Shown: one piece after another, positions 1 to 64,000 of the stretch
Layout: the number at the start of each line of letters is the position of its first letter
Numbering within the stretch: position 1 is the first letter of the stretch
Assembly (NCBI GenBank): GCA_038087875.1
Contig: CM075987.1
Location: forward strand, 16,184,001 to 16,248,000
DNA from: Malacoraja senta
Lineage: Eukaryota
DNA length: 64,000 nt
Reading direction: 5' to 3'
Made by a program: the position numbers and the translations under genes
Notes under the pieces: model-generated
Databases searched by the model: none
Told to the model about the DNA's origin: nothing
What the model saw: the letters and a program-made list of their open reading frames with translations, nothing else

Positions 1-352
1 TGTACTCCAATGACCCACTTCAGAAAAAAAATCTTAGCATGTCTCAATGTCCTGAGCTTGTTCACTCTTTTTAAAGTATTCTGGCAAGATGCATCACAGC
101 CAGTTGTGGCAGCTGCTCTGCTCTTGATCGCCTGAACCTGCAGAGGATGTAAACACAGCACAGTCCATCACAGACTTGTCTTTTCCTTCATCCTTCCATC
201 TTCACGGTGTGATGTCTCAGGAAGGCTGAGCCTCACCAATCACATCTGTCGCCCCGGCTTTTCTCTCTTCTACCTTTTGGGAGAAGTAACAGGAGCTTGA
301 AAACCCAGATTTAAGGACAGCTTCTTCCCCACAGCGATCAGACTCATGAACC
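1..352 (+). mobile_element. Old Rex1/Babar-like LINE 3' remnant
   Basis: tttaaggacagcttcttccccacagcgatcagactcatgaac translates to FKDSFFPTAIRLMN. Confidence 0.6.
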
Positions 353-866
353 AATCACTTCTTCACACCCCCTTCCCAGAGGTACTGCGATGTACTCTTA
401 AACTCAACTTGATTATTCCATAGGTAGACACAAAATGCTGGAGCAATTCAGTGGGTGAAGCAGCATCTCTGGAGAGAAGGAATGGGTGATGTTTCGGGTC
501 GAGACCCTGTTCAGACTTTTTTTAAGAATATTTGATTATTCCATAATTTACTTTTTTTCTCCACTACTTCAAATTGCACTACAACTTTTGACAACTCTGC
601 TGTTTTGCATCCATCATTGTATTCATTGTCATCTATTATTATCATGTACACCGTGAACTCTATGTACCCTTGTGTATATTACTAACCTGAATCTAAAATC
701 CCAAACCTTTGTCTAGCATGGGTGCTGCCACCTACTGGAAAGGCAAGGTTTAACACTTGATACCATTTTACGCTGAAGTTTAAATCAGACACATGCATTC
801 TTTGACCTGTTCGTAAGGTGCTCATTGTGTGTATGTCTCCTTTATTTTCATATTCTGGAACTCCAG

Positions 867-944
867 GAAGGGACCTCAAAGTTTGCTACACTTGACCTCA
901 ATCCAAAACGGGCTCAGAAAAGGCAGCAGCAACAAAGGGAGTTG
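867..944 (+). CDS. RALGDS: RALGDS coding exon (RasGEF/CDC25 domain region), EGTSKFATLDLNPKRAQKRQQQQREL
   Basis: ctccag acceptor and gtaggt donor; 78 nt, phase 0/0; matches the recalled human RALGDS segment EGTSKFATLEMNPKRAQKR. Upstream exons lie outside the window. Confidence 0.93.
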
Positions 945-1040
945 GTAGGTTTGCTCCAGAGATCTAATTGATGCACACAAGTCATTTATTCTAATGGCTG
1001 TCCTTAATCAATAATGCAAATGCCTTCTGTGTTTCTCCAG

Positions 1041-1127
1041 GGTGTCATGCAGGGTACAATCCCTTACTTGGGAACCTTTCTCACTGACCTGGTTATGTTG
1101 GACACTGCGGTGAAAGATCATTTAGAT
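1041..1127 (+). CDS. RALGDS: RALGDS coding exon, GVMQGTIPYLGTFLTDLVMLDTAVKDHLD
   Basis: tttctccag / gtaagt boundaries; 87 nt; carries the CDC25-domain motif GTIPYLGTFLTDL. Confidence 0.96.
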
Positions 1128-1723
1128 GTAAGTGAGAATTAGCCTAGAATCTGTTTACAAATGGAGCATTCAATGTATGTAACAAATGGGTTTAGTGTGG
1201 GGGAAACACTGCTTGTGATATTGGAATATGGTGACAAATGTGTTCTCCACTGGTGTAAGTAACTAAGTAGTTAAATGGGTCCACATCTTTGTTTATGTAA
1301 AACGCAAAGTGCTAAAATAACTCAGTGGGCAGGCAGTGTCTCTGGAGGACATGGACTGGCGATGTTTTGGGTGGACCCTTCACACCATGTCCTCCAGGGA
1401 TGCCGCCTGACCCGCTGAGTTAATCCAGTACTTTGTGTTCTCCACAAGATTCCAGCATCTCCCGGTCCTTGTGTCTCCTCTGTTTATGTGCCAGCTAAAC
1501 GTGTGAAGTCATTATCCACAAGTCTCACCAGCAGTTGCTTCAGGACTTGTAATGGTTGGTGTCAGTCTGTGTACCGCAGTAGATTTGCACTGTTGTACAG
1601 TGTGATGCCAGCAAGTGTCTGATGCCTCTACCTGCTCCCCAGAAGAGGGAGGGGGAGAGAGAGAGTGTGGGGAGAGGAAATGTAATCATTCAGGTTATTA
1701 ATCTGCTCCTTTCCACTTCACAG

Positions 1724-1756
1724 GGCGGTCTGATCAACTTTGAAAAAAGGAGAAAG
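1724..1756 (+). CDS. RALGDS: RALGDS coding exon, GGLINFEKRRK
   Basis: cacag / gtaaga boundaries; 33 nt; LINFEKRR motif of RasGEF domains. Confidence 0.95.
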
Positions 1757-2414
1757 GTAAGACATTTAAGGCTCGTTTCATTATTGAGGGCCATGGGTTT
1801 ATAAATGAACATTTACCTCCACAGCTCGGAGCGTGAGCTCCCCATGAAGGAGCCACTGCGCTGACTCCCAGGGAGAGGTCATATCCCAGCTAGACCGCTA
1901 GATATCACCTGGCGCTGAAAACCCACCGCCACTCCTCTCCCCCCTATCCCATTACTTAGTTTAAATTACTCAGGCTGTGTCCAGAGGCCCGGCAACAACA
2001 CTGAATCCCACCAATGCACCTGGGTTGCTTTAATTCAGTTACAGGGCATTCCCGAGGGACCATTTTTTCAATGGCCGATGGGTCAGTTGGGGATGGGCAC
2101 AAAATACTGGCATCACCAGTGGCATTTGCATTTAGGCAATGAATAAATATAGTTTTTTTAATGTGTCTTATAAATGAGACTGTGTAAAGGCAGTGTGCCC
2201 ACTCACTGGCTTGGCTTACTGCTTGCCTTCAGAGACAAGCTGATAGCCACTCCATTTGGAAGCAGATAGAAGCTAATAGTAGTTAGTATGGGAGCTGCCA
2301 TTGTATTTCACTGGACCTTGGTGGGATGTTCATATTACACACAATACTGTAACATTGCTGCCAGGATTTGGAACGCCCACCGCACAATGTGAATTGGGAG
2401 TTGTGGTACGCAGG

Positions 2415-4557
2415 CATAGATACATAGATACATAGAAATTAGGTGCAGGAGTAGGCCATTCGGCCCTTCGAGCCTGCACCGCCATTCAATACGATCATGG
2501 CTGATCATCCAACTCAGTATCCCGTACCTGCCTTCTCTCCATACCCCCTGATCCCTTTAGCCACAAGGGCCACATCTAATTCCCTCTTAAATATAGCCAA
2601 TGAACTGGCCTCAACTACCCTCTGTGGCAGAGAGTTCCAGAGATTCACCACTCTCTGTGTGAAAAAGTTTTTCCTCATCTCGGTCTTAAAGGATTTTCCC
2701 CTTATCCTTAAGCTGTGACCCCTTGTCCTGGACTTCCCCAACATCGGGAACAATCTTCCTGCATCTAGCCTGTCCAACCCCATAAGAATCTTGTATGTTT
2801 CTATAAGATCCCCTCTCAATCTCCTAAATTCTAGCGAGTATAAGCCAAGTCTATCCAGTCTTTCTTCATATGAAAGTCCTGACATCCCAGGAATCAGTCT
2901 GGTGAACCTTCTCTGCACTCCCTCTATGGCTATAATGTCCTTCCTCAGATTTGGAGACCAAAACTGTACGCAATACTCCAGGTGTGGTCTCACCAAGACC
3001 CTGTACAACTGCAGTAGAACCTCACTGCTCCTATACTCAAATCCTCTTGCTATGAAGGCCAACATACCATTCGCTTTCTTCACTGCCTGCTGCACCTGCA
3101 TGCCTACTTTCAATGACTGGTGTACCATGACACCCAGGTCTCGCTGCATCTCCCCATTTCCTAATCGGCCACCATTTAGATAATAGTCTGCCTTCCCGTT
3201 TTTGCTACCAAAGTGGATAACCTCACATTTATCCACATTATACTGCATCTGCCAAACATTTGCCCACTCACCCAGCCTATCCAAGTCACCTTGCAGTCTC
3301 CTAGCATCCTCCTCACAGCTAACACTGCCCCCCAGCTTAGTGTCATCCGCAAACTTGGAGATGTTGCTTTCAATTCCCTCGTCCAGATCATTAATATAAA
3401 TTGTAAATAGCTGGGGTCCCAGCACTGAGCCTTGTGGTACCCCACTAGTCACTGCCTGCCATTGTGAAAAGGACCCGTTTACTCCTACTCTTTGCTTCCT
3501 GTTTGCCAGCCAGTTCTCTATCCACATCAATACTGAACCCCCAATACCGTGTGATTTAAGTTTGTATCCTAATCTCTTATGTGGTACCTTGTCGAAAGCC
3601 TTCTGAAAGTCCAGATACAACACATCCACTGGTTCTCCCCTATCCACTCTACTAGTTACATCCTCGAAAAATTCTATAAGATTCGTCAGACACGATTTAC
3701 CTTTCGTAAATCCATGCTGACTTTGTCCAATGATTTCACCACTTTCCAAATGTGCTGCTATCCCATCTTTAATAACTGACTCTAGCAGTTTCCCCACTAC
3801 CGATGTTAGACTAACTGGTCTGTAATTCCCCGTTTTCTCTCTCCCTCCCTTCTTAAAAAGTGGGGTTACGTTTGCTACCCTCCAATCCTCAGGAACTACT
3901 CCAGAATCTAAAGAGTTTTGAAAAATTATCACTAATGCATCCACTATTTCTGGAGCTACTTCCTTAAGTACTCTGGGATGCAGCCTATCTGGCCCTGGTG
4001 ATTTATCGGCCTTTAATCCATTCAATTTACCCAACACCACTTCCCGACTAACCTGGATTTCACTCAGTTCCTCCATCTCCTTTGACCCGCGGCCCCCTGC
4101 TATTTCCGGCAGATTATTTATGTCTTCCTTAGTGAAGACGGAACCAAAGTAGTTATTCAATTGGTCTGCCATATCCTTGTTCCCCATGATCAATTCACCT
4201 GTTTCTGACTGCAAGGGACCTACATTTGATTTAACTAATCTCTTTCTCTTCACATATCTATAAAAACTTTTGCAGTCAGTTTTTATGTTCCCTGCCAGTT
4301 TCCTTTCATAATCTATTTTCCCTTTCCTAATTAAGCCCTTTGTCCTCCTCTGCTGGTCTCTGAATTTCTCCCAGTCCTCTGGTATGCTGCTTTTTCTGGC
4401 TAATTTGTACGCATCATCTTTTGCTTTGATACTATCCCTGATTTCCCTTGTTATCCACGGATGCACTACCTTCCTTGATTTATTCTTTTGCCAAACTGGG
4501 ATGAACAATTTTTGTAGTTCATCCATGCAGTCTTTAAATGCCTTCCATTGCATATCC
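2415..4557 (-). mobile_element. CR1/HER1-type LINE, 5'-truncated, with an uninterrupted ~680-codon ORF2 (RT) segment, antisense in a RALGDS intron
   Basis: ORF 2514-4559 has NYRPVSLTS, DFQKAFDKV, GVPQGSVLGP and FADD motifs; 3' tail is a (CTATGTAT)n-type octamer repeat at about 2415-2435. Confidence 0.95.
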
Positions 4558-4715
4558 AATGGAAGGCATCTGCTTTGGTTACCACCTCTGTATGGTTCAT
4601 CTGGGATACGGAAGACTGGAACTGAGATAATGGATCAGTATGCTATGGAAGGCAGGAAATGTGGCTGTATTTTTCTGCAAGCTCCACTAACACTGGCAAA
4701 TGTTTTCTCTGCTAG

Positions 4716-4837
4716 GAGTTCGAAGTGATTGCCCAGATCAAGTTGCTGCAGTCTGCCTGCAATAACTACTCATTTACACCGGACCATCGGTTTGTGGAGT
4801 GGTTTCGCAGCGTGGGGAGGCTGACGGAGGCAGAAAG
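4716..4837 (+). CDS. RALGDS: RALGDS coding exon, EFEVIAQIKLLQSACNNYSFTPDHRFVEWFRSVGRLTEAE
   Basis: ctag / gtgaga boundaries; 122 nt, ends phase 2; matches RALGDS EFEVIAQIKLLQSACNNY. Confidence 0.96.
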
Positions 4838-5187
4838 GTGAGAGGACGCTTGCGCTGCTGTGGAAGGGTTGGGCATGGGTTGGTCGACGATGTTGTCAGA
4901 GAGGAGAGAGCCAGGGCGAGAGCCTATGTCCCTGCTCGGTGCTCACACTTTCAGACACACCTGCCCAACACAAGCTTTCGTGAAATCAATCTCAATGACA
5001 GACATGGATCTGTTTTTATCTGAGCAGGTGGTGTGAGTGCACTACCCTATCCCAGTGAGATCAGAGAGCCAGTGACTGGGGAAAACCTGGCTGGGATTTG
5101 AATAAAGAACGCTAGGTGGGGAGAGGTGCTGGAAAATCATGCCCTGTCTTGATTTTGTTAACTGTTTTAATCTTCTTATCATTCCAG

Positions 5188-5283
5188 TTACAACCTGTCC
5201 TGTGAAATTGAGCCTCTGGCAGAATCTGCGAGCAACACTCTGAAGGCAAAGAAGAACACGGGCATCATCAAGCGGTGGAGCGA
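5188..5283 (+). CDS. RALGDS: RALGDS coding exon, (S)YNLSCEIEPLAESASNTLKAKKNTGIIKRWS(D)
   Basis: ttccag / gtgagt boundaries; 96 nt, phase 2/2, consistent with neighbouring exons. Confidence 0.95.
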
Positions 5284-6163
5284 GTGAGTGCCCTTTGCCG
5301 CTGTAGTTAGACAGATGTACATTGAATGTAAAGGTAGAGAGGGGATTGTGACATTTTGTCTGGGTAATCCTGGGGAACTGGGGCTATGTGGAGGACAAGA
5401 CAGAGGTTTCTATTGCAGGTCCATCCTGGCAGATGGAAAATGGGAGGTTAGGTGTGGATGGTGGGGGCCCTTCACCCTTCCCTCAGCATTAAGGAAGGAC
5501 TCTGTTGCAAGTACGGGTTTCTTTGTTCTGTTTCGGTACATATGGCAGTTAAACACTCTTGACACTTGAGCAAAGGTGGGAAAGGCCAGAATGGTTACAA
5601 GGTGGAGATTTCTCTGCCCCGCCATGACTCACATTGGGTGGCCGTGTAGAAACATTATCGGTACATATGACAATTAAACGCACTTGACTCTGGACTTGGA
5701 AGTGAGTTGATAGCCTGATTTATATTGACATTGATAGCCAAGAGTCAAGTGTGTTTAATTGTCATACTGAGTACAGAACAATGAATGTCTTACTTGCAAC
5801 AGCACAACAAGTCTGTGAACATAATACTCATAATACATATTAAACAATTCAATAAATTAATAACCATATCAGGCCACGATATCAGCCAGTAAGCTCTCTA
5901 CCACACACCTGTAGAGGTTTAAGAGAGTATTTGTTGACATACCAAATCAATGTTCTAGGGAAGTAGAGGTGTTGATGGACTTTCTTTATCATTGCATCAA
6001 TGTGCTGAGCTCAGGACGGATATCAATGGAAATAAAATGTGGGGAGAGTAATGGGGGCTGCTGATGACCCTAATGAGGTGTCTGCTCAGTCCAACATGAG
6101 GCGTATCCTTGGACTATCCAGTTTGTTAACACCTTCCTCCTTCCATCCCATTGACGATTGCAG

Positions 6164-6362
6164 CAGGCAGACGCCAGCCACAGATGCTCCATGTACAGGC
6201 GCCCAGTCCCGATCCTGCGAGCAGCTCAAGTACGGGCCCTACCTGGGCGGTGGCGATGCAGGAGACTCAGTCAGTGTCACATCTGCCGGCTCCAGCAACT
6301 CTGACGTGGAAGAAATCAACATCAGCTTCATCTCCGAGTCACCGGATTCCCAGGAGAAGAAG
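6164..6362 (+). CDS. RALGDS: RALGDS coding exon, RQTPATDAPC...SVTSAGSSNSDVEEINISFISESPDSQEKK
   Basis: ttgcag / gtaggg boundaries; 199 nt, phase 2/0; matches RALGDS SAGSSSSDVEEINISF. Confidence 0.94.
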
Positions 6363-7771
6363 GTAGGGAATGATTATGCAAACACCAAACAAATTGTTCT
6401 TTAACTCTGATGTCCAGTGCCAGAGGCCAAGTGTGATCCGTCCATTAGCGCAGTAAATTGGGACAAGCCGAGACTCCATGGAAAGCCTTGTGTAACGCAA
6501 CAGTCTGTCACTAAAGAAGCCTGAAGTGGGTATGACCCACCGTAATTATGATGGCAGCAGTAGGGCTGCTAGAATGAGCTAAACTGTTCGTGGCTAGTTG
6601 TAGATTCTAACCCTAGGGTGATCACTGCCTTTTCTCCATTCCTCCCCACCCCAAACCCCAGTTAAAAGTGTTGGCTCGCCCAACCACTGGGGTTTCTAAA
6701 TCTCCCAGATTATCCTGAAGTCTCCCGGATGGGAAAATTAATTTCACGGACCAAAGTAAAATCCTGCAAATGAACAGGAGATACAACAACTCAATGGCTC
6801 TATCTCTTTGCCATAAACATGCTGGAGTTGAGCAAAGAACGGCTAGTTAATTGATAGTCCAGAGTCACCGTGTGTCTGATTACCTTTTGGTTATCCCTGG
6901 AAGGTATTACCTGCCATTAGTGGGCATATTGGCTGGCCAAAGGCAGGCTTCTGGGGTAGGGAGATGAAGGGAGAGATGATTTGTTGAGGTGTTCAAATAG
7001 CCTGGAGTTGGGAATCTTCCCATCCTGACACATCCCTGTTGGATCCCCGATGAATGTTTACTCCATGATGTCCCTGAAGCCCAAAGTGCTCCACATTCCC
7101 TCCCATGGTTTAAAAAGGAATCCTACATTCGCAACTTTCCACACACTTGCATTATTAAGCAAAACAATATCTTTGGAAAAGTCACATTGTTATGGACCTT
7201 CACCCAAGGCCTCACCAACTGTGATCTCCTCAGCCCCACGACCCAATGAGATATTTATGTTCCTCCTATTTGAGCCCCTTGAGCACTGCTGATGTTAATC
7301 CCTTCATCATGTGTGACAGGGCTTTCAGCCGCCAAGACACCCAGTGAGGAAATTCCCTTGCTCCTTCCACTTGTAAGATGCTTGTTCATCAACTTATTGT
7401 TCAACATCCATATTGTGAATGAAAGAATAATGTTGTATGCCAGTGCATCTTGAGTTGTGTTGCTGCATTGAAGGTGCTGTGCAAATGAAAGTTGTGGTTG
7501 TGAGGTAGGTAGACGTGAATTGAGCTTGGCGCTGGTGTAGGGTACACATGAGGGTGATGGTGGCAATGCTGGGCTTACAAGAGGATGTACTCTGCAAACC
7601 TCTTCAGAACTGACTCAGCACCTCACCTTTAGTTTTTTTTTACTGAACTTTGGAAGTACCAGCTTTTAACTGGCAGGTACAACATTCCAAGCTGGGCCAG
7701 ACTGGGCACTGGTGGTACCAGTCTTGTCCCAATGGTAAACCTTTTTTTTCCCATATTTTATTTTCTTTTAG

Positions 7772-8056
<285 letters not shown>

Positions 8057-8385
8057 TAGTTCATTGTTCGGTCTTGGGTGAGATGGGGAGCAGGAGATGG
8101 CGAACATTGGATTGGTCTAAGCAAAACTGCCTCACATTCCTCTGGGCAACAGGTGTGTATCTTTCAAGACAGAAGAGACCGCAGATGCTGGAATCTGGAG
8201 CAACAAACAAAGCAACAATGCTTTTCCATCCACAGATGCTGCTCGACCCACTGAGTTCCTCCAGCATTTTGTTTGTTGCTCTGAGTTCATAACTTTTTCT
8301 AAACTCACTCCACATCCACTATCTCACCCACTAAGGCATATATGAAAATTCTTGGCACTACTATTTTGAAGGAGAGCAGTGTTAA

Positions 8386-8720
8386 GGTGGCACAGTAGCG
8401 CAGCAAGTTGAACTGCTGTCTCACAGCTCCAGTGACCTTGGATTGATCCTGACCTTGGCTGCTGTCTGCTTGGAGTTTAGACATACTCTCTGTGACTGCG
8501 TGGGTTGCTTCCAGGTTCTGCAGATTCTTCCCGTATCCTACACACATACTGGTCAGTAGGTTAGTTGACATGTGAAAATGACTCTAGCAGCAGATGAGTA
8601 GTAGAAAATGTGCAGTGTTAATGGGAAGGTGAAAATAATAAAATGGGATTAATGTCAATGGATGCTTCATGGACAATGAGGACTGAGTGGGCTTAAGGGC
8701 CTGTTTCATTGCTGTGCCTC
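8386..8720 (+). mobile_element. tRNA-derived V-SINE (HE1-like)
   Basis: tRNA-like head, V-domain-like core and CR1-like tail. Related copies at about 23747-24005(+), 29200-29470(-), 45545-45825(+), 56542-57022(+) and 58875-59790(-). Confidence 0.75.
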
Positions 8721-9310
8721 AACACTTGTACTATGACAATCAAGGGTGGTAGTAAATGGTTGTTTTTGACACAGAGGGAGGTGAATGGTGGCATTCCCCA
8801 AGCATTGTTGATAGGACCACTGTTTAAATAAAATCTATATCGATGACCAAGACCGAGGGAGACAAGTCACAATTTCGGCCTTGGTTTTGCATTTGTATTG
8901 CCAGCCGTGGTTGAGTTAACTGAGAATCTAGAGTTGGCCTTGCCCTACTACCATAGTTACGTTTTGAGCCCCACGCCACTGCCACCAGGAAATGGGGAGG
9001 GAAATTATCCAAGGTTCCTCGTGTTGCCTTGGCTCGGCTGCAGCTTGAAAGTGGCTCGGGTAGTGGTGTTTTCTCCAAGATAAAATATCTCAATTACCAC
9101 TGCTCCAAGAGCCAACATGAGATGCAAGCCCATGTGAACGTGTATTCATAATGGGTGTAGATATCCTATGGAGAGGATGGGAGATAATGTGTAGAGACAT
9201 AAAGGTGAGGGGAGATGAGGATGTGGTAAATATTATTAAACTACTGAAAGGATTAACAGGGCAACAAATACCAAAGCATGGTCTTCTAAAGGGTTAAAAT
9301 TCTGTTCCAG

Positions 9311-9425
9311 GTGACAAGCCAAGATAAGACGCCTATTGTCATTCGAAAGGCCATGGCCAAACACAATTTGGATGGGGACAGGCCTGAGGATTACCAACTG
9401 GTGCAAATCATCGCTGAAGACAAAG
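9311..9425 (+). CDS. RALGDS: RALGDS coding exon, RA domain, [38 protein letters not shown]
   Basis: ttccag / gtatgt boundaries; 115 nt, ends phase 1. Confidence 0.96.
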
Positions 9426-9552
9426 GTATGTGTGTTATGTAGGTGTGTGGGTACTAAGGTCTGAGCATAGTCATGTGGGCCACTAAGACTGTCCCAGGAG
9501 AGCTCCAGTGAGTGTCACTACCTCCTGTCCCAGAGTGAAACATAGAAACAGA

Positions 9553-9758
9553 ATAGAAGCAAAAAGCTGGAGTAAGTCAGCGGGACAGGCAGCATATTTG
9601 GAGAGAAGAATGGGCATATTTCAGGTCGAGACCCTTCTTCAGCCGACCCGAAACATCACCCATTCCTTTTCTCCAGAGATGCTGCCTGTACCGCTGAGAT
9701 ACTCCAGCTTTTTGTGCCTATCTTCAGTTTAAACCAGCATCTGCAGTTCCTTCTTACA
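9553..9758. mobile_element. Penelope-pLTR-derived fold-back mini-element with 12-bp TSD
   Basis: Inverted pLTR halves; CATAGAAACAGA at 9541-9552 and 9759-9770. Confidence 0.8.
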
Positions 9759-10500
9759 CATAGAAACAGAGAAAATAGCTGCAGGAGTAGGCCATTCGGC
9801 CCTTCCAACCAGTTCCGCCATTCAATATGATCATGGTTGATCATCTAAAATCAGTGCCTCGTTCCTGCTTTCTCCCCATATCCTTTGATTCCGTTAGCCG
9901 TAAGAGCTATATCTAACTCTCTCTTGAAAACATCCAGTGAAATGGCCTCCACGGCAGAGAATTCCACAAATTCACAACTCTGGGTGAAAAGGTTTTTCCT
10001 CATCTCAGTCCTAAATGGCCTACCCCTTTATTCTTAAACTGTGTCCCCTGGTTCTGGACTCCCCAACATCAGGAATTTTTTTCTGGCATCTGTCCAATCC
10101 CTTAAGAATGTTATGTTTCTACAAGATGCCCTCTCATCCTTCTGAATTCCAGTGAATATAAGCCCAGTCGATCCATTCTTTCATCATGTCAGTCCCGCCA
10201 TCTGGGAATTAACCTGGTGAACCTCCCTCAATAGCAAGAATGTCCGTCCTCAAATTAGGAGACCAAAACTGCACACAATACTCCAGGTGTGGTCTCACCA
10301 GGGCCCTGTACAATGCAGTAGGACCTCCTTGCTCCTGTACTCAAATCCTCTTGCTATGAAGGCCAACATGCCATTTTCTTTCTTCACTGCCTGCTGTACT
10401 TGAATGCTTACTTTCAGTGACTGATGTTACAAGGACACCCAGGTCTCGTTGCACCTCCCCTTTTCCTAATCTGACAACATTCAGATAATAATCTGCCGCC
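9759..10500 (-). mobile_element. CR1-type LINE 3' fragment
   Basis: Clearly similar to 2430-3190, with indels. Confidence 0.9.
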
Positions 10501-11316
10501 TTGTTCTGAACTCAAGTGAAGATCATATACCCTGTTCCAGGAGAGCTCTAGTGAGGGTCACTACCCCATGTACCAGTGTGATCTCCAGTCTAGGTTACTA
10601 ACACTGCCTGTTCCAGGTAGGGTGTTTCATATAAGAATGATATGTCCTTTGAAATTGGGCAGCCGGTGTAGCCTGCACGGTGCCCAGCGGCAGCATAGGA
10701 ATGTTGGAAGTGGAGGTATCAGACCATTTGCTGATTGGCAGGTCAGACTAGCGCCAAACAGCCATTTATCTTCGAAGAAAAGCAAAATGCTGCAGATGTT
10801 GAAAAAACGAAATAAATGCTCGAAACACCCAGCAGATCGAAAAGCATCTGTGGGGAGAAACCTTCACCTTGATTAAAATGATTGAAATTGAAAAGTAAAC
10901 AATGAGGTGGAGATGGTTGGGAGACGCTATAGTGACGGAGTGATTTAGCTTCCTCAGTGAAGAACCACCCAATGCAACATACACCGATAATGTAATCTCA
11001 CGCTAACAATGTTGCCTGTATTAGCTTGCATGAACTCAGCCTTGACTGACTTTAGCCGCCTCCATGCTGGGGAAGGCTATATTCAGCCTGGATTATCTTC
11101 CCAATTGCAAACCAGTGACTCTTACTGGAAAAGTGGAGTCAGGTTGTTCTGTGCCTGCAGGGTCAACACCCAACCCATCTCACTGCCACATGAACAGTGC
11201 TCACCAAGTGAGAAGTCAGCATGTATCACAAGAGTGAATATTTTGGAAGAAAATTAAGTGCAGAGAGGGTTGAATAAAATGGGAGCTTAAGGGTTTGCTT
11301 TCTCTTTCTACAACAG

Positions 11317-11492
11317 AACTGAAAATCCCTGACAATGCCAATGTGTTCTACGCCATGAACTCATCTGTCAACTATGACTTTATGCTGAAGAAAAGGGGAC
11401 ACTCAAAACCAGGGAAACCAAAACACGTTTCAAGCTCAACTCTCCCCAGAATGAAACAGAAAGGACTGAAGATCACAAAAAGCATCTTCTAG
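11317..11492 (+). CDS. RALGDS: RALGDS terminal coding exon, (E)[26 protein letters not shown]...[18 protein letters not shown]
   Basis: caacag acceptor in phase 1; TAG stop. The C-terminus matches human RALGDS ([18 protein letters not shown]), which favours RALGDS over RGL1. Confidence 0.96.
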
Positions 11493-14449
11493 CTCCTCCG
11501 AGCTGAACCTGTTGCCTGTGTTCACTGGATTCACCCCAATGTTATATATATCAATATGTGAAAAATCAGTGTTACCGATAAATGTGCAATATTTTCTGCG
11601 ACTAAGACTACTGAAAGTATCATACAACCAGCATCCATTCAGTTTTACCTGAGACTGAAAGACATGAAACTGGAATGGATTACAGAGTTGAGAAGGAACG
11701 GTGAAGGGCAGCCATTGGATCTACCCTTTTCCCACAGGAGTGGGGGAGGGTTAAATGTCCTTCCTCGTTATGGTACAAGGAAGACCATGCATTCAGTGAA
11801 GTCTCCTGGAATACATCCAGAGTAATGATGGGAACGTAAGAAGATGGAACTGCATTTCCATCATCTAGCTGATCAAAGGGTAAGCTAATGCGACACGAGT
11901 TCTCCGTGAAGTCTGAACTATTGTCTTTCAGCCCTTGCACAGCAACTGGCTTTGCCTGGAATGTCAGGTTATTAAAATGCAAAGAGAACACTAATCTATC
12001 ATCAAATATAGAAGTTGTTGGTTTTCAGTTACAGAACACTTATCCCTGTGGCTGGCCGATTCTCTAAAGTCACGGTGAAACACAAGGTCCATCCTGAACT
12101 TATCCTGAACAAAGCTTCGAGTTTGCTCGAGTCTGGGTATGAGTGACTCGGAATCCAGCAGGGAGAGCTCCCCACTTTAGAGGTTGTTCTCAATGTAGTG
12201 TAACCAATGACATATTGTGGGGAATTCCAATCCCAGTATCTCTCTCCTGGATGTCACTAATCAGATCAAGGACAAATGACGTATGACACGGTGCAGAGAT
12301 GTGCAGCCAACAGTGGATGCTTTTGTCTTACTGAATAGTTAAGCTGGAACTGACAGAATTGTACAGTTATAATCTGAGCCATTCTTGGCTAATGAGAAAC
12401 ATTTGTTTTTTATTTGCAAATAATATGACTCATTTTCAAATGAACAGCGTTAATTTTTTTTTAAAGTTTGTTTTGTACAAAAAAGCACTTGAATCTTTTT
12501 TGGTCCAATATTTATTCATTGTACAGCCATTATATTGATGAGTGGAATTGTAAATTTCTTACTGTTGAATATGATCTAATATATTGACTTGTTACTTGTA
12601 TGCAGTTGCCATTTGCTCAATGGTCTTTTGTCTGGTGAGATGTGTTGTCTTTGGTACATTTTTGTATATTGTAAAAAGGACGATCACGAATACAGCTTCA
12701 AACAAGATCTGTTCTGACTGTTTATATTTGACTTCCAGTCAGCCATGACAAGCAGCTGGCATTATTTGTCACCAGCCTTTGTTACTGCGACACACTATTC
12801 TGCCCATGATCACCCTATCATTCAACACAGTGCTTGTGCACTGTATGTGGTTTGCTGAAGCCAGGTCCTTACCTCACCAGTAGGATTCTTTGTTCTGTTT
12901 TGAGTTAGGACAGGTCATTCCAGGACTCTCAGCAGAATCTCCAACCTCCTGTCAACATAAATTATATCTGTGGCAGAATCCAGGTCCAGTACTAACTGAG
13001 TGGAAAGTTCACGCACCACTACCTAACAAAATCAAATCCCATGTTGTTTCTGCACATGCAGCGAGACACAGGGTACGGAAAGTGGTTTACACTTGATTAC
13101 GTTATCTTCTCCTGCTACTCGAGTACAGCGCACTGGGCCTCTGACTTGTTTTACAAGTTATCTATAATGCCTAAGAAAACTGAACTTTGAATAGTTAAAC
13201 CACATTCAGAACCATTCTGCTAGAAGAATTAGACTGAAAATATCACCTATGATGTAATATGTCTAAATGCATAACACACCAGTCCAACCTGTAGTTCATT
13301 ACCCATTTGACTAAGCCACTGCTATTGTGTAACTTTTTCTTAAAGCATATTCCACAGGACTGGAATTCTTATTAGGACAGGAGCCTGTTCCCCAGGCAGC
13401 AAGACTCCTTGCACCTGCTATTCCCCCATAGTCTCCTATCCTTGAACTAAACAGGCCTGAGACTGAACTCCTTCCAACTTAATTGTCAGCTGATGGTGTG
13501 AGCTCAAGAACCATCAGAGAGGTAAGGACTCTCCTATTCCAGGGCCGATACCCAAATGGTACCTACTTCTCCAGAACCTCATTCCAGCCATTACAGTCTT
13601 ACTTAACCCTCAATATCAAGTGGGTCCTTAATTGTACATGATATTCAAGAGCCCCAAAACAGAAGGCAACATGAATCAGGAAAAGCACGGCATAAGCTGC
13701 AGTCACATCACAACAGGAAAGACCACAACACCTGCTGGAGAATCAATCACTTTAGCTCCTGGCCAATACTGAAAATTCTTCAAGAGCCCCACCATCACCA
13801 ATGGCCTTGCATCATGAGGTTAGAAGTTGGACACCCAATGATAAGTGCACAATGCTAATTTCCCTTCCCGATTCCCTTCAAAAGCCTGCAAGTAGAAAGA
13901 TGGATACCATTCAGGCTTGGCCGTGTCTTCATTTGAAACCAGGCTGGCAGCATCAGTGACTTGCGTTCATTAACATAAAGCAGCAGAGGAAGAAAGAAAC
14001 CCCCTTCAATTCATAGCAGGGACCAGTATACCAGTGGTGCTCTGGCGTGATCATACCACATACAAAATGGATAGCAAGTTTTCCATCAGCTGGATTTTTT
14101 TTAAACACCAATAAATGGAATAATCTGCATCACTAAAGTGTTACATAAGCAAAGGGTGAGGCGCTTTATGTTTTTCAGAGTTACTTTAAGAAACATCTTA
14201 ATGCAGAGACAAATCGCACAACATCAGTTACCATGGAAACAATACTCGGTTGTGAATCTAGCTGCACCATTTGCTTTGAATGTCTTCATTATGTTAACTC
14301 TAATCAGAGTGCACAGCGTGGAAAAGAATACCTCACAATCTCAGTCTCATGGACACACATACACTAATCTTTCTCTTATGCAGGTATCCTATGCCACATT
14401 GCACAATATTTCACACTCAACACATTCCCTTCTCTTACCCATTCAGTTT

Positions 14450-14925
14450 TTTAAAAGGGACTGTTCACAGAGTTTCCCTGGTCTATTCTTCAGTCCGATC
14501 ACCCCCTATTCTATGCACTTTCACTATCCTTTCCTGCCATTTCACCTCTTCCTTCCCTACCATCCAGGAACCCAAACTGTCCTTCCCAGTGAAACAATAA
14601 TACACAAGCACTTTTTCCAATCTTGTGTCCTGCATTCGACATTCATAATGTGGTCTGACCTACACTGGAGAAACAAAATAATCGACTGACCACTTTGCAG
14701 AGCACCTGCATTCCGTGTGCAAGGGCAGCTTCAAACTCCCACATACCTGCTATTTTAATCTCCCATTTACCCCCACCCCCCTCTGACTTAACAGTCCGTG
14801 ACCTCCTGCACCATTACAATGAGGTTCAACGCTAGCTTAATGAACAGACAGACGCCTTACCTTCCATCTGGGACCACTGCAGCTTTTAGGACCCGGTATC
14901 AATTTCTATGATTTCAGATAACTTG
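14450..14925 (+). mobile_element. Degraded Penelope-like GIY-YIG endonuclease remnant
   Basis: IQEPKLSFPVKQ..TSTFSNLVSCIRH..CGLTYTGETK...FAEHLHSV...HLGPLQ, with stops and frameshifts. Confidence 0.7.
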
Positions 14926-17733
14926 CTTTCTTTAATTTCAATAGAACTGTATCTGCTACAAGCCATCCACCTCTGATATTGATTCCTCTTTTCACTCTCC
15001 AAGGCTACAGCCAGGCCTGCTGGACATGTCACACAGTGCTGGATTTTACAACTTTTTACATTATTTTGTTTGTATAACCATTTCCCATCATTCAGACCCC
15101 CTTTCCTGCAAGCAGAGACTGTCCTTCCATTACAGACTCTCTAAATCCACCATGGGATCAATCTGTCGTTATCCAACAACACAATAATTGCACTCAAATC
15201 ATCTCACTTAGAAAGCTTCACTGGCCATTATTTTGGGGACAATTCCACTGTCCTCTGCCATGGGTTCTTTTACATGCACTGGAAAATAATAAGGCAAAAC
15301 TTCAGTTTATCAATTCTTCAAATACAAAAAATAACCTTACAGCCCCTTAGAAGTGTTTGGTGTGTCTGCCGGGAACTTTGCGCACAAGTCTCTACATTAA
15401 ATCACCAAATCAAAAGTGCTCAGGAGCTCGCCACAGGTAACACAAGGTAGCCCTGGCCTCTCACTAAATACATCTGTTGCAATCACATCACTCACTCTAA
15501 GACACAGCAAATCCTACCTTTTCTGGATCAAGAGATTTCTCCTGGAATGCATATTTGATTTATTGATGAACAATGCAGTAGATTACTGAATAAATGAAGC
15601 AAGTACAAAAATGAGTCACTGTATCTTGGAATTAGCAGTAACCTTTTCCAGGGCATAGTTTTTAGCTCAGCAGTCCCTTTTCATTGACAATATCATTTGG
15701 CAAGCAGTCTTGGCAACTCTTATTTTTAAACAGGCCATAACTTGGAAGGATAACAGCAAGTTCATATATACACACCCACACAGACCGGTTATGCCTTTTG
15801 TGTGGGTGAAAATAGGATGGTGTGACAACGTGTTCCACTAGATCTTGCTACATTCAACAATAATAAACCAATATCAAGCCATATGCAAACCAGACTGTTT
15901 TTGTATTTGCTCCTTTTCATCTTTGTGTGTTGAGACATTTCAACATGTATATGGACTTGGATGTCTTTAAATAATCATAATTTCCATATGGCATTTTCCA
16001 ATTAGGAAGCAAAAGGCCCCTCCACCCCTCTCCCTTATATAATCATTCCAACTTCCTTTTCCATTGGATGAGACTAAGCCAAATTGTTCCTGTACCAACC
16101 CTCGGGTTTTAGCCATATAGTTTGACCTCAAGGTTTCTATGTTTTAATTGTTTTAGCTGTCAGCATCTGTCCCCAGTAACTCACAACGGTACTTAACTTT
16201 GTTCTAACCATGAGCTAAATATTAATTTATACAAGTTTATTGCAGCTTATAACATAGAAAAGTACAGCACAGGATCAGGCCCTTCAGCCCACAATGTTTG
16301 TTCAGAACATGGTGCTATGATAAAAAATAATTTTATCTGCCTGCAAATATTCCATATCCATTCTTTCCCTGCATATTCACGTCTACCGAAAAGCTTTGTT
16401 AATGCTACTGTCATATCTGCCTCCCGCCTGTTTCCAATACTTACTATCCACTGTGTATCAAACTTGCCCCGGACATTCCTTTTAAATTCTGCCCCTTTCA
16501 CCTTAAAGTTATGTCCACTAGTCTTCGACATTTACTGACTGCCTACCCTATCTATGCCTCTCATAAGCTTACATACTTCTATCAGGTCTCCCATCAACTT
16601 CCTGCATTGAGATGAGACCTAAAAAAACCCCATTTAGAACATAGAACAGTACAGCACAAGAACAGGCCCGTCGACTCACAATGTCTGTGCCGAACATGAT
16701 GCCAAGACCAACTCTTATCTGCCTGCACATAATCCATATCCATGCATAGTCATGTGCCTACCTAACAGCCTCTTAAATGCCACTATCGTATCTGCTTCCA
16801 CAACCGACCCCAGCAATGATTTTCAGGCACTCACCACCCTCGTGCAAATAAAGTTGCCCTAGCACATCTCCTTTTAACGTTGTGCCTATCACCAAGCTTT
16901 GCCCTCTATTATTTGACATTTCCATCCTGGGAAAACAGTTCTGACTCTACCCTATCTATGCCTCTTATAATTCCAGAGAAAATAATCCAAGTGTGTCCAA
17001 CCTCTCCCGATAGCTAATGCCCCCTGAATTAGCCTAACTTGTAAATATACTGGAATAGTTACAACATAGGCATCCGACTGACAATGTCAAAAATTGTGCA
17101 GATATGTTCTGGCTACAAAACAAGACACACGCGCTCACGCACACTTAAAGTAATAAAACACATACCTAATTTGGGGATTCCTGGCCATGGCCCCTTCAGT
17201 TGCCATGTTGCCTTGTCTATGATAGTGATGCATATTTAAAGAACTCCTCCAGCTTCTGACATTTTCCATATCATCTCCTCACGGCAAGATTGAACCCCAC
17301 AAAAAAACTGTGGGATTGGATCATCACATGAGACATTTTAAGAGGCATTCCTGTTCACTTTATTCATGGCAGGATGGGTACAATAATAGAAGACAGCTGT
17401 AACCTGTGGAACTTTCCCTTAAACACTGCCAGCAATAATGCCATGCAATATAATAGAACTGTTCATAGTGCCAAATTACAAAATGTGTTCCCCATTGGTT
17501 AACTGAATTGGAACCTTGCAAGTTATAGTCCAAACAACTTAAAAATCTGCTATTATAGTCACTGTCACAATGAACAATGAATTGTTTTCTTAAAATAAGT
17601 GATTTTATTTATTTTTCCAAAATGTAATCAAAATTAGTGGCCTGGAAAGAATAAATGTACTTTGCTGTTGATCATTTAAAAATGTAAGTTTAACTACAAA
17701 ACAATGGCATTTATTACTAGGTCCCTATAAGAC

Positions 17734-17832
17734 CTAACAAGGTAACTTGCAAACTTGATCTTGGAGACAGTATACTGCATTGATTTTGGGCAGGATTGAG
17801 GTCTGCATTCCCCGATCTTCAGAAGCCAAATC
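17734..17832 (-). CDS. Putative terminal exon of the unidentified gene, DLASEDRGMQTSILPKINAVYCLQDQVCKLPC*
   Basis: Strong polypyrimidine acceptor (tctttctctcctcccaccttatttgcag), phase 0, TAG stop, and a minus-strand AATAAA at 17710-17715. Confidence 0.5.
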   Translation of the reverse strand, partial: DLASEDRGMQTSILPKINAVYCLQDQVCKLPC

Positions 17833-18785
17833 CTGCAAATAAGGTGGGAGGAGAGAAAGATATTTTCAAAATACAATGCATGAAAAATCCAGGTGAAAGC
17901 CATCATTTCTTACAACAAAATACTGTACTGGTTCACCTGAGAATTTAGTCTTATAAACCACATTTGTTTGTAATCACTGAGCCAATTTTATATCCTGTTA
18001 ATCTAATTTTTTAATAAACTTTATGACCATACAATGTCATAAGATTAAAAGACCTAGGACCAGAATTAGACCATTCAGCCCATCGAGTCTGATCCACCAT
18101 TCGATCATGTTTGATCTATTTTTTTCCCTCACAACCTCATTCTCTTACCTTCACCCGGTAACCTTTGACACTCTTACTAATCAAGAATCTATTAATCTCT
18201 GCTTTAAAAATGGCTTCCACCGTCATCTGTTTCAATAAATTCCACAGATTCACCACCCTCTGGCAAAAGAAATTCCTCCTAATCACAATTCTAAAGGTAT
18301 GTCCTTTTATTCTGAGTCTGTACCCTCTGGTCCTAGATGCTCCCATTACTGGAAACACCCTTTCCACAACCACTTTATCTAGGCCTTTCATTGTACCACC
18401 AGGGGGGCACCGACGATGGCTGCCTAGCCAACGATCTGTCTGTCTTTTCTTCCTGTTTTGTTACTTTAAGTATGTGTTAAAAGTATGTTTTAGTGTTTCT
18501 TGGTGAGCCGAAGGTTTGGCTGATATCTCTTAACAGTTTTATTATTGTTTCTCGGTCTCATAATGGCTTCTTTGACTTTCATTGGCACAACTTTGGTCCT
18601 CATGTTGATAAACAGCAATAAAAGTTTCCAAAGGTGATGGAAAGACTAGAAGAAAGACTAGGTGCTGAGAACTCTCTTATATCTGCATTAAGGAGGCAAT
18701 TAAACACACCTGAGCAATTACAAACACCTGTGAAGTCATGTCCCAAACATTATGGTGCCCTGAAATGGGGGGACTATGTATAAAC

Positions 18786-20490
18786 CAGGCACATGCCGTC
18801 AGGGTAGGCAACGTAGGCACTGTCTACCCTGACTAAAATTATAAAATGATAATTATTAAATATAAATAGTAAAGGCACAGGAGAATTATGCCTAACTAAG
18901 AGAACGATCTCTTAGGTAGGCATAATTCTCCGTGCCTTTCATGCGCAGTACATGTAATACGGGAAAGTATGTGCAGCTCACGTGCCGTCTACGCTGCTTC
19001 AAGCCTTCACGACAAGGGGAGCTGAAGGCAGCTGAAATTCTGCCTTTGCACCGTGGACTGTGTACTGCGCATGCGCAGCGCAAGTTTCTTGGCGGGTTTT
19101 TCCAAACATGGATTGTCATTATCTTAAGAGTATCTTAAGAAACAAAGAGAGAAGAATGGAGTTTGTGTACAAATAATGTGGTAAGTAGATTTCTTTGAGC
19201 TTTATGTTTTTAAATACCGTATTTCCCGATAATGAAGACGCTATTTCTTACCCCAAAATAAGGCACGAAAATTTACATGCGTCTTGGAGGCCGAAGGTTA
19301 GGTTGTTAGCCAAAAAAGATAGACTTGGCTATCCCTCAGTACAGCAACATCAAGAATGATGTTGCTGCACTGAGGGATTGCCAAGTCTATCCCTCATTGT
19401 TGGCAGCTGATGGGAAGCAGCTGTAAAGTGGGAAGCGGCTGTAAAAGGACAGCGCTGCTGGGGGGTGGGGGGGGGGGAAAGAGTTCCTTTCACAGCGTGT
19501 GGGGAGTCTGGCCAGGGGTAAAGTTGCGGGGAGGCAGGAGCATTGAGAAGGAGGGGGTCGGGGATCATGCCAGCAACCAGCTCAAGAGCGGGTCAGTGGG
19601 CGATGGATAACAGGACAGCGGGCGGTGGAGCTTACTCCTGTGTCAGCGCGAGTAACCTCAATTGGTCCCTTGTTCGCGCTGACACAGGAGTAAGCTCCAC
19701 CGCCCGCTGTCCTATTATCCATCGCCCGCTGACCCGCCCCGCTCTATCTTTGCTCTTGAGCTGGTCCCCTCACCGTTCAGAAGGAGAGCCCTGCCAGAGG
19801 TGAGCGGGCCGGCAGAAGGCGCTGAGGTCCTGGCAGCCGTTCGTAGCCACCCGAGCTACTTCCCTCCCCGGCCACAAAGCGGTGGCTCCGCACACGGAGC
19901 GCCGCGGCAGCGGTGAGTGAGTGGGTTACTGGCATGATCCCCGACCCCCTCCTTCTCAATGTCCCTGCCCTCCCCCGCAACTTTACCCCTGGGCCAGACT
20001 CCCCACACGCTGTGAAAGGAACTCTCCCCGCAATTGGTCCCTTGAACTAGTATTGTCATTCAATAAGATGACAACTGATTCAACTTGTCCCGGTGTGCCC
20101 CCGTTTTTCCCACCATCTCTCCACATGCCATCACCCTCCACCCCCCACCCATTCAGTAATTCAGAATGAAGGAGATTTGGAAGCCTTGGGCAAATTGAAT
20201 TGTTACTTTCTTTCTTTATTTTTTTTTATTTTTCTTGAGCGTGAGAAATTCTATGTCCCGCCAGCCTTCCTTCAGAATTTAGCAACTCAAAATGGGGGTG
20301 GGTCTTCGACGCAGGTGCGTCTTCATTGCCGGAAAATATGGTACTTTATTAAGGGATATGGCTTTTGAAGACTTTATAAAAGTCGACTGACAGCTTACGG
20401 AGAGGAGAACAATCTGCGCATGCGCGGTTTAAGATTTTTTAAAAGCCGACTGACTGCCTACCCCGAGTAATTACTCACGGCATGTTCCTG
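18786..20490. mobile_element. Non-autonomous hAT-type DNA transposon
   Basis: 8-bp TSD GTATAAAC (18778-18785, 20491-20498); TIRs CAGGCACATGCCGT / ACGGCATGTTCCTG. Confidence 0.9.
19217..20341. mobile_element. Non-autonomous pogo/Tc2-like element nested in the hAT element
   Basis: TA flanks; ~25-bp TIRs CCGTATTTCCCGATAATGAAGACGC / GCGTCTTCATTGCCGGAAAATATGG. Confidence 0.8.
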
Positions 20491-20636
20491 GTATAAACAC
20501 AGCTGTAATTTCTACATGGTGAAACCAAAATGTATAAAAATACCCTTTATTAAAATCTGACAATGTGTACTTTAACCACATGTGATTTTTTTTCTATTAC
20601 AAATCTAAAACTGTGGAGTACAGTCAAATAAATAAA

Positions 20637-21205
20637 TAGAATAGAATAGAATATAAACTTTATTTGCCACACGACCAGGGTTGGTGGTAATTGGGTTCGG
20701 TACATGATGGTACTGCTTTAGCACATTAACACTAACAACAATAATAATAAAGCACATCACAAATCACAAATCTCACCAACAATACATAGTGCAAAAGAAC
20801 AGACAAAAACCATAGACAAGACACTGTATACATCAAAGTCAAAAAGTTATTGGAGGGAATTAAGTGTTCTTATTGCTGAGGGGAAGAAACTGTTTTTAAA
20901 ACGGGTGGATTTTGTAGCAAGTGACCTAAGGCGCCTCCCTGAAGGGAGAGACTGGAAAAGGTGGTTTGCTGGATGGGAGGGGTCCGAGATGATCTTTGTT
21001 GCCCGTTTTGAGGTACGTTGGAGGTAAATGGAATGGATTGAGGGGAGGGGAGAGTTGATGATCCTAGAGGCCTTGGAGACAATGCGCTGTATTCTGTGTA
21101 GTGAGTGACTGTCAGTGTTTCCGTACCAGACTGTGATTGAGGAGGTGATGATGCTTTCAATGATGGATTGATAGAAGCGTACCAGGAGGTGTTTGTGGAC
21201 TCTGA
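20637..21205 (-). mobile_element. Rex1/Babar-type LINE 3' fragment with an open C-terminal frame and (TTCTA)n tail, inserted in a Tc1 TIR
   Basis: Minus frame 21205 to 20847 reads FYQSIIESIITSSITVWYG...DPSHPANHLFQSLPSGRRLRS...RFKNSFFPSAIRTLN* with no internal stop. Confidence 0.85.
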
Positions 21206-21249
21206 ATGATGAGTCTTTGTCCCAAACATTATGGAGGGCATTGTATATT

Positions 21250-22330
21250 GTTTAGCAAAGAGTATCCTCCAACTCTCCTTTATCTATCCTACTTGTTACT
21301 TCTACAAAGAATTCCACCAGACTTGTCAGGCAAGATCTCCCCTTAACAAAACCATGCTGCCTTCGGCCTATTTTATCATGTGCTGCTTCCAAGTATCCTG
21401 AAATCTCATCCTAATAATGAACTCTAAAATTTTACCAATCACTGAAGTCATGCTAATCGGCCTACAATTTCCTTTCTTTTGCCTTGCTCCCTTCTTAAAC
21501 AGTAGTTACATTTGCGATTTTACAGTTCTCTCTAACCATTCCTGACTAGTGATTCTTGAAAGATCACCATTAATGCCTCCACAATCTTTACAGCTACCTT
21601 TCAGAACCCTGCAGCCTAGTCCATCTGGTCCAGGTCACTGTCCACCTTCAGACCGTTCAGCTTCCCAAATACCTTCTCCTTTGTAATAGTGACTGCACTC
21701 ACTTCTGGCCTCTGACTCTCTTGAATTTGCTGGTGTTTTCCACTGCCGCAAAAAACTTATTGAGTTTGTTCGTCGTTTGTTTGTTGGGCAAGACTACTTC
21801 TCCGGCTCATTTTCCAATATCTACTCTTGGCTCTTTTTTATTCTTCATATACCTGAAAAATCTTTTGGTATCCTCTTTTATATTATTGGCTAGCTTACCC
21901 TTCATGTTTCATCTTTTCTCCACTTATTTATTGAGTTGCATTCTGTTGTGTTTTTGAAAGCATCCCACTAATCTTTGCCATGTTATATGCCTCTTCATTT
22001 GCTCTAATGCTGTCTTAGACTTCCTTTGTCTGCCATGGTCACCTCATTCTCCCCTTAGTATGCATCTTCCTCTTTGGGATGAAAAAAATTGGGATGAAAA
22101 GTCTTCCGCATTACTTCCAGATACTTCTGCCATTGCTGCCACCGCCATTCCTACTAGGATCCCCTTCCAATCACCTTTAGGCAGATCCTCCCTCACCACT
22201 CGGCAGTTAGCTTTATTGAACAGTTATACCAATACATCCAATTTCAGCTTCTCTCTCTAACTGTAGGTTGAATTCTATCATATTTGATCACTGCCTCCTA
22301 CAGGTTCCTTCGCCTTAAGCTCCCGAACCA
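21250..22330 (-). mobile_element. Degraded CR1 ORF2 internal fragment
   Basis: Diverged similarity to 3660-4560 (for example accatgctg, tcccttcttaaa). Confidence 0.7.
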
Positions 22331-23013
22331 AATCATATTTTATCAAACATCTGCTGCACATCCACTTCCATTCCCAACTGCATCTCCTGCTTCAAAAACT
22401 TCATGAATTTGATCAAGATATTCAAAAACTATTTGCGTTAACAAATCAATGCACCGTATCTTCCCCTTTGCTGTACCCATTGTACTCGAGTTGGATTTGA
22501 CTGCATTCATGTACAGCATTATCTGATTTGCATGGATATCATGCTAAACAAAACTTTACACTATACCTCGGTACATGTGACAATAATAAACCTAAATTCA
22601 GTGATTGCAGGGTTGGAAGGATTGTAGGATGCTGCCTCCACATCAGGGTCCACATTTTTTCAAATGTTAATTAACTTTGTCCTTGATTTGCATCGTTATT
22701 TTTTTCCCAGCCATTCATTATTAAAGGGCTAACCACTACATAATTCAAGTGTATGCCTCTTTCCTTTTTTCTGAAAACACAAACAATTGCATTCTTTATT
22801 CTCTGGTCCCATTCCTAAATTCAAAGGCCATTAGACCAGTTACAGCACCACCAACCTCTACTTGTAAAATGCCATTTTATTCAGGACGTCTTACAAGCAT
22901 AGGTACTCTTTAATTTACAAGATGTGGACCCGAACTTAAATTCTACAAATGAAAAGATAGTAGTAGCAGCCTCCAATCCACTTTACATCTTTCCAGAAAA
23001 AACGGAGACTTAC

Positions 23014-23215
23014 CTTGGGCAAACAACTGATTTTTGTTGGTGCCGATCTCGAAAAAGGCCTGAGTAAACCAAGACGACTTGTTGATGATAGCTGGGCCAC
23101 TTTGTCAACAAGGCAGGAGGTAATTTGCTGTGGCCGTGGAACCAGACCCAGGTCACCTACTTTATAGTGGGTCAGAAGGCCTGATTCTTCAACAGCACTA
23201 GAGGCAGAACCTTGT
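23014..23215 (-). CDS. Putative exon of an unidentified gene, QGSASSAVEESGLLTHYKVGDLGLVPRP...RPFSRSAPTKISCLPK
   Basis: ttttttttcaccccatag acceptor and AAG|gtaagt consensus donor; 202 nt open frame, phase 2/0, joining the 24481-24695 exon in frame. Confidence 0.6.
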
Positions 23216-24480
23216 CTATGGGGTGAAAAAAAACAGGTCTTGAGGATGGAAAGGAGGTGAAAACAAAAATTGTTACCAACACTGCTTTAGCCTATGGCGA
23301 ATTACTACCAGCTAAACAAACATTGAACCCACATTTAAGAGGCTATTAGATAGGTACATGGATATGCATTGATATATATGGATCACATGCAGACAGGGGA
23401 GATTTGTTTAATCTGACATTATGTTCGGCATGGACATTGTGTGTCAAAGAGCTTGTTTCTTGCTGTACTGTGAAACCAACTACGAATGACACAGTGATAG
23501 TCTAAGCAGGAAGATTAAAACAAAACCAGGTATTACACCTTGGATTTGATTCCTGAATTTACAGCAAATGATCTTAGGTCTAATGACCTATGGCAATGGG
23601 ATGAAATCAGCAGGATTTCAGAGTCCAGACTGCCATTAGTCACTCTCCATGGAAACACATCCCAGGGAGCCTGCATTAAACCCACCACCAAATAGCAATA
23701 AACACATGCTATTCAATGTAGAGTGAATGAATTCTGAATATTCCAAACCACAGTGGCGTAGTGGTAGAGTCGCTGCCTTACAGCATCAAAGGCCAGAGTT
23801 TGTTCCTCATTATGGGTGCTCTCTGCACAGAGTATGTACATTCTCCGTGACTGTGGGGTTTTTCCGGGTGCTCCAGTTCCCTCACACATTCCAAAGACAT
23901 GCAAGTTTGTAGGTTAATTGACTTCTGTAAATTGTCCCTAGTGTGTAGGATACAACTAGTGTACGGGGGATCGTTAGTCGGTGCGCACTCCACGCTGCAT
24001 CTCTATACTAACAGGAATAAATTTCAGTTCAAGTTTGTAAAGATCCCATATTACTGCCATTCCTTTATCAGCTGAGTCAGCCTCCATTACAGGGTCAGGC
24101 AGCAACTGTTTGACCAGATCAACACTGGAGAAAATGGCACACCTTATACTGTACGTGTTCTTATTTTATGCTGAATGAGATGATCTTGGGTGAAACAGAT
24201 ATTGTGCACCAAAAGCCAGTTTGTGCCAATTCATGTCCCCATGGCTTAAGTTCACATCCTTGGCTCATGAACAATTGTGGCTTGGATGTCATACCACGGG
24301 ACTAATCCAGCACAAAAAAGTGGTTTCATACCAAGGAAGGAACCTGAACTTAAGTTTTAAAAGGATACACAACAATTAAATTAATATATTTTCCTGAAAA
24401 ACAAAATCACACCTTATAAAGGCAGAAAAACAGAGCAAAATAAATGGATTAACACCTGGATTCAAAATTTGTCCGCACAC

Positions 24481-24695
24481 CTTGCTCTTATATTCCCTGG
24501 TTTATGTTCAATAATAGGCAGCTCAGTGGTAATAAATTCCTCTGGTGAAGGTCCAAGATTAAGTACAGCCGCACTGTTCAGCAACTGCAGCAGTTTCTGC
24601 ATCATTTGACTTCGGCGAGTATACACTGCCATCTCAGATTCTGTCTTTTCTACACCGATGGTAAGAAAGTTTTCATCTGTACATTCTGTGCTCTC
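24481..24695 (-). CDS. Putative exon of an unidentified gene, ESTECTDENFLTIGVEK...IIEHKPGNIRA(R)
   Basis: ttttctccacag acceptor and AG|gtgtgc donor; 215 nt open frame, phase 0/2; unique, non-repeat-like sequence. Confidence 0.55.
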
Positions 24696-26168
24696 CTGTG
24701 GAGAAAAAGGTTCTGTAAAATTTCTAACCCTGCAATTACTATCTACTAAATAGCACCATGCAGGTATCATTAAACGACAGCAGTGATTCACGATGGGTCA
24801 TCATTGTGTCAAGAGTGTTTAAGAGGGTGACAAGATATGGTGGTGTTGCCAGTATTGCCCACATCCCATATCATAATTTTTTTTAAAAATGTATAAAGGT
24901 CTTTACAAGGGACAGAGAAAATTGAAATTAAAATTGATCCTTGGAACTCACTTTAGAGCCACAGAGTCATATAGCACTGGAACAGGCCACTGGTTCAACT
25001 CTCCCATGCCAACCAAAATGCCCATCTACACTCATCCCATCTGCTCACATTTGGCCCTTATATCCCTCTAAACCTCTCCTATGCATGTACCTGTCCAAGT
25101 GTTTTTTAAATGTAAAAAAAAACAAAAAGGTGCTCAAGCAACTCAGCAGGTCGAGCAGCATCCCTGGAGAACATGGATAGGTGATGTTTTTGGGTTGGGC
25201 CCTACTCTAGCACTCTGTGTATTTAAAAATATATATATAAACTAGCATCTGCAGTTCGTTGTTTTTACATTCTATCTTTTAAATGTTGTTGTAGTACCCA
25301 TCTTAACTACCTCATCTGCAGCTTATTCCTTATATCCACTGCCTTCTGTGTGAAAAAGCTGCCCCTCAGGTTCCGAATGTATTCGAGTGTGTAAATTGCA
25401 CAGTTTTGTGCCTACAGTGATCAATAGGGCAAATTTCTAACCAATTATTGTATTGATCCTTTGGGATTTCTGTCAAGACGTAGAGCATTGCAAACCCCTG
25501 GGGTGGCCATTCACAACTAAATCCCAATTAGCTGCCCATTCCACAGATAGCCTTGTAATATGGGAACAAAATTACTTTGTTCCCTCATCGGGGATAAGAG
25601 GCACAATAAGAAGAATCATGGTAAAAGTGGGAAAAATAGAATAAGGTTTATTTTCTGATGCACACATTACATGCCATTTTCATACACAGATTCATACAGC
25701 ACGGAAAGAGGCCCTTCAACCCAACTCATCCATGTTGACCAAGATGCCACATCTTAGCTAGTCTCATTTACCCACATTTGGCCCATATTTCTCTAAACCT
25801 TTCCCATCCATGTAGCTATCCAAATGTCTTTTATATGCCATTATTGTACCTGCCTCAACTACTTCAAAGTGCTGCACGGTCAGCTCCACTTTGTAAATCA
25901 GGATTCTTCCTCTCTCCCTACTTTTCTCTCTAAAAACCCGGTTTGATTATCATGACCAAGTGACGTTAATTCTGCCTGCCAGAAAGGCAAGGCCTGTTGA
26001 GTATTTGCAATGTTATCTGCTTTTAAAATGAAAGATTCCCAACAGCCATAATCTTTTGTTTTTAAATTACTTTCCAATAAAGTATGTGTAATGGATATTT
26101 GTATTAACTAGCTTTCAGCAAACAAAGTCAGAGCTGAAATGAAGCAGCTCACAGATAATAAGGTAGTG

Positions 26169-26730
26169 TAGTAAAACCTTGTTATAACAGACCTGGAGGC
26201 TGGGGGGTGATCAATATTGCTGATTGTCTGCTATAACCGAGTTAGAGATTATCATTGTATAAGTTGTAGAAACAAGGAACTGCAGGTGCATGTTAATACA
26301 CAAAAGGACACAAAGTGCTGAAGTAACTCAGCAGGTCCAGCAGCATCCCTGGAGAACATGGATAGGTGACATTTAGAGTCGAGACCCTTCGTCAGAGTCT
26401 CAGTCTAGAACTGGGTCTGGAATCCAGGCTAATTGACGGTCCCAGCCTGCTGGCATCCAGGGGAGAGGCGAGGATCGGTGGGGTTGCGGCCCAGGAGCAT
26501 CCGGAATGCAGGAAAATGGTCAGCGGCAGCGGTAGGCACAGCCTGGAAGCAGCCGAGGTAGCTGTGTGGGACGGCGGTGACGTCAGAAGTCCCGCCTGAA
26601 AGCAGCCGGGGAGGCAGTGCCGGGCTAAGGGCGGTGACGGCAGCCCAGCTTGGCGGTGAAGGTCAGTAGGTCTGTCCGCTATAACCAAAATCAGTTATAA
26701 ACTGTAAGCTGTAATAACGAGGGTTTACTG
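26169..26730. mobile_element. Tigger/pogo-like MITE containing a pLTR fragment (about 26265-26397)
   Basis: TIRs AGTAAAACCTTGTTATAACAG / CTGTAATAACGAGGGTTTACTG, followed by TA. Confidence 0.7.
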
Positions 26731-28794
26731 TAGTTTTAAAACTGTAAAGTGTTTAACTGCTGACCTACCATGTGGTGGCAGCAGTGGGTTTTTAACCAAT
26801 GAATTACAGAGCACTGGGCACTTACACACAGAACTAAGGATCAGCACCCTTCCACAAGTTCAAGATCAACTGCATTTCAAGTACTTTATATAGGTGACTT
26901 CCACATTACCGGGTGATGGGGGTGGGATTGTGAGGAGGTTTTCCTGTATGGGGGCTGGAATTGGAGGAGGTGAAGCTAGAGAGGTAGCAAGGTACTCCCA
27001 TATTAATTAATTAAGGTCTAATAAGCATTTGATTAACAAAAGGAAAGCGAATTTAAGATGCTCACAAGAAGGATTAGAGAAACTTTGTTCTAAAGGATTT
27101 AGAGTACAACATTTTCTCTTCCAAACGGAAAAGAATCTGAACAAGAGATTTAGCTTTGTTTTCTGTAAGAAAAACTGAATTTATGCTAGTCTTGTGTTCA
27201 GTAATTAGTTTGGGGCAGGAATTAACACTGTAGGATCGAAAGGCTCCTGTTCTCTGAAGGTTGGGATGTAACAAGTGATGCCGCTGAAGAAGGGTCTCGA
27301 CCCAAAACGTTACACATTCCTTCTCTCCAGAAATGCTGCCTGTCCCGCTGAGTTACTCCAGCACTTTGCTCCTCAGGGATCTATATTTGGGCCTCCTCCC
27401 CTTTTACTGATATATTTCATAATGAAGGAGAAAGGAGGAACAAAGAATTGTTCTGCCAAATTTGCAGTCAGCACTAGTTACAAAGGACAATAGTTTTGAG
27501 GAATAAAGGAGCTCATAGGACTAATGTTAACAGATTGGATAGGCACATGGATATGCAGAGAAGAGGGGGATATGGAGCATGTGCAGGTAGAAAGGATTAT
27601 TTCAACATGGCATCATGTTCAGCACAGACATTGTGACCAAAGAGCCTGCTCCTGTGCTGTACTTTCTTTATGTTCTAAGTGAGTAGCAAAACTATTCAGA
27701 TTAAATTTATTATGCAGAAATGTTGATCATTTAATTCATCTGTAAAGTAGGGAGCTGCAAACTATCATGTCACCCCATGAATTAAATGAGCATCGAAAAT
27801 ATTTTGAATTGTGCCCATAAACAAGAACATGCCAAACCCAAGTGCTAATGGCGCAGAAAACAAACCACATCATTGATGTTCCTCATCTGATAAAGTGGAT
27901 GACCAGTCCAAGTGGAATTTGTAAAGAGCATTAAGGGAGGGACAGCAAAGTACACACAATGTATTGCATTTTGAGCTCCTGAGAAGCATTGAAATATATT
28001 ATATCTGCTTAGGACCTAGCCTTGCTTAATAATTTTGACTGCATACTGCCACAAAGATAAGCCTTGCATAAATCCAAGTTTTTAAATTTTCACTTATTTC
28101 ATCCAAAATCTGAATACAAATATTTTATAATACGAAATACTAGGAGAGTTGGTCTGTAATAGTTTGAAGCCATTCTAAAATTTGAGTATTAGTCTAAATT
28201 GCTTTCCAGAGGTCTATATGAAGACCATTATAGGACGTGCTCATTTTTCAAAAACCACACAAGGAATAGCAAATAGCAAATGAACAAGGATGGACGAGGA
28301 TTAAATCCCCCAAATGCTGGCCTCCCTTCCTCAGTGTCCCAAATGGATTTGCATTTAAATTGAGGACCATGGCTTGCAACGGGTCTCTGCCAAACATCTG
28401 CAACATATCTTGTGTAAATGCAAAGCATGGACTCTGGTTCTTGAAAAAGATGTTGAAACGGTCAGTCTCAAATGGGAAACAAAAAAAATACTGCTTCGCA
28501 GTTGAGCACAAAGCACACCAAAATAAGCTCAAAGGGGGTGGGCACAAATCATGCACAGTGCAAATTACTACCTTGTGAAAATGCTGTAATTGTTTATTTT
28601 ATGTTACTTTGCATGTTACTGTGCAAGTCCGTAAAGAATAATAAACTCAACACAGCTGGTCTAGCCTTTAACTTTTTTTTCTGTTAGCAAATTACATATG
28701 GTTCTTATTTAAACCAATTTGAGAAAATCTTTGAGTTGAAGAGATGCATTGTCTAATTCTAAAGGAAGAGTAACTCAATGTGCATTTTTCTGCC

Positions 28795-28994
28795 NNNNNN
28801 NNNNNNNNNNNNNNNNNNNNNNNNNNNNNNNNNNNNNNNNNNNNNNNNNNNNNNNNNNNNNNNNNNNNNNNNNNNNNNNNNNNNNNNNNNNNNNNNNNNN
28901 NNNNNNNNNNNNNNNNNNNNNNNNNNNNNNNNNNNNNNNNNNNNNNNNNNNNNNNNNNNNNNNNNNNNNNNNNNNNNNNNNNNNNNNNNNNNNN
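28795..28994. other. Assembly gap (200 N)
   Basis: Run of N; the round size suggests a scaffolding placeholder. Confidence 1.
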
Positions 28995-29879
28995 CACAGC
29001 ATCACATCACAGGTGGGACCAAGTCTAAGCATCAACTTTGATGGGGAATGGCCTGCTAACCGAAACATGACACAATACATTGATCGGAAATGGAATAGAA
29101 CAAAGTATTTACATAGTAACAAATTGCAAGAACAATGTTCCAATAGATTGTCAGCAGATTCAAACCATGATTTTTTGATTGAATTCATCGATTCAGCATG
29201 GAGCCAGGCCCTTCGGCCCACACCGACCATCGCTTCACACTGTTATCCCACATTCTCATCCACACCCTGCACACCAGGGGCAATTTATAGAGGCCAAATT
29301 ACCTACAAACTCTCACATCTTTGGTACGTTGGAGCAAACCTGAGCACCCGGAGAAAACCCACACGGTCACAAGGAAAAGCGTGCAAACTCCACACAGATG
29401 GCACCCGAGGTCAGGATCGAACTCGGGTCTCTGATGCTGTGAGGCAGCAGCTCTATTAGCTGCTGTGTTGTGGTTGGAAGATCCAAAGGTAGAAAGAAAC
29501 ATGATATACGAGTAACACCTGTTGGTGCTTTGCATTGGATGGAAATGTCAACATTTTTTAAATCATTGATGCAAATATGTTTCTATAAATAAGATGCTAT
29601 TACTTGTAAATGACCGTCTGGTGACTGTACGCATCATTTATGACTGTCTCTGATAACACAAGCCGAGGGAAATAAAAGTCAAACCTGCTGTTGGTCAGAG
29701 TTCCTGTGTTAATACTCATATTCTGCAGACTGCAATTGAGATCATCTGGTGCAGGAGACCCAGTGAACAGCTCAGCAATAAACCCTGTCCATTCCCACTC
29801 ATCATGTCACCCAAGTCCTTCTCAGGTAGTCAGGGAGAATAAGGGAGCTGAACAAGGGAGGAAATTACCCCGCCGATCT

Positions 29880-31230
29880 CCAATGTGACGTGTTGCACTT
29901 TGGGACGTCAAACAAGGGCAGCACCTACACAGTGACTGGTAGGCCTCTGGGTAGAGTTGTAGAGCAGAGGGATCTTGGAACGCAGGTGCATGGTTCCTTA
30001 AAGGTCGATTCACAGGTAGATAAGGTGGTCAAAAAGGCTTTTGGCACTTTGGCCTTCATCAGTCAGAGTATTGAGTATAGAAGTTGGGAGGTCATGTTGC
30101 AGTTGTATAACATTGCCGTTGGTGAGACCGCATTTAGAATATTATGTTCAGTTCTGGGCACCATGCTATAAGAAAGATATTGTCAAGCTTGAAAGGGTTC
30201 AGAAAGATTTACAAGGATGTTGCCAGGACTAGAGGGTGTGAGCTATAGGGAGATGTTGAGTAGGCTGGGTCCCTATTCCATGGATCGCAGGAGGATGAAG
30301 TGTGGGGGGGGGGGGGGGGATTGTATAGAGGTGTACAAAATCATGAGAGGAATAGATTGGGTAGATGCACAGAGTCTCTTGCCCAGAGTAGGGGAATCAA
30401 GGACCAGAGGACATAGATTCAAGGTGTAGGGGAAAAGATTTAATAGGAATCCGAGGGGTAACTTTTTCACACAAAGGGTGGTGGTTGTAAGGAACAAGCT
30501 TTCAGAGGAGGTAGTTGAGGCTGGGACTATCCTATCGTTTAAGAAACAGTTAGACAGGTACATGGATAGGACAGGTTTGGAGGAATATGGACCAATGGCA
30601 GGCAAATGGGACTAGAGTAGCTGGGTCATTGTTGGCCGGTGTGGGCAAGTTGGGTCCAAGGGCATGTTTCCACACTGTATCACTATGATTATGACTCTAT
30701 GACTCCAAGGGCTCCAGTCTATTTGGAATATTGTGTGCAGTTCTGGTTGCCCCCATTACAGGAAGCATGCGGCAGCTTTTGAGAGGGTGCAGAAAAGGTT
30801 TACCAGAAAGCTGCCTGGATTAGAGGGTATTAGATACAGGGAGAAGTTGGACAAACTTGAATTATTTTCTCCGATGCATCAGAGGTTGAGGGGATAGAAG
30901 TTTTTAAAATTACACATAGATAGGGTAGACGGTCTGAACTATTCTTTCCATCAGAGTGGACTTAAGGGCTTAGCTTTATGCTGAGAGTGGCAAAGTTTAA
31001 AGGTGATTTGAAGGGCAAGTTCTTTTACAGAGGGGGGGGGGTGGGTGGCTAGAAACACACTGGTGGTAGAGGCTGCGATAGTGGCATTTAAATAGGCATG
31101 TGGATATGCAGGGACTGGAGAGAGGTGGGTCATGTGCAAGCAGAGATTAGTTTAACTTGGCATCATGTTTAGCACAGACATTGTGGGCCAAAAGGCCTGT
31201 TCCTGTGCTGTACTGTTCCGTTCTATGTTT
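29880..31230 (+). mobile_element. Two adjacent CR1-type LINE 3' fragments
   Basis: [15 protein letters not shown] and RTRGHRFKV motifs; tail-like (tatgactc)n near 30690. Confidence 0.85.
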
Positions 31231-34200
31231 GTTGGACTTGCAATACCACTGCCATACAACTGCCATTGCACTGCTCATGCCCCCCCCCCCCCCCCCCCCC
31301 CCAGTTCAGCAGCAATGATGGGACAAATAACTGCGGCCAAAGTCGTCCATCCTCAGATAACTAGGATCACCGGTGTGTGAGATTTTTATGCACCAATTCC
31401 TGGTTTTGTTCATCAGTGGAGCCAGCTGGTGCAAAGTGGAAATCATATCCAGGATCCCCCACCAGAAATGTCACCCTATTAAGCTCCTCCAGAGATGCTG
31501 CCTGACCCTCTGAGCTACTCCAGCACTGTCGCTTTAAAAAAATTTAAACCAGCCTCTGCAGTTCCTTGTGCCTGTCCTTTAAACATTGTTATTGGTTTAT
31601 TATTGTTATGTGTACCGCGATACAAAGAAAAGCTTCTGTTTGCGTGCTATCCAGCCAGACCGCATCATACTATACACAAGTATTATCAAACCATACACAT
31701 GAACAATAGGTAGGGTAGAGAGCAAGGAGAAAAGTAGCAGAGTGCAAAATATAGTGCTACAGAATAAGGGGGCGGCCATTTAGGACTGAGATGAGGAAAA
31801 CATTTTTCACCCAGGGAGTTGTGAATCTGCGGAATTCTCTGTCACAGAAGGCAGTGGAGGCCAATTCACTGGATGTTTTCAAGAGAGAGTTAGATACAGC
31901 TCTTAGGGCTAAAGGAATCAAGGGATATGGGGAGAAAGTAGGAAAACGGGGTACTGATTTTAGATGATCAGCCATGATCATATTGAATGGTGGTGCTGGC
32001 TCAAAGGGCCGAATTGCCTACTCCTGCACCTATTTTCTATGTTCTATGTTTCTATGTTACAGGTAGGTAAGAAGATAGGGACTGCATCCTAGTTTATGGG
32101 AGGATTGCTCAGTAGTTTGACAACCGAGGGGAAGAAGCTGTTCCAGGGGTACGTGCTTTCAGACTTTCGTATTGTCAGCCTGATGGGAGAGGGGATACAA
32201 ACGAACATCTTTCACTTGCTGTAAAGTGCCTTCGATCCCACAAGTACTAGCTCATGAAGGCATGAATTTCCTAATAGTCCCTCGAAGCAGAACCTTTCAA
32301 AATTTAAATCTCTTGCGATCAATTAGAGATTCCTTCTCACCAAAGACATTCTGTTCAAATCTTCATGAGCCATCCAACAGCGTTGGAATAAAACCAACAT
32401 AACTCCCTCCTCACCCATAAAAGAGTTGGTCTCAATATCCCGTAGCGAATGCTGAATTGGCAGAACATGGACCAGCAACATGGGAACAAGCCCTTTGGTC
32501 CTGCTGCAGCTCCTGGCTCTTTGCCCCTTGGCTCTAGCGAGCATAGAAAAGTGGAGCACAGGAACGAGCCCCTCAGCCCACAATGTTTGTGCCAAACATG
32601 ATGCCGTTAAACTGATCTCCTCTGCCTGCACGTGATCCATATCCCTCAATTCCCTGCATATCAATGTACCTATCGAAGAGCCTCTTAAATCTGCCTGCAC
32701 CGCACCCTGGCAGCATGTTTCAGGCACCCACCACTCTGAATTTTTTTTTAAATTACCTCGCAATTTCTTTTAAAGCTTAACGCGATGCCCTCTAGTCTTT
32801 GACATTTCCACCCTAGAAATGTCCCATTAGGTTTCTGCACCTTCTGCCCAAAGGTAGGGGTGAAATGAGAGCAGGGTCAGCGAGGTGTGGGTCTTTGATG
32901 ATATTGGCTGCCTTTTGGAAGGAGTGCCTCCTATAGATCCCTTCAATGGTGGGAACGTCAGTACCTGTGATGGACCTGGCAGTGTCCACCACTCTCTGTC
33001 ATCCATGATATCTGCTGGAGGCCAGGATAGAGTGGATGTGGAGAGGATGTTTCCACTGGTGGGAGCATCCAGGACCAGAGATCGTAGCCTCAGAATTAAA
33101 GGACGTTCCTTTACGAAGGAGATGGGGAGGAATTTATTTAGTCAGAGGGTGGTGAATCTGTGGAATCCTACGCCACATAAGCCAAGTCAATGGATATTTT
33201 AAGGCAGTGATAAGATTCTTGATTAGTACGGGCGTCGGGGGTTATGGGGAGAAGGCAGGAGAGTGGGGTTAGGAGGGAGAGATAGATCAGCCATGATTGA
33301 ACAGTGGAGTTGACGATGGGCCGAGTGGCCTAATTCTACTCCTATCACTTATGAGCTGGGTGTGAATGTGAGATGGAGATGCAGTGAGGCTTGGATGGGA
33401 CGTGGACACGCTGATTGAGAGTGGGTAATAGCAGTGGGTGTAGGCGCACCAAAGCAATGAGGTTTAGGAAGGAACTGCAGATGCTGGGTTTTTTTACCCA
33501 AGATCGACATAAAGTGCTTGAGCAACTCTGCGGGTCAGGTAGCATCTCTGGAGAAAAGGAATAAGTCAAGTGTTGTGCCGGAACCCTTTTTCAGAAATGA
33601 AGTTATCGACATCAGCCGGGAAAAAATGTTCAGTGTTATTTTTACATTTTGGAAAATTGGGATATGTTCACTTTCAAAGTCTTTCACAGATTTTAAAACA
33701 CGTGTGTTTGCGTTCAGCCAAAGCTGGGCTGGGTAACGGGCTGGATAACCGACGGGAACTGGTGTGAGCTGCTTGCAGATACAGTGCTGGGGCAACAGCA
33801 GGTGGAGACGGCCGACCCTGGGAGAACAAAGGCTGCGATCAACCAAGAAGCCCTCCACAGCCACAGCCCACCCAAACACAGCTGGCAGCCGCCGCTCTGT
33901 TTGCAATGAAGTCCCACCACTGACATACAGGAACCGGTTTCAGCAGAACACGGTGTGGGCTCGCTTCCCATATCCGACCCACTTGTCTCTCCTTCAGCCC
34001 CATCCGGATCACCCCGGTTCTGGGGCTCGGGGAATTGCCGAGGTACCTGCTTTTCTTGTTCCAAACTGGAACTGCAGAGGGCAAGGCTGAAGGTGTGTCC
34101 CAAGGTGAGACAAGCCCTCGGCTCTTTCATGGCGTTCGGACCCGACAGATAGAAAGGCAAGGTTTAGAGGGATACCGGCCGAATGGGACTGACCCAGAGT

Positions 34201-37200
34201 GCCAACGGAGGCCGGCACGGACATGGTGGGCCGAAGGGCCTGTTCTCGTGCTATACAGCTCGGCGACACAGTGGGAGAAATGCTGTTCTTTGGGACATGG
34301 AAAATGTGGATGTGCAGCGTGCCCGCTGTTAATTCATCTCTAGCCCTAGTTCAAGAGGAGACTGGTGTTAGCTGTGAATGGCACATAAAACAAACAGAAC
34401 ATTGGAATAACTCATCGGATCAAGCTGCATCTGTGGTGGCAAACGGTGCAAATGAACGTTTTGTGTCAGGTTCCTGCATCCACCGTGGGGAGTAAGGTCT
34501 CCCCTCAATCTCTGACTCTGCAAACAAAACAATCAAAGTTTGCCCAACCTCTCCTTGTAACTAATACCCACACAGTAGGTTAGCAAACCAGATAGCCATT
34601 GTACTTTTTTTTTTTAATTTACAGATGATTTAATTTAGACACACAAGATGCTGGTGGTAGCTTTGAACTCCTGCTTGTAGATAGTTAACTCAGTCTGAAT
34701 CAGTGTGAATGATTAGTTGCAGCAACTTAACCACACACCATTTGATTACCTAGGGTAGATAGAGAGTTGGAACCCTTTCCCCCCCAATCACATGGTGGAA
34801 ATATCGAAGACTGGAGAGGACAGACTTAAGGCGAGAGGCGCAAGGAGATGTGATTTTTTTGAAACCCAAGGAGTCGAGGTTGCATGGAATAAACTGCCAG
34901 GGATGGTGATGGAAGCAGATATGTAGTGGCGTTGAAAGAGGTGTTTATTTAGACAGGCACGTGGATCTGCAGGGAATGGAAGGCTATGGGTCGCATGCAG
35001 GCAAAGAAGATAGTTTTAACTTGGCATCATGTTCAGCACAGACATTGTGGGCCGAAGGGCGTGTTCTTGTGCTGTACGTTTCTACATTCTATGTACCCCG
35101 GAGCCTAGAGCAAAGAGCCAAGAGTCACAGCGAACAGAAATAACACACCAGGATCAACAAGCAGATTCCAAAGCTTGCCCCAATGCTCCTTGTGCTTTCT
35201 TACTTTAACCAAAGAGGACAAGGACACAGTCAAAGTGCTAAGACAACTGATCAATTCCATGTTTTACTTAATAGTAAAATAATCACTAGATAACTTTGGT
35301 TGAGATCAACTCACCCAAACAGTCGACTGGTAGATCGGCTCACACAGTTGCTTACAGTGAAGACTGACGGCGTGGAAGCAGCTTAATCCCTGGCCATGAT
35401 ATTCAGGGTAGCGTGTTTCACAAATGTCGCAATGTTCCAATTTTAGCTTTCGTCCCTCTCACGGATTGGTTTCCCCTTTGTTGGTCTTGCCCAGTGACTG
35501 CTGGTCTCTGTCAAGAGAAGATGCACGCACCCTGGTTCTCTCTCCACCAGCGAGCCGGTGCTCTGCCCGTCTCACGCCCGGACTCTGCCAAGAGGGGAGG
35601 TTTTCAGTTATCTACTCTGTCTCTGCTGGGCATTCGGCACTTGTACTTGCTCTGTTCGGAACACCTGCTGCACCTGGGTGTAATTAGACCGCAGCCTGTA
35701 TATTTACAATACAAACTATTCACTGGGAGATAGTAACCAATCGAGCAACAGTTATCCTTTGAGTTGCGTTTCTAGTCAGCTGTCTTTACCCATCGCAAGC
35801 CATTAATTCTCAGCAACAATTGGCAAAGCCAGACACAACCGCCTCGCATTGCTTTGATTGTTTTCAGCCTGCGATTCACTCTTGCACCTTCTGTTCATTA
35901 GGTTGTTACCGATAAGGCAACATCACTCTTTGCATTTATAGGGCGTTGTTAAAGGAATACATAAAATAAGTCTAAAACTCATCACAGGTAGTGTGATTCG
36001 GAGCCGTAGGAGGAGATACAAGGACAGATGACCAAAACGATGGACCCCATGATCCCTCTGAGCTACCGATGTACAGAGGGATCTTAGGGTCCAGGTCCAT
36101 GGCTCCCTGAAAGTGGCAACACAAGGAGATGTAGTGGTAAAGGGGGCACAGGACACAAAGTGCTGGAGTAACTCAGCAGGCCAGCCTCTATCTTCTCTTG
36201 TTAATGGGCAGTGGTGAGCCAAGGATTTATTTAACAATTGTATTAGTTGGAATCAAACTCTTCTCCAGTCTTGAAATATAATTGACATCAACCATTTGTC
36301 AATGAATTTCCAAGTTACTACATCCAATAGCTCTAGGGGCTAGTGGAATCAAGGGATATGGGGAGAAGGCAGGCACGGGTTATTGATTGGGGACGATCAG
36401 CCATGATCACAATGAATGGCGGTGCTGGCTCAAAGGGCCGAATGGCCTCCTCCTGCACCTATTTTCTATGTTTCTAATAGAATTTATATTTTGCATAATG
36501 AATTTTTTTACGTTGCTCCAAGATACACAAACAGAAGAGTGAGCAACGAGATAAATGAGTTAAATAATACTTGGCGCCAGGGACAATTCATCAGGATTGC
36601 CAGGAATAAGTAACAAGCAGACAGCAGCAAACAGCACAACACTAATGGCAGGGAAATAGACAGCAGAACACAGATAACATAAAATAAAAGACGTATCAGT
36701 CTCAGAGTCTTTGAGCTTGTCTGAGTTTGAAAATCTAAACTTGGAAACTCCACTATTTTGCATCAGTCCCACACTAAATATTTTTATCTGATAAATATTG
36801 ATCTATTCACCCTAAAAACTTATTTTGGATATTGCATCATCTGCTTAAATGCATTCCCTATCCCTTTCATGAGTCAAGAGTGGTTAATTGTCATATGTAC
36901 CAGCAACAAAACAATTAAATTCGTACTTATTCCAGCTTAGGGGTCCAAAAATGCAATAACACAGACACATATATAGTAATCAATAATACAATAAAGTAAG
37001 AACAGCAATACTAGGTAACTATAATAGTACAAAACAGAAGTCCATTGTGTAACCAAAGACACAATCCATAGAAGGCCATGGTTGCTGAGGTTTGTAATGT
37101 GCAGTGTTCAAGAACCTGATGGTTGCTGGGAAGAAGTCTTTCTTGAACTTGGTGGTCACCGTTTTTAAGTTCTTGTGCCTTCTTCCTGATGGTGGTAGCT

Positions 37201-37275
37201 AGATGAGAGCGTGGCCAGGGTGGCGTAGGTCTTTGATGATATTGGCGGCTTTTTTGAGGCAGTGCCTCTCGTATA

Positions 37276-37710
37276 TGAAAGAATGGATCGACTGGGCTTA
37301 TGTTCACTGGAACTTAGATGGATGAGGGGATCTTATAGAAACATATAAAATTCTTAAGGGATTGGACAGGCTAGAGGCAGCAAACATGTTCCCGATGCTG
37401 GGGGAGTCCAGAACCAGGGGTCACAGTTTAAGAATAAGGGGCAGGCCATTTAGGACTGAGATGAGGAAAAACTTGTTCACCCAGAGGGGTGTGAATCTGT
37501 GGAATTCTCTGCCACATAAGACAGTGAAAGCCAATTCACTGGATGTTTTCAAGAGTTAGATATAGCTCTTAGGGCTAATGGAATCAAGGGACATGTGGAG
37601 AAAGCAGGAACGGGGTACTGTTTATGGATGATCAGCCATCATCATATTGAATGGCAGTGCTGGTCAAAGGGCCAAATGGCCTACTCCTGCACCTATTTTC
37701 TGTGCTTCTA
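37276..37710 (+). mobile_element. CR1 3' fragment nested in an older minus-strand Rex/Babar-like fragment (about 36870-37920)
   Basis: MFPMLGESRTRGHSLRIRGRPF; flanks read as a Rex-like 3' region (LLPSGRR / SFFPA-type motifs on minus). Confidence 0.75.
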
Positions 37711-38529
37711 TATCCAATCGATGGTGGGGAGGTCAGTACTGGTGATGGACTGGGCAGGGTCTATCTCTCTCTGTAATCTCCTTCATTCCTGAGCATTGAG
37801 TTGCCAAACCAGGCTGCAATGTAACCAAGTCAATGTGCTCTCTACCATGCACATGTAGACGATTGATAGAGTATCCTTCAACATACTGAATCTCTTCAAT
37901 CTTCAGAGAATGCGGAGGCAGTGCTATCACCAGTTATATAAAAATAGAAAATACTGCAAAAACTCAGCATCTGTGGAATGAGTTCTAATGGATAGTCTCT
38001 GACCTGAAATGTTAACTCTGAATCATTTCCATTGAAGCTGCCTGATCTGAGGGCTTCCAACCAGTTTTCATTTCAGGATTTCCAGCATGCTGAGCCTGCA
38101 GTACCCACTGCCAGCATTAGATGGCAGAGCTGCCCCATTCGTTTGAGCTCCTTACCACCACCTGCTGGTCAAGTGTGCCACGACAAGAGTGAACTTGGAA
38201 TTACATGCCCTTGAAGAAGAACATGGATTTATTTAATGCTTCCTGTTTCTCCAGAATAGCCCAATTTGTAGCCAAATAATCATTTGTTGAACAATTACAA
38301 TGCTGCTAGATGCCGGGAGCTCAAAGTGAAAAGCAGATTGTTGGATATCTAAACTAAATATGGAGTTTATTTTCTCATATCAAAGGATTCTTCTTGAACA
38401 AGTTGGAGATGTGGCAAGTTTTAAATAAGTGGGAAAGGGTGGGGAAGGAGGAGAGGATAGACATCTCTGAGTTTCAAGATTAAATTAATGGGCCCAACAT
38501 GCCACAGAACCAAAAGAAAGACCCAAGGG

Positions 38530-38997
38530 ATACAAGGCACTGCAGATGCTGAAATCTTGAACAAATAACGTGCTGGAGGAACTCAGCAGGTCATGCAGCA
38601 TCTGTGGAGGGAATGGACAGATGACTGTTCAGACTCTTCTTCGGACTGATGGAGTGGTGGGGGGGGACTGGAAAAGAAAGGTGAGGGCATGACAAAGCCT
38701 GGCAAGTGAGAAGTGCATACACTTGGGGGTGTGATTGGCAGATGGGTGGAGTGACAAAGGCTGGAGGTGAAAAGGAAAAAAGACGTCAGATTGAGAGTGA
38801 AATGTAAAGGCGGGGGATGGGGGGGGGGGGAATAAAAGGGGAGGGGTGGGGAAAGGAGCAGCGTGACGGGTTGGTGGGAGAAATGCGTGCACACCAGGTT
38901 GGGCATGGAGGGCGGGGAGGGGTGGAAGAGGGAAGGTATTACTTGAAATGCAAGAATTTGATGTTCAATACTGTTGGGTTGTAAGCTGCCCAAGTAC
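38530..38997 (-). mobile_element. Penelope-like 3' fragment (GIY-YIG end plus pLTR)
   Basis: Minus strand LGSLQP..., a pyrimidine-rich tract, then cagtccgaagaagagtc and the same pLTR end as 52400-52500. Confidence 0.75.
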
Positions 38998-40589
38998 ATG
39001 TTTTGGTTCCAAAAAGTACACCAGCATGACTAGCTTGTGTATTGAATAACTTTCATAGAAAGTCACCTATTGTGACTTCAACAGAGTAAAAAATGATTGT
39101 CAGCCCATTCACACATCTTTTCACCTCTCCAAAATGATTCATGGTGAACTCCCCATGATTGTCTTGGTGTCTCTAGCAATTACAATATTGATTTCTTGTA
39201 CATTGTTGTGGTTCAGAAAAAATTACAAATTAATTAAACGTTAAAAAAAAACACATTTTTGTTCAGTTCACTCTAAGAATTGGAGATGGGAGAAAAGGGC
39301 AACTTGTTTGGGCAGAATTGTCGAGGGCATGTTCAGAGACCCATGGACAACCTGCACCCTATCCAACTGCCACCAAGCCCATTATTATCACGTGAATTCC
39401 ACTGAAGTGAAGGAATGTTTCAAGTCATGTTTCCATGAGGAATACCAGAAAGAACTAAAGTAACCAAAAAACAGTTGGATAAAGAGGTCACTTATTTCAC
39501 CAACTCCAAGATGATACAGGAGATACAGGAAGATTAAGGGAGATGACAAGCCAAGCATGAAGCAGTGAGGCAGTGCGGTAAGTATTTACAAACATTGAAA
39601 TGAGATGGAAATAGGATAGAGACACAAGTGACAGCAGATGCTGGAACATTGAGTAAAACAAAGTCCCTGATCTGAAGAATTCCTCCTTCTACACTCAGCT
39701 TCCCCCTCCAATTTCCTTTCTTTCATTCCTCCCGTGAGAGGGGAAGTGGGAGAAACAATTCATGGAAACAATGTCAGAGTTCAGGGTCCAGAGATACAGG
39801 CTGGAGCAAAGAAAATATTAAAAATTGATTTATTTATTTTACATACAAACATAAACAATTGCATTTTACAATTCTGATCACTGGACAATTACTGTTCAGA
39901 ATTTGTACATCAGATCTCTACCAAGCAAGGAGTTATTCAAAATAATTAATGGAGAAACAAATCCATGAAAATAAATTGGCCAAGTGCAATGGACACTCAA
40001 TATGTCAGAACATTAAACAGCATTATGAAAGGGTAGAGCATTTCTATCATCTTTATCGAAGGAGACTTTGGCAAATTTACTCAAACTCCGAAAAGCCAAA
40101 TTCATAACATCATATTGCAGCAATGAACTTTTCCTATTACAGAGTGCATGCCCCATGTCCCCACCAATCTCTCACCTGTACGTTATGCTGTCTGTTCAGT
40201 CATTGTGTTTGAATTGTTAAACAAGTCACATAGGTCTGAAGAAAGGTCTCAACCTGAAACATCATCTGTCCACCCCCTACACAGATGCTGCCAGACCAAC
40301 TGAGTTCCTCCAGCACTTTGTGTTTTGCACAATATGATAAGTGACTCCAGACTCAATGTGGTCAACTCTTAACCATTTTCTGATGATGAACACTGAACAT
40401 CAACATTGCCACATCACATAACAGATACATATATAAAGAAATAGTCAAAAGAAATAAAGCAGACCTTGAAGGCCTTTTCTTGTCCCATTGAACGTACTTC
40501 TTCCGATCTGGAGTCTGTTTTATTCTCCTATTGAACATACCTTTCCACCTCCAACTCTTTCTTTAGGAAAGTTTCCAGTTCCTTGGTCT

Positions 40590-41200
40590 CACCATGATAC
40601 AATCCCTCTACCATACCTCCATGGCAGAGGGATCTTCATCTCTTCTTTAAACAGGGCCTCACCAAACCCTTCCACCACCACCCTACTGTACCTGGATAAA
40701 GTAGTTCTCATATTGATCAGCTTTTCATTCACCCTCCAAATTAAAGGTACTGTTATAGGGACCCACATGCATCTTAGCTACGCCCAGCACTCTGCAAAGT
40801 TTAGGACAATCCTTGTATCAATCCTACACTGGACCCTTCCCACACCTCTTTTTCCAGTTCATCAATAACTCACCTGTGCTGCATCCTACTCTTGTACACA
40901 GCTTGAGAGCATCATCATCCTGGCTGCCCATCCCTATCCCGATTTCACTTTCACACAGGCTGTATCCGATACTTGTCTTCTCTTTTCTGACTAGTCTGCT
41001 CCATCTCAGTGGATCAATTAGTCACAGACCCCACAGCTAACCTGATTACAACCCCCCCCCCCCCCCCACACCACCTGGACTCCATTTCATCCCCCCCTTT
41101 ACCCTTCCTCTGTTGTGTCTATTTAGATGGCAACATTTCTCAATATCTTTCTTCTTCCATAACCACAGCTTCCCCATCCACCAGAGTTGATTAGACACTC
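40590..41200 (+). mobile_element. Degraded Penelope-like RT remnant
   Basis: PNPSTTTLL...LQIKGTVIGTHMHLSYA resembles the PLE RT motif Q..G.AMG...PSYA. Confidence 0.6.
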
Positions 41201-42049
41201 AGATTTTGTTCAATTTCCTCACTTCTTCAATGGCTCCGTAGTTTTTTTATTATCATGTGTACAGGCATACAATTAAATTAATTTGTTTACATACATTTCA
41301 GTAAAGTATTGCCAACCCAAGCACAACTACCGATTAGTACAAGGTGCATGGAAATAGTTCACCGAGACCATATACAAGAGTCACCATTTTAAAAGTCCAG
41401 TCTGGTCAACGCATTTGGTCTTCTGGTGTCTGATCCAGGCTCTCACGCTTTCAATTTCCCTTCAAATGAGTGTCCCATTTGTCCTCACTTGCAACTGGAG
41501 TCCATAGTCAATGGAGCCTCCCCCACAAAGTCTCTCACCTTCATTCAGATACCACCTACAGACACAACCTCCCCTCACCTCCTGGTCAGCATTGCAAAGG
41601 GATCCATTTGTGATGATCTAGTGACACTTCCATTGATACCAACACATATTTCCCTCCTCAGGGCACTTCCCACGCACATGCAGGAGATGCAACACCTGTC
41701 CTCTTACCGCCTCTCATCACACCTTTCAGAGTTCATCTGTCTTACCCATCAGGCTTATTGCATTGAAATATATGCAAATTAATCAGACCATTCTCCCCAC
41801 TCCCTGCTGTGCACCTGCCTGTCCTGTCTACTGAACTAGCTGTTATTGAAGGTAGATACAAAATGCTGGAGTAACTCAGCAGGACAGGCAGCATCTCTAG
41901 AGAGAAGGAATAGGTGATGTTTTGGGTCGAGACCCTTCTTCAGACTGATGTCAGGGGAGTGGGTGGGACAGAGATAGATGCTGTAATTGACTTCTGTGTC
42001 GACTTCCAGTCTCCCACCTGCTACCCTCATCCTTTGGATCCCGTCTTTC

Positions 42050-43290
42050 TCTGCCAATCTAGTTTAAACCCTCCATAGTACCATTTGTAAACCTGCCTAC
42101 CATGATATTGGTTCCCCTCCAGTTCAGGTGCAACCCATCCCCCGTACACAGATCACCTCTGCCCAAGGAGAGATCCTAATGGTCCGAAAATCTGAATCCC
42201 TGCCCCAACTCCTCAGCCATGCATTCATCTGCCCAATCATCCTGTTCTTACCCTCACTGCACATGGCACTAGGAGTAACCCAGAGATCACTACCCTGGAG
42301 GCCCTGCTTTTGTTTAACCTTTGGCTAACTTCTTGTATTCAACTGCAGGACCTCATCCCTTTTCATTTGCGCCAACGTGCACAACAACTTCTGGCTGCTC
42401 ATGCTCTCTCTTGGGAATGTTCTGCAGTCACTCAGAGACATCCTGTACCCAGAGAGGCAACCGACCATCCTGGAGTGCCATTTACAGACACACAATCTCC
42501 CGTCTGTCCCTCTAACTAACGTGTCTCATCTCACCATTGCCCCACCCGGCTTCACCCATTCCCACTGTGCCTTCGACCCGAACATAGACTTGACTGTAGT
42601 TGTTGCTCTCCCCGAGATGGTCATCTCACCATTGCCCCACCCGACTTCACCCATTCCCACTGTGCCTTCGACCCCAACATAGACTTGACTGTAGTTGTTG
42701 CTCTCCCCATGATGGTCATTCTCCCCCAACTGCTTTTGAGGGGAATGGCCACAGACCACCCTTCCTGGTGATCACACATCTACTTTCTGCCTGCACGTCT
42801 AGCATGACCATTCCACCGTAATTCCTCTCTATCAAGCTCTCAGCCTCCCGTACAATCCCAAGGTCATCCAGCAGCAGCTCCAGTTGCCTCACACCATCAG
42901 CCAGGAGGAGCCGCAGCTGGGCGCACTTCCACAGGTGTGTGGTCCCAGAGACACTGGTAGTTTTTCTGACCTTCACATCCTGCAGGAAGGGGCATACCAG
43001 TGCCCCCAACTACCATCCCAAATGCACCAAGATCAGAGAGCAACAGGTGAAATAAAATTCTTACCTTATTCCTCCACTGAAGCCCCTCGAGCCAAAGCCT
43101 CAGCACTGACCCTCAGCCACAGAATCTCACCGCAGATACAGCCACTCCCAACACCAGGGGCTCCAGAATGGCCTCTGCCAGCAGGTGCTTTCCTTTTGTA
43201 CATCACGAGGTGCCGCGACTCCCAGATACTAACAGCTCCATTTTCAACCTCCCGCACTGCTCCTCTCAGCTACCGACTCACTCGCCCATG
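42050..43290 (-). mobile_element. CR1-type 5' region and ORF1 fragment (zinc-finger/leucine-zipper N-terminus plus SGNH-esterase-like domain), degraded
   Basis: Minus frames give VCPFLQDVKVRKTTSVSG...KCAQLRLLLADGVRQLELLLDDL and NAWLRSW...DLCTGDGLHLNWRGTNI, typical of CR1 ORF1. Confidence 0.75.
42526..42715. repeat. 95-bp tandem duplication (two copies)
   Basis: TCATCTCACCATTGCCCCACC... starts at 42526 and again at 42621, with few mismatches. Confidence 0.9.
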
Positions 43291-44129
43291 TCCTACAACT
43301 TCTAGTCTGGAGAAGGGTCTCGACCCGAAACGTCACCCATTCCTTCTCTCCAGAGATGTTGCCTGACCCGCTGAGCTACTCCAGCTTTTTGTGTCGATCT
43401 TCGGTTTAAACCAGCATCTGCAGTTCCTTCCTACACATTCAAAATATTGAAAGCTGCTTGTGGATTTAAAATTCTCTCCCATCTTAACAAATGCTCAGCT
43501 TGTGTAGAAAATAATTAAATATCAAAGTTGTTACAAACAGTGTATGGGAGGATTACAAGCATGACTTTCCAAATCGAGCAACTGCATTCCTTCAGACATA
43601 ATCTTGGAAATGTGGTTCTTAACTCATCTGGCAGTCGGCATCCACACAAGCTGCGGTTATAGTATTCGTGCAACTAATGCATGAAATCCAATCATTGTGT
43701 CCATTCTACTCTCCATTATTTCCATTGTGTTTTTGTTTTGACTAAACAAAGACCTTTTGCTATATTCAAACAACACAATTATTTTTAACCAGATAAAGTA
43801 TGACTACCAATACAACCTCGTGTTGGGAGAAGGCAGGAACGGGGTACTGATTGTGGATGATCAGCCATGATCACAGTGAATGGCGGTGCTGGCTCGAAGG
43901 ACCGAATGGCCTACTCCTGCACCAATTGTCCATTGTCTAATGCATTTTCCCACCAATCTATACAAAGGACATACTTCCCCCTTTGAATGTCAGTGAAAAT
44001 CCAACTGGAGAATAAAGCAGGCATATACAGTTGTAGCAAAACACAAAGTGCTGGAGGAATTCAGCAGGTGAGGCAGCATCTGTAGAGAGAATAGGCAGAC
44101 AATGTTGAGAGTCTGAAGAAGGGTCCCGA

Positions 44130-44324
44130 TGAAGAGGTGGGGCCTCGTGGACAGCGCCTCCTGCGAGTGTGGGGACCCAACACAGACAGTGGAGCACATA
44201 GTCACCAGTTGCCCCAAACACCGGCCACCGAATGGTGAACAAGGTCTGATTGACCTGGACGATGACACGTTGACCTGGCTCGCCTCAACGGAGCTGCAGA
44301 ACTAAAAGACACACGACAGAAGAA
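44130..44324 (+). mobile_element. 5'-truncated Ingi/Vingi-like (I-group) LINE 3' end with (GAA)n tail and 15-bp TSD
   Basis: Open frame KRWGLVDSASCECGDPTQTVEHIVTSCP...TWLASTELQN* (CCHC knuckle; TAA 44303-44305). GAAGAAGGGTCCCGA is duplicated at 44115-44129 and 44325-44339. Confidence 0.8.
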
Positions 44325-45106
44325 GAAGAAGGGTCCCGAACTGAAACGTCATCTGTCCATTTCCTCCGTAGATGCTCCTGACCCGCTGAGTTTCTCCAGC
44401 ATCTTGTGTTTTGCTTAAGATTCCAGCGTCTGCAGCTCCTTGCATCTCCAGATATAGTTGCAGTGCCTTGTCTTTTCACTAAACCATTGGAGTGGGTCTC
44501 ATCGGTCGGTACAAGTCCTGGCATCCAGAGGAAGCTGCAGCTCCAAATTCAGCTCCCAATTCTCCATAACCCAACATGAACATTTTAATAATGTTACAAA
44601 GCAACACGGAGCTTCTTGCACAGGTTTCTTCCAAAAGGAATCTGCAAGACTGAAGATTGATTACTTGGGAATTGTTGGTGGAGATGAAGAGTCAGATGTT
44701 AATGAAGCATCATATAAACCTCGACTGAGCGAAAACCCATTCTTCATTCTGGAGACTTGTTATCGGGTGGTACCATGTCATCAGAGGTGTTGCTTGAATA
44801 AAGTGAGAGTCCATGTTACTGCGTGCAAAGTAGGCCATATACCAGGAAGGGACTGCTGCTACCAATCCGTTCTAGACAAGCAGATTAGACGGCATCATCA
44901 GGTCAAACATTACCACCTCAGTTTCAGCTGCGACCTTGAAGTCCTCACACGCTCAATGCCCGTGTACCAATTCCCAGTGAGGCTCCATGCACAGCAATCA
45001 TGGGTTGTGGGCTGCCCTGGCAGTGATCCCAGAGTGGCCATGCTTCCAAGTTACGTACAGAGTTCCGGAAAGGCAGGCGTGGCAAGGCCTCAGGAGGTGC
45101 GGCTGG

Positions 45107-45290
45107 TCACCAGCTGGGGTGGGAGAAGACGATGTTGTACAGCTTCGCCCAATGAGCAAACACATCCTTCTCGGTGATGAAGCGATGGTGGCTGCCCTTC
45201 TTCACCTTCTCATTCCCAAGGAAGGTACTGCACTCGTCCGGACCTTTCGGCTCATAGTAATGATATGGCATTCGCTTGTGCTGGGCCTTA
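45107..45290 (-). CDS. ST6GALNAC6: ST6GALNAC6 terminal coding exon with motif III and VS (KAQHKRMPYHYYEPKGPDEC...HHRFITEKDVFAHWAKLYNIVFSHPSW*)
   Basis: caacag acceptor; MPYHYYEPKGPDEC and HHRFITEK match ST6GALNAC6; TGA stop. Confidence 0.95.
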
Positions 45291-46200
45291 CTGTTGTAAA
45301 AATAAATCACATTAGTACTAATAGTAGCAAGGTTAAATGTTTAAACATTCCTCATATCTCCTGACAAGTATCTGCCACTAGAAACAGGGGCCAATTGAAA
45401 CGTCATCTCTTGTCACTCTCCACCCTACTCATTTCATTCCCTGGGTCTGAATCATGCATGTCCAGGACGAGTATGTTGTTGGATAGTATTCCATGGAGAG
45501 TCACGGCATATCCATGGATTAATTCCCCATGCCCTTCTAAACCAGGGTGGCACTGGCAGGATCAGAGTGCCAGGGCCTCAGGATTGATCCTGAACTCGGG
45601 TGCTGTCTGTGTGGAGTTTGCATGTTCTCCCGGTGACCACGCGAGTTTCCCCGGTTGCTCCGGTTTCCTCTCACTTCCCAAAGATATGCGGGCTGTAGAT
45701 TAATTGACCTCTGTAAAGTGTAGGGAATGGATAAAAAGCGGGATAACATAGAACTAATCTGAATGGGAGAGCATGAACTTGGTGGGCTGAAGAGCCTGTT
45801 TCCATGCTGTATTTCTAAACTAAACTAAATCCTGAACTTGTGTGCTCTCTGCGTGGTGATGGTATAAAAGCATAAGGGGAATAGATAGGGTGAATGCACA
45901 AAGAGTCTTTTTCCTAGGGCAGGGGAATCGAGAACCATAGGGATAGATTTAAGGTGAGAGGGGAAAGATCGGAATCTGAAGTGCAACGTTTTCCACACAG
46001 AGGGTGGTGGGGATGTTGAACGAGCTGCCAGAGGAAGTAGTTGAGATAGGTACAATAACAACATTTAAAATACATTTGGACAGGTACATAGATAGGATAG
46101 ATCCATGGATATGATAGAGGGATATGAGCAAAATACCAGTAAATGGGTCCTTGTTTAGTTGAGGCGTTTTGGTAGGCATAGATAAAATTGAGCCTAATAA

Positions 46201-46949
46201 TGGGCCTGTCCCACTTAGGCGACTTTTTAGGCGACTGCAAGAGACTTTGCAGTCGCCACATGTTCGCAGGTGGTTGCCGGGGAATCGCCTTCATGGTCAT
46301 GAGGAGTTCCCACATTCTGGGAACTAGTCGCAGCCTCATTATGTTCGCTGAGAATTTTTCAACATGTTGAAAAATTAGCGGCGACTAGAATGAAGCCGCC
46401 ATGGAGAGTAGTGAGAATTCTCGAGCCGAAGGTGGATCGCCAGGAGGTCGAAGATTCTCTTAGGTTCTTGTAGGCTGTAGCCGGTGCTGACCGGTGAATT
46501 TTATTGGCTCATTGGGGAAACAAAAAAACGTAAGCAGTAGTTTTCAGAACCATGGATAACCGACAGGTAATGTTAAATGTCCGCCGAACTTCATGGCCGT
46601 ATATCTCTGGCTTCTTAAATGTTGTCAGGCTTCTTAACAGTTGTCTCCACTCCTTCTCCCCACCCCCTCCTTTTAAAGGACTTACTGTACACTGTGCTTT
46701 AGCCGTCTTAATTACAGCGCCAACCTTCCTGTTCATCGTGGTGTGTCTCTGTATCACCTTGGCTTTGCACCGTGTGAATTTCAGACAGTGCTCCCCCCAC
46801 ATGCTCGCTCTGTGTGTGTGTGTGTGTGTGTGTGTGTTTTTTATTTTATTTTTTTTATTTTTTTATTTTTTTCCCCACTAAGACAGTTGCCGTTCCAGTT
46901 GCCAGTTTTTCAGGCGACTGCCGGCAACTTGACAGTTGGGACAGGCCCA
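46201..46949. mobile_element. PIF/Harbinger-like MITE
   Basis: TAA on both sides; TIR TGGGCCTGTCCCA / TGGGACAGGCCCA; interrupts a CR1 3' end; contains (TG)n at about 46811-46837. Confidence 0.8.
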
Positions 46950-47744
46950 TAAGGGGCTGTTTGCCTGCTGTATGACTCCATTAAGTTGTTATGATTGGAA
47001 GTACACCACTGGATAAGATATAGAAACAAATTCAATTAGCTGCAAATAAGAAGTGGATTGATACTTGGAGGAAACTAATTGTTGAGCAGTGGGGAACAAA
47101 CAAGAGGAGTTGGATGTATTGGAGAGCTCTTTGCAAAAGATTAGTGGCGAACCAAAGTCAGGGATGTATCATTTTTCACCCAGAGGCTCCTTGCCACATT
47201 GAAATGCCAATTAATCAATGGACAATTAATTAATTAATTGGCTCTACATTTAACACCTCTTCTAACCTTATCTCAGGCATTTGTCCAAACATTGGCCAAT
47301 CAAGACCCCCCCCCCTCACCTGCACCGGCACCTACCTATCAATTGCCAGGCTTTGTCCTGCCCCCACCTCCCTTTCAGCTATCTCAACCCCATACTACTG
47401 CAGGTCTGAAGATTTAATACTTATGACCCAAAACATTGCCTACCCACGTTCTCCAGAGATGCTGCCCGACCTGCTGAGTTACTCCAGCACGGTTATGTCT
47501 TTTGTAAACCAGCAATTGCAGTTCCGTGTATTTACATTTGACAAGAAGGTGCTAAATCCTCAACGTTCATTGCTTTGAAAGAACAAGTAGACAGAACACT
47601 TCTCATAATCCGGTTCTGAGACTGAACGGAGGATATTTCAGTCCTACCCTGACCAAGGTACAGTGGGAATGGCTGTCACACCAGACCCATTTGTTCTCTC
47701 CACCCCAGCCAGAGGATGTGACATGGCTGCAGAAAAGCACGTAC

Positions 47745-47859
47745 CTGCAGTGAGTGGGGGGGACCATTCCATACACGTGGACACTGTTGACTGTTGCAGA
47801 GTTCGATGGCTATCACCATGGTGAACCAGCCTGTACTCAGCCAGGTGTGCGATTTCTTT
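47745..47859 (-). CDS. ST6GALNAC6: ST6GALNAC6 exon with sialylmotif S (KKSHTWLSTGWFTMVIAIELCNS-VHVYGMVPPTHC), disrupted by a 7-bp duplication
   Basis: tttgaag / gtacgt boundaries; 115 nt versus 108 nt needed to keep the frame; ACTGTTG is tandemly duplicated at 47783-47796. Confidence 0.9.
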
Positions 47860-48518
47860 CTTCAAAGCCAAACGAGAGAGAAAAGCAAATTCCATCAATA
47901 ATGGCACCAATAGAATTGAACAGAAACAGAACAGGCCATTCAGTTCAAAGACCGATGCTTGTGCATGTGTCCCATATCAAGCTAGCTTAGCAACTCAAAA
48001 CCACGTTTGCCTATGAAGTAATATGAACTCTGTTCACCTAGATCTGGACAGCCAAGAGAATGTGTGACAAAGTTTCTCACACAAGGCTCCCAAATAAGCT
48101 CACTATCACAATGATTCCACATTGAACTCCAAGCCCATAGTTCCCTGAAAGTGGCAACATAAGAATAAAGAGTGGTAAATGTGGTGTATGGTATGCTTGC
48201 CTTCATCGGTTGGGGTATTGAGTACAAGAATCAGGAAATCATGTTGCAGCTTAATAGGACTTTGGCAAAGCCGCATTTGAGGTTTTGCATGAAGTTCTGG
48301 TACAGGTAGGATATGGAGGCTTCAGAGAGGGCGCAGAAAGTATTTATCAGGATGCTATCTGTATCAGAGAGGAATAGCAATAATACCATGGGTTGTTTTC
48401 TCTGGATCATTGGAGGTTGAGAAGAGATCGCATAGAAGTATATAACTTTCTGAGGGGCATAAATGGGGTAGATAATCAGAATCTTTTCTCAGGGCGGAAT
48501 ATGAAGGACTAGAGTGCG

Positions 48519-48730
48519 GTAGATAGACACAAAAAGCAGGGGTAACTCAACAGGTCAGGCAGCATCTCTCGAGAAAAGGAACAGGTGATGTTTAGACTCA
48601 AGAGCCTTCCTCATACACAAAAAATGTCAGCTATTCCTTTTCTCCAGTGATGCTGCCTGACCTGCTGAGTGACTCCAGCATTTTGTGGCTATCTGCGGTG
48701 TAAACCAGCATCTGCAGTTCCTTCCTACAC
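48519..48730. mobile_element. Penelope-pLTR-derived fold-back mini-element with 11-bp TSD
   Basis: Inverted pLTR halves; ACTAGAGTGCG at 48508-48518 and 48731-48741. Confidence 0.8.
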
Positions 48731-48749
48731 ACTAGAGTGCGATAGGTAC

Positions 48750-49156
48750 CTGTCTTGCCCAGTCTCCCTGCGGAACAAATCATCAAACTGCTGCATTCTC
48801 TTCGGAGACACAATGTAGGAGGAGAGGTTTGGAAACGCAGAGCCCACTCGGTGAATCAGTCGGAAGGTGCCGCCTCTTCTGTTGTGCATCTTCTGAGGAG
48901 GTCCCCAGAAGACGAAGACCGTGTCCTGGCTTCTGTTGAGGAACTCCTGGGGTTTCTTCATCACCTTGTAAACACTGGAGTGGGCGATAACCCGCAGGGT
49001 GGTTTTATTCCCGATGTCCCTCTCGTATCCCATGGTAGGCGCGTTGTTCATGCGTATTGTGCACTCGGTCTCGTCGATTTCCGACCCAATCTCGCTGCCC
49101 AGCAAGTGGCTGGAACTCGTGATAAGCGCGCACAAACCGCAGCGGAGCTTCATCGT
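48750..49156 (-). CDS. ST6GALNAC6: ST6GALNAC6 exon with sialylmotif L (TMKLRCGLCALITSSSHLLGSEIGSEIDETECTIRMNNAPT...FDDLFRRETGQDR)
   Basis: tttcag acceptor and gtacct donor; 407 nt, ends phase 2; GT29 sialylmotif L with SSSHLLG and FWGPP typical of ST6GalNAc VI. Confidence 0.95.
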
Positions 49157-50859
49157 CTGAAACAGGAGCAACAGAGCATTACTGGCGTTAAAGTGACAGT
49201 GGACAGTGTAGCTGCCTCCCTTGGTCACATTACATGTAAGGAAAGAGGATTAACAATTAAACAGGTGGAGGGGGGAGTGAGAACAATGCAACCTCATTTT
49301 AATATTCCTATTATGGACTTTAGGCCTGTTCTGTATTTTCTGCTTCTCCTTGGTGATTACATAGCTATTAAACTAGTGGGGGTGCAGTGGGGAGCAGGGG
49401 GTGAGGGATTTTAGCAATGAGGAAGACGTGTTTAATGACGATGCTTCACCATCACGTGTGTGGTTCGGTTGCATGGACACCTGGGATATGTTGTGGTCGT
49501 GACACCTATCTGCAGGAATTCATCTCCTGTTCCTGCCGGTAATTTGCTAGTTGGCCTCAGAATCCTAAAACATGGAACAGTACAACACAGGAACAGGCCT
49601 TTAGGCTCACAACATCTGTGACAGACATGATGCCAAGCTAAACTAATCTCCTGTGCCTGCATGTAAACAATATCCCTTCATATCCATGTGCCCATCTCAA
49701 AGCCTCTTAATAGCCACTTTTGTATCTGCCTCCACTCCTGCTGGCATGTTCCGTGCACCCACCACTCTCAGTCTCCACCACCACCCTACCTCACACATCT
49801 CCTTTAAACTTTGTCCCTCTCACATTAAAGCTATGCCCTCTACTCCTTGACATCTCCACCCTGGGAGAAAGGTTCTGACTGTCTACCCTATCTAAGCCAC
49901 TCACTTTATAGAATGTTATCATACAGAACAGGAAGGCTGCCTCAGTCCATCATGCCTGTATCAGGTCTTCGAAACCATCCTAACCATATGCCCCGGCCCC
50001 CCCCAAACTTTTTCTACCTCCGTTTCCTCCTTGTGGATCACTATCAAATCCCATTTCAACAAACAGCACATTTTAGATCATATGCAGCAGCGTAAAGCAA
50101 TTGATGTTCCTCTCCTGTCACTCTGAACGATTGCAAGTGTTGTTAGCTGTGACACAGGGGATTAGTTATCACCAATATGGATGGATACACAACGGTCAAG
50201 TGCCCACCAAGGGAGGACAGATGCAATCTCACTGTCACTGTCTGACTCTTGGCTTCCAGGAACCTTTGAACCAGATTCAAGATAAAGATTTCTGCTACAG
50301 TGAAAATTGTATTAAAAAAAATTCCATAAAAATTATTCATCTGGTAAAACAGTCGAACAAGTTACCAAATGGGCAAGTATTGTTCCAACGCATTAAACGT
50401 CATTAAAACACCAGTTCTCTCTTGGAGGCACAAGAGACTGCAGATGCTGGAATCTTGAGCATAACACAAAGTGCTGGAGGAACTCAATAGGTCAGGCAGC
50501 ATCCATGCAGGGAAATAGAGAGACAATATTTCAGGAATGGCTTAGAACGGGTCTTGAGAAGGGCCCGAATCCAAATCATTGTCTATCCATTTCCTGCCAC
50601 AGATGCTGCCTGACCCACTGGGTTGCTCCATTTTGTTTTTGCAGCAGCAGTTCTTCCTTAGTCAGTGTATTAATTAATTTTACAAAGCCATGGAGCTCAG
50701 CCATGCCAATTCAAATGCGTTGCATCAATTTACAAATTGTCCAACGGCCAGATTTGTTCTCGGCTCCTGGTTTATCACTGAATTAAGGAGATGCTTTCTG
50801 ACCTGCTGCTGATGGCGACAGTGCTGCATGGATGCCCATGTTTGTGTTCCAAGTCCATC

Positions 50860-51497
50860 AAGTACAGCAGGCAGTGAAGAAAGCAAATAGCATGTTGGAC
50901 ATCATTGAGAGAGGATTTGTGTATAGGAGCAAGGAGGTCCTACTGCAGTTGTACAAGGCACTGATGAGACCACACCTGGAGTATTGTGTGCCGTTTTGGT
51001 CTCCTAATTTGAGGAAGGACATTTTCACTATTGAGAGTGTGGAGTGTAGGTTAACCAGTTTAGTTCCCGGGATGGTGGGACTGGCATATGATGAAAGAAT
51101 GGATCGTCTGGGCTTATATTCACTGGAATTTAGAAGGATAGGGATCTTATAGAAACATATACAATTCTTAAGGGATTGAACAGGCTAGATACAGGGGTCA
51201 CAGCTTAAGAATATGGGGTAGGCCATTTAGGACTGAGATGAGGAAAAACGTTTTCACCCAGAGTTGTGAATCTGTGGAATTTTCTGTCACAGAAGGCAGT
51301 GGAAGCCAATTTACAGGATGTTTTCAAGAGAGTGTTAGATTTAGCTGTTAGGGCTAATGGAATCAATGGATATGGGAAGAAAGCAGGAATGGGGTACAAA
51401 TTTGGATGATCAGCCATGATCATATTGAATGGTGGTGCTGGTTTGAAGGGCCGAATGGCCTACTCCTGCATCTATTTTCTATGTCTATGTTTCTATC
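50860..51497 (+). mobile_element. CR1-type LINE 3' fragment
   Basis: VQQAVKKAN...RPHLEYCV motifs and the CR1 3' end. Confidence 0.9.
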
Positions 51498-52467
51498 CCA
51501 TAATGTGAATGTTAAACACAACACATATGGTGTCCACAGTGTGTGAAGTGATCGCCTCCAGGACTCTGCAGTGATTATGTCTACTAATGACAACACAGAT
51601 AGTGTTGGTCATGGGTAGACTACTGAGAAGACCATAAAGGTTTATCCCTCATGTTACTTACGCTCGCACACAGTAGTTGGTGCCTGCAACACATTGCCGA
51701 GGTGGTGGTGGAGGTGGATATGATATTGTCATTTAAGAGGCTTTTATGTGGGCACATGGGTGTGCAGGGAATGGAGGGATATGGATCATTTACAGGCATG
51801 TTCAGCCCAAACGTTGTGGGCCAAGGGGCCTGTTCCTGTGCTGTACTATTCTATGTAACATGCAGAAGAATAAGGTTAGCAATCCTTATGGAATACAAAA
51901 TGTAGCATCGTATTTCATATCTGCCACAGGGGGAAACTTTCTTACCCATATTTGATCTGGTGTTATGAGATTTCATGTTTTATCGTGAGACCCAAGGTAT
52001 TCCTTCCCACCTCTACACCACCATGTTGCCACCCCTAGTGGATATGTCCTGCCCTGCACATTGCTTTTAACATACCATTCTCTGAGTACAACTATGTCAG
52101 GCTGTTGCTTGACTCATCTGTGGGACTGCTCTCCCAGTTTACACACCTGTATCCAGAAGTTTACAAAAGAGACCTTGCAAATTCAACCGGGAGGAGACCG
52201 ACTTTGTCATGTCTGAATCCAGTGCCCCAAAACCCACTGGAAACAGCCTACCCATTCCAAAACGCCCATCAATCACTGTTTCTTTTCACTGGCACAAAAA
52301 TGGGTCCACTCTTCATTAGATTCCATGGGCTTTTACTTTTTGACCAGCTTCCATTCTGAGACAAAGTGTTAAAGAAGGAACTGCAGATGCTGGAAAATCG
52401 AAGGTACACAAAAATGCTGGAGAAACTCAGCGGGTGCAGCAGCATCTATGGAGCGAAGGAAATAGGT

Positions 52468-52495
52468 AACGTTTCGGGCCGAAACCCTTCTTCAG
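52468..52495 (-). ncRNA. Minimal hammerhead core, inverted copy
   Basis: Exact reverse complement of 53072-53099. Confidence 0.65.
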
Positions 52496-53071
52496 ACTGA
52501 TAGGGGGTGGGGAGAAGAAAGGAAAAAAGGAAAAGGAGGAGGAGCCCGAGGGTTGGGGGAGGGGAGGAGACAGCCAGATGGCTGATGAAGGGGAGGGGAC
52601 AGCCAGGGCTAGCAGAATTGGGAGAATTCAACGTTCAGGCCACCAGGGTGTAGACTGCCCAAGCGGAATATGAGGTGCATTTCCTCCAATTTACGGTGTT
52701 GCTCGCTGTGGCCATGGAGGAGACCCAGGACAGATATCCGCAATAACCAACCTGGTTATCCGCAATAACCAACCTGAACTCCCGGTGGCTCAGCACTTCA
52801 ACTCCCCCTCCCATTCCGTATCTGACCTCTCTGTCCTGGGTCTCCTCCATGGCCACAGCGAGCAACACCGTAAATTGGAGGAAATGCACCTCATATTCCG
52901 CTTGGGCAGTCTACACCCTGGTGGCCTGAACGTTGAATTCTCCCAATTCTGCTAGCCCTGGCTGTCCCCTCCCCTTCATCAGCCATCTGGCTGTCTCCTC
53001 CCCTCCCCCAACCCTCGGGCTCCTCCTCCTCCTTTTCCTTTTTTCCTTTCTTCTCCCCACCCCCTATCAGT

Positions 53072-53099
53072 CTGAAGAAGGGTTTCGGCCCGAAACGTT
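53072..53099 (+). ncRNA. Minimal type I hammerhead ribozyme core in Penelope pLTR
   Basis: CTGAAGA-A-GGGT(TTCG)GCCC-GAAAC-GTT; palindromic ACGT in place of stem III; stem I only about 2 bp. Confidence 0.65.
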
Positions 53100-53938
53100 A
53101 CCTATTTCCTTCGCTCCATAGATGCTGCTGCACCCGCTGAGTTTCTCCAGCATTTTTGTGTACCTTCCATTCTGAGACTTTGCCCAAGCATTGCTAAAAT
53201 CCATGCAGTTGACAGAGAGCTCAACAACCCTTCTCCATCATTCCTGAAATAATTCATTCAGGTTAGTCAGGCATAACCCACCCTCTTGCAAATGAGCCAA
53301 ATGCCCTTGACTAATTAGTGTCGTTATAAAGGACGTATTGTCTAATCCCACAGAATTAATTGGCCCAACAGTCCAGCAATTACGTTAAGACAGAACCATA
53401 TTAACAGCTTTCCAATCCATTAATGCTGGTCCTGTAACCGGGGAGGTTTGGAAAATGATGATCAAAGCTTTTGCTTGCCTTGCAGTAGATTTACTTTCAA
53501 AGATGTTAAACACTTTCTTGTGAAAGTGTTCTCACAGGGCTGTCAAATTGGGAGTACATAGAATATAGAACAGTACAGCACAGGAATGGGCCCTTCAGCC
53601 GACAATGTTTATGTAGAATATGATGCCTAGCTGAATTGATCTGAGCTGCCTGCATTTGATCCATACCCTTCTATTCCCTGCATTTCCATGTGCATATCCA
53701 AAGGCCTCAAACACCACGTTCGTATCTGCCTCTACCACACCCTTGGCTATGCGTTCCAGGCCCCCACCACCCTCTGTGTAAAAAAAAACAAACCCAAAGT
53801 CTTTCCCCCTTTCACCTTATTGCTATGCCCCAGTGTTGGGCATTTTCACCCTGGGGGAAAAGGGGTATTTTTTACAGAATATCATGTTTATTTGTTGAAA
53901 GATTAAAATAAACTAGAAGAACAGAGAAATGGCCTCAC

Positions 53939-54127
53939 CTTGTTTCCTGTCACTGGAATATAACCATCTTTTGTAACCCATTTTGTTAAATTTGATGGTG
54001 CTTGGCTCAGAACACTGTAGACAAATTGTTCTCTATAACTTATGGAGTCATTGCCACTGCTGGAGTTATAGATAATCAGGAGAGTGGCTAATATGAAGAT
54101 CACCATAGCAATCACAAATCTCTCAGC
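53939..54127 (-). CDS. ST6GALNAC6: ST6GALNAC6 exon encoding the signal-anchor/TM and stem, AERFVIAMVIFILATLLIIYNSS...NLTKWVTKDGYIPVTGNK
   Basis: tttacag / gtgagg boundaries on the minus strand; 189 nt; resembles human NLKKWSITDGYVPILGNK. The start-codon exon was not located. Confidence 0.9.
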
Positions 54128-56647
54128 CTGTAAAGAAATGACGAGAAAGGAGTTTGAGCACATGTGGGATTTTGCATCTACAGCTGACAAGAGGAACAGT
54201 ATTTCCATATGACAGATATTCCAATAATGAGTCAGTGCATTTGTTTTGGTGGACACCTGCTTTATATTCCCTAATTCCACTTTCCCACAGAAGATTAAAA
54301 TTAACAATCCTTACTGAATTGAAAATGGAGCATTGTATTTTCATCTTAAGGATCCACAGATCTAGTGGTTCATACATCTATAAAACTGAAAATCATTTAT
54401 TTGTAGTTTGCATTTGTAATCTGTTGTTACATGTCATGTAGCATTACATGATGTCATGTCATGTAATGTTACAACTGACACTAAGCCACAAAGGAGATAA
54501 TTTACTAATTTAAGTTTAAAAGAGTAGAGAGAGGATGAGATGTTAAGAGGTTTAGTCAGGAATTGCACAGTTTAAAGTCGACAATTGCTGAAAGTATGAT
54601 CACCGAAGATGGTTGGTTCAAAAACCGGGGCAATAAATTTGCCAGAATTGGAATAGCGCAGAGATCTTGGGGGGGGGGGGGCTAGGACTATAGAAGTTTG
54701 CAGAGGTGAAAAGCGGTGGAATAAGTGTGGTGTATCGATGTACTTGAAAATAAGGAAGAGTACATGCAACACAATGGTTGTCCAAGAGCCAGCGTGGATC
54801 ACAGGGAACATGGACAATGGATTAACTGGATTGGGAAACAGTTTTGTTGGGCAAGAAATATCTTTTGTTGCCATTGCACCAACTTGTGGAGAACACAAGA
54901 ATGTTATGGACACAGTTTATCAAGCATACATGACCCTGTCACATCATGGAATTCAAATTCAAGAGAATTGTATGGGATATATTTAAAGCACTAAGTCAAC
55001 ATCAGGCCAATTCTCAATACCAAAATGTTGCAAGTTCATGAAAGCCTCAAACATGGTTAAGGAGAGAGTTTTACTGGTCTCAGGTCTGGTATAGTTACAA
55101 GGTTAAAGGAAATATTTAGAGTTTTACTCTTAGCACAAAAGCAGCTAAACTATGATTTGTGATTTAAAATCCTGAAAAGTTAACATTGAATAAAATAGAA
55201 ATGTTCCAATGACTCAATGATTAACTAGCAGAGGACAAATAAATACAGGTGGTTAAATGCAGGTTAAAAGAGCAAGATATTAGGATTTAAAAAAAATAAT
55301 AATTAGGAATTGGAATGCACGCCACTATTCAAATTAAATAGTAGTTTTCCCCCTCAATAGGGAACGCTAATAGTTGTAGGGATTTTTTTTTAAATTTTGA
55401 AAAAATGAGATAATGGTGATAATTAAAGGTCAAAATGTAAAAACAAGGAACTGCAGATGCTGGTTCACACAGAAGAACATAAAGTGCTGGAGTAACTCAA
55501 TGGGTCAGGCAGCATCTCTGGAGAACATAGGATAGATGACGTTTTGGATCGGGACCCTCCTTCAGACTGGAGATGCTGCCAGACCTGCTGAATTACTCCA
55601 GCACTTTGTACACTTTTGTGGTAATTGGATTGATCTTCTGAAAGAGCTGGCACACACTCACTCAATCACTAAAACATCAGCTTCAGTCCCAAAATATCTT
55701 GCATATATGTTCCATACTAGTTATAGAAATGGATTGTGGCTGGCTTACAAAGTCCATTTTAATAAGTTGCTCAATAAATACTAATTATAATCACAACACA
55801 AGAATTGTTTCAGAAAGTGTGGGGCAATGAGTCTGAGAAATACAGACCAGCATTTGCAAAGTAGATTTTTGGTCAAGAAAACAAAAATTCTTATCCAGTT
55901 TCTCTAGCAATTGTTGTTATAGAAACAGTGAACAGCTCACCATATTTTTCATGCCGTTCAAGGCTGTTAGCAGCAGCACTACACCCGTGAATGTTGCATC
56001 CTCACCTCAAGTGTGCCTGCAATGAAACAAATCACTAAGTAAACACACCACTGCAAAATAAAACACATCCGAGCAACATTGAGTGAATCAAGCAATCAGG
56101 AAAAGGTTGGAAACACTCAGCAGCTCGGAGTACAAATAAATCATTGACATTTTGAATTAAAGATCATGTTTCATAACTGGCAGAGCAAAATCAGGTTGGT
56201 TTTACATTGCAGAGAGGATAGGGGGTTGAGGCAAAGACATGGATAACGTGAAGGCCAATAGTCATGGGGATAAGATTTAAATGGGGTAATCTGGTCAATG
56301 GATCACTTGTACAAAGGAACATAAAACCGTATCAAATAATTTCATCGTGCCGTAGAACCATACAGCGCGGAATCAGGCTCTTCAGCCCATCTTGTCCATA
56401 CAGCTACTTGAATAGGGTTTTAGGTCAAATGCAGACAAATGGGACTAGTCCAGTATGCTAACATGGTGGGCACAGACAAGGTGTCATATGAGTTGTACAT
56501 GTTGTAACTTCAAGTCCATTTGAACATAATATGAACACACAGGGGTGGCACAGCAGCGAAGCTGGTAGAGCTGCTGGCTCACAGTGCCAGAGACCCGGGT
56601 TTGATCCTGACTGGGTGTGCTGTCTGTGCAGAGTTTGCACGTTCTCC

Positions 56648-56701
56648 GGGGTGGAAGATTGCAACCTTCACGTGGTCCGCCCTGTTTCGACTAATGCAAT
56701 C
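56648..56701 (+). ncRNA. Minimal HDV-like (double-pseudoknot) ribozyme motif
   Basis: P1 GGGGTGG/CCGCCCT with G1.U wobble, P2 GATTGCA/TGCAATC, P3 ACC/GGT, L3 TTCACGT, UUCG-capped mini-P4, J4/2 CTAA with candidate catalytic C56691. Confidence 0.85.
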
Positions 56702-56782
56702 AACTCGACGTGCACAAACGGAAGATCAAATAGAACAAGTTGTCCTACAACTTTAGGCTGTGCACGCCACACGAAAGAAGAA
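56648..56782 (+). mobile_element. 135-bp non-autonomous retroelement with 5' HDV-like ribozyme, (GAA)n tail and 11-bp TSD, nested in a V-SINE
   Basis: TSD GCACGTTCTCC at 56637-56647 and 56783-56793; 3' end CACACGAAAGAAGAA resembles that of the 44130-44324 LINE. Confidence 0.88.
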
Positions 56783-58073
56783 GCACGTTCTCCCTGTGAC
56801 CTCGTGGGTTTTCTCTGGGTGCTCCGGTTTCCTCCCACTTCCCAAAGATGTGCAGGTTTGTAGGTTAATTGGCTTTGGTAAATTGCCCTCCCCCCCTCCC
56901 CCCCGCCCCGCAGTATAGGATGCGAAAGTGGAATAATGGAACTAGTGTGTGGGTGATCAATGGTCACATTGACTCGGTGGGCCAAAGGGCCTGTTTACAT
57001 GCTGTATCTCTAAACTAAATCAAACACATCCGTACGTTCACTGAACAGAACGTTTAGGCTCAACATGCACTACAGTACATGGCAGAGGCAGAGTTGTTTG
57101 GTTAGCCTTAGACAGGCAGCTGCAGTAAGCAGAATCAAAATAAACAAACAAGCTGCAAATCACACACTTGATGTCCCAACTTGTGTTTGCAAAGTGCCCA
57201 AGGACACTTCCTGACCCACGTACATTCACGCTGCCATTTATATTTGCATTGCTTCCGATAGCATCTCTGGAAGCATGGACAATGTCGCCTTCAAACAAAC
57301 CGTGGCCACCAGGTTGAAGATAAGTTTCTTCACAGCACCCGTCAGATTCTTGAACACCACACAACACCAACCACTACCTGAGCAACCATGACCCTCAATG
57401 GACTTTGTTTTGGTTGCACTATTGACCGATTTAGTACTATTTTTATTACTATGGTTACCTAGTATTACTGTTGTTGATTTATTGTTTTATTAATTGTTAT
57501 ATATTAGCGTTATTGCATTGTGGGCCTACTGAGCTGCAGCAGGTAAGTATATTATGTCCTGCTGCCAGTACATATGACAATTAAACACTCTTGACATCTT
57601 TACATCTGCAAGATGAGAACAATAATATTTCAACCGGTTTCTCTGGACATTCACAACAAGCTGCAGAATAAGACCAGAAGACATAGGTGCAGAATTAGGC
57701 CATTCGATTCACCGAGTCCGCTCCACCATTCGATCATGGCTGCTCTATTTTTCTCTCTAAACCCCATTCTCCTGTCTTCGCCCCATAACCTTTGCTGCTC
57801 TTATTAATCAAGAACCTATCAATCCCCGCTTTAAAAATACCCAATGATGTGGCCTCCAGCGTTGTCCGTGACCATGGATCTCAAGGGAAGGTCCACCATG
57901 TAATGTTGCAACTGCCTTCCCACCAATCCCCCACCCCCATCCCCTCCCCACCAACCCCTCCAACAACCCACCCTCCCCCCACATGCCCATCCTGCTCAGG
58001 TCCACCCATCCCCACACCAGAAAGTCAGGAGTGTTGAAGTAATTATCAATAATACTAGATAATCAAACCATAA

Positions 58074-58591
58074 AGGGGCTGTCCCACAGCGGCAACCTAA
58101 TTGGCGAGTTTAGAAGAGTTTAGGAGAGTTTGAAAAAGTGTCATGTTGAAGACCTCCTTCGACTATGTTGAAGACTAGCTTCAACTAGCTTCGGGAAAAT
58201 TTTGGACACCAAATAGTGGAGAGTGAAGACGACCTCCTTCGATCTCCTTCGACCTCCCTTCAACTATGTTGAAGACTATCTACGACTACCTTTGATTACC
58301 TTCATTACCCTCGATTACCTACGAATAACATGCCGACCTACTACGGCCTACTTCGACTAAACCTACGAGTAAAAAAATATCGATTTTTTCCATGGCGACC
58401 TTTTGTTACTCGCGGGAATTTTGCAGCATGTTGAAAAATACGCCACAACTTAGCTGAGGCCTCGAGTACGCGGGGACTACTCTCGAGCATGAAGAGAGTT
58501 ACAAAGACCTCCTAGGACCTCGTGTCAACCATGCTGCGAGGGCAAACTCTTCTAAACTCGCCAATTAGGTCGCCACAGTGGGACAGCCCCT
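58074..58591. mobile_element. Harbinger-like MITE with ~47-bp TIRs
   Basis: AGGGGCTGTCCCAC...TTTAGAAGAGTTT matches the inverted copy at about 58545-58591; flanks TAA/TTA; TIR start related to 46201. Confidence 0.75.
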
Positions 58592-59057
58592 TTAGTCCTT
58601 AGTGCAACTAAGACAATGTGCATAGCACATAGGCCAAAATTCCGTAGTTTCTGAGTTTTGTGTTCAAAAGTCTGATGGATGCTGGGAAAGAGCTGTCCTT
58701 GACCCTGGTAGTCAAGGTTTTCAAGCTTCTGTTCCACTTCCCGATGGAATCTCACACAGCAGAACCATCAGCCCACCAGCTCAACCAGAATCATGGCCAC
58801 AATCTCCTACAGACTTCTATTTGTTTCCCTCTTCCATTCAAGTATTGATCCAATTTCATTTGGAAAGTAAGTTAACTTAGTTTAGTTTAATTTAGAGATA
58901 CAGTACGAAAACAGTCGCACCAACCAGCAATCCCCACACATTAACAATATCCTACACACACACCAGGGACAATTTATACCAAGCCAATTAACCTACAAAC
59001 CTGTATGTCTTTGGAGTGTGGGAGGAAACCAAAGATCGCGGAGAAAACCCACGCGGT

Positions 59058-59691
59058 CAAGAGCGGAACTCGCTATCAAAACATGGAGGGGACGGGGGAC
59101 ACAATTTTTTGGTGGCCGCGCGCGCATGCGCACACGCACACACGCGCGCGAGGCTTTGGAGGCTCAATCCAGCGCTAAATGCAGCTCCACTCTGCCTGTC
59201 TCACCGGATTAACTACAGCCCTGGCTGGACTGACGGGATACCAGCGCGGCTTTGCCGTGTTGGCCATATTTCCCGCAAGTCCAGGCAGGTTCACCTGGCG
59301 GGACAGGCAGAGTTGAGCTGGGGTTAGCGCTGTTTCTCTGCGCTGGCTGTGGGCCTGGGGGTGCAGCTTGCGTCTGACTCCCGATCTCTCTGGCCACCCG
59401 TTGGGGGGGGGGGCACTCGGGACAGCACCGGAGACCCGGCCAGGATCGATCCTGTCTGCGGATGAGGCGCAGGTCTGTGCCACGTCTCCCTCCTCCAATC
59501 GCCGCACTCTATCCTCAGTCCCACCCCCCCCCCCCCTCCTCCAATCATCGCGCCCTCGATCATCAGTCCCACCCCCACTGTATCGCGGAAAGCGGAGATT
59601 TTAAAATACGGATCACAAAAACTTGGGGGGGGGATGTCCCCCACCACTCAAAACACGGGGGGTACCTGGCCCCCCGGGTTTTCCGCCCCTG
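59058..59691. mobile_element. GC-rich hAT-like non-autonomous element nested in a minus-strand V-SINE
   Basis: Imperfect TIRs CAAGAGCGGAA / TTCCGCCCCTG; host SINE resumes on both sides with a partial CGGT duplication. Confidence 0.55.
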
Positions 59692-60554
59692 TACGGTCAC
59701 TGGGAGAACGTATAAACTCTATACAGACTGGATCGAACCCGAGTTTCCGGCACTGTAAGGCAGCAACTTTATCGCTGTGCCACAGTGTTGCCCAAGTTAC
59801 TGAACCTTCATCCGGGCAGTGTGTACCAACCTAATACACAACTTGCTGTGTTCTTCAGCTAATTATCTTAAAAATGTGCACGCTTCACTTATTAGCAAAC
59901 ACACCATTGGAAACAAATTATCCATTCAACAAAACCCCTCAGAACATAAAGTAATTTCAAGAAAATATTCTTCTCAACATCTCTACCACTTGAGACCAGA
60001 AACATGAAGATCAGCAACATCAATTTTGACGGTAAAATTAGATGCGTTGTTGTTCCGGTTTCTCTACTTATGTAGCATAAAATAACAGAGTCACTCACGG
60101 TTTATAACTTTGTTGCAACAACATTATCAGATTAACAACTCTGCAAATTGTTTCCAGATCTCAACATCTTCCTCTCGTTTTACCACCTACATACAGTTCT
60201 GCAGTTCAGCATTTACAACGTGTTCCACTATCATCAAAGCCAGCCGTGCCCCTGGAACAAAGGCACAATACAAATACAATGCATAATATATTTAAAGAGT
60301 ATCGAGAAAATTAAACTGCGGCACCTTCCAAATCTGGGAGCATGAAAATATAGTCTCGGATAGTGGAGAGATCAAAAGTATCACGTCATCTAATGGCCCA
60401 ACCAAGTCCACAAATCCAGTTAGTTCAGCAATCAATATATTATTTTAACCATTCCCCAACCATTAACCATTCCCTAACCAGTCCCAAAACCGCATGCTTT
60501 TCATTCACATTCTCAGTTTTACAGACTACATAGTTTATAGTATGTATAAACTGT

Positions 60555-62106
60555 TCTGCACCCAGAGTACTCAAGGAGGTGGTCCTGGAAATTGTGGATG
60601 CATTGGAGATCATTTTCCAATGTTCACTCGACTATGGGTCAGTTCCTGTGGACTGGAGGGTAGCCAATGTAACTCCACTTTTTAAGAAAGGAGGGAGAGA
60701 GAAAACAGGATGAGAGGGGATCTTATAGAAACACATTAAATTATAGACCAGTTAGCCTTACATCGGTAGTGGGGAACATGCTGGCGTCGATTATTAAAGA
60801 TGTTATAGCAGCGCATTTGGAAAGCAGTGACGGGATCGGTCAAAGTCAGCATGGATTTATGAAGGGGAAATCATGCTCCTAATCTTTTTGAATTTTTTGA
60901 GGATGAAACAAGTAGAATGAATAAGGGAGAGCCAGTGGATGTGGTGTATCTGGACTTTGATGGTCCCATACAAGAGATTAGTGTGCAAAATTAGAGCACA
61001 TGGGGGGTATTGGTAGTAGGGTATTGACATGGATAGAGAACTGGTTGGCAGACAGGAAGCAAAGATTTGGAATTAACGGATCCTTTTCAGAATGGCAGAC
61101 TGTGACTAGTGGGGTGCCGCAACTCGGGTAAACCCAGTTGTTTACAATATATATTATTATATAATACAATATATTAACGATTTAGACGAGGGAATTAAAT
61201 GTAACATCTCTAAGTTTGTGGATGACACAAAGCTGGGTGGTAGTGTGAGCTGTGAGCAGGATGCTGTGAGGCTGCAGGGTGACTTGGATAAGTTGGGTGA
61301 GTGGGCAGAAGCAGAATGTGGATAGATGTGAGGTTATTTGGTGGCAAGAACAGGAAGGCAGATTATTATCTGAATGGTGTCAGATTAGGAAAAGGGGAGG
61401 TGCAACGAGACCTGGGTGTGCTTGTACATCAGTCACTGAAAGTAAGCATGCAGGTGCAGCAAGCAGTGAAGAAAGCCAATGGCATGTTAGCCTTCATTGC
61501 GAGAGGATTTGAATTTAGGAGCAAGGAGGTCCTACTGCAGCTGTACAGGGCCTTGGTGAGACTGCACCTGGAGTATTATGTGCAATTTTGGTATCCTAAT
61601 TAGAGGAAGGACATTATTGCTATTGAGGGAGTGCAGTGTAGTTTCACCAGGTTAATTCCCGGGATGGCGGGACTGACGTATGATGAAATAATGGGTCGAC
61701 TGGGCTCGTATTCGCTGGAATTTAGAAGGATGAGAGGATATCTTATAGAAACATAAAATTCTTAGAGGATTGGACAGGGTAGATGCAGGAAAAATGTTTC
61801 CAATGTTGGGGGAGTCCAGAACCAGGGGTCATAATTTAAGGATAAGAGGTAGGCCATTTAGGATTGAGATGAGGAAAAACTTTTTCACCCAGAGAGTAGT
61901 GAATCTGTGGAATTCTCTGCCACAGAACGCAGTGGAGGCTAATTCACTGGATGTTTTCAAGAGAGAGTTAGATTTAGTTAAGGGAATCAAGGGTTATGGT
62001 CAGAACGGGGTGCTGATTTTGGATGATCAGCCATGATCACATTGAATGTCGGAGCTGACTCGAAGGGCCAAATAGCCGACTCCTGCACCTATTTTCTATG
62101 TCTATG
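60555..62106 (+). mobile_element. CR1-type LINE, 5'-truncated and frameshifted
   Basis: Colinear with the 2514-4559 ORF from LHPRVLKEV through to the 3' tail (ttttctatgtctatg). Confidence 0.92.
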
Positions 62107-62216
62107 AGGCCGCTCCTCAACCTCGCAACTCTCACTTGACATGGACGATGAGGCTCATGGATTAAAATGGCTTGGGGCTTTTGGCAGGGTGGAGGCATAT
62201 ACAAGAGTGGCAGTTA

Positions 62217-63826
62217 CAGTGCCCTCCATAATATTTGGGACAAAGACCCATCAATTATTTATTTGCCTCTGTACTCCACAATTTTGAGATTTGTAATAGA
62301 AAACAAATCACATGTGGTTAAAGTGCACATTGTCAGATTTTTATGAAGGCCATTTTTGGTTTCACCATGTAGAAATTACAGCAGTGTTTATACATAGTCC
62401 AACCCATTTTAGGGCACCTTAATGTTTGGGACACATGGCTTCGCGTGTGTTTGTAATTGCTCAGGTGTGTTTAATTGCCTCCTTAATGCAGGTATAAGCG
62501 AGCTCTCAGCACCTAGTCTTTCCTCCAGTCTTTCTATCACGTTTGGAAACTTTAATTGCTGTTTATCAACATGAGGACCAAAGTTGTGCCAATAAAAGTC
62601 AAAGAAGCCATTATGGGACTGAGAAACAAGAATAAAACGGTTAGAGACATCAGCCAAATCTTAGGCTTACCAAAATCAACTGTTTGGAACATCATTAAGA
62701 AGAAAGAGAGCATTGGTGAGCTTACTAATCGCAAAGGGACTGGCAGGCCAAGGAAGACCTCCACAGCTGATGACAGAAGAATTCTCTCTATAATAAAGAA
62801 AAAAAACCAAACACCTGTCCGACAGATCAGAAACACTCTTCAGGAGTCAGGTGTGGATTTGCCAATGACGACCGTCCGCAGAAAACTTCATGAACAGAAA
62901 TACAGAGGCTACACTGCAAGATGCAACCCACTGGTTAGCCGCAAAAAATGGGATAGCCAGGTTACAGATTGTCAAGAAGTACTTAAAAGAGCAACCACAG
63001 TTCTGGAAAAAGGTGTTGTGGACAGATGAGACAAAGATTAACTTATATCAGAGTGATGGCAAGAGCAAAGTATGGAGGAGAGAAGGAACTGCCCAAGATC
63101 CAAAGCATACCATCTCATCTGTGAAACACGAAGGTGGGGGTGTTATGGGCTGGGCATGTATGGCTGCTGAAGGTACTGGCTCACTTATCTTCATTGATGA
63201 TACATCTGCTGATGGTAGTAGCATAATGAATTCTGAAGTGTATAGACACATCCTATCTACTCAAGTTCAAACAAATGCCTCAAGACTCATTGGCCGGCAG
63301 ATCCCCAACTAAAGCAACAAAGGAGTTTTTCAAAGCTACAAAATGGTAAATTCTTGTGTGGCCAAGTCAATCACCCGATCTGAACCCAATTGAACATGCC
63401 TTTTATATGCTGAAGAGAAAACTGAATGGGGCTAGCCCCAAAACAAGCATAAGCTAAAGATGGCTGCAATACAGGCCTGGCAGAGCATCACCCGGGAAGA
63501 CACCCAGCAACTGGTGATGTCCATGAATCGCAGACTTTAAACAGTCATTGCATGCAAAGGATATGCAACACAATACTAAACATGACTACTTTCATTTACG
63601 TGATATTGCTGTGTACCATACATTATGGTGCCCTGAAATAGGTGGACTATGTATAAACATTGCTGTAATTTCTACATGGTGAAACCAAAAATGGCCTTCA
63701 TAAAAATCTGACAATGTGCACTTTAACCACATGTGATTTGTTTTCTATTACAAATCTCAAATTGTGGAGTACAGAGGCAAATAAATAAATGATGGGTCTT
63801 TGTCCCAAACATTATGGAGGGCACTG
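62217..63826 (+). mobile_element. Full-length Tc1-family DNA transposon (1610 bp) with an inactivated transposase
   Basis: TA-flanked CAGTGCCCTCC...GGAGGGCACTG; TIRs of about 200 bp; ATG at 62571; paired-like HTH, GRPRK, WTDET and SPDLNPIE motifs. A frameshift near 62945 and a deletion near 63300 remove the second catalytic Asp region. Confidence 0.95.
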
Positions 63827-64000
63827 TAAGAGGTTTTTAGATAGGCAGAGGGCTATGCAAGGTATGGATCACATCCAGGGAGAGAGGAATAGTTTAACTT
63901 TGCATCATGTTCGGCACTTACAATATGGGCAAAAGTGACCATAAATAAGTTTGTCTTTTCCACACTGGGGAAAAAGGTTCTGTCTGTGAAAATACTTTGA

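What the first reader, a model, noticed from the sequence alone, without database searches (positions are those of the whole stretch)
56648..56782. 135-bp mobile element whose first nucleotide is the cleavage site of a minimal HDV-like ribozyme
Seen: an insertion between perfect 11-bp TSDs. Its first 54 nt pair by hand into the full HDV topology: P1 56648-54/56677-83 with G1.U wobble, J1/2 AA, P2 56657-63/56695-701, P3 ACC/GGT, L3 UUCACGU, a G for P1.1, P4 reduced to a UUCG hairpin, and J4/2 CUAA (C56691). A further hairpin follows (CGTGCACA...TGTGCACG enclosing AGTTGT/ACAACT), then a CACACG(A)-(GAA)n end. I see no tRNA A/B-box head. Known: HDV-like ribozymes process the 5' ends of R2, L1Tc/ingi and some RTE elements. 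Inference: this is a promoter-independent 'ribozyme-headed SINE' that excises itself from read-through transcripts and uses an Ingi/Vingi-like LINE for retrotransposition. I cannot confirm whether it is already described in elasmobranchs.
Basis: partly seen in the sequence, partly recalled or inferred. Interest (0 to 1): 0.9.

Follow-up and report, generated by a model that had tools for sequence, protein, structure and literature searches.

The report
Ribozyme-headed mini retroelement from a LINE
This 135-base insertion is a young, abundant, protein-less derivative of a LINE retrotransposon, and its first 54 bases keep the fold of an HDV/CPEB3-type self-cleaving ribozyme that would cut the RNA exactly at the element's first base.

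Summary
Window 56648-56782 is a 135-nt insertion between perfect 11-bp target-site duplications. It lies inside a SINE-like repeat that is uninterrupted in another copy. The genome holds 355 exact copies of its 54-nt head. All 30 copies examined begin at the same base; 24 of 30 have perfect 9-13-bp duplications, and the (GAA)n tails vary in length.

It is not a classical SINE. Nt 1-72 match the 5' end and nt 93-135 the 3' end of a compact single-ORF endonuclease/reverse-transcriptase LINE, so it is a bipartite non-autonomous LINE.

The hand-drawn HDV topology is real:
- 3 of 200,000 shuffles reproduce it at nt 1.
- An Rfam HDV model aligns end to end with exactly 56648-56701, but weakly (16 bits, cut-off 44).
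- Related LINEs carry HDV/CPEB3-type ribozymes at their 5' ends. A sister family in this genome scores 52-64 bits on the CPEB3 model (cut-off 35).
- P1, P2 and P3 covary across families: 97% of cells paired, 10 of 17 pairs changed on both sides.

P4 is reduced to about 6 nt, as in "minimal" HDV-like ribozymes.

Self-cleavage, promoter independence and an intact partner LINE are not shown. Verdict: a new variant of a known kind. It also hints at where the mammalian CPEB3 ribozyme came from.

The parts
56637..56647 (+). left target-site duplication (gcacgttctcc)
   Evidence: The same 11-mer occurs once in an uninterrupted paralogous copy of the host repeat (L173).
56648..56782 (+). 135-nt bipartite non-autonomous LINE (young subfamily)
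   Evidence: 40 of 40 scored genome matches are 99-100% identical; 30 of 30 copies share the same 5' end; 355 exact copies of the 54-nt head.
56648..56701 (+). 54-nt minimal (P4-less) HDV/CPEB3-type ribozyme fold; predicted cleavage 5' of G56648
   Evidence: descriptor statistics; RF02682 aligns model positions 1-74 to exactly 56648-56701, 16 bits, E 0.33; covariation; helix table.
56648..56654 (+). P1 5' strand (pairs with 56677-56683; G1.U36)
   Evidence: Pairs 5, 6 and 7 change on both sides among families. The older subfamily has U5-A32 instead of U5.G32.
56657..56663 (+). P2 5' strand (pairs with 56695-56701)
   Evidence: 5 of 7 P2 pairs change on both sides. P2 is not modelled by the Rfam CMs that found the relatives.
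56664..56676 (+). P3 (ACC/GGT) with L3 TTCACGT
   Evidence: L3 is identical in the own-genome families shown (window young and old, L161, L163, L165, L167) and in the printed Vingi-2_Gav 5' end.
56677..56684 (+). P1 3' strand plus G56684 (candidate P1.1 partner of a C in L3)
   Evidence: The G after P1' is present in all 11 parsed heads.
56685..56690 (+). P4 remnant/linker TTTCGA
   Evidence: Relatives have 17-50 nt here forming hairpins. A second family in this genome also has only 7 nt.
56691..56694 (+). J4/2 CTAA with candidate catalytic C56691
   Evidence: C-N-(R)-A-A is present in all parsed heads; the common variant T56692G gives CGAA.
56695..56701 (+). P2 3' strand
56702..56719 (+). rest of the segment shared with the LINE 5' UTR (element nt 55-72)
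   Evidence: element nt 1-72 = L076:1067-1138, 95.8%; LINE copies L061, L063, L064 share the head and following bases.
56740..56782 (+). segment shared with the LINE 3' end, including the (GAA)n tail (56773-56782)
   Evidence: element nt 93/98-135 match the 3' ends of 9 of 11 LINE-derived loci at 88-95%.
56709..56766 (+). 8-bp stem CGTGCACA/TGTGCACG enclosing a second small stem
   Evidence: MFE and centroid. One arm comes from the LINE 5' part and the other from the LINE 3' end. Function not tested.
56783..56793 (+). right target-site duplication

Best explanation
Window 56648-56782 is a recently amplified bipartite non-autonomous LINE. It consists of the first ~72-80 nt and the last ~40-46 nt of a compact single-ORF (endonuclease + reverse transcriptase, Vingi-like) LINE, joined by a short linker.

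Its first 54 nt are that LINE's 5' ribozyme, an HDV-like nested double pseudoknot of the CPEB3 type in which P4 has shrunk to about 6 nt.

Proposed mechanism:
1. (Inferred) The element is transcribed as part of a longer RNA, or from an unidentified promoter.
2. (Inferred) The head folds and cleaves 5' of G56648, using C56691 in J4/2. This gives an RNA that starts exactly at nt 1 and owes nothing to upstream sequence.
3. (Inferred from shared sequence) The 3' stem and (GAA)n tail, shared with the LINE, are recognised by the LINE's protein.
4. (Shown by the copies) Target-primed reverse transcription inserts a full-length copy with a 9-13-bp target-site duplication and a tail of variable length.

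Shown: family structure, fixed 5' end, TSDs, shared LINE ends, and the fold's homology and covariation. Not shown: cleavage activity, the source of transcription, and the currently active partner.
For: Family and ends:
- 1411 candidates; 40 of 40 scored are 99-100% identical.
- 30 of 30 copies share the same first base.
- 24 of 30 have perfect TSDs of 9-13 bp.
- 355 exact heads.
- 549 further copies of older subfamilies share the head's 3' half.

LINE origin:
- LINE copies L061, L063 and L064 carry the same head, followed at about nt 195 by an ORF with the endonuclease motif.
- element nt 1-72 and 93-135 match the two ends of ~1.55-kb LINE derivatives.
- RVT_1 domain; relatives are ~1000 aa with APE+RT and a conserved CxC..H..C motif.

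Fold:
- 3 of 200,000 shuffles reproduce the topology at nt 1.
- stringent descriptor hits in 494,466 nt of 79 related loci fall at 4 distinct 5'-UTR sites and 3 distinct sites elsewhere.
- RF02682 aligns to exactly 56648-56701.
- Rfam HDV/CPEB3 models hit the 5' UTRs of relatives L089 (41.6 bits, E 1.8e-4), L153 (27.6 bits, E 0.0024) and L085 (30.3 bits, E 0.074).
- a model built from the window family finds L153 (E 0.0016) and L090 (E 0.011). Their P1 is compensated (A5-U32), although P1 was unpaired in that model.
- the sister LINE family in this genome scores 52-64 bits on RF00622 (cut-off 35); 39 of 59 scored candidates exceed the cut-off.
- P1+P3 on 14 sequences give 98.5% of 136 cells paired, 0 of 500 shuffles reaching the covariation score, and 46-56% paired in slid controls.
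- P1+P2+P3 on 12 sequences give 97.0% of 198 cells paired and 10 of 17 pairs changed on both sides (0 of 500 shuffles).
- variants seen at >=10% in other runs' contigs are all compatible with the fold (C31U gives G.U; G32A gives U-A; one lies in the P4 linker; one at the N position of J4/2).
- minimal HDV-like ribozymes lacking P4 are a recognised class (passage read in PMC10879173).
Against: - There is no experimental or RNA-end evidence. All runs offered were contigs, which cannot show RNA starts.
- The window head scores far below Rfam cut-offs (16 versus 44 bits). It gave no hit at all when 3.5 kb was searched at E<=10.
- The nested MFE of the whole element is no better than shuffles (z = 0.24), although that fold cannot include pseudoknots.
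- P4 is essentially missing. Whether this particular 54-mer is active is unknown.
- 9 of 13 related LINE 5' windows gave no descriptor hit. Of those 9, L090 was later found by the CM, L111/L113 gave a partial CM match, and L085 carries a ribozyme with a mutated first base.
- Only old, broken copies of the partner LINE were found (79-93% identity). The 3 exact matches to a LINE-type 3' end with the young tail were all short elements.
- A fixed 5' end is equally expected from a fixed transcription start.
Confidence: 0.75

Rival explanations
1. The head is a vestige. It descends from a LINE ribozyme but lost catalysis when P4 was lost. The constant 5' end would then come from a defined transcription start or internal promoter in the first ~80 nt (as Pr77 does for L1Tc), and the conserved pairing would reflect another role such as protein binding, 5' protection or translation.
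For: The Rfam score is well below cut-off. No RNA-end data exist. P4 is absent. In L1Tc the same 77 nt act as both promoter and ribozyme (abstracts of PMC3383444 and PMC3185411 in the listing).
Against: Every core position expected of the fold is retained: G1.U, a C in L3, the G after P1', and C-N-A-A in J4/2. P4-less HDV-like ribozymes are a known class. A second P4-less family in this genome still passes the CPEB3 cut-off at 35-44 bits. Subfamily and cross-run variants keep the pairing.
Confidence: 0.17
2. It is an ordinary SINE driven by an internal RNA polymerase III promoter, with a tRNA-, 5S-, 7SL- or snRNA-derived head. The HDV-like drawing would be fortuitous.
For: It has SINE-like features: small size, high copy number, TSDs and a LINE-like tail.
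Against: ARAGORN finds no tRNA in 56400-57000. No small-RNA family matches in Rfam. Nt 1-72 are the 5' end of a LINE. Fold statistics and covariation argue against chance.
Confidence: 0.03
3. The partner LINE belongs to the RTE clade rather than Vingi. RTE elements are also compact, have a single ORF, produce bipartite derivatives, and are predicted to carry HDV-like ribozymes.
For: Kojima 2018 (PMC5786205, passages read) lists RTE among the clades with 5' ribozymes and bipartite derivatives. The element size (~3.3 kb) and the ~1000-aa ORF fit either clade.
Against: A conserved C-terminal CxC..H..C motif is present; that RTE lacks it is recalled, not tested. The 5' ends of Vingi-2_Gav and Vingi-4_Crp printed in that paper's supplement share architecture, L3, P3 and J4/2 with the sister LINE family here, and share L3 and architecture with the window head (compared by eye).
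Confidence: 0.25

Closest known systems
NARTc / RIME (non-autonomous derivatives of L1Tc / ingi in trypanosomatids, headed by the Pr77/L1TcRz HDV-like ribozyme)
   Same: Bipartite, ORF-less derivatives that keep the LINE's 5' end with its HDV-like ribozyme and the LINE's 3' end. The ribozyme defines the RNA 5' end (abstracts of PMC3383444, PMC3185411 and PMC4035085; passages of PMC5786205).
   Different: The host is a vertebrate-type genome rather than a trypanosomatid. The head is 54 nt with no P4 (L1TcRz is 77 nt). The tail is (GAA)n. Any promoter function of the head is untested.
R2 SIDEs (short internally deleted elements of R2, Drosophila; PMC3414825, abstract seen)
   Same: Internal-deletion derivatives that retain the 5' HDV-like ribozyme and the 3' protein-binding end.
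   Different: R2 is site-specific (28S rDNA), uses a restriction-like endonuclease, and is co-transcribed with rRNA. This element inserts at dispersed sites with 9-13-bp TSDs.
Vingi non-autonomous families (Vingi-1_EE derivatives; Vingi-2_ACar-derived SINE2-1_ACar), as cited in Kojima 2018. The original paper, PMC3002237, was not held.
   Same: Compact single-ORF APE-type LINEs that spawn bipartite derivatives. The printed 5' ends of Vingi-2_Gav and Vingi-4_Crp have the same helix lengths and the same L3 as this head.
   Different: In the passages read, Vingi is not listed among the clades with a 5' ribozyme. Clade membership of the partner here was not tested by phylogeny.
Mammalian CPEB3 ribozyme (Rfam RF00622)
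   Same: Same sub-type of HDV-like fold. A sister LINE family in this genome exceeds the family's cut-off at 52-64 bits. The window head shares L3 (TTCACGT) with those sister-family heads and with the RF00622 consensus printed.
   Different: The window head itself does not reach any RF00622 score. It lacks P4 and sits at the 5' end of a mobile element, not in a conserved intron.
Minimal (P4-less) HDV-like ribozymes from metagenomes, and theta ribozymes of phages (PMC10879173, passage read)
   Same: About 50-60 nt with no P4 domain.
   Different: Those are of unknown or phage origin and are associated with tRNAs. This one is at the 5' end of a eukaryotic retroelement and has a traceable P4-bearing ancestry.

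Membership tests
HDV-like (delta-like) self-cleaving ribozymes | Nested double pseudoknot: P1 and P2 interleaved, with P3 inside | tested here: met
   Searches show the pairings; 97.0% of 198 cells paired; 10 of 17 pairs changed on both sides; 0 of 500 shuffles; slid controls 44-54%.
HDV-like (delta-like) self-cleaving ribozymes | Catalytic C in J4/2 followed by purine-rich N-A-A, and a G after P1' able to form P1.1 with a C of L3 | tested here: met
   C56691-T-A-A, G56684 and C56669/C56671 in L3. The same positions are kept in all 11 parsed heads. The functional roles of these positions are recalled from the HDV literature, not tested.
HDV-like (delta-like) self-cleaving ribozymes | P4 helix | tested here: not met
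   Only TTTCGA lies between G56684 and C56691. P4 is absent in the recognised 'minimal' subclass, so this does not exclude membership.
HDV-like (delta-like) self-cleaving ribozymes | Score at or above an Rfam gathering threshold | tested here: not met
   RF02682 gives 16 bits against a cut-off of 44, and there was no hit in a 3.5-kb search. Sister families in the same genome do pass RF00622.
HDV-like (delta-like) self-cleaving ribozymes | Site-specific self-cleavage 5' of nt 1 | not testable with these tools
   Indirect only: 30 of 30 genomic copies begin at that base. The runs were contigs only.
Bipartite non-autonomous LINE (RIME/NARTc/SIDE type) | The 5' end equals the LINE 5' end, the 3' end equals the LINE 3' end, there is no ORF, and TSDs are present | tested here: met
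   (shared ends); (TSDs). At 135 nt it cannot encode the LINE protein.
Classical SINE | Head derived from tRNA, 7SL, 5S or snRNA with an internal pol III promoter | tested here: not met
   ARAGORN finds none. Rfam finds no small-RNA family. The head is a LINE 5' end.
Vingi clade of LINEs (for the partner) | Single ORF with APE and RT and no RNase H | tested here: met
   relatives of ~1000 aa carry PF03372/PF14529 plus PF00078, and no RNase H family is listed for those with the plain architecture. RVT_1. Only broken copies of the partner itself were seen.
Vingi clade of LINEs (for the partner) | RT-domain phylogeny placing it with Repbase Vingi references | not tested
The only supporting lead is the 5'-end likeness to the printed Vingi-2_Gav and Vingi-4_Crp ends (compared by eye).

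The most novel reading that the evidence does not exclude
Vertebrate Vingi-type LINEs carry CPEB3-type HDV-like ribozymes at their 5' ends. This genome holds at least 39 matches above the Rfam CPEB3 cut-off, and 5 of the 6 best are followed by the LINE ORF. The Repbase Vingi 5' ends printed in a 2018 supplement read the same way. The 'mammal-only' CPEB3 intronic ribozyme would then be an exapted LINE 5' end. The window's 54-nt head would be a naturally minimised, P4-less and still active descendant, giving the so far orphan 'minimal' HDV-like ribozymes a eukaryotic origin and function.
Probability: 0.45. Interest if true: 0.8.

Novelty: new variant of a known kind. Interest (0 to 1): 0.62.

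Why it matters
Ribozyme-headed non-autonomous LINEs are documented in trypanosomatids and Drosophila. This would be a vertebrate-type example, very young (99-100% identical copies), only 135 nt long, and headed by one of the smallest natural HDV-like folds. Its P4-bearing relatives sit in the same genome, which provides a ready-made natural series for asking what P4 contributes.

It also links two literatures. Kojima 2018 noted that only RTE, Ingi, Vingi and R2 make bipartite derivatives, and listed ribozymes for RTE, Ingi and R2 but not Vingi. The data here fill that gap.

Bendixsen et al. [quoted passage not shown] CPEB3-model matches at LINE 5' ends would supply such outgroups and a plausible origin.

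Compact Vingi elements with their UTRs are also being engineered as gene-insertion tools (review PMC13708176). A self-processing 5' module in their UTRs would therefore be of practical interest.

Tried and rejected
- Rfam at E<=10 over 55000-58500 gave nothing at the element. Only a 91-nt search gave the weak RF02682 alignment.
- The nested MFE of the element is not better than shuffles. This is uninformative for a pseudoknot.
- The search of earlier findings returned nothing for this genome or this sequence. One call was malformed.
- The 5' regions of three other LINE families from this genome gave no descriptor hit (L077-L079). L077 later proved to hold a CPEB3-type ribozyme whose P1 5' strand is disrupted in that copy.
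- MAFFT could not place P2' correctly for heads with long P4 (L153, L090, L081, L089, L085 in A2 and A4). For those, P2 was tabulated by script, and only P1+P3 were counted on all 14 sequences.
- Model R1 aligned L153's 3' end wrongly, across the P4 insertion.
- Sequencing runs: all 24 offered were Logan contigs. Laying 4 of them showed only presence, the same boundaries and some variants. It gave no RNA 5' ends and no proof of transcription.
- Search for an autonomous partner with the young tail: the 3 exact matches were all short elements, so no intact partner was found.
- One copy of the second P4-less family was extended by 1.8 kb and shows no LINE ORF, so its status is open.
- Papers not held: Kojima 2011 (PMC3002237) and Ruminski 2011 (PMC3308841).
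- The organism's class was not verified. The ORFs of 150 aa or more that were scanned in the window (8 of the 11 listed) are TE-derived or unassigned.

Full report
OBSERVATION

One search shows a 135-nt insert (56648-56782) between identical 11-mers (56637-47 and 56783-93). The flanks are one SINE-like repeat. A paralogous copy of that repeat in L173 runs through the site uninterrupted with a single copy of the 11-mer. This is therefore an insertion with a true target-site duplication.

The 'P4' is only TTTCGA. The nested folds recover P2 (in the MFE) and P1 (in the centroid), plus the downstream 8-bp stem 56709-16/56759-66. The energy is no better than shuffles (z = 0.24), which says little about a pseudoknot.

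IS IT MORE THAN CHANCE?

I wrote a descriptor for the whole topology: P1 at nt 1, J1/2, P2, P3, L3 with a C, G after P1', a 4-60-nt P4 region, C-N-R-A, and P2'. It hits the element and 3 of 200,000 dinucleotide shuffles. The descriptor was written after seeing the candidate, so this figure is somewhat generous. A stringent version (P1 7 bp, P2 >=7 bp) gives 2 hits in both strands of the window, at 56648 (+) and 43117 (-).

Rfam gives nothing when 3.5 kb is searched at E<=10. On 91 nt, RF02682 (the HDV ribozyme of F. prausnitzii) aligns model positions 1-74 to exactly 56648-56701, at 16 bits (cut-off 44) and E 0.33. The score is weak, but the boundaries are exact.

A MOBILE FAMILY WITH A FIXED 5' END

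The window's genome (1.94 Gb) gave 1411 first-look candidates. All 40 scored were 99-100% identical: 38 cover nt 1-135, one covers 2-135 and one covers 1-134. Two short partial matches were also listed.

In 30 of 30 fetched loci the element starts at the same base (29 with GGGG, 1 with CGGG) and ends in a (GAA)n tail of variable length. 24 of 30 have perfect TSDs of 9-13 bp: 11 bp in 10 copies, 12 in 6, 9 in 4, 10 in 2 and 13 in 2. One has 6 bp. Five have only imperfect repeats by my script.

The exact 54-nt head occurs 355 times. A pattern requiring the head's 3' half but a different base 51 nt downstream found 549 further copies (the reversed-pattern control found 0). These are older subfamilies and other bodies. 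The older head differs at two positions, G8 in J1/2 and A32, so U5-A32 is a Watson-Crick pair there and a U.G wobble in the young subfamily.

WHAT IT DERIVES FROM

Among the 549 copies, some heads continue into different sequence. L061, L063 and L064 share about 180 nt. In L063 an ORF follows from about nt 195 with the endonuclease motif ...LLLQETH..., and later an RT. These copies are broken by insertions and frameshifts.

A 251-aa piece of L063 found many copies at 79-88% aa identity (150 scored of 63,923 rough candidates). Eleven fetched loci hold ~1.3-2.0-kb derivatives that are 89-94% identical to each other. The 3' ends of 9 of the 11 match element nt 93/98-135 at 88-95%. L076 also carries element nt 1-72 at its 5' end (95.8%). 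The LINE 3' UTR is short: the Cys/His motif lies about 100 nt from the end.

The element is therefore the LINE's first ~72-80 nt plus its last ~40-46 nt, with a ~17-nt linker of unknown origin. It is a bipartite non-autonomous LINE, not a SINE. ARAGORN finds no tRNA.

Relatives of the RT in the protein database are ~1000-aa APE+RT proteins on 3.2-3.4-kb contigs. The best has 71% identity. No RNase H family is listed for those with the plain architecture. An invariant CxC..H..C motif lies near the C-terminus.

I did not find an intact partner, nor a LINE copy with the young subfamily's tail. The 3 exact pattern matches were all short elements.

IS THE FOLD CONSERVED IN RELATIVES?

I fetched 79 loci encoding relatives from metagenome contigs. 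Four lines of evidence follow.

1. Rfam on 12 of them that include the protein's N-terminus gave HDV-family hits on the + strand just 5' of the ORF:
 - L089:303-369, RF02682 41.6 bits, E 1.8e-4 (also RF00094, 32.6 bits).
 - L085:953-1019, 30.3 bits, E 0.074.
 - L153:710-797, RF00622 CPEB3, 27.6 bits, E 0.0024.
 - One drz-agam-2-2 match inside an ORF (L088, 18.3 bits, E 1.3) is probably noise.

2. My flexible descriptor hit 4 of 13 5'-UTR windows (L081, L086, L089, L153) and none in the other 9. The stringent one gave 9 hits at 8 starts in 494,466 nt. Four distinct sites are at 5' UTRs (L081:2797, L089:303, L090:663, L153:721) and three distinct sites are elsewhere. The 13 windows make up about 1.5% of the sequence scanned.

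3. A covariance model built only from window-family heads, with P2+P3 as the structure, found L153 (E 0.0016), L090 (E 0.011), a partial match in L111/L113, and L077. In L153 and L090, P1 position 5 is A and position 32 is U. That is a double change the model did not ask for.

4. L077 is the 5' region of another LINE family of this same genome (1014-aa ORF, about 45% aa identity to the partner in the RT). It scores 52.6 bits on RF00622 (cut-off 35, E 3.5e-12). Genome-wide, 51 matches were listed and 39 are over the cut-off, the best at 64.2 bits; 59 of a rough 102,231 candidates were scored, and 0 of 14 control genomes hit. Five of the six best are followed within about 100 nt by the APE ORF, which stays open for at least 496 aa in L160.

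The helix table of 11 heads shows eight different P2 helices (nine of the 11 rows are pairwise distinct in sequence), seven different P1 strand pairs and five different P3 pairs. In these 11 heads all P2 pairs are intact; P1 is broken only by the mutated first base of L085, and P3 only by one mispair in L167. L3 is TTCACGT in the own-genome families.

FORMAL COUNTS

On A4 (14 sequences, P1+P3):
- 98.5% of 136 cells are paired.
- 5 of 10 pairs change on both sides.
- The covariation score is 0.61 against 0.18 in shuffles (0 of 500 reach it).
- Slid controls give 46-56% paired.

On A5 (12 own-genome sequences, P1+P2+P3):
- 97.0% of 198 cells are paired.
- 10 of 17 pairs change on both sides (0 of 500).
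- The covariation score is 0.51 against 0.16.
- Slid controls give 44-54% paired.

Caveats apply. The rows represent roughly 4 (A5) to 8 (A4) independent lineages. Several were found with tools that reward P1/P3 pairing. P2, however, is not part of the Rfam models that found L161, L165, L153 and L089.

P4

Relatives have 17-50 nt forming a hairpin between the G after P1' and the catalytic C. The window family has 6 nt. A second family in this genome (L165-L170, L172; 53 nt) has 7 nt and still scores 35-44 bits on RF00622. One extended copy of that family shows no LINE ORF.

Minimal HDV-like ribozymes 'lack the P4 domain', and their origin and function 'remain to be determined' (PMC10879173, passage read).

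OTHER SPECIES AND RNA

24 runs from 15 studies hold the element, all as contigs. Laying four of them shows that flanks diverge exactly at 56648 and about 56783. The head variants present at >=10% are:
- C56678T, giving G.U.
- G56679A, giving U-A.
- G56689A, in the P4 linker.
- T56692G, turning CTAA into CGAA.

All are compatible with the fold. One run is a metatranscriptome, but contigs cannot show RNA ends or prove transcription. Cleavage in vivo therefore remains untested.

LITERATURE

- Ribozyme-headed bipartite derivatives are known for L1Tc/ingi (NARTc, RIME) and R2 (SIDEs) (listing and abstracts).
- Kojima 2018 (PMC5786205, passages) states that only RTE, Ingi, Vingi and R2 make bipartite non-autonomous LINEs. 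[quoted passage not shown] Vingi is not listed.
- That paper's supplement prints the 5' ends of Vingi-2_Gav and Vingi-4_Crp. By eye they have the same 7/2/7/3/7/3/7 architecture and the same L3. Their P3, J4/2 and P4 start are almost identical to the sister LINE heads here. I did not put that printed sequence into any tool.
- Six papers in the library hold both 'Vingi' and 'ribozyme'. In the three I read passages of, none links the two.
- Kojima 2011 and Ruminski 2011 were not held. They, and Repbase/Dfam, may already record part of this.
- I did not verify the organism's class.

VERDICT

The element is a young bipartite non-autonomous LINE. Its 54-nt head is a P4-less member, by descent and by structure, of the HDV/CPEB3-type ribozymes that head a Vingi-like LINE group.

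Cleavage at G56648 is the best explanation of the invariant 5' end (about 0.75). It is unproven, and the alternative of a catalytically dead but still structured head cannot be excluded.

It is a new variant of a known kind. It has a notable by-product: CPEB3-model ribozymes at LINE 5' ends.

Noticed in passing
L077:716-799 (-) = G000:C8:937615-937698; L159-L164; list: The Rfam 'Mammalian CPEB3 ribozyme' model (RF00622) matches this genome at least 39 times above its cut-off, up to 64.2 bits. 5 of the 6 best matches sit about 100 nt upstream of an APE+RT LINE ORF, which stays open for at least 496 aa in L160. The literature read says this ribozyme is unknown outside mammals.
   Followed up: partly
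Supplement of PMC5786205: The printed 5' ends of Repbase Vingi-2_Gav and Vingi-4_Crp read, by eye, as CPEB3-type HDV-like ribozymes. The passages I read do not list Vingi among the clades with a 5' ribozyme.
   Followed up: partly
L165:61-113(-), L166:101-153, L167:103-155, L168:64-116(-), L169:64-116(-), L172:99-151: A second P4-less head family (53 nt; P2 GGAAAGA/TCTTTCC) still passes the CPEB3 cut-off at 35-44 bits. Copies are preceded by a constant T, and P1 has only 6 pairs with no G.U at its base. One extended copy has no LINE ORF within 1.8 kb.
   Followed up: partly
L077:807-910 (-): Upstream of the complete CPEB3-type head lie three partial tandem repeats of its P2-P3-L3 core (RF00622 partial hits of 25.1, 25.1 and 17.3 bits). 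The P1 5' strand of the complete unit is disrupted in this copy.
   Followed up: no
G000:C1:229135530-229243067: Seven copies of a short head-bearing variant (head followed directly by the tail region) lie in one orientation, spaced 3.7-43.5 kb apart. They appear to be carried within a larger tandemly duplicated segment.
   Followed up: no
L090:820-866 and L095:551-596 (+): Matches to the histone 3' UTR stem-loop model (RF00032; 26.3 and 26.7 bits, cut-off 34, E 0.0005-0.003) lie near the start of the ORF in two metagenomic LINE relatives.
   Followed up: no
window 56540-56900: The element is inserted in a SINE-like repeat (...GAGTTTGCACGTTCTCC|CTGTGACC...). An uninterrupted paralogue lies in L173. 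ARAGORN calls no tRNA in 56400-57000.
   Followed up: partly
window 2514-4634 (-) and 62556-63029 (+): A 706-aa open frame with an RVT_1 domain (another retroelement), and a 157-aa frame with Tc1/mariner-type transposase HTH domains. Five other frames of 156-239 aa have no Pfam match. The two 239-aa frames (28740-29459 and 44458-45177) may be copies of one repeat.
   Followed up: no
run X10, record 9: A metatranscriptome contig joins element nt 1-67 directly to a second copy starting at nt 0/1 ('goes back 68'). This is a head-to-head partial tandem of the element.
   Followed up: no
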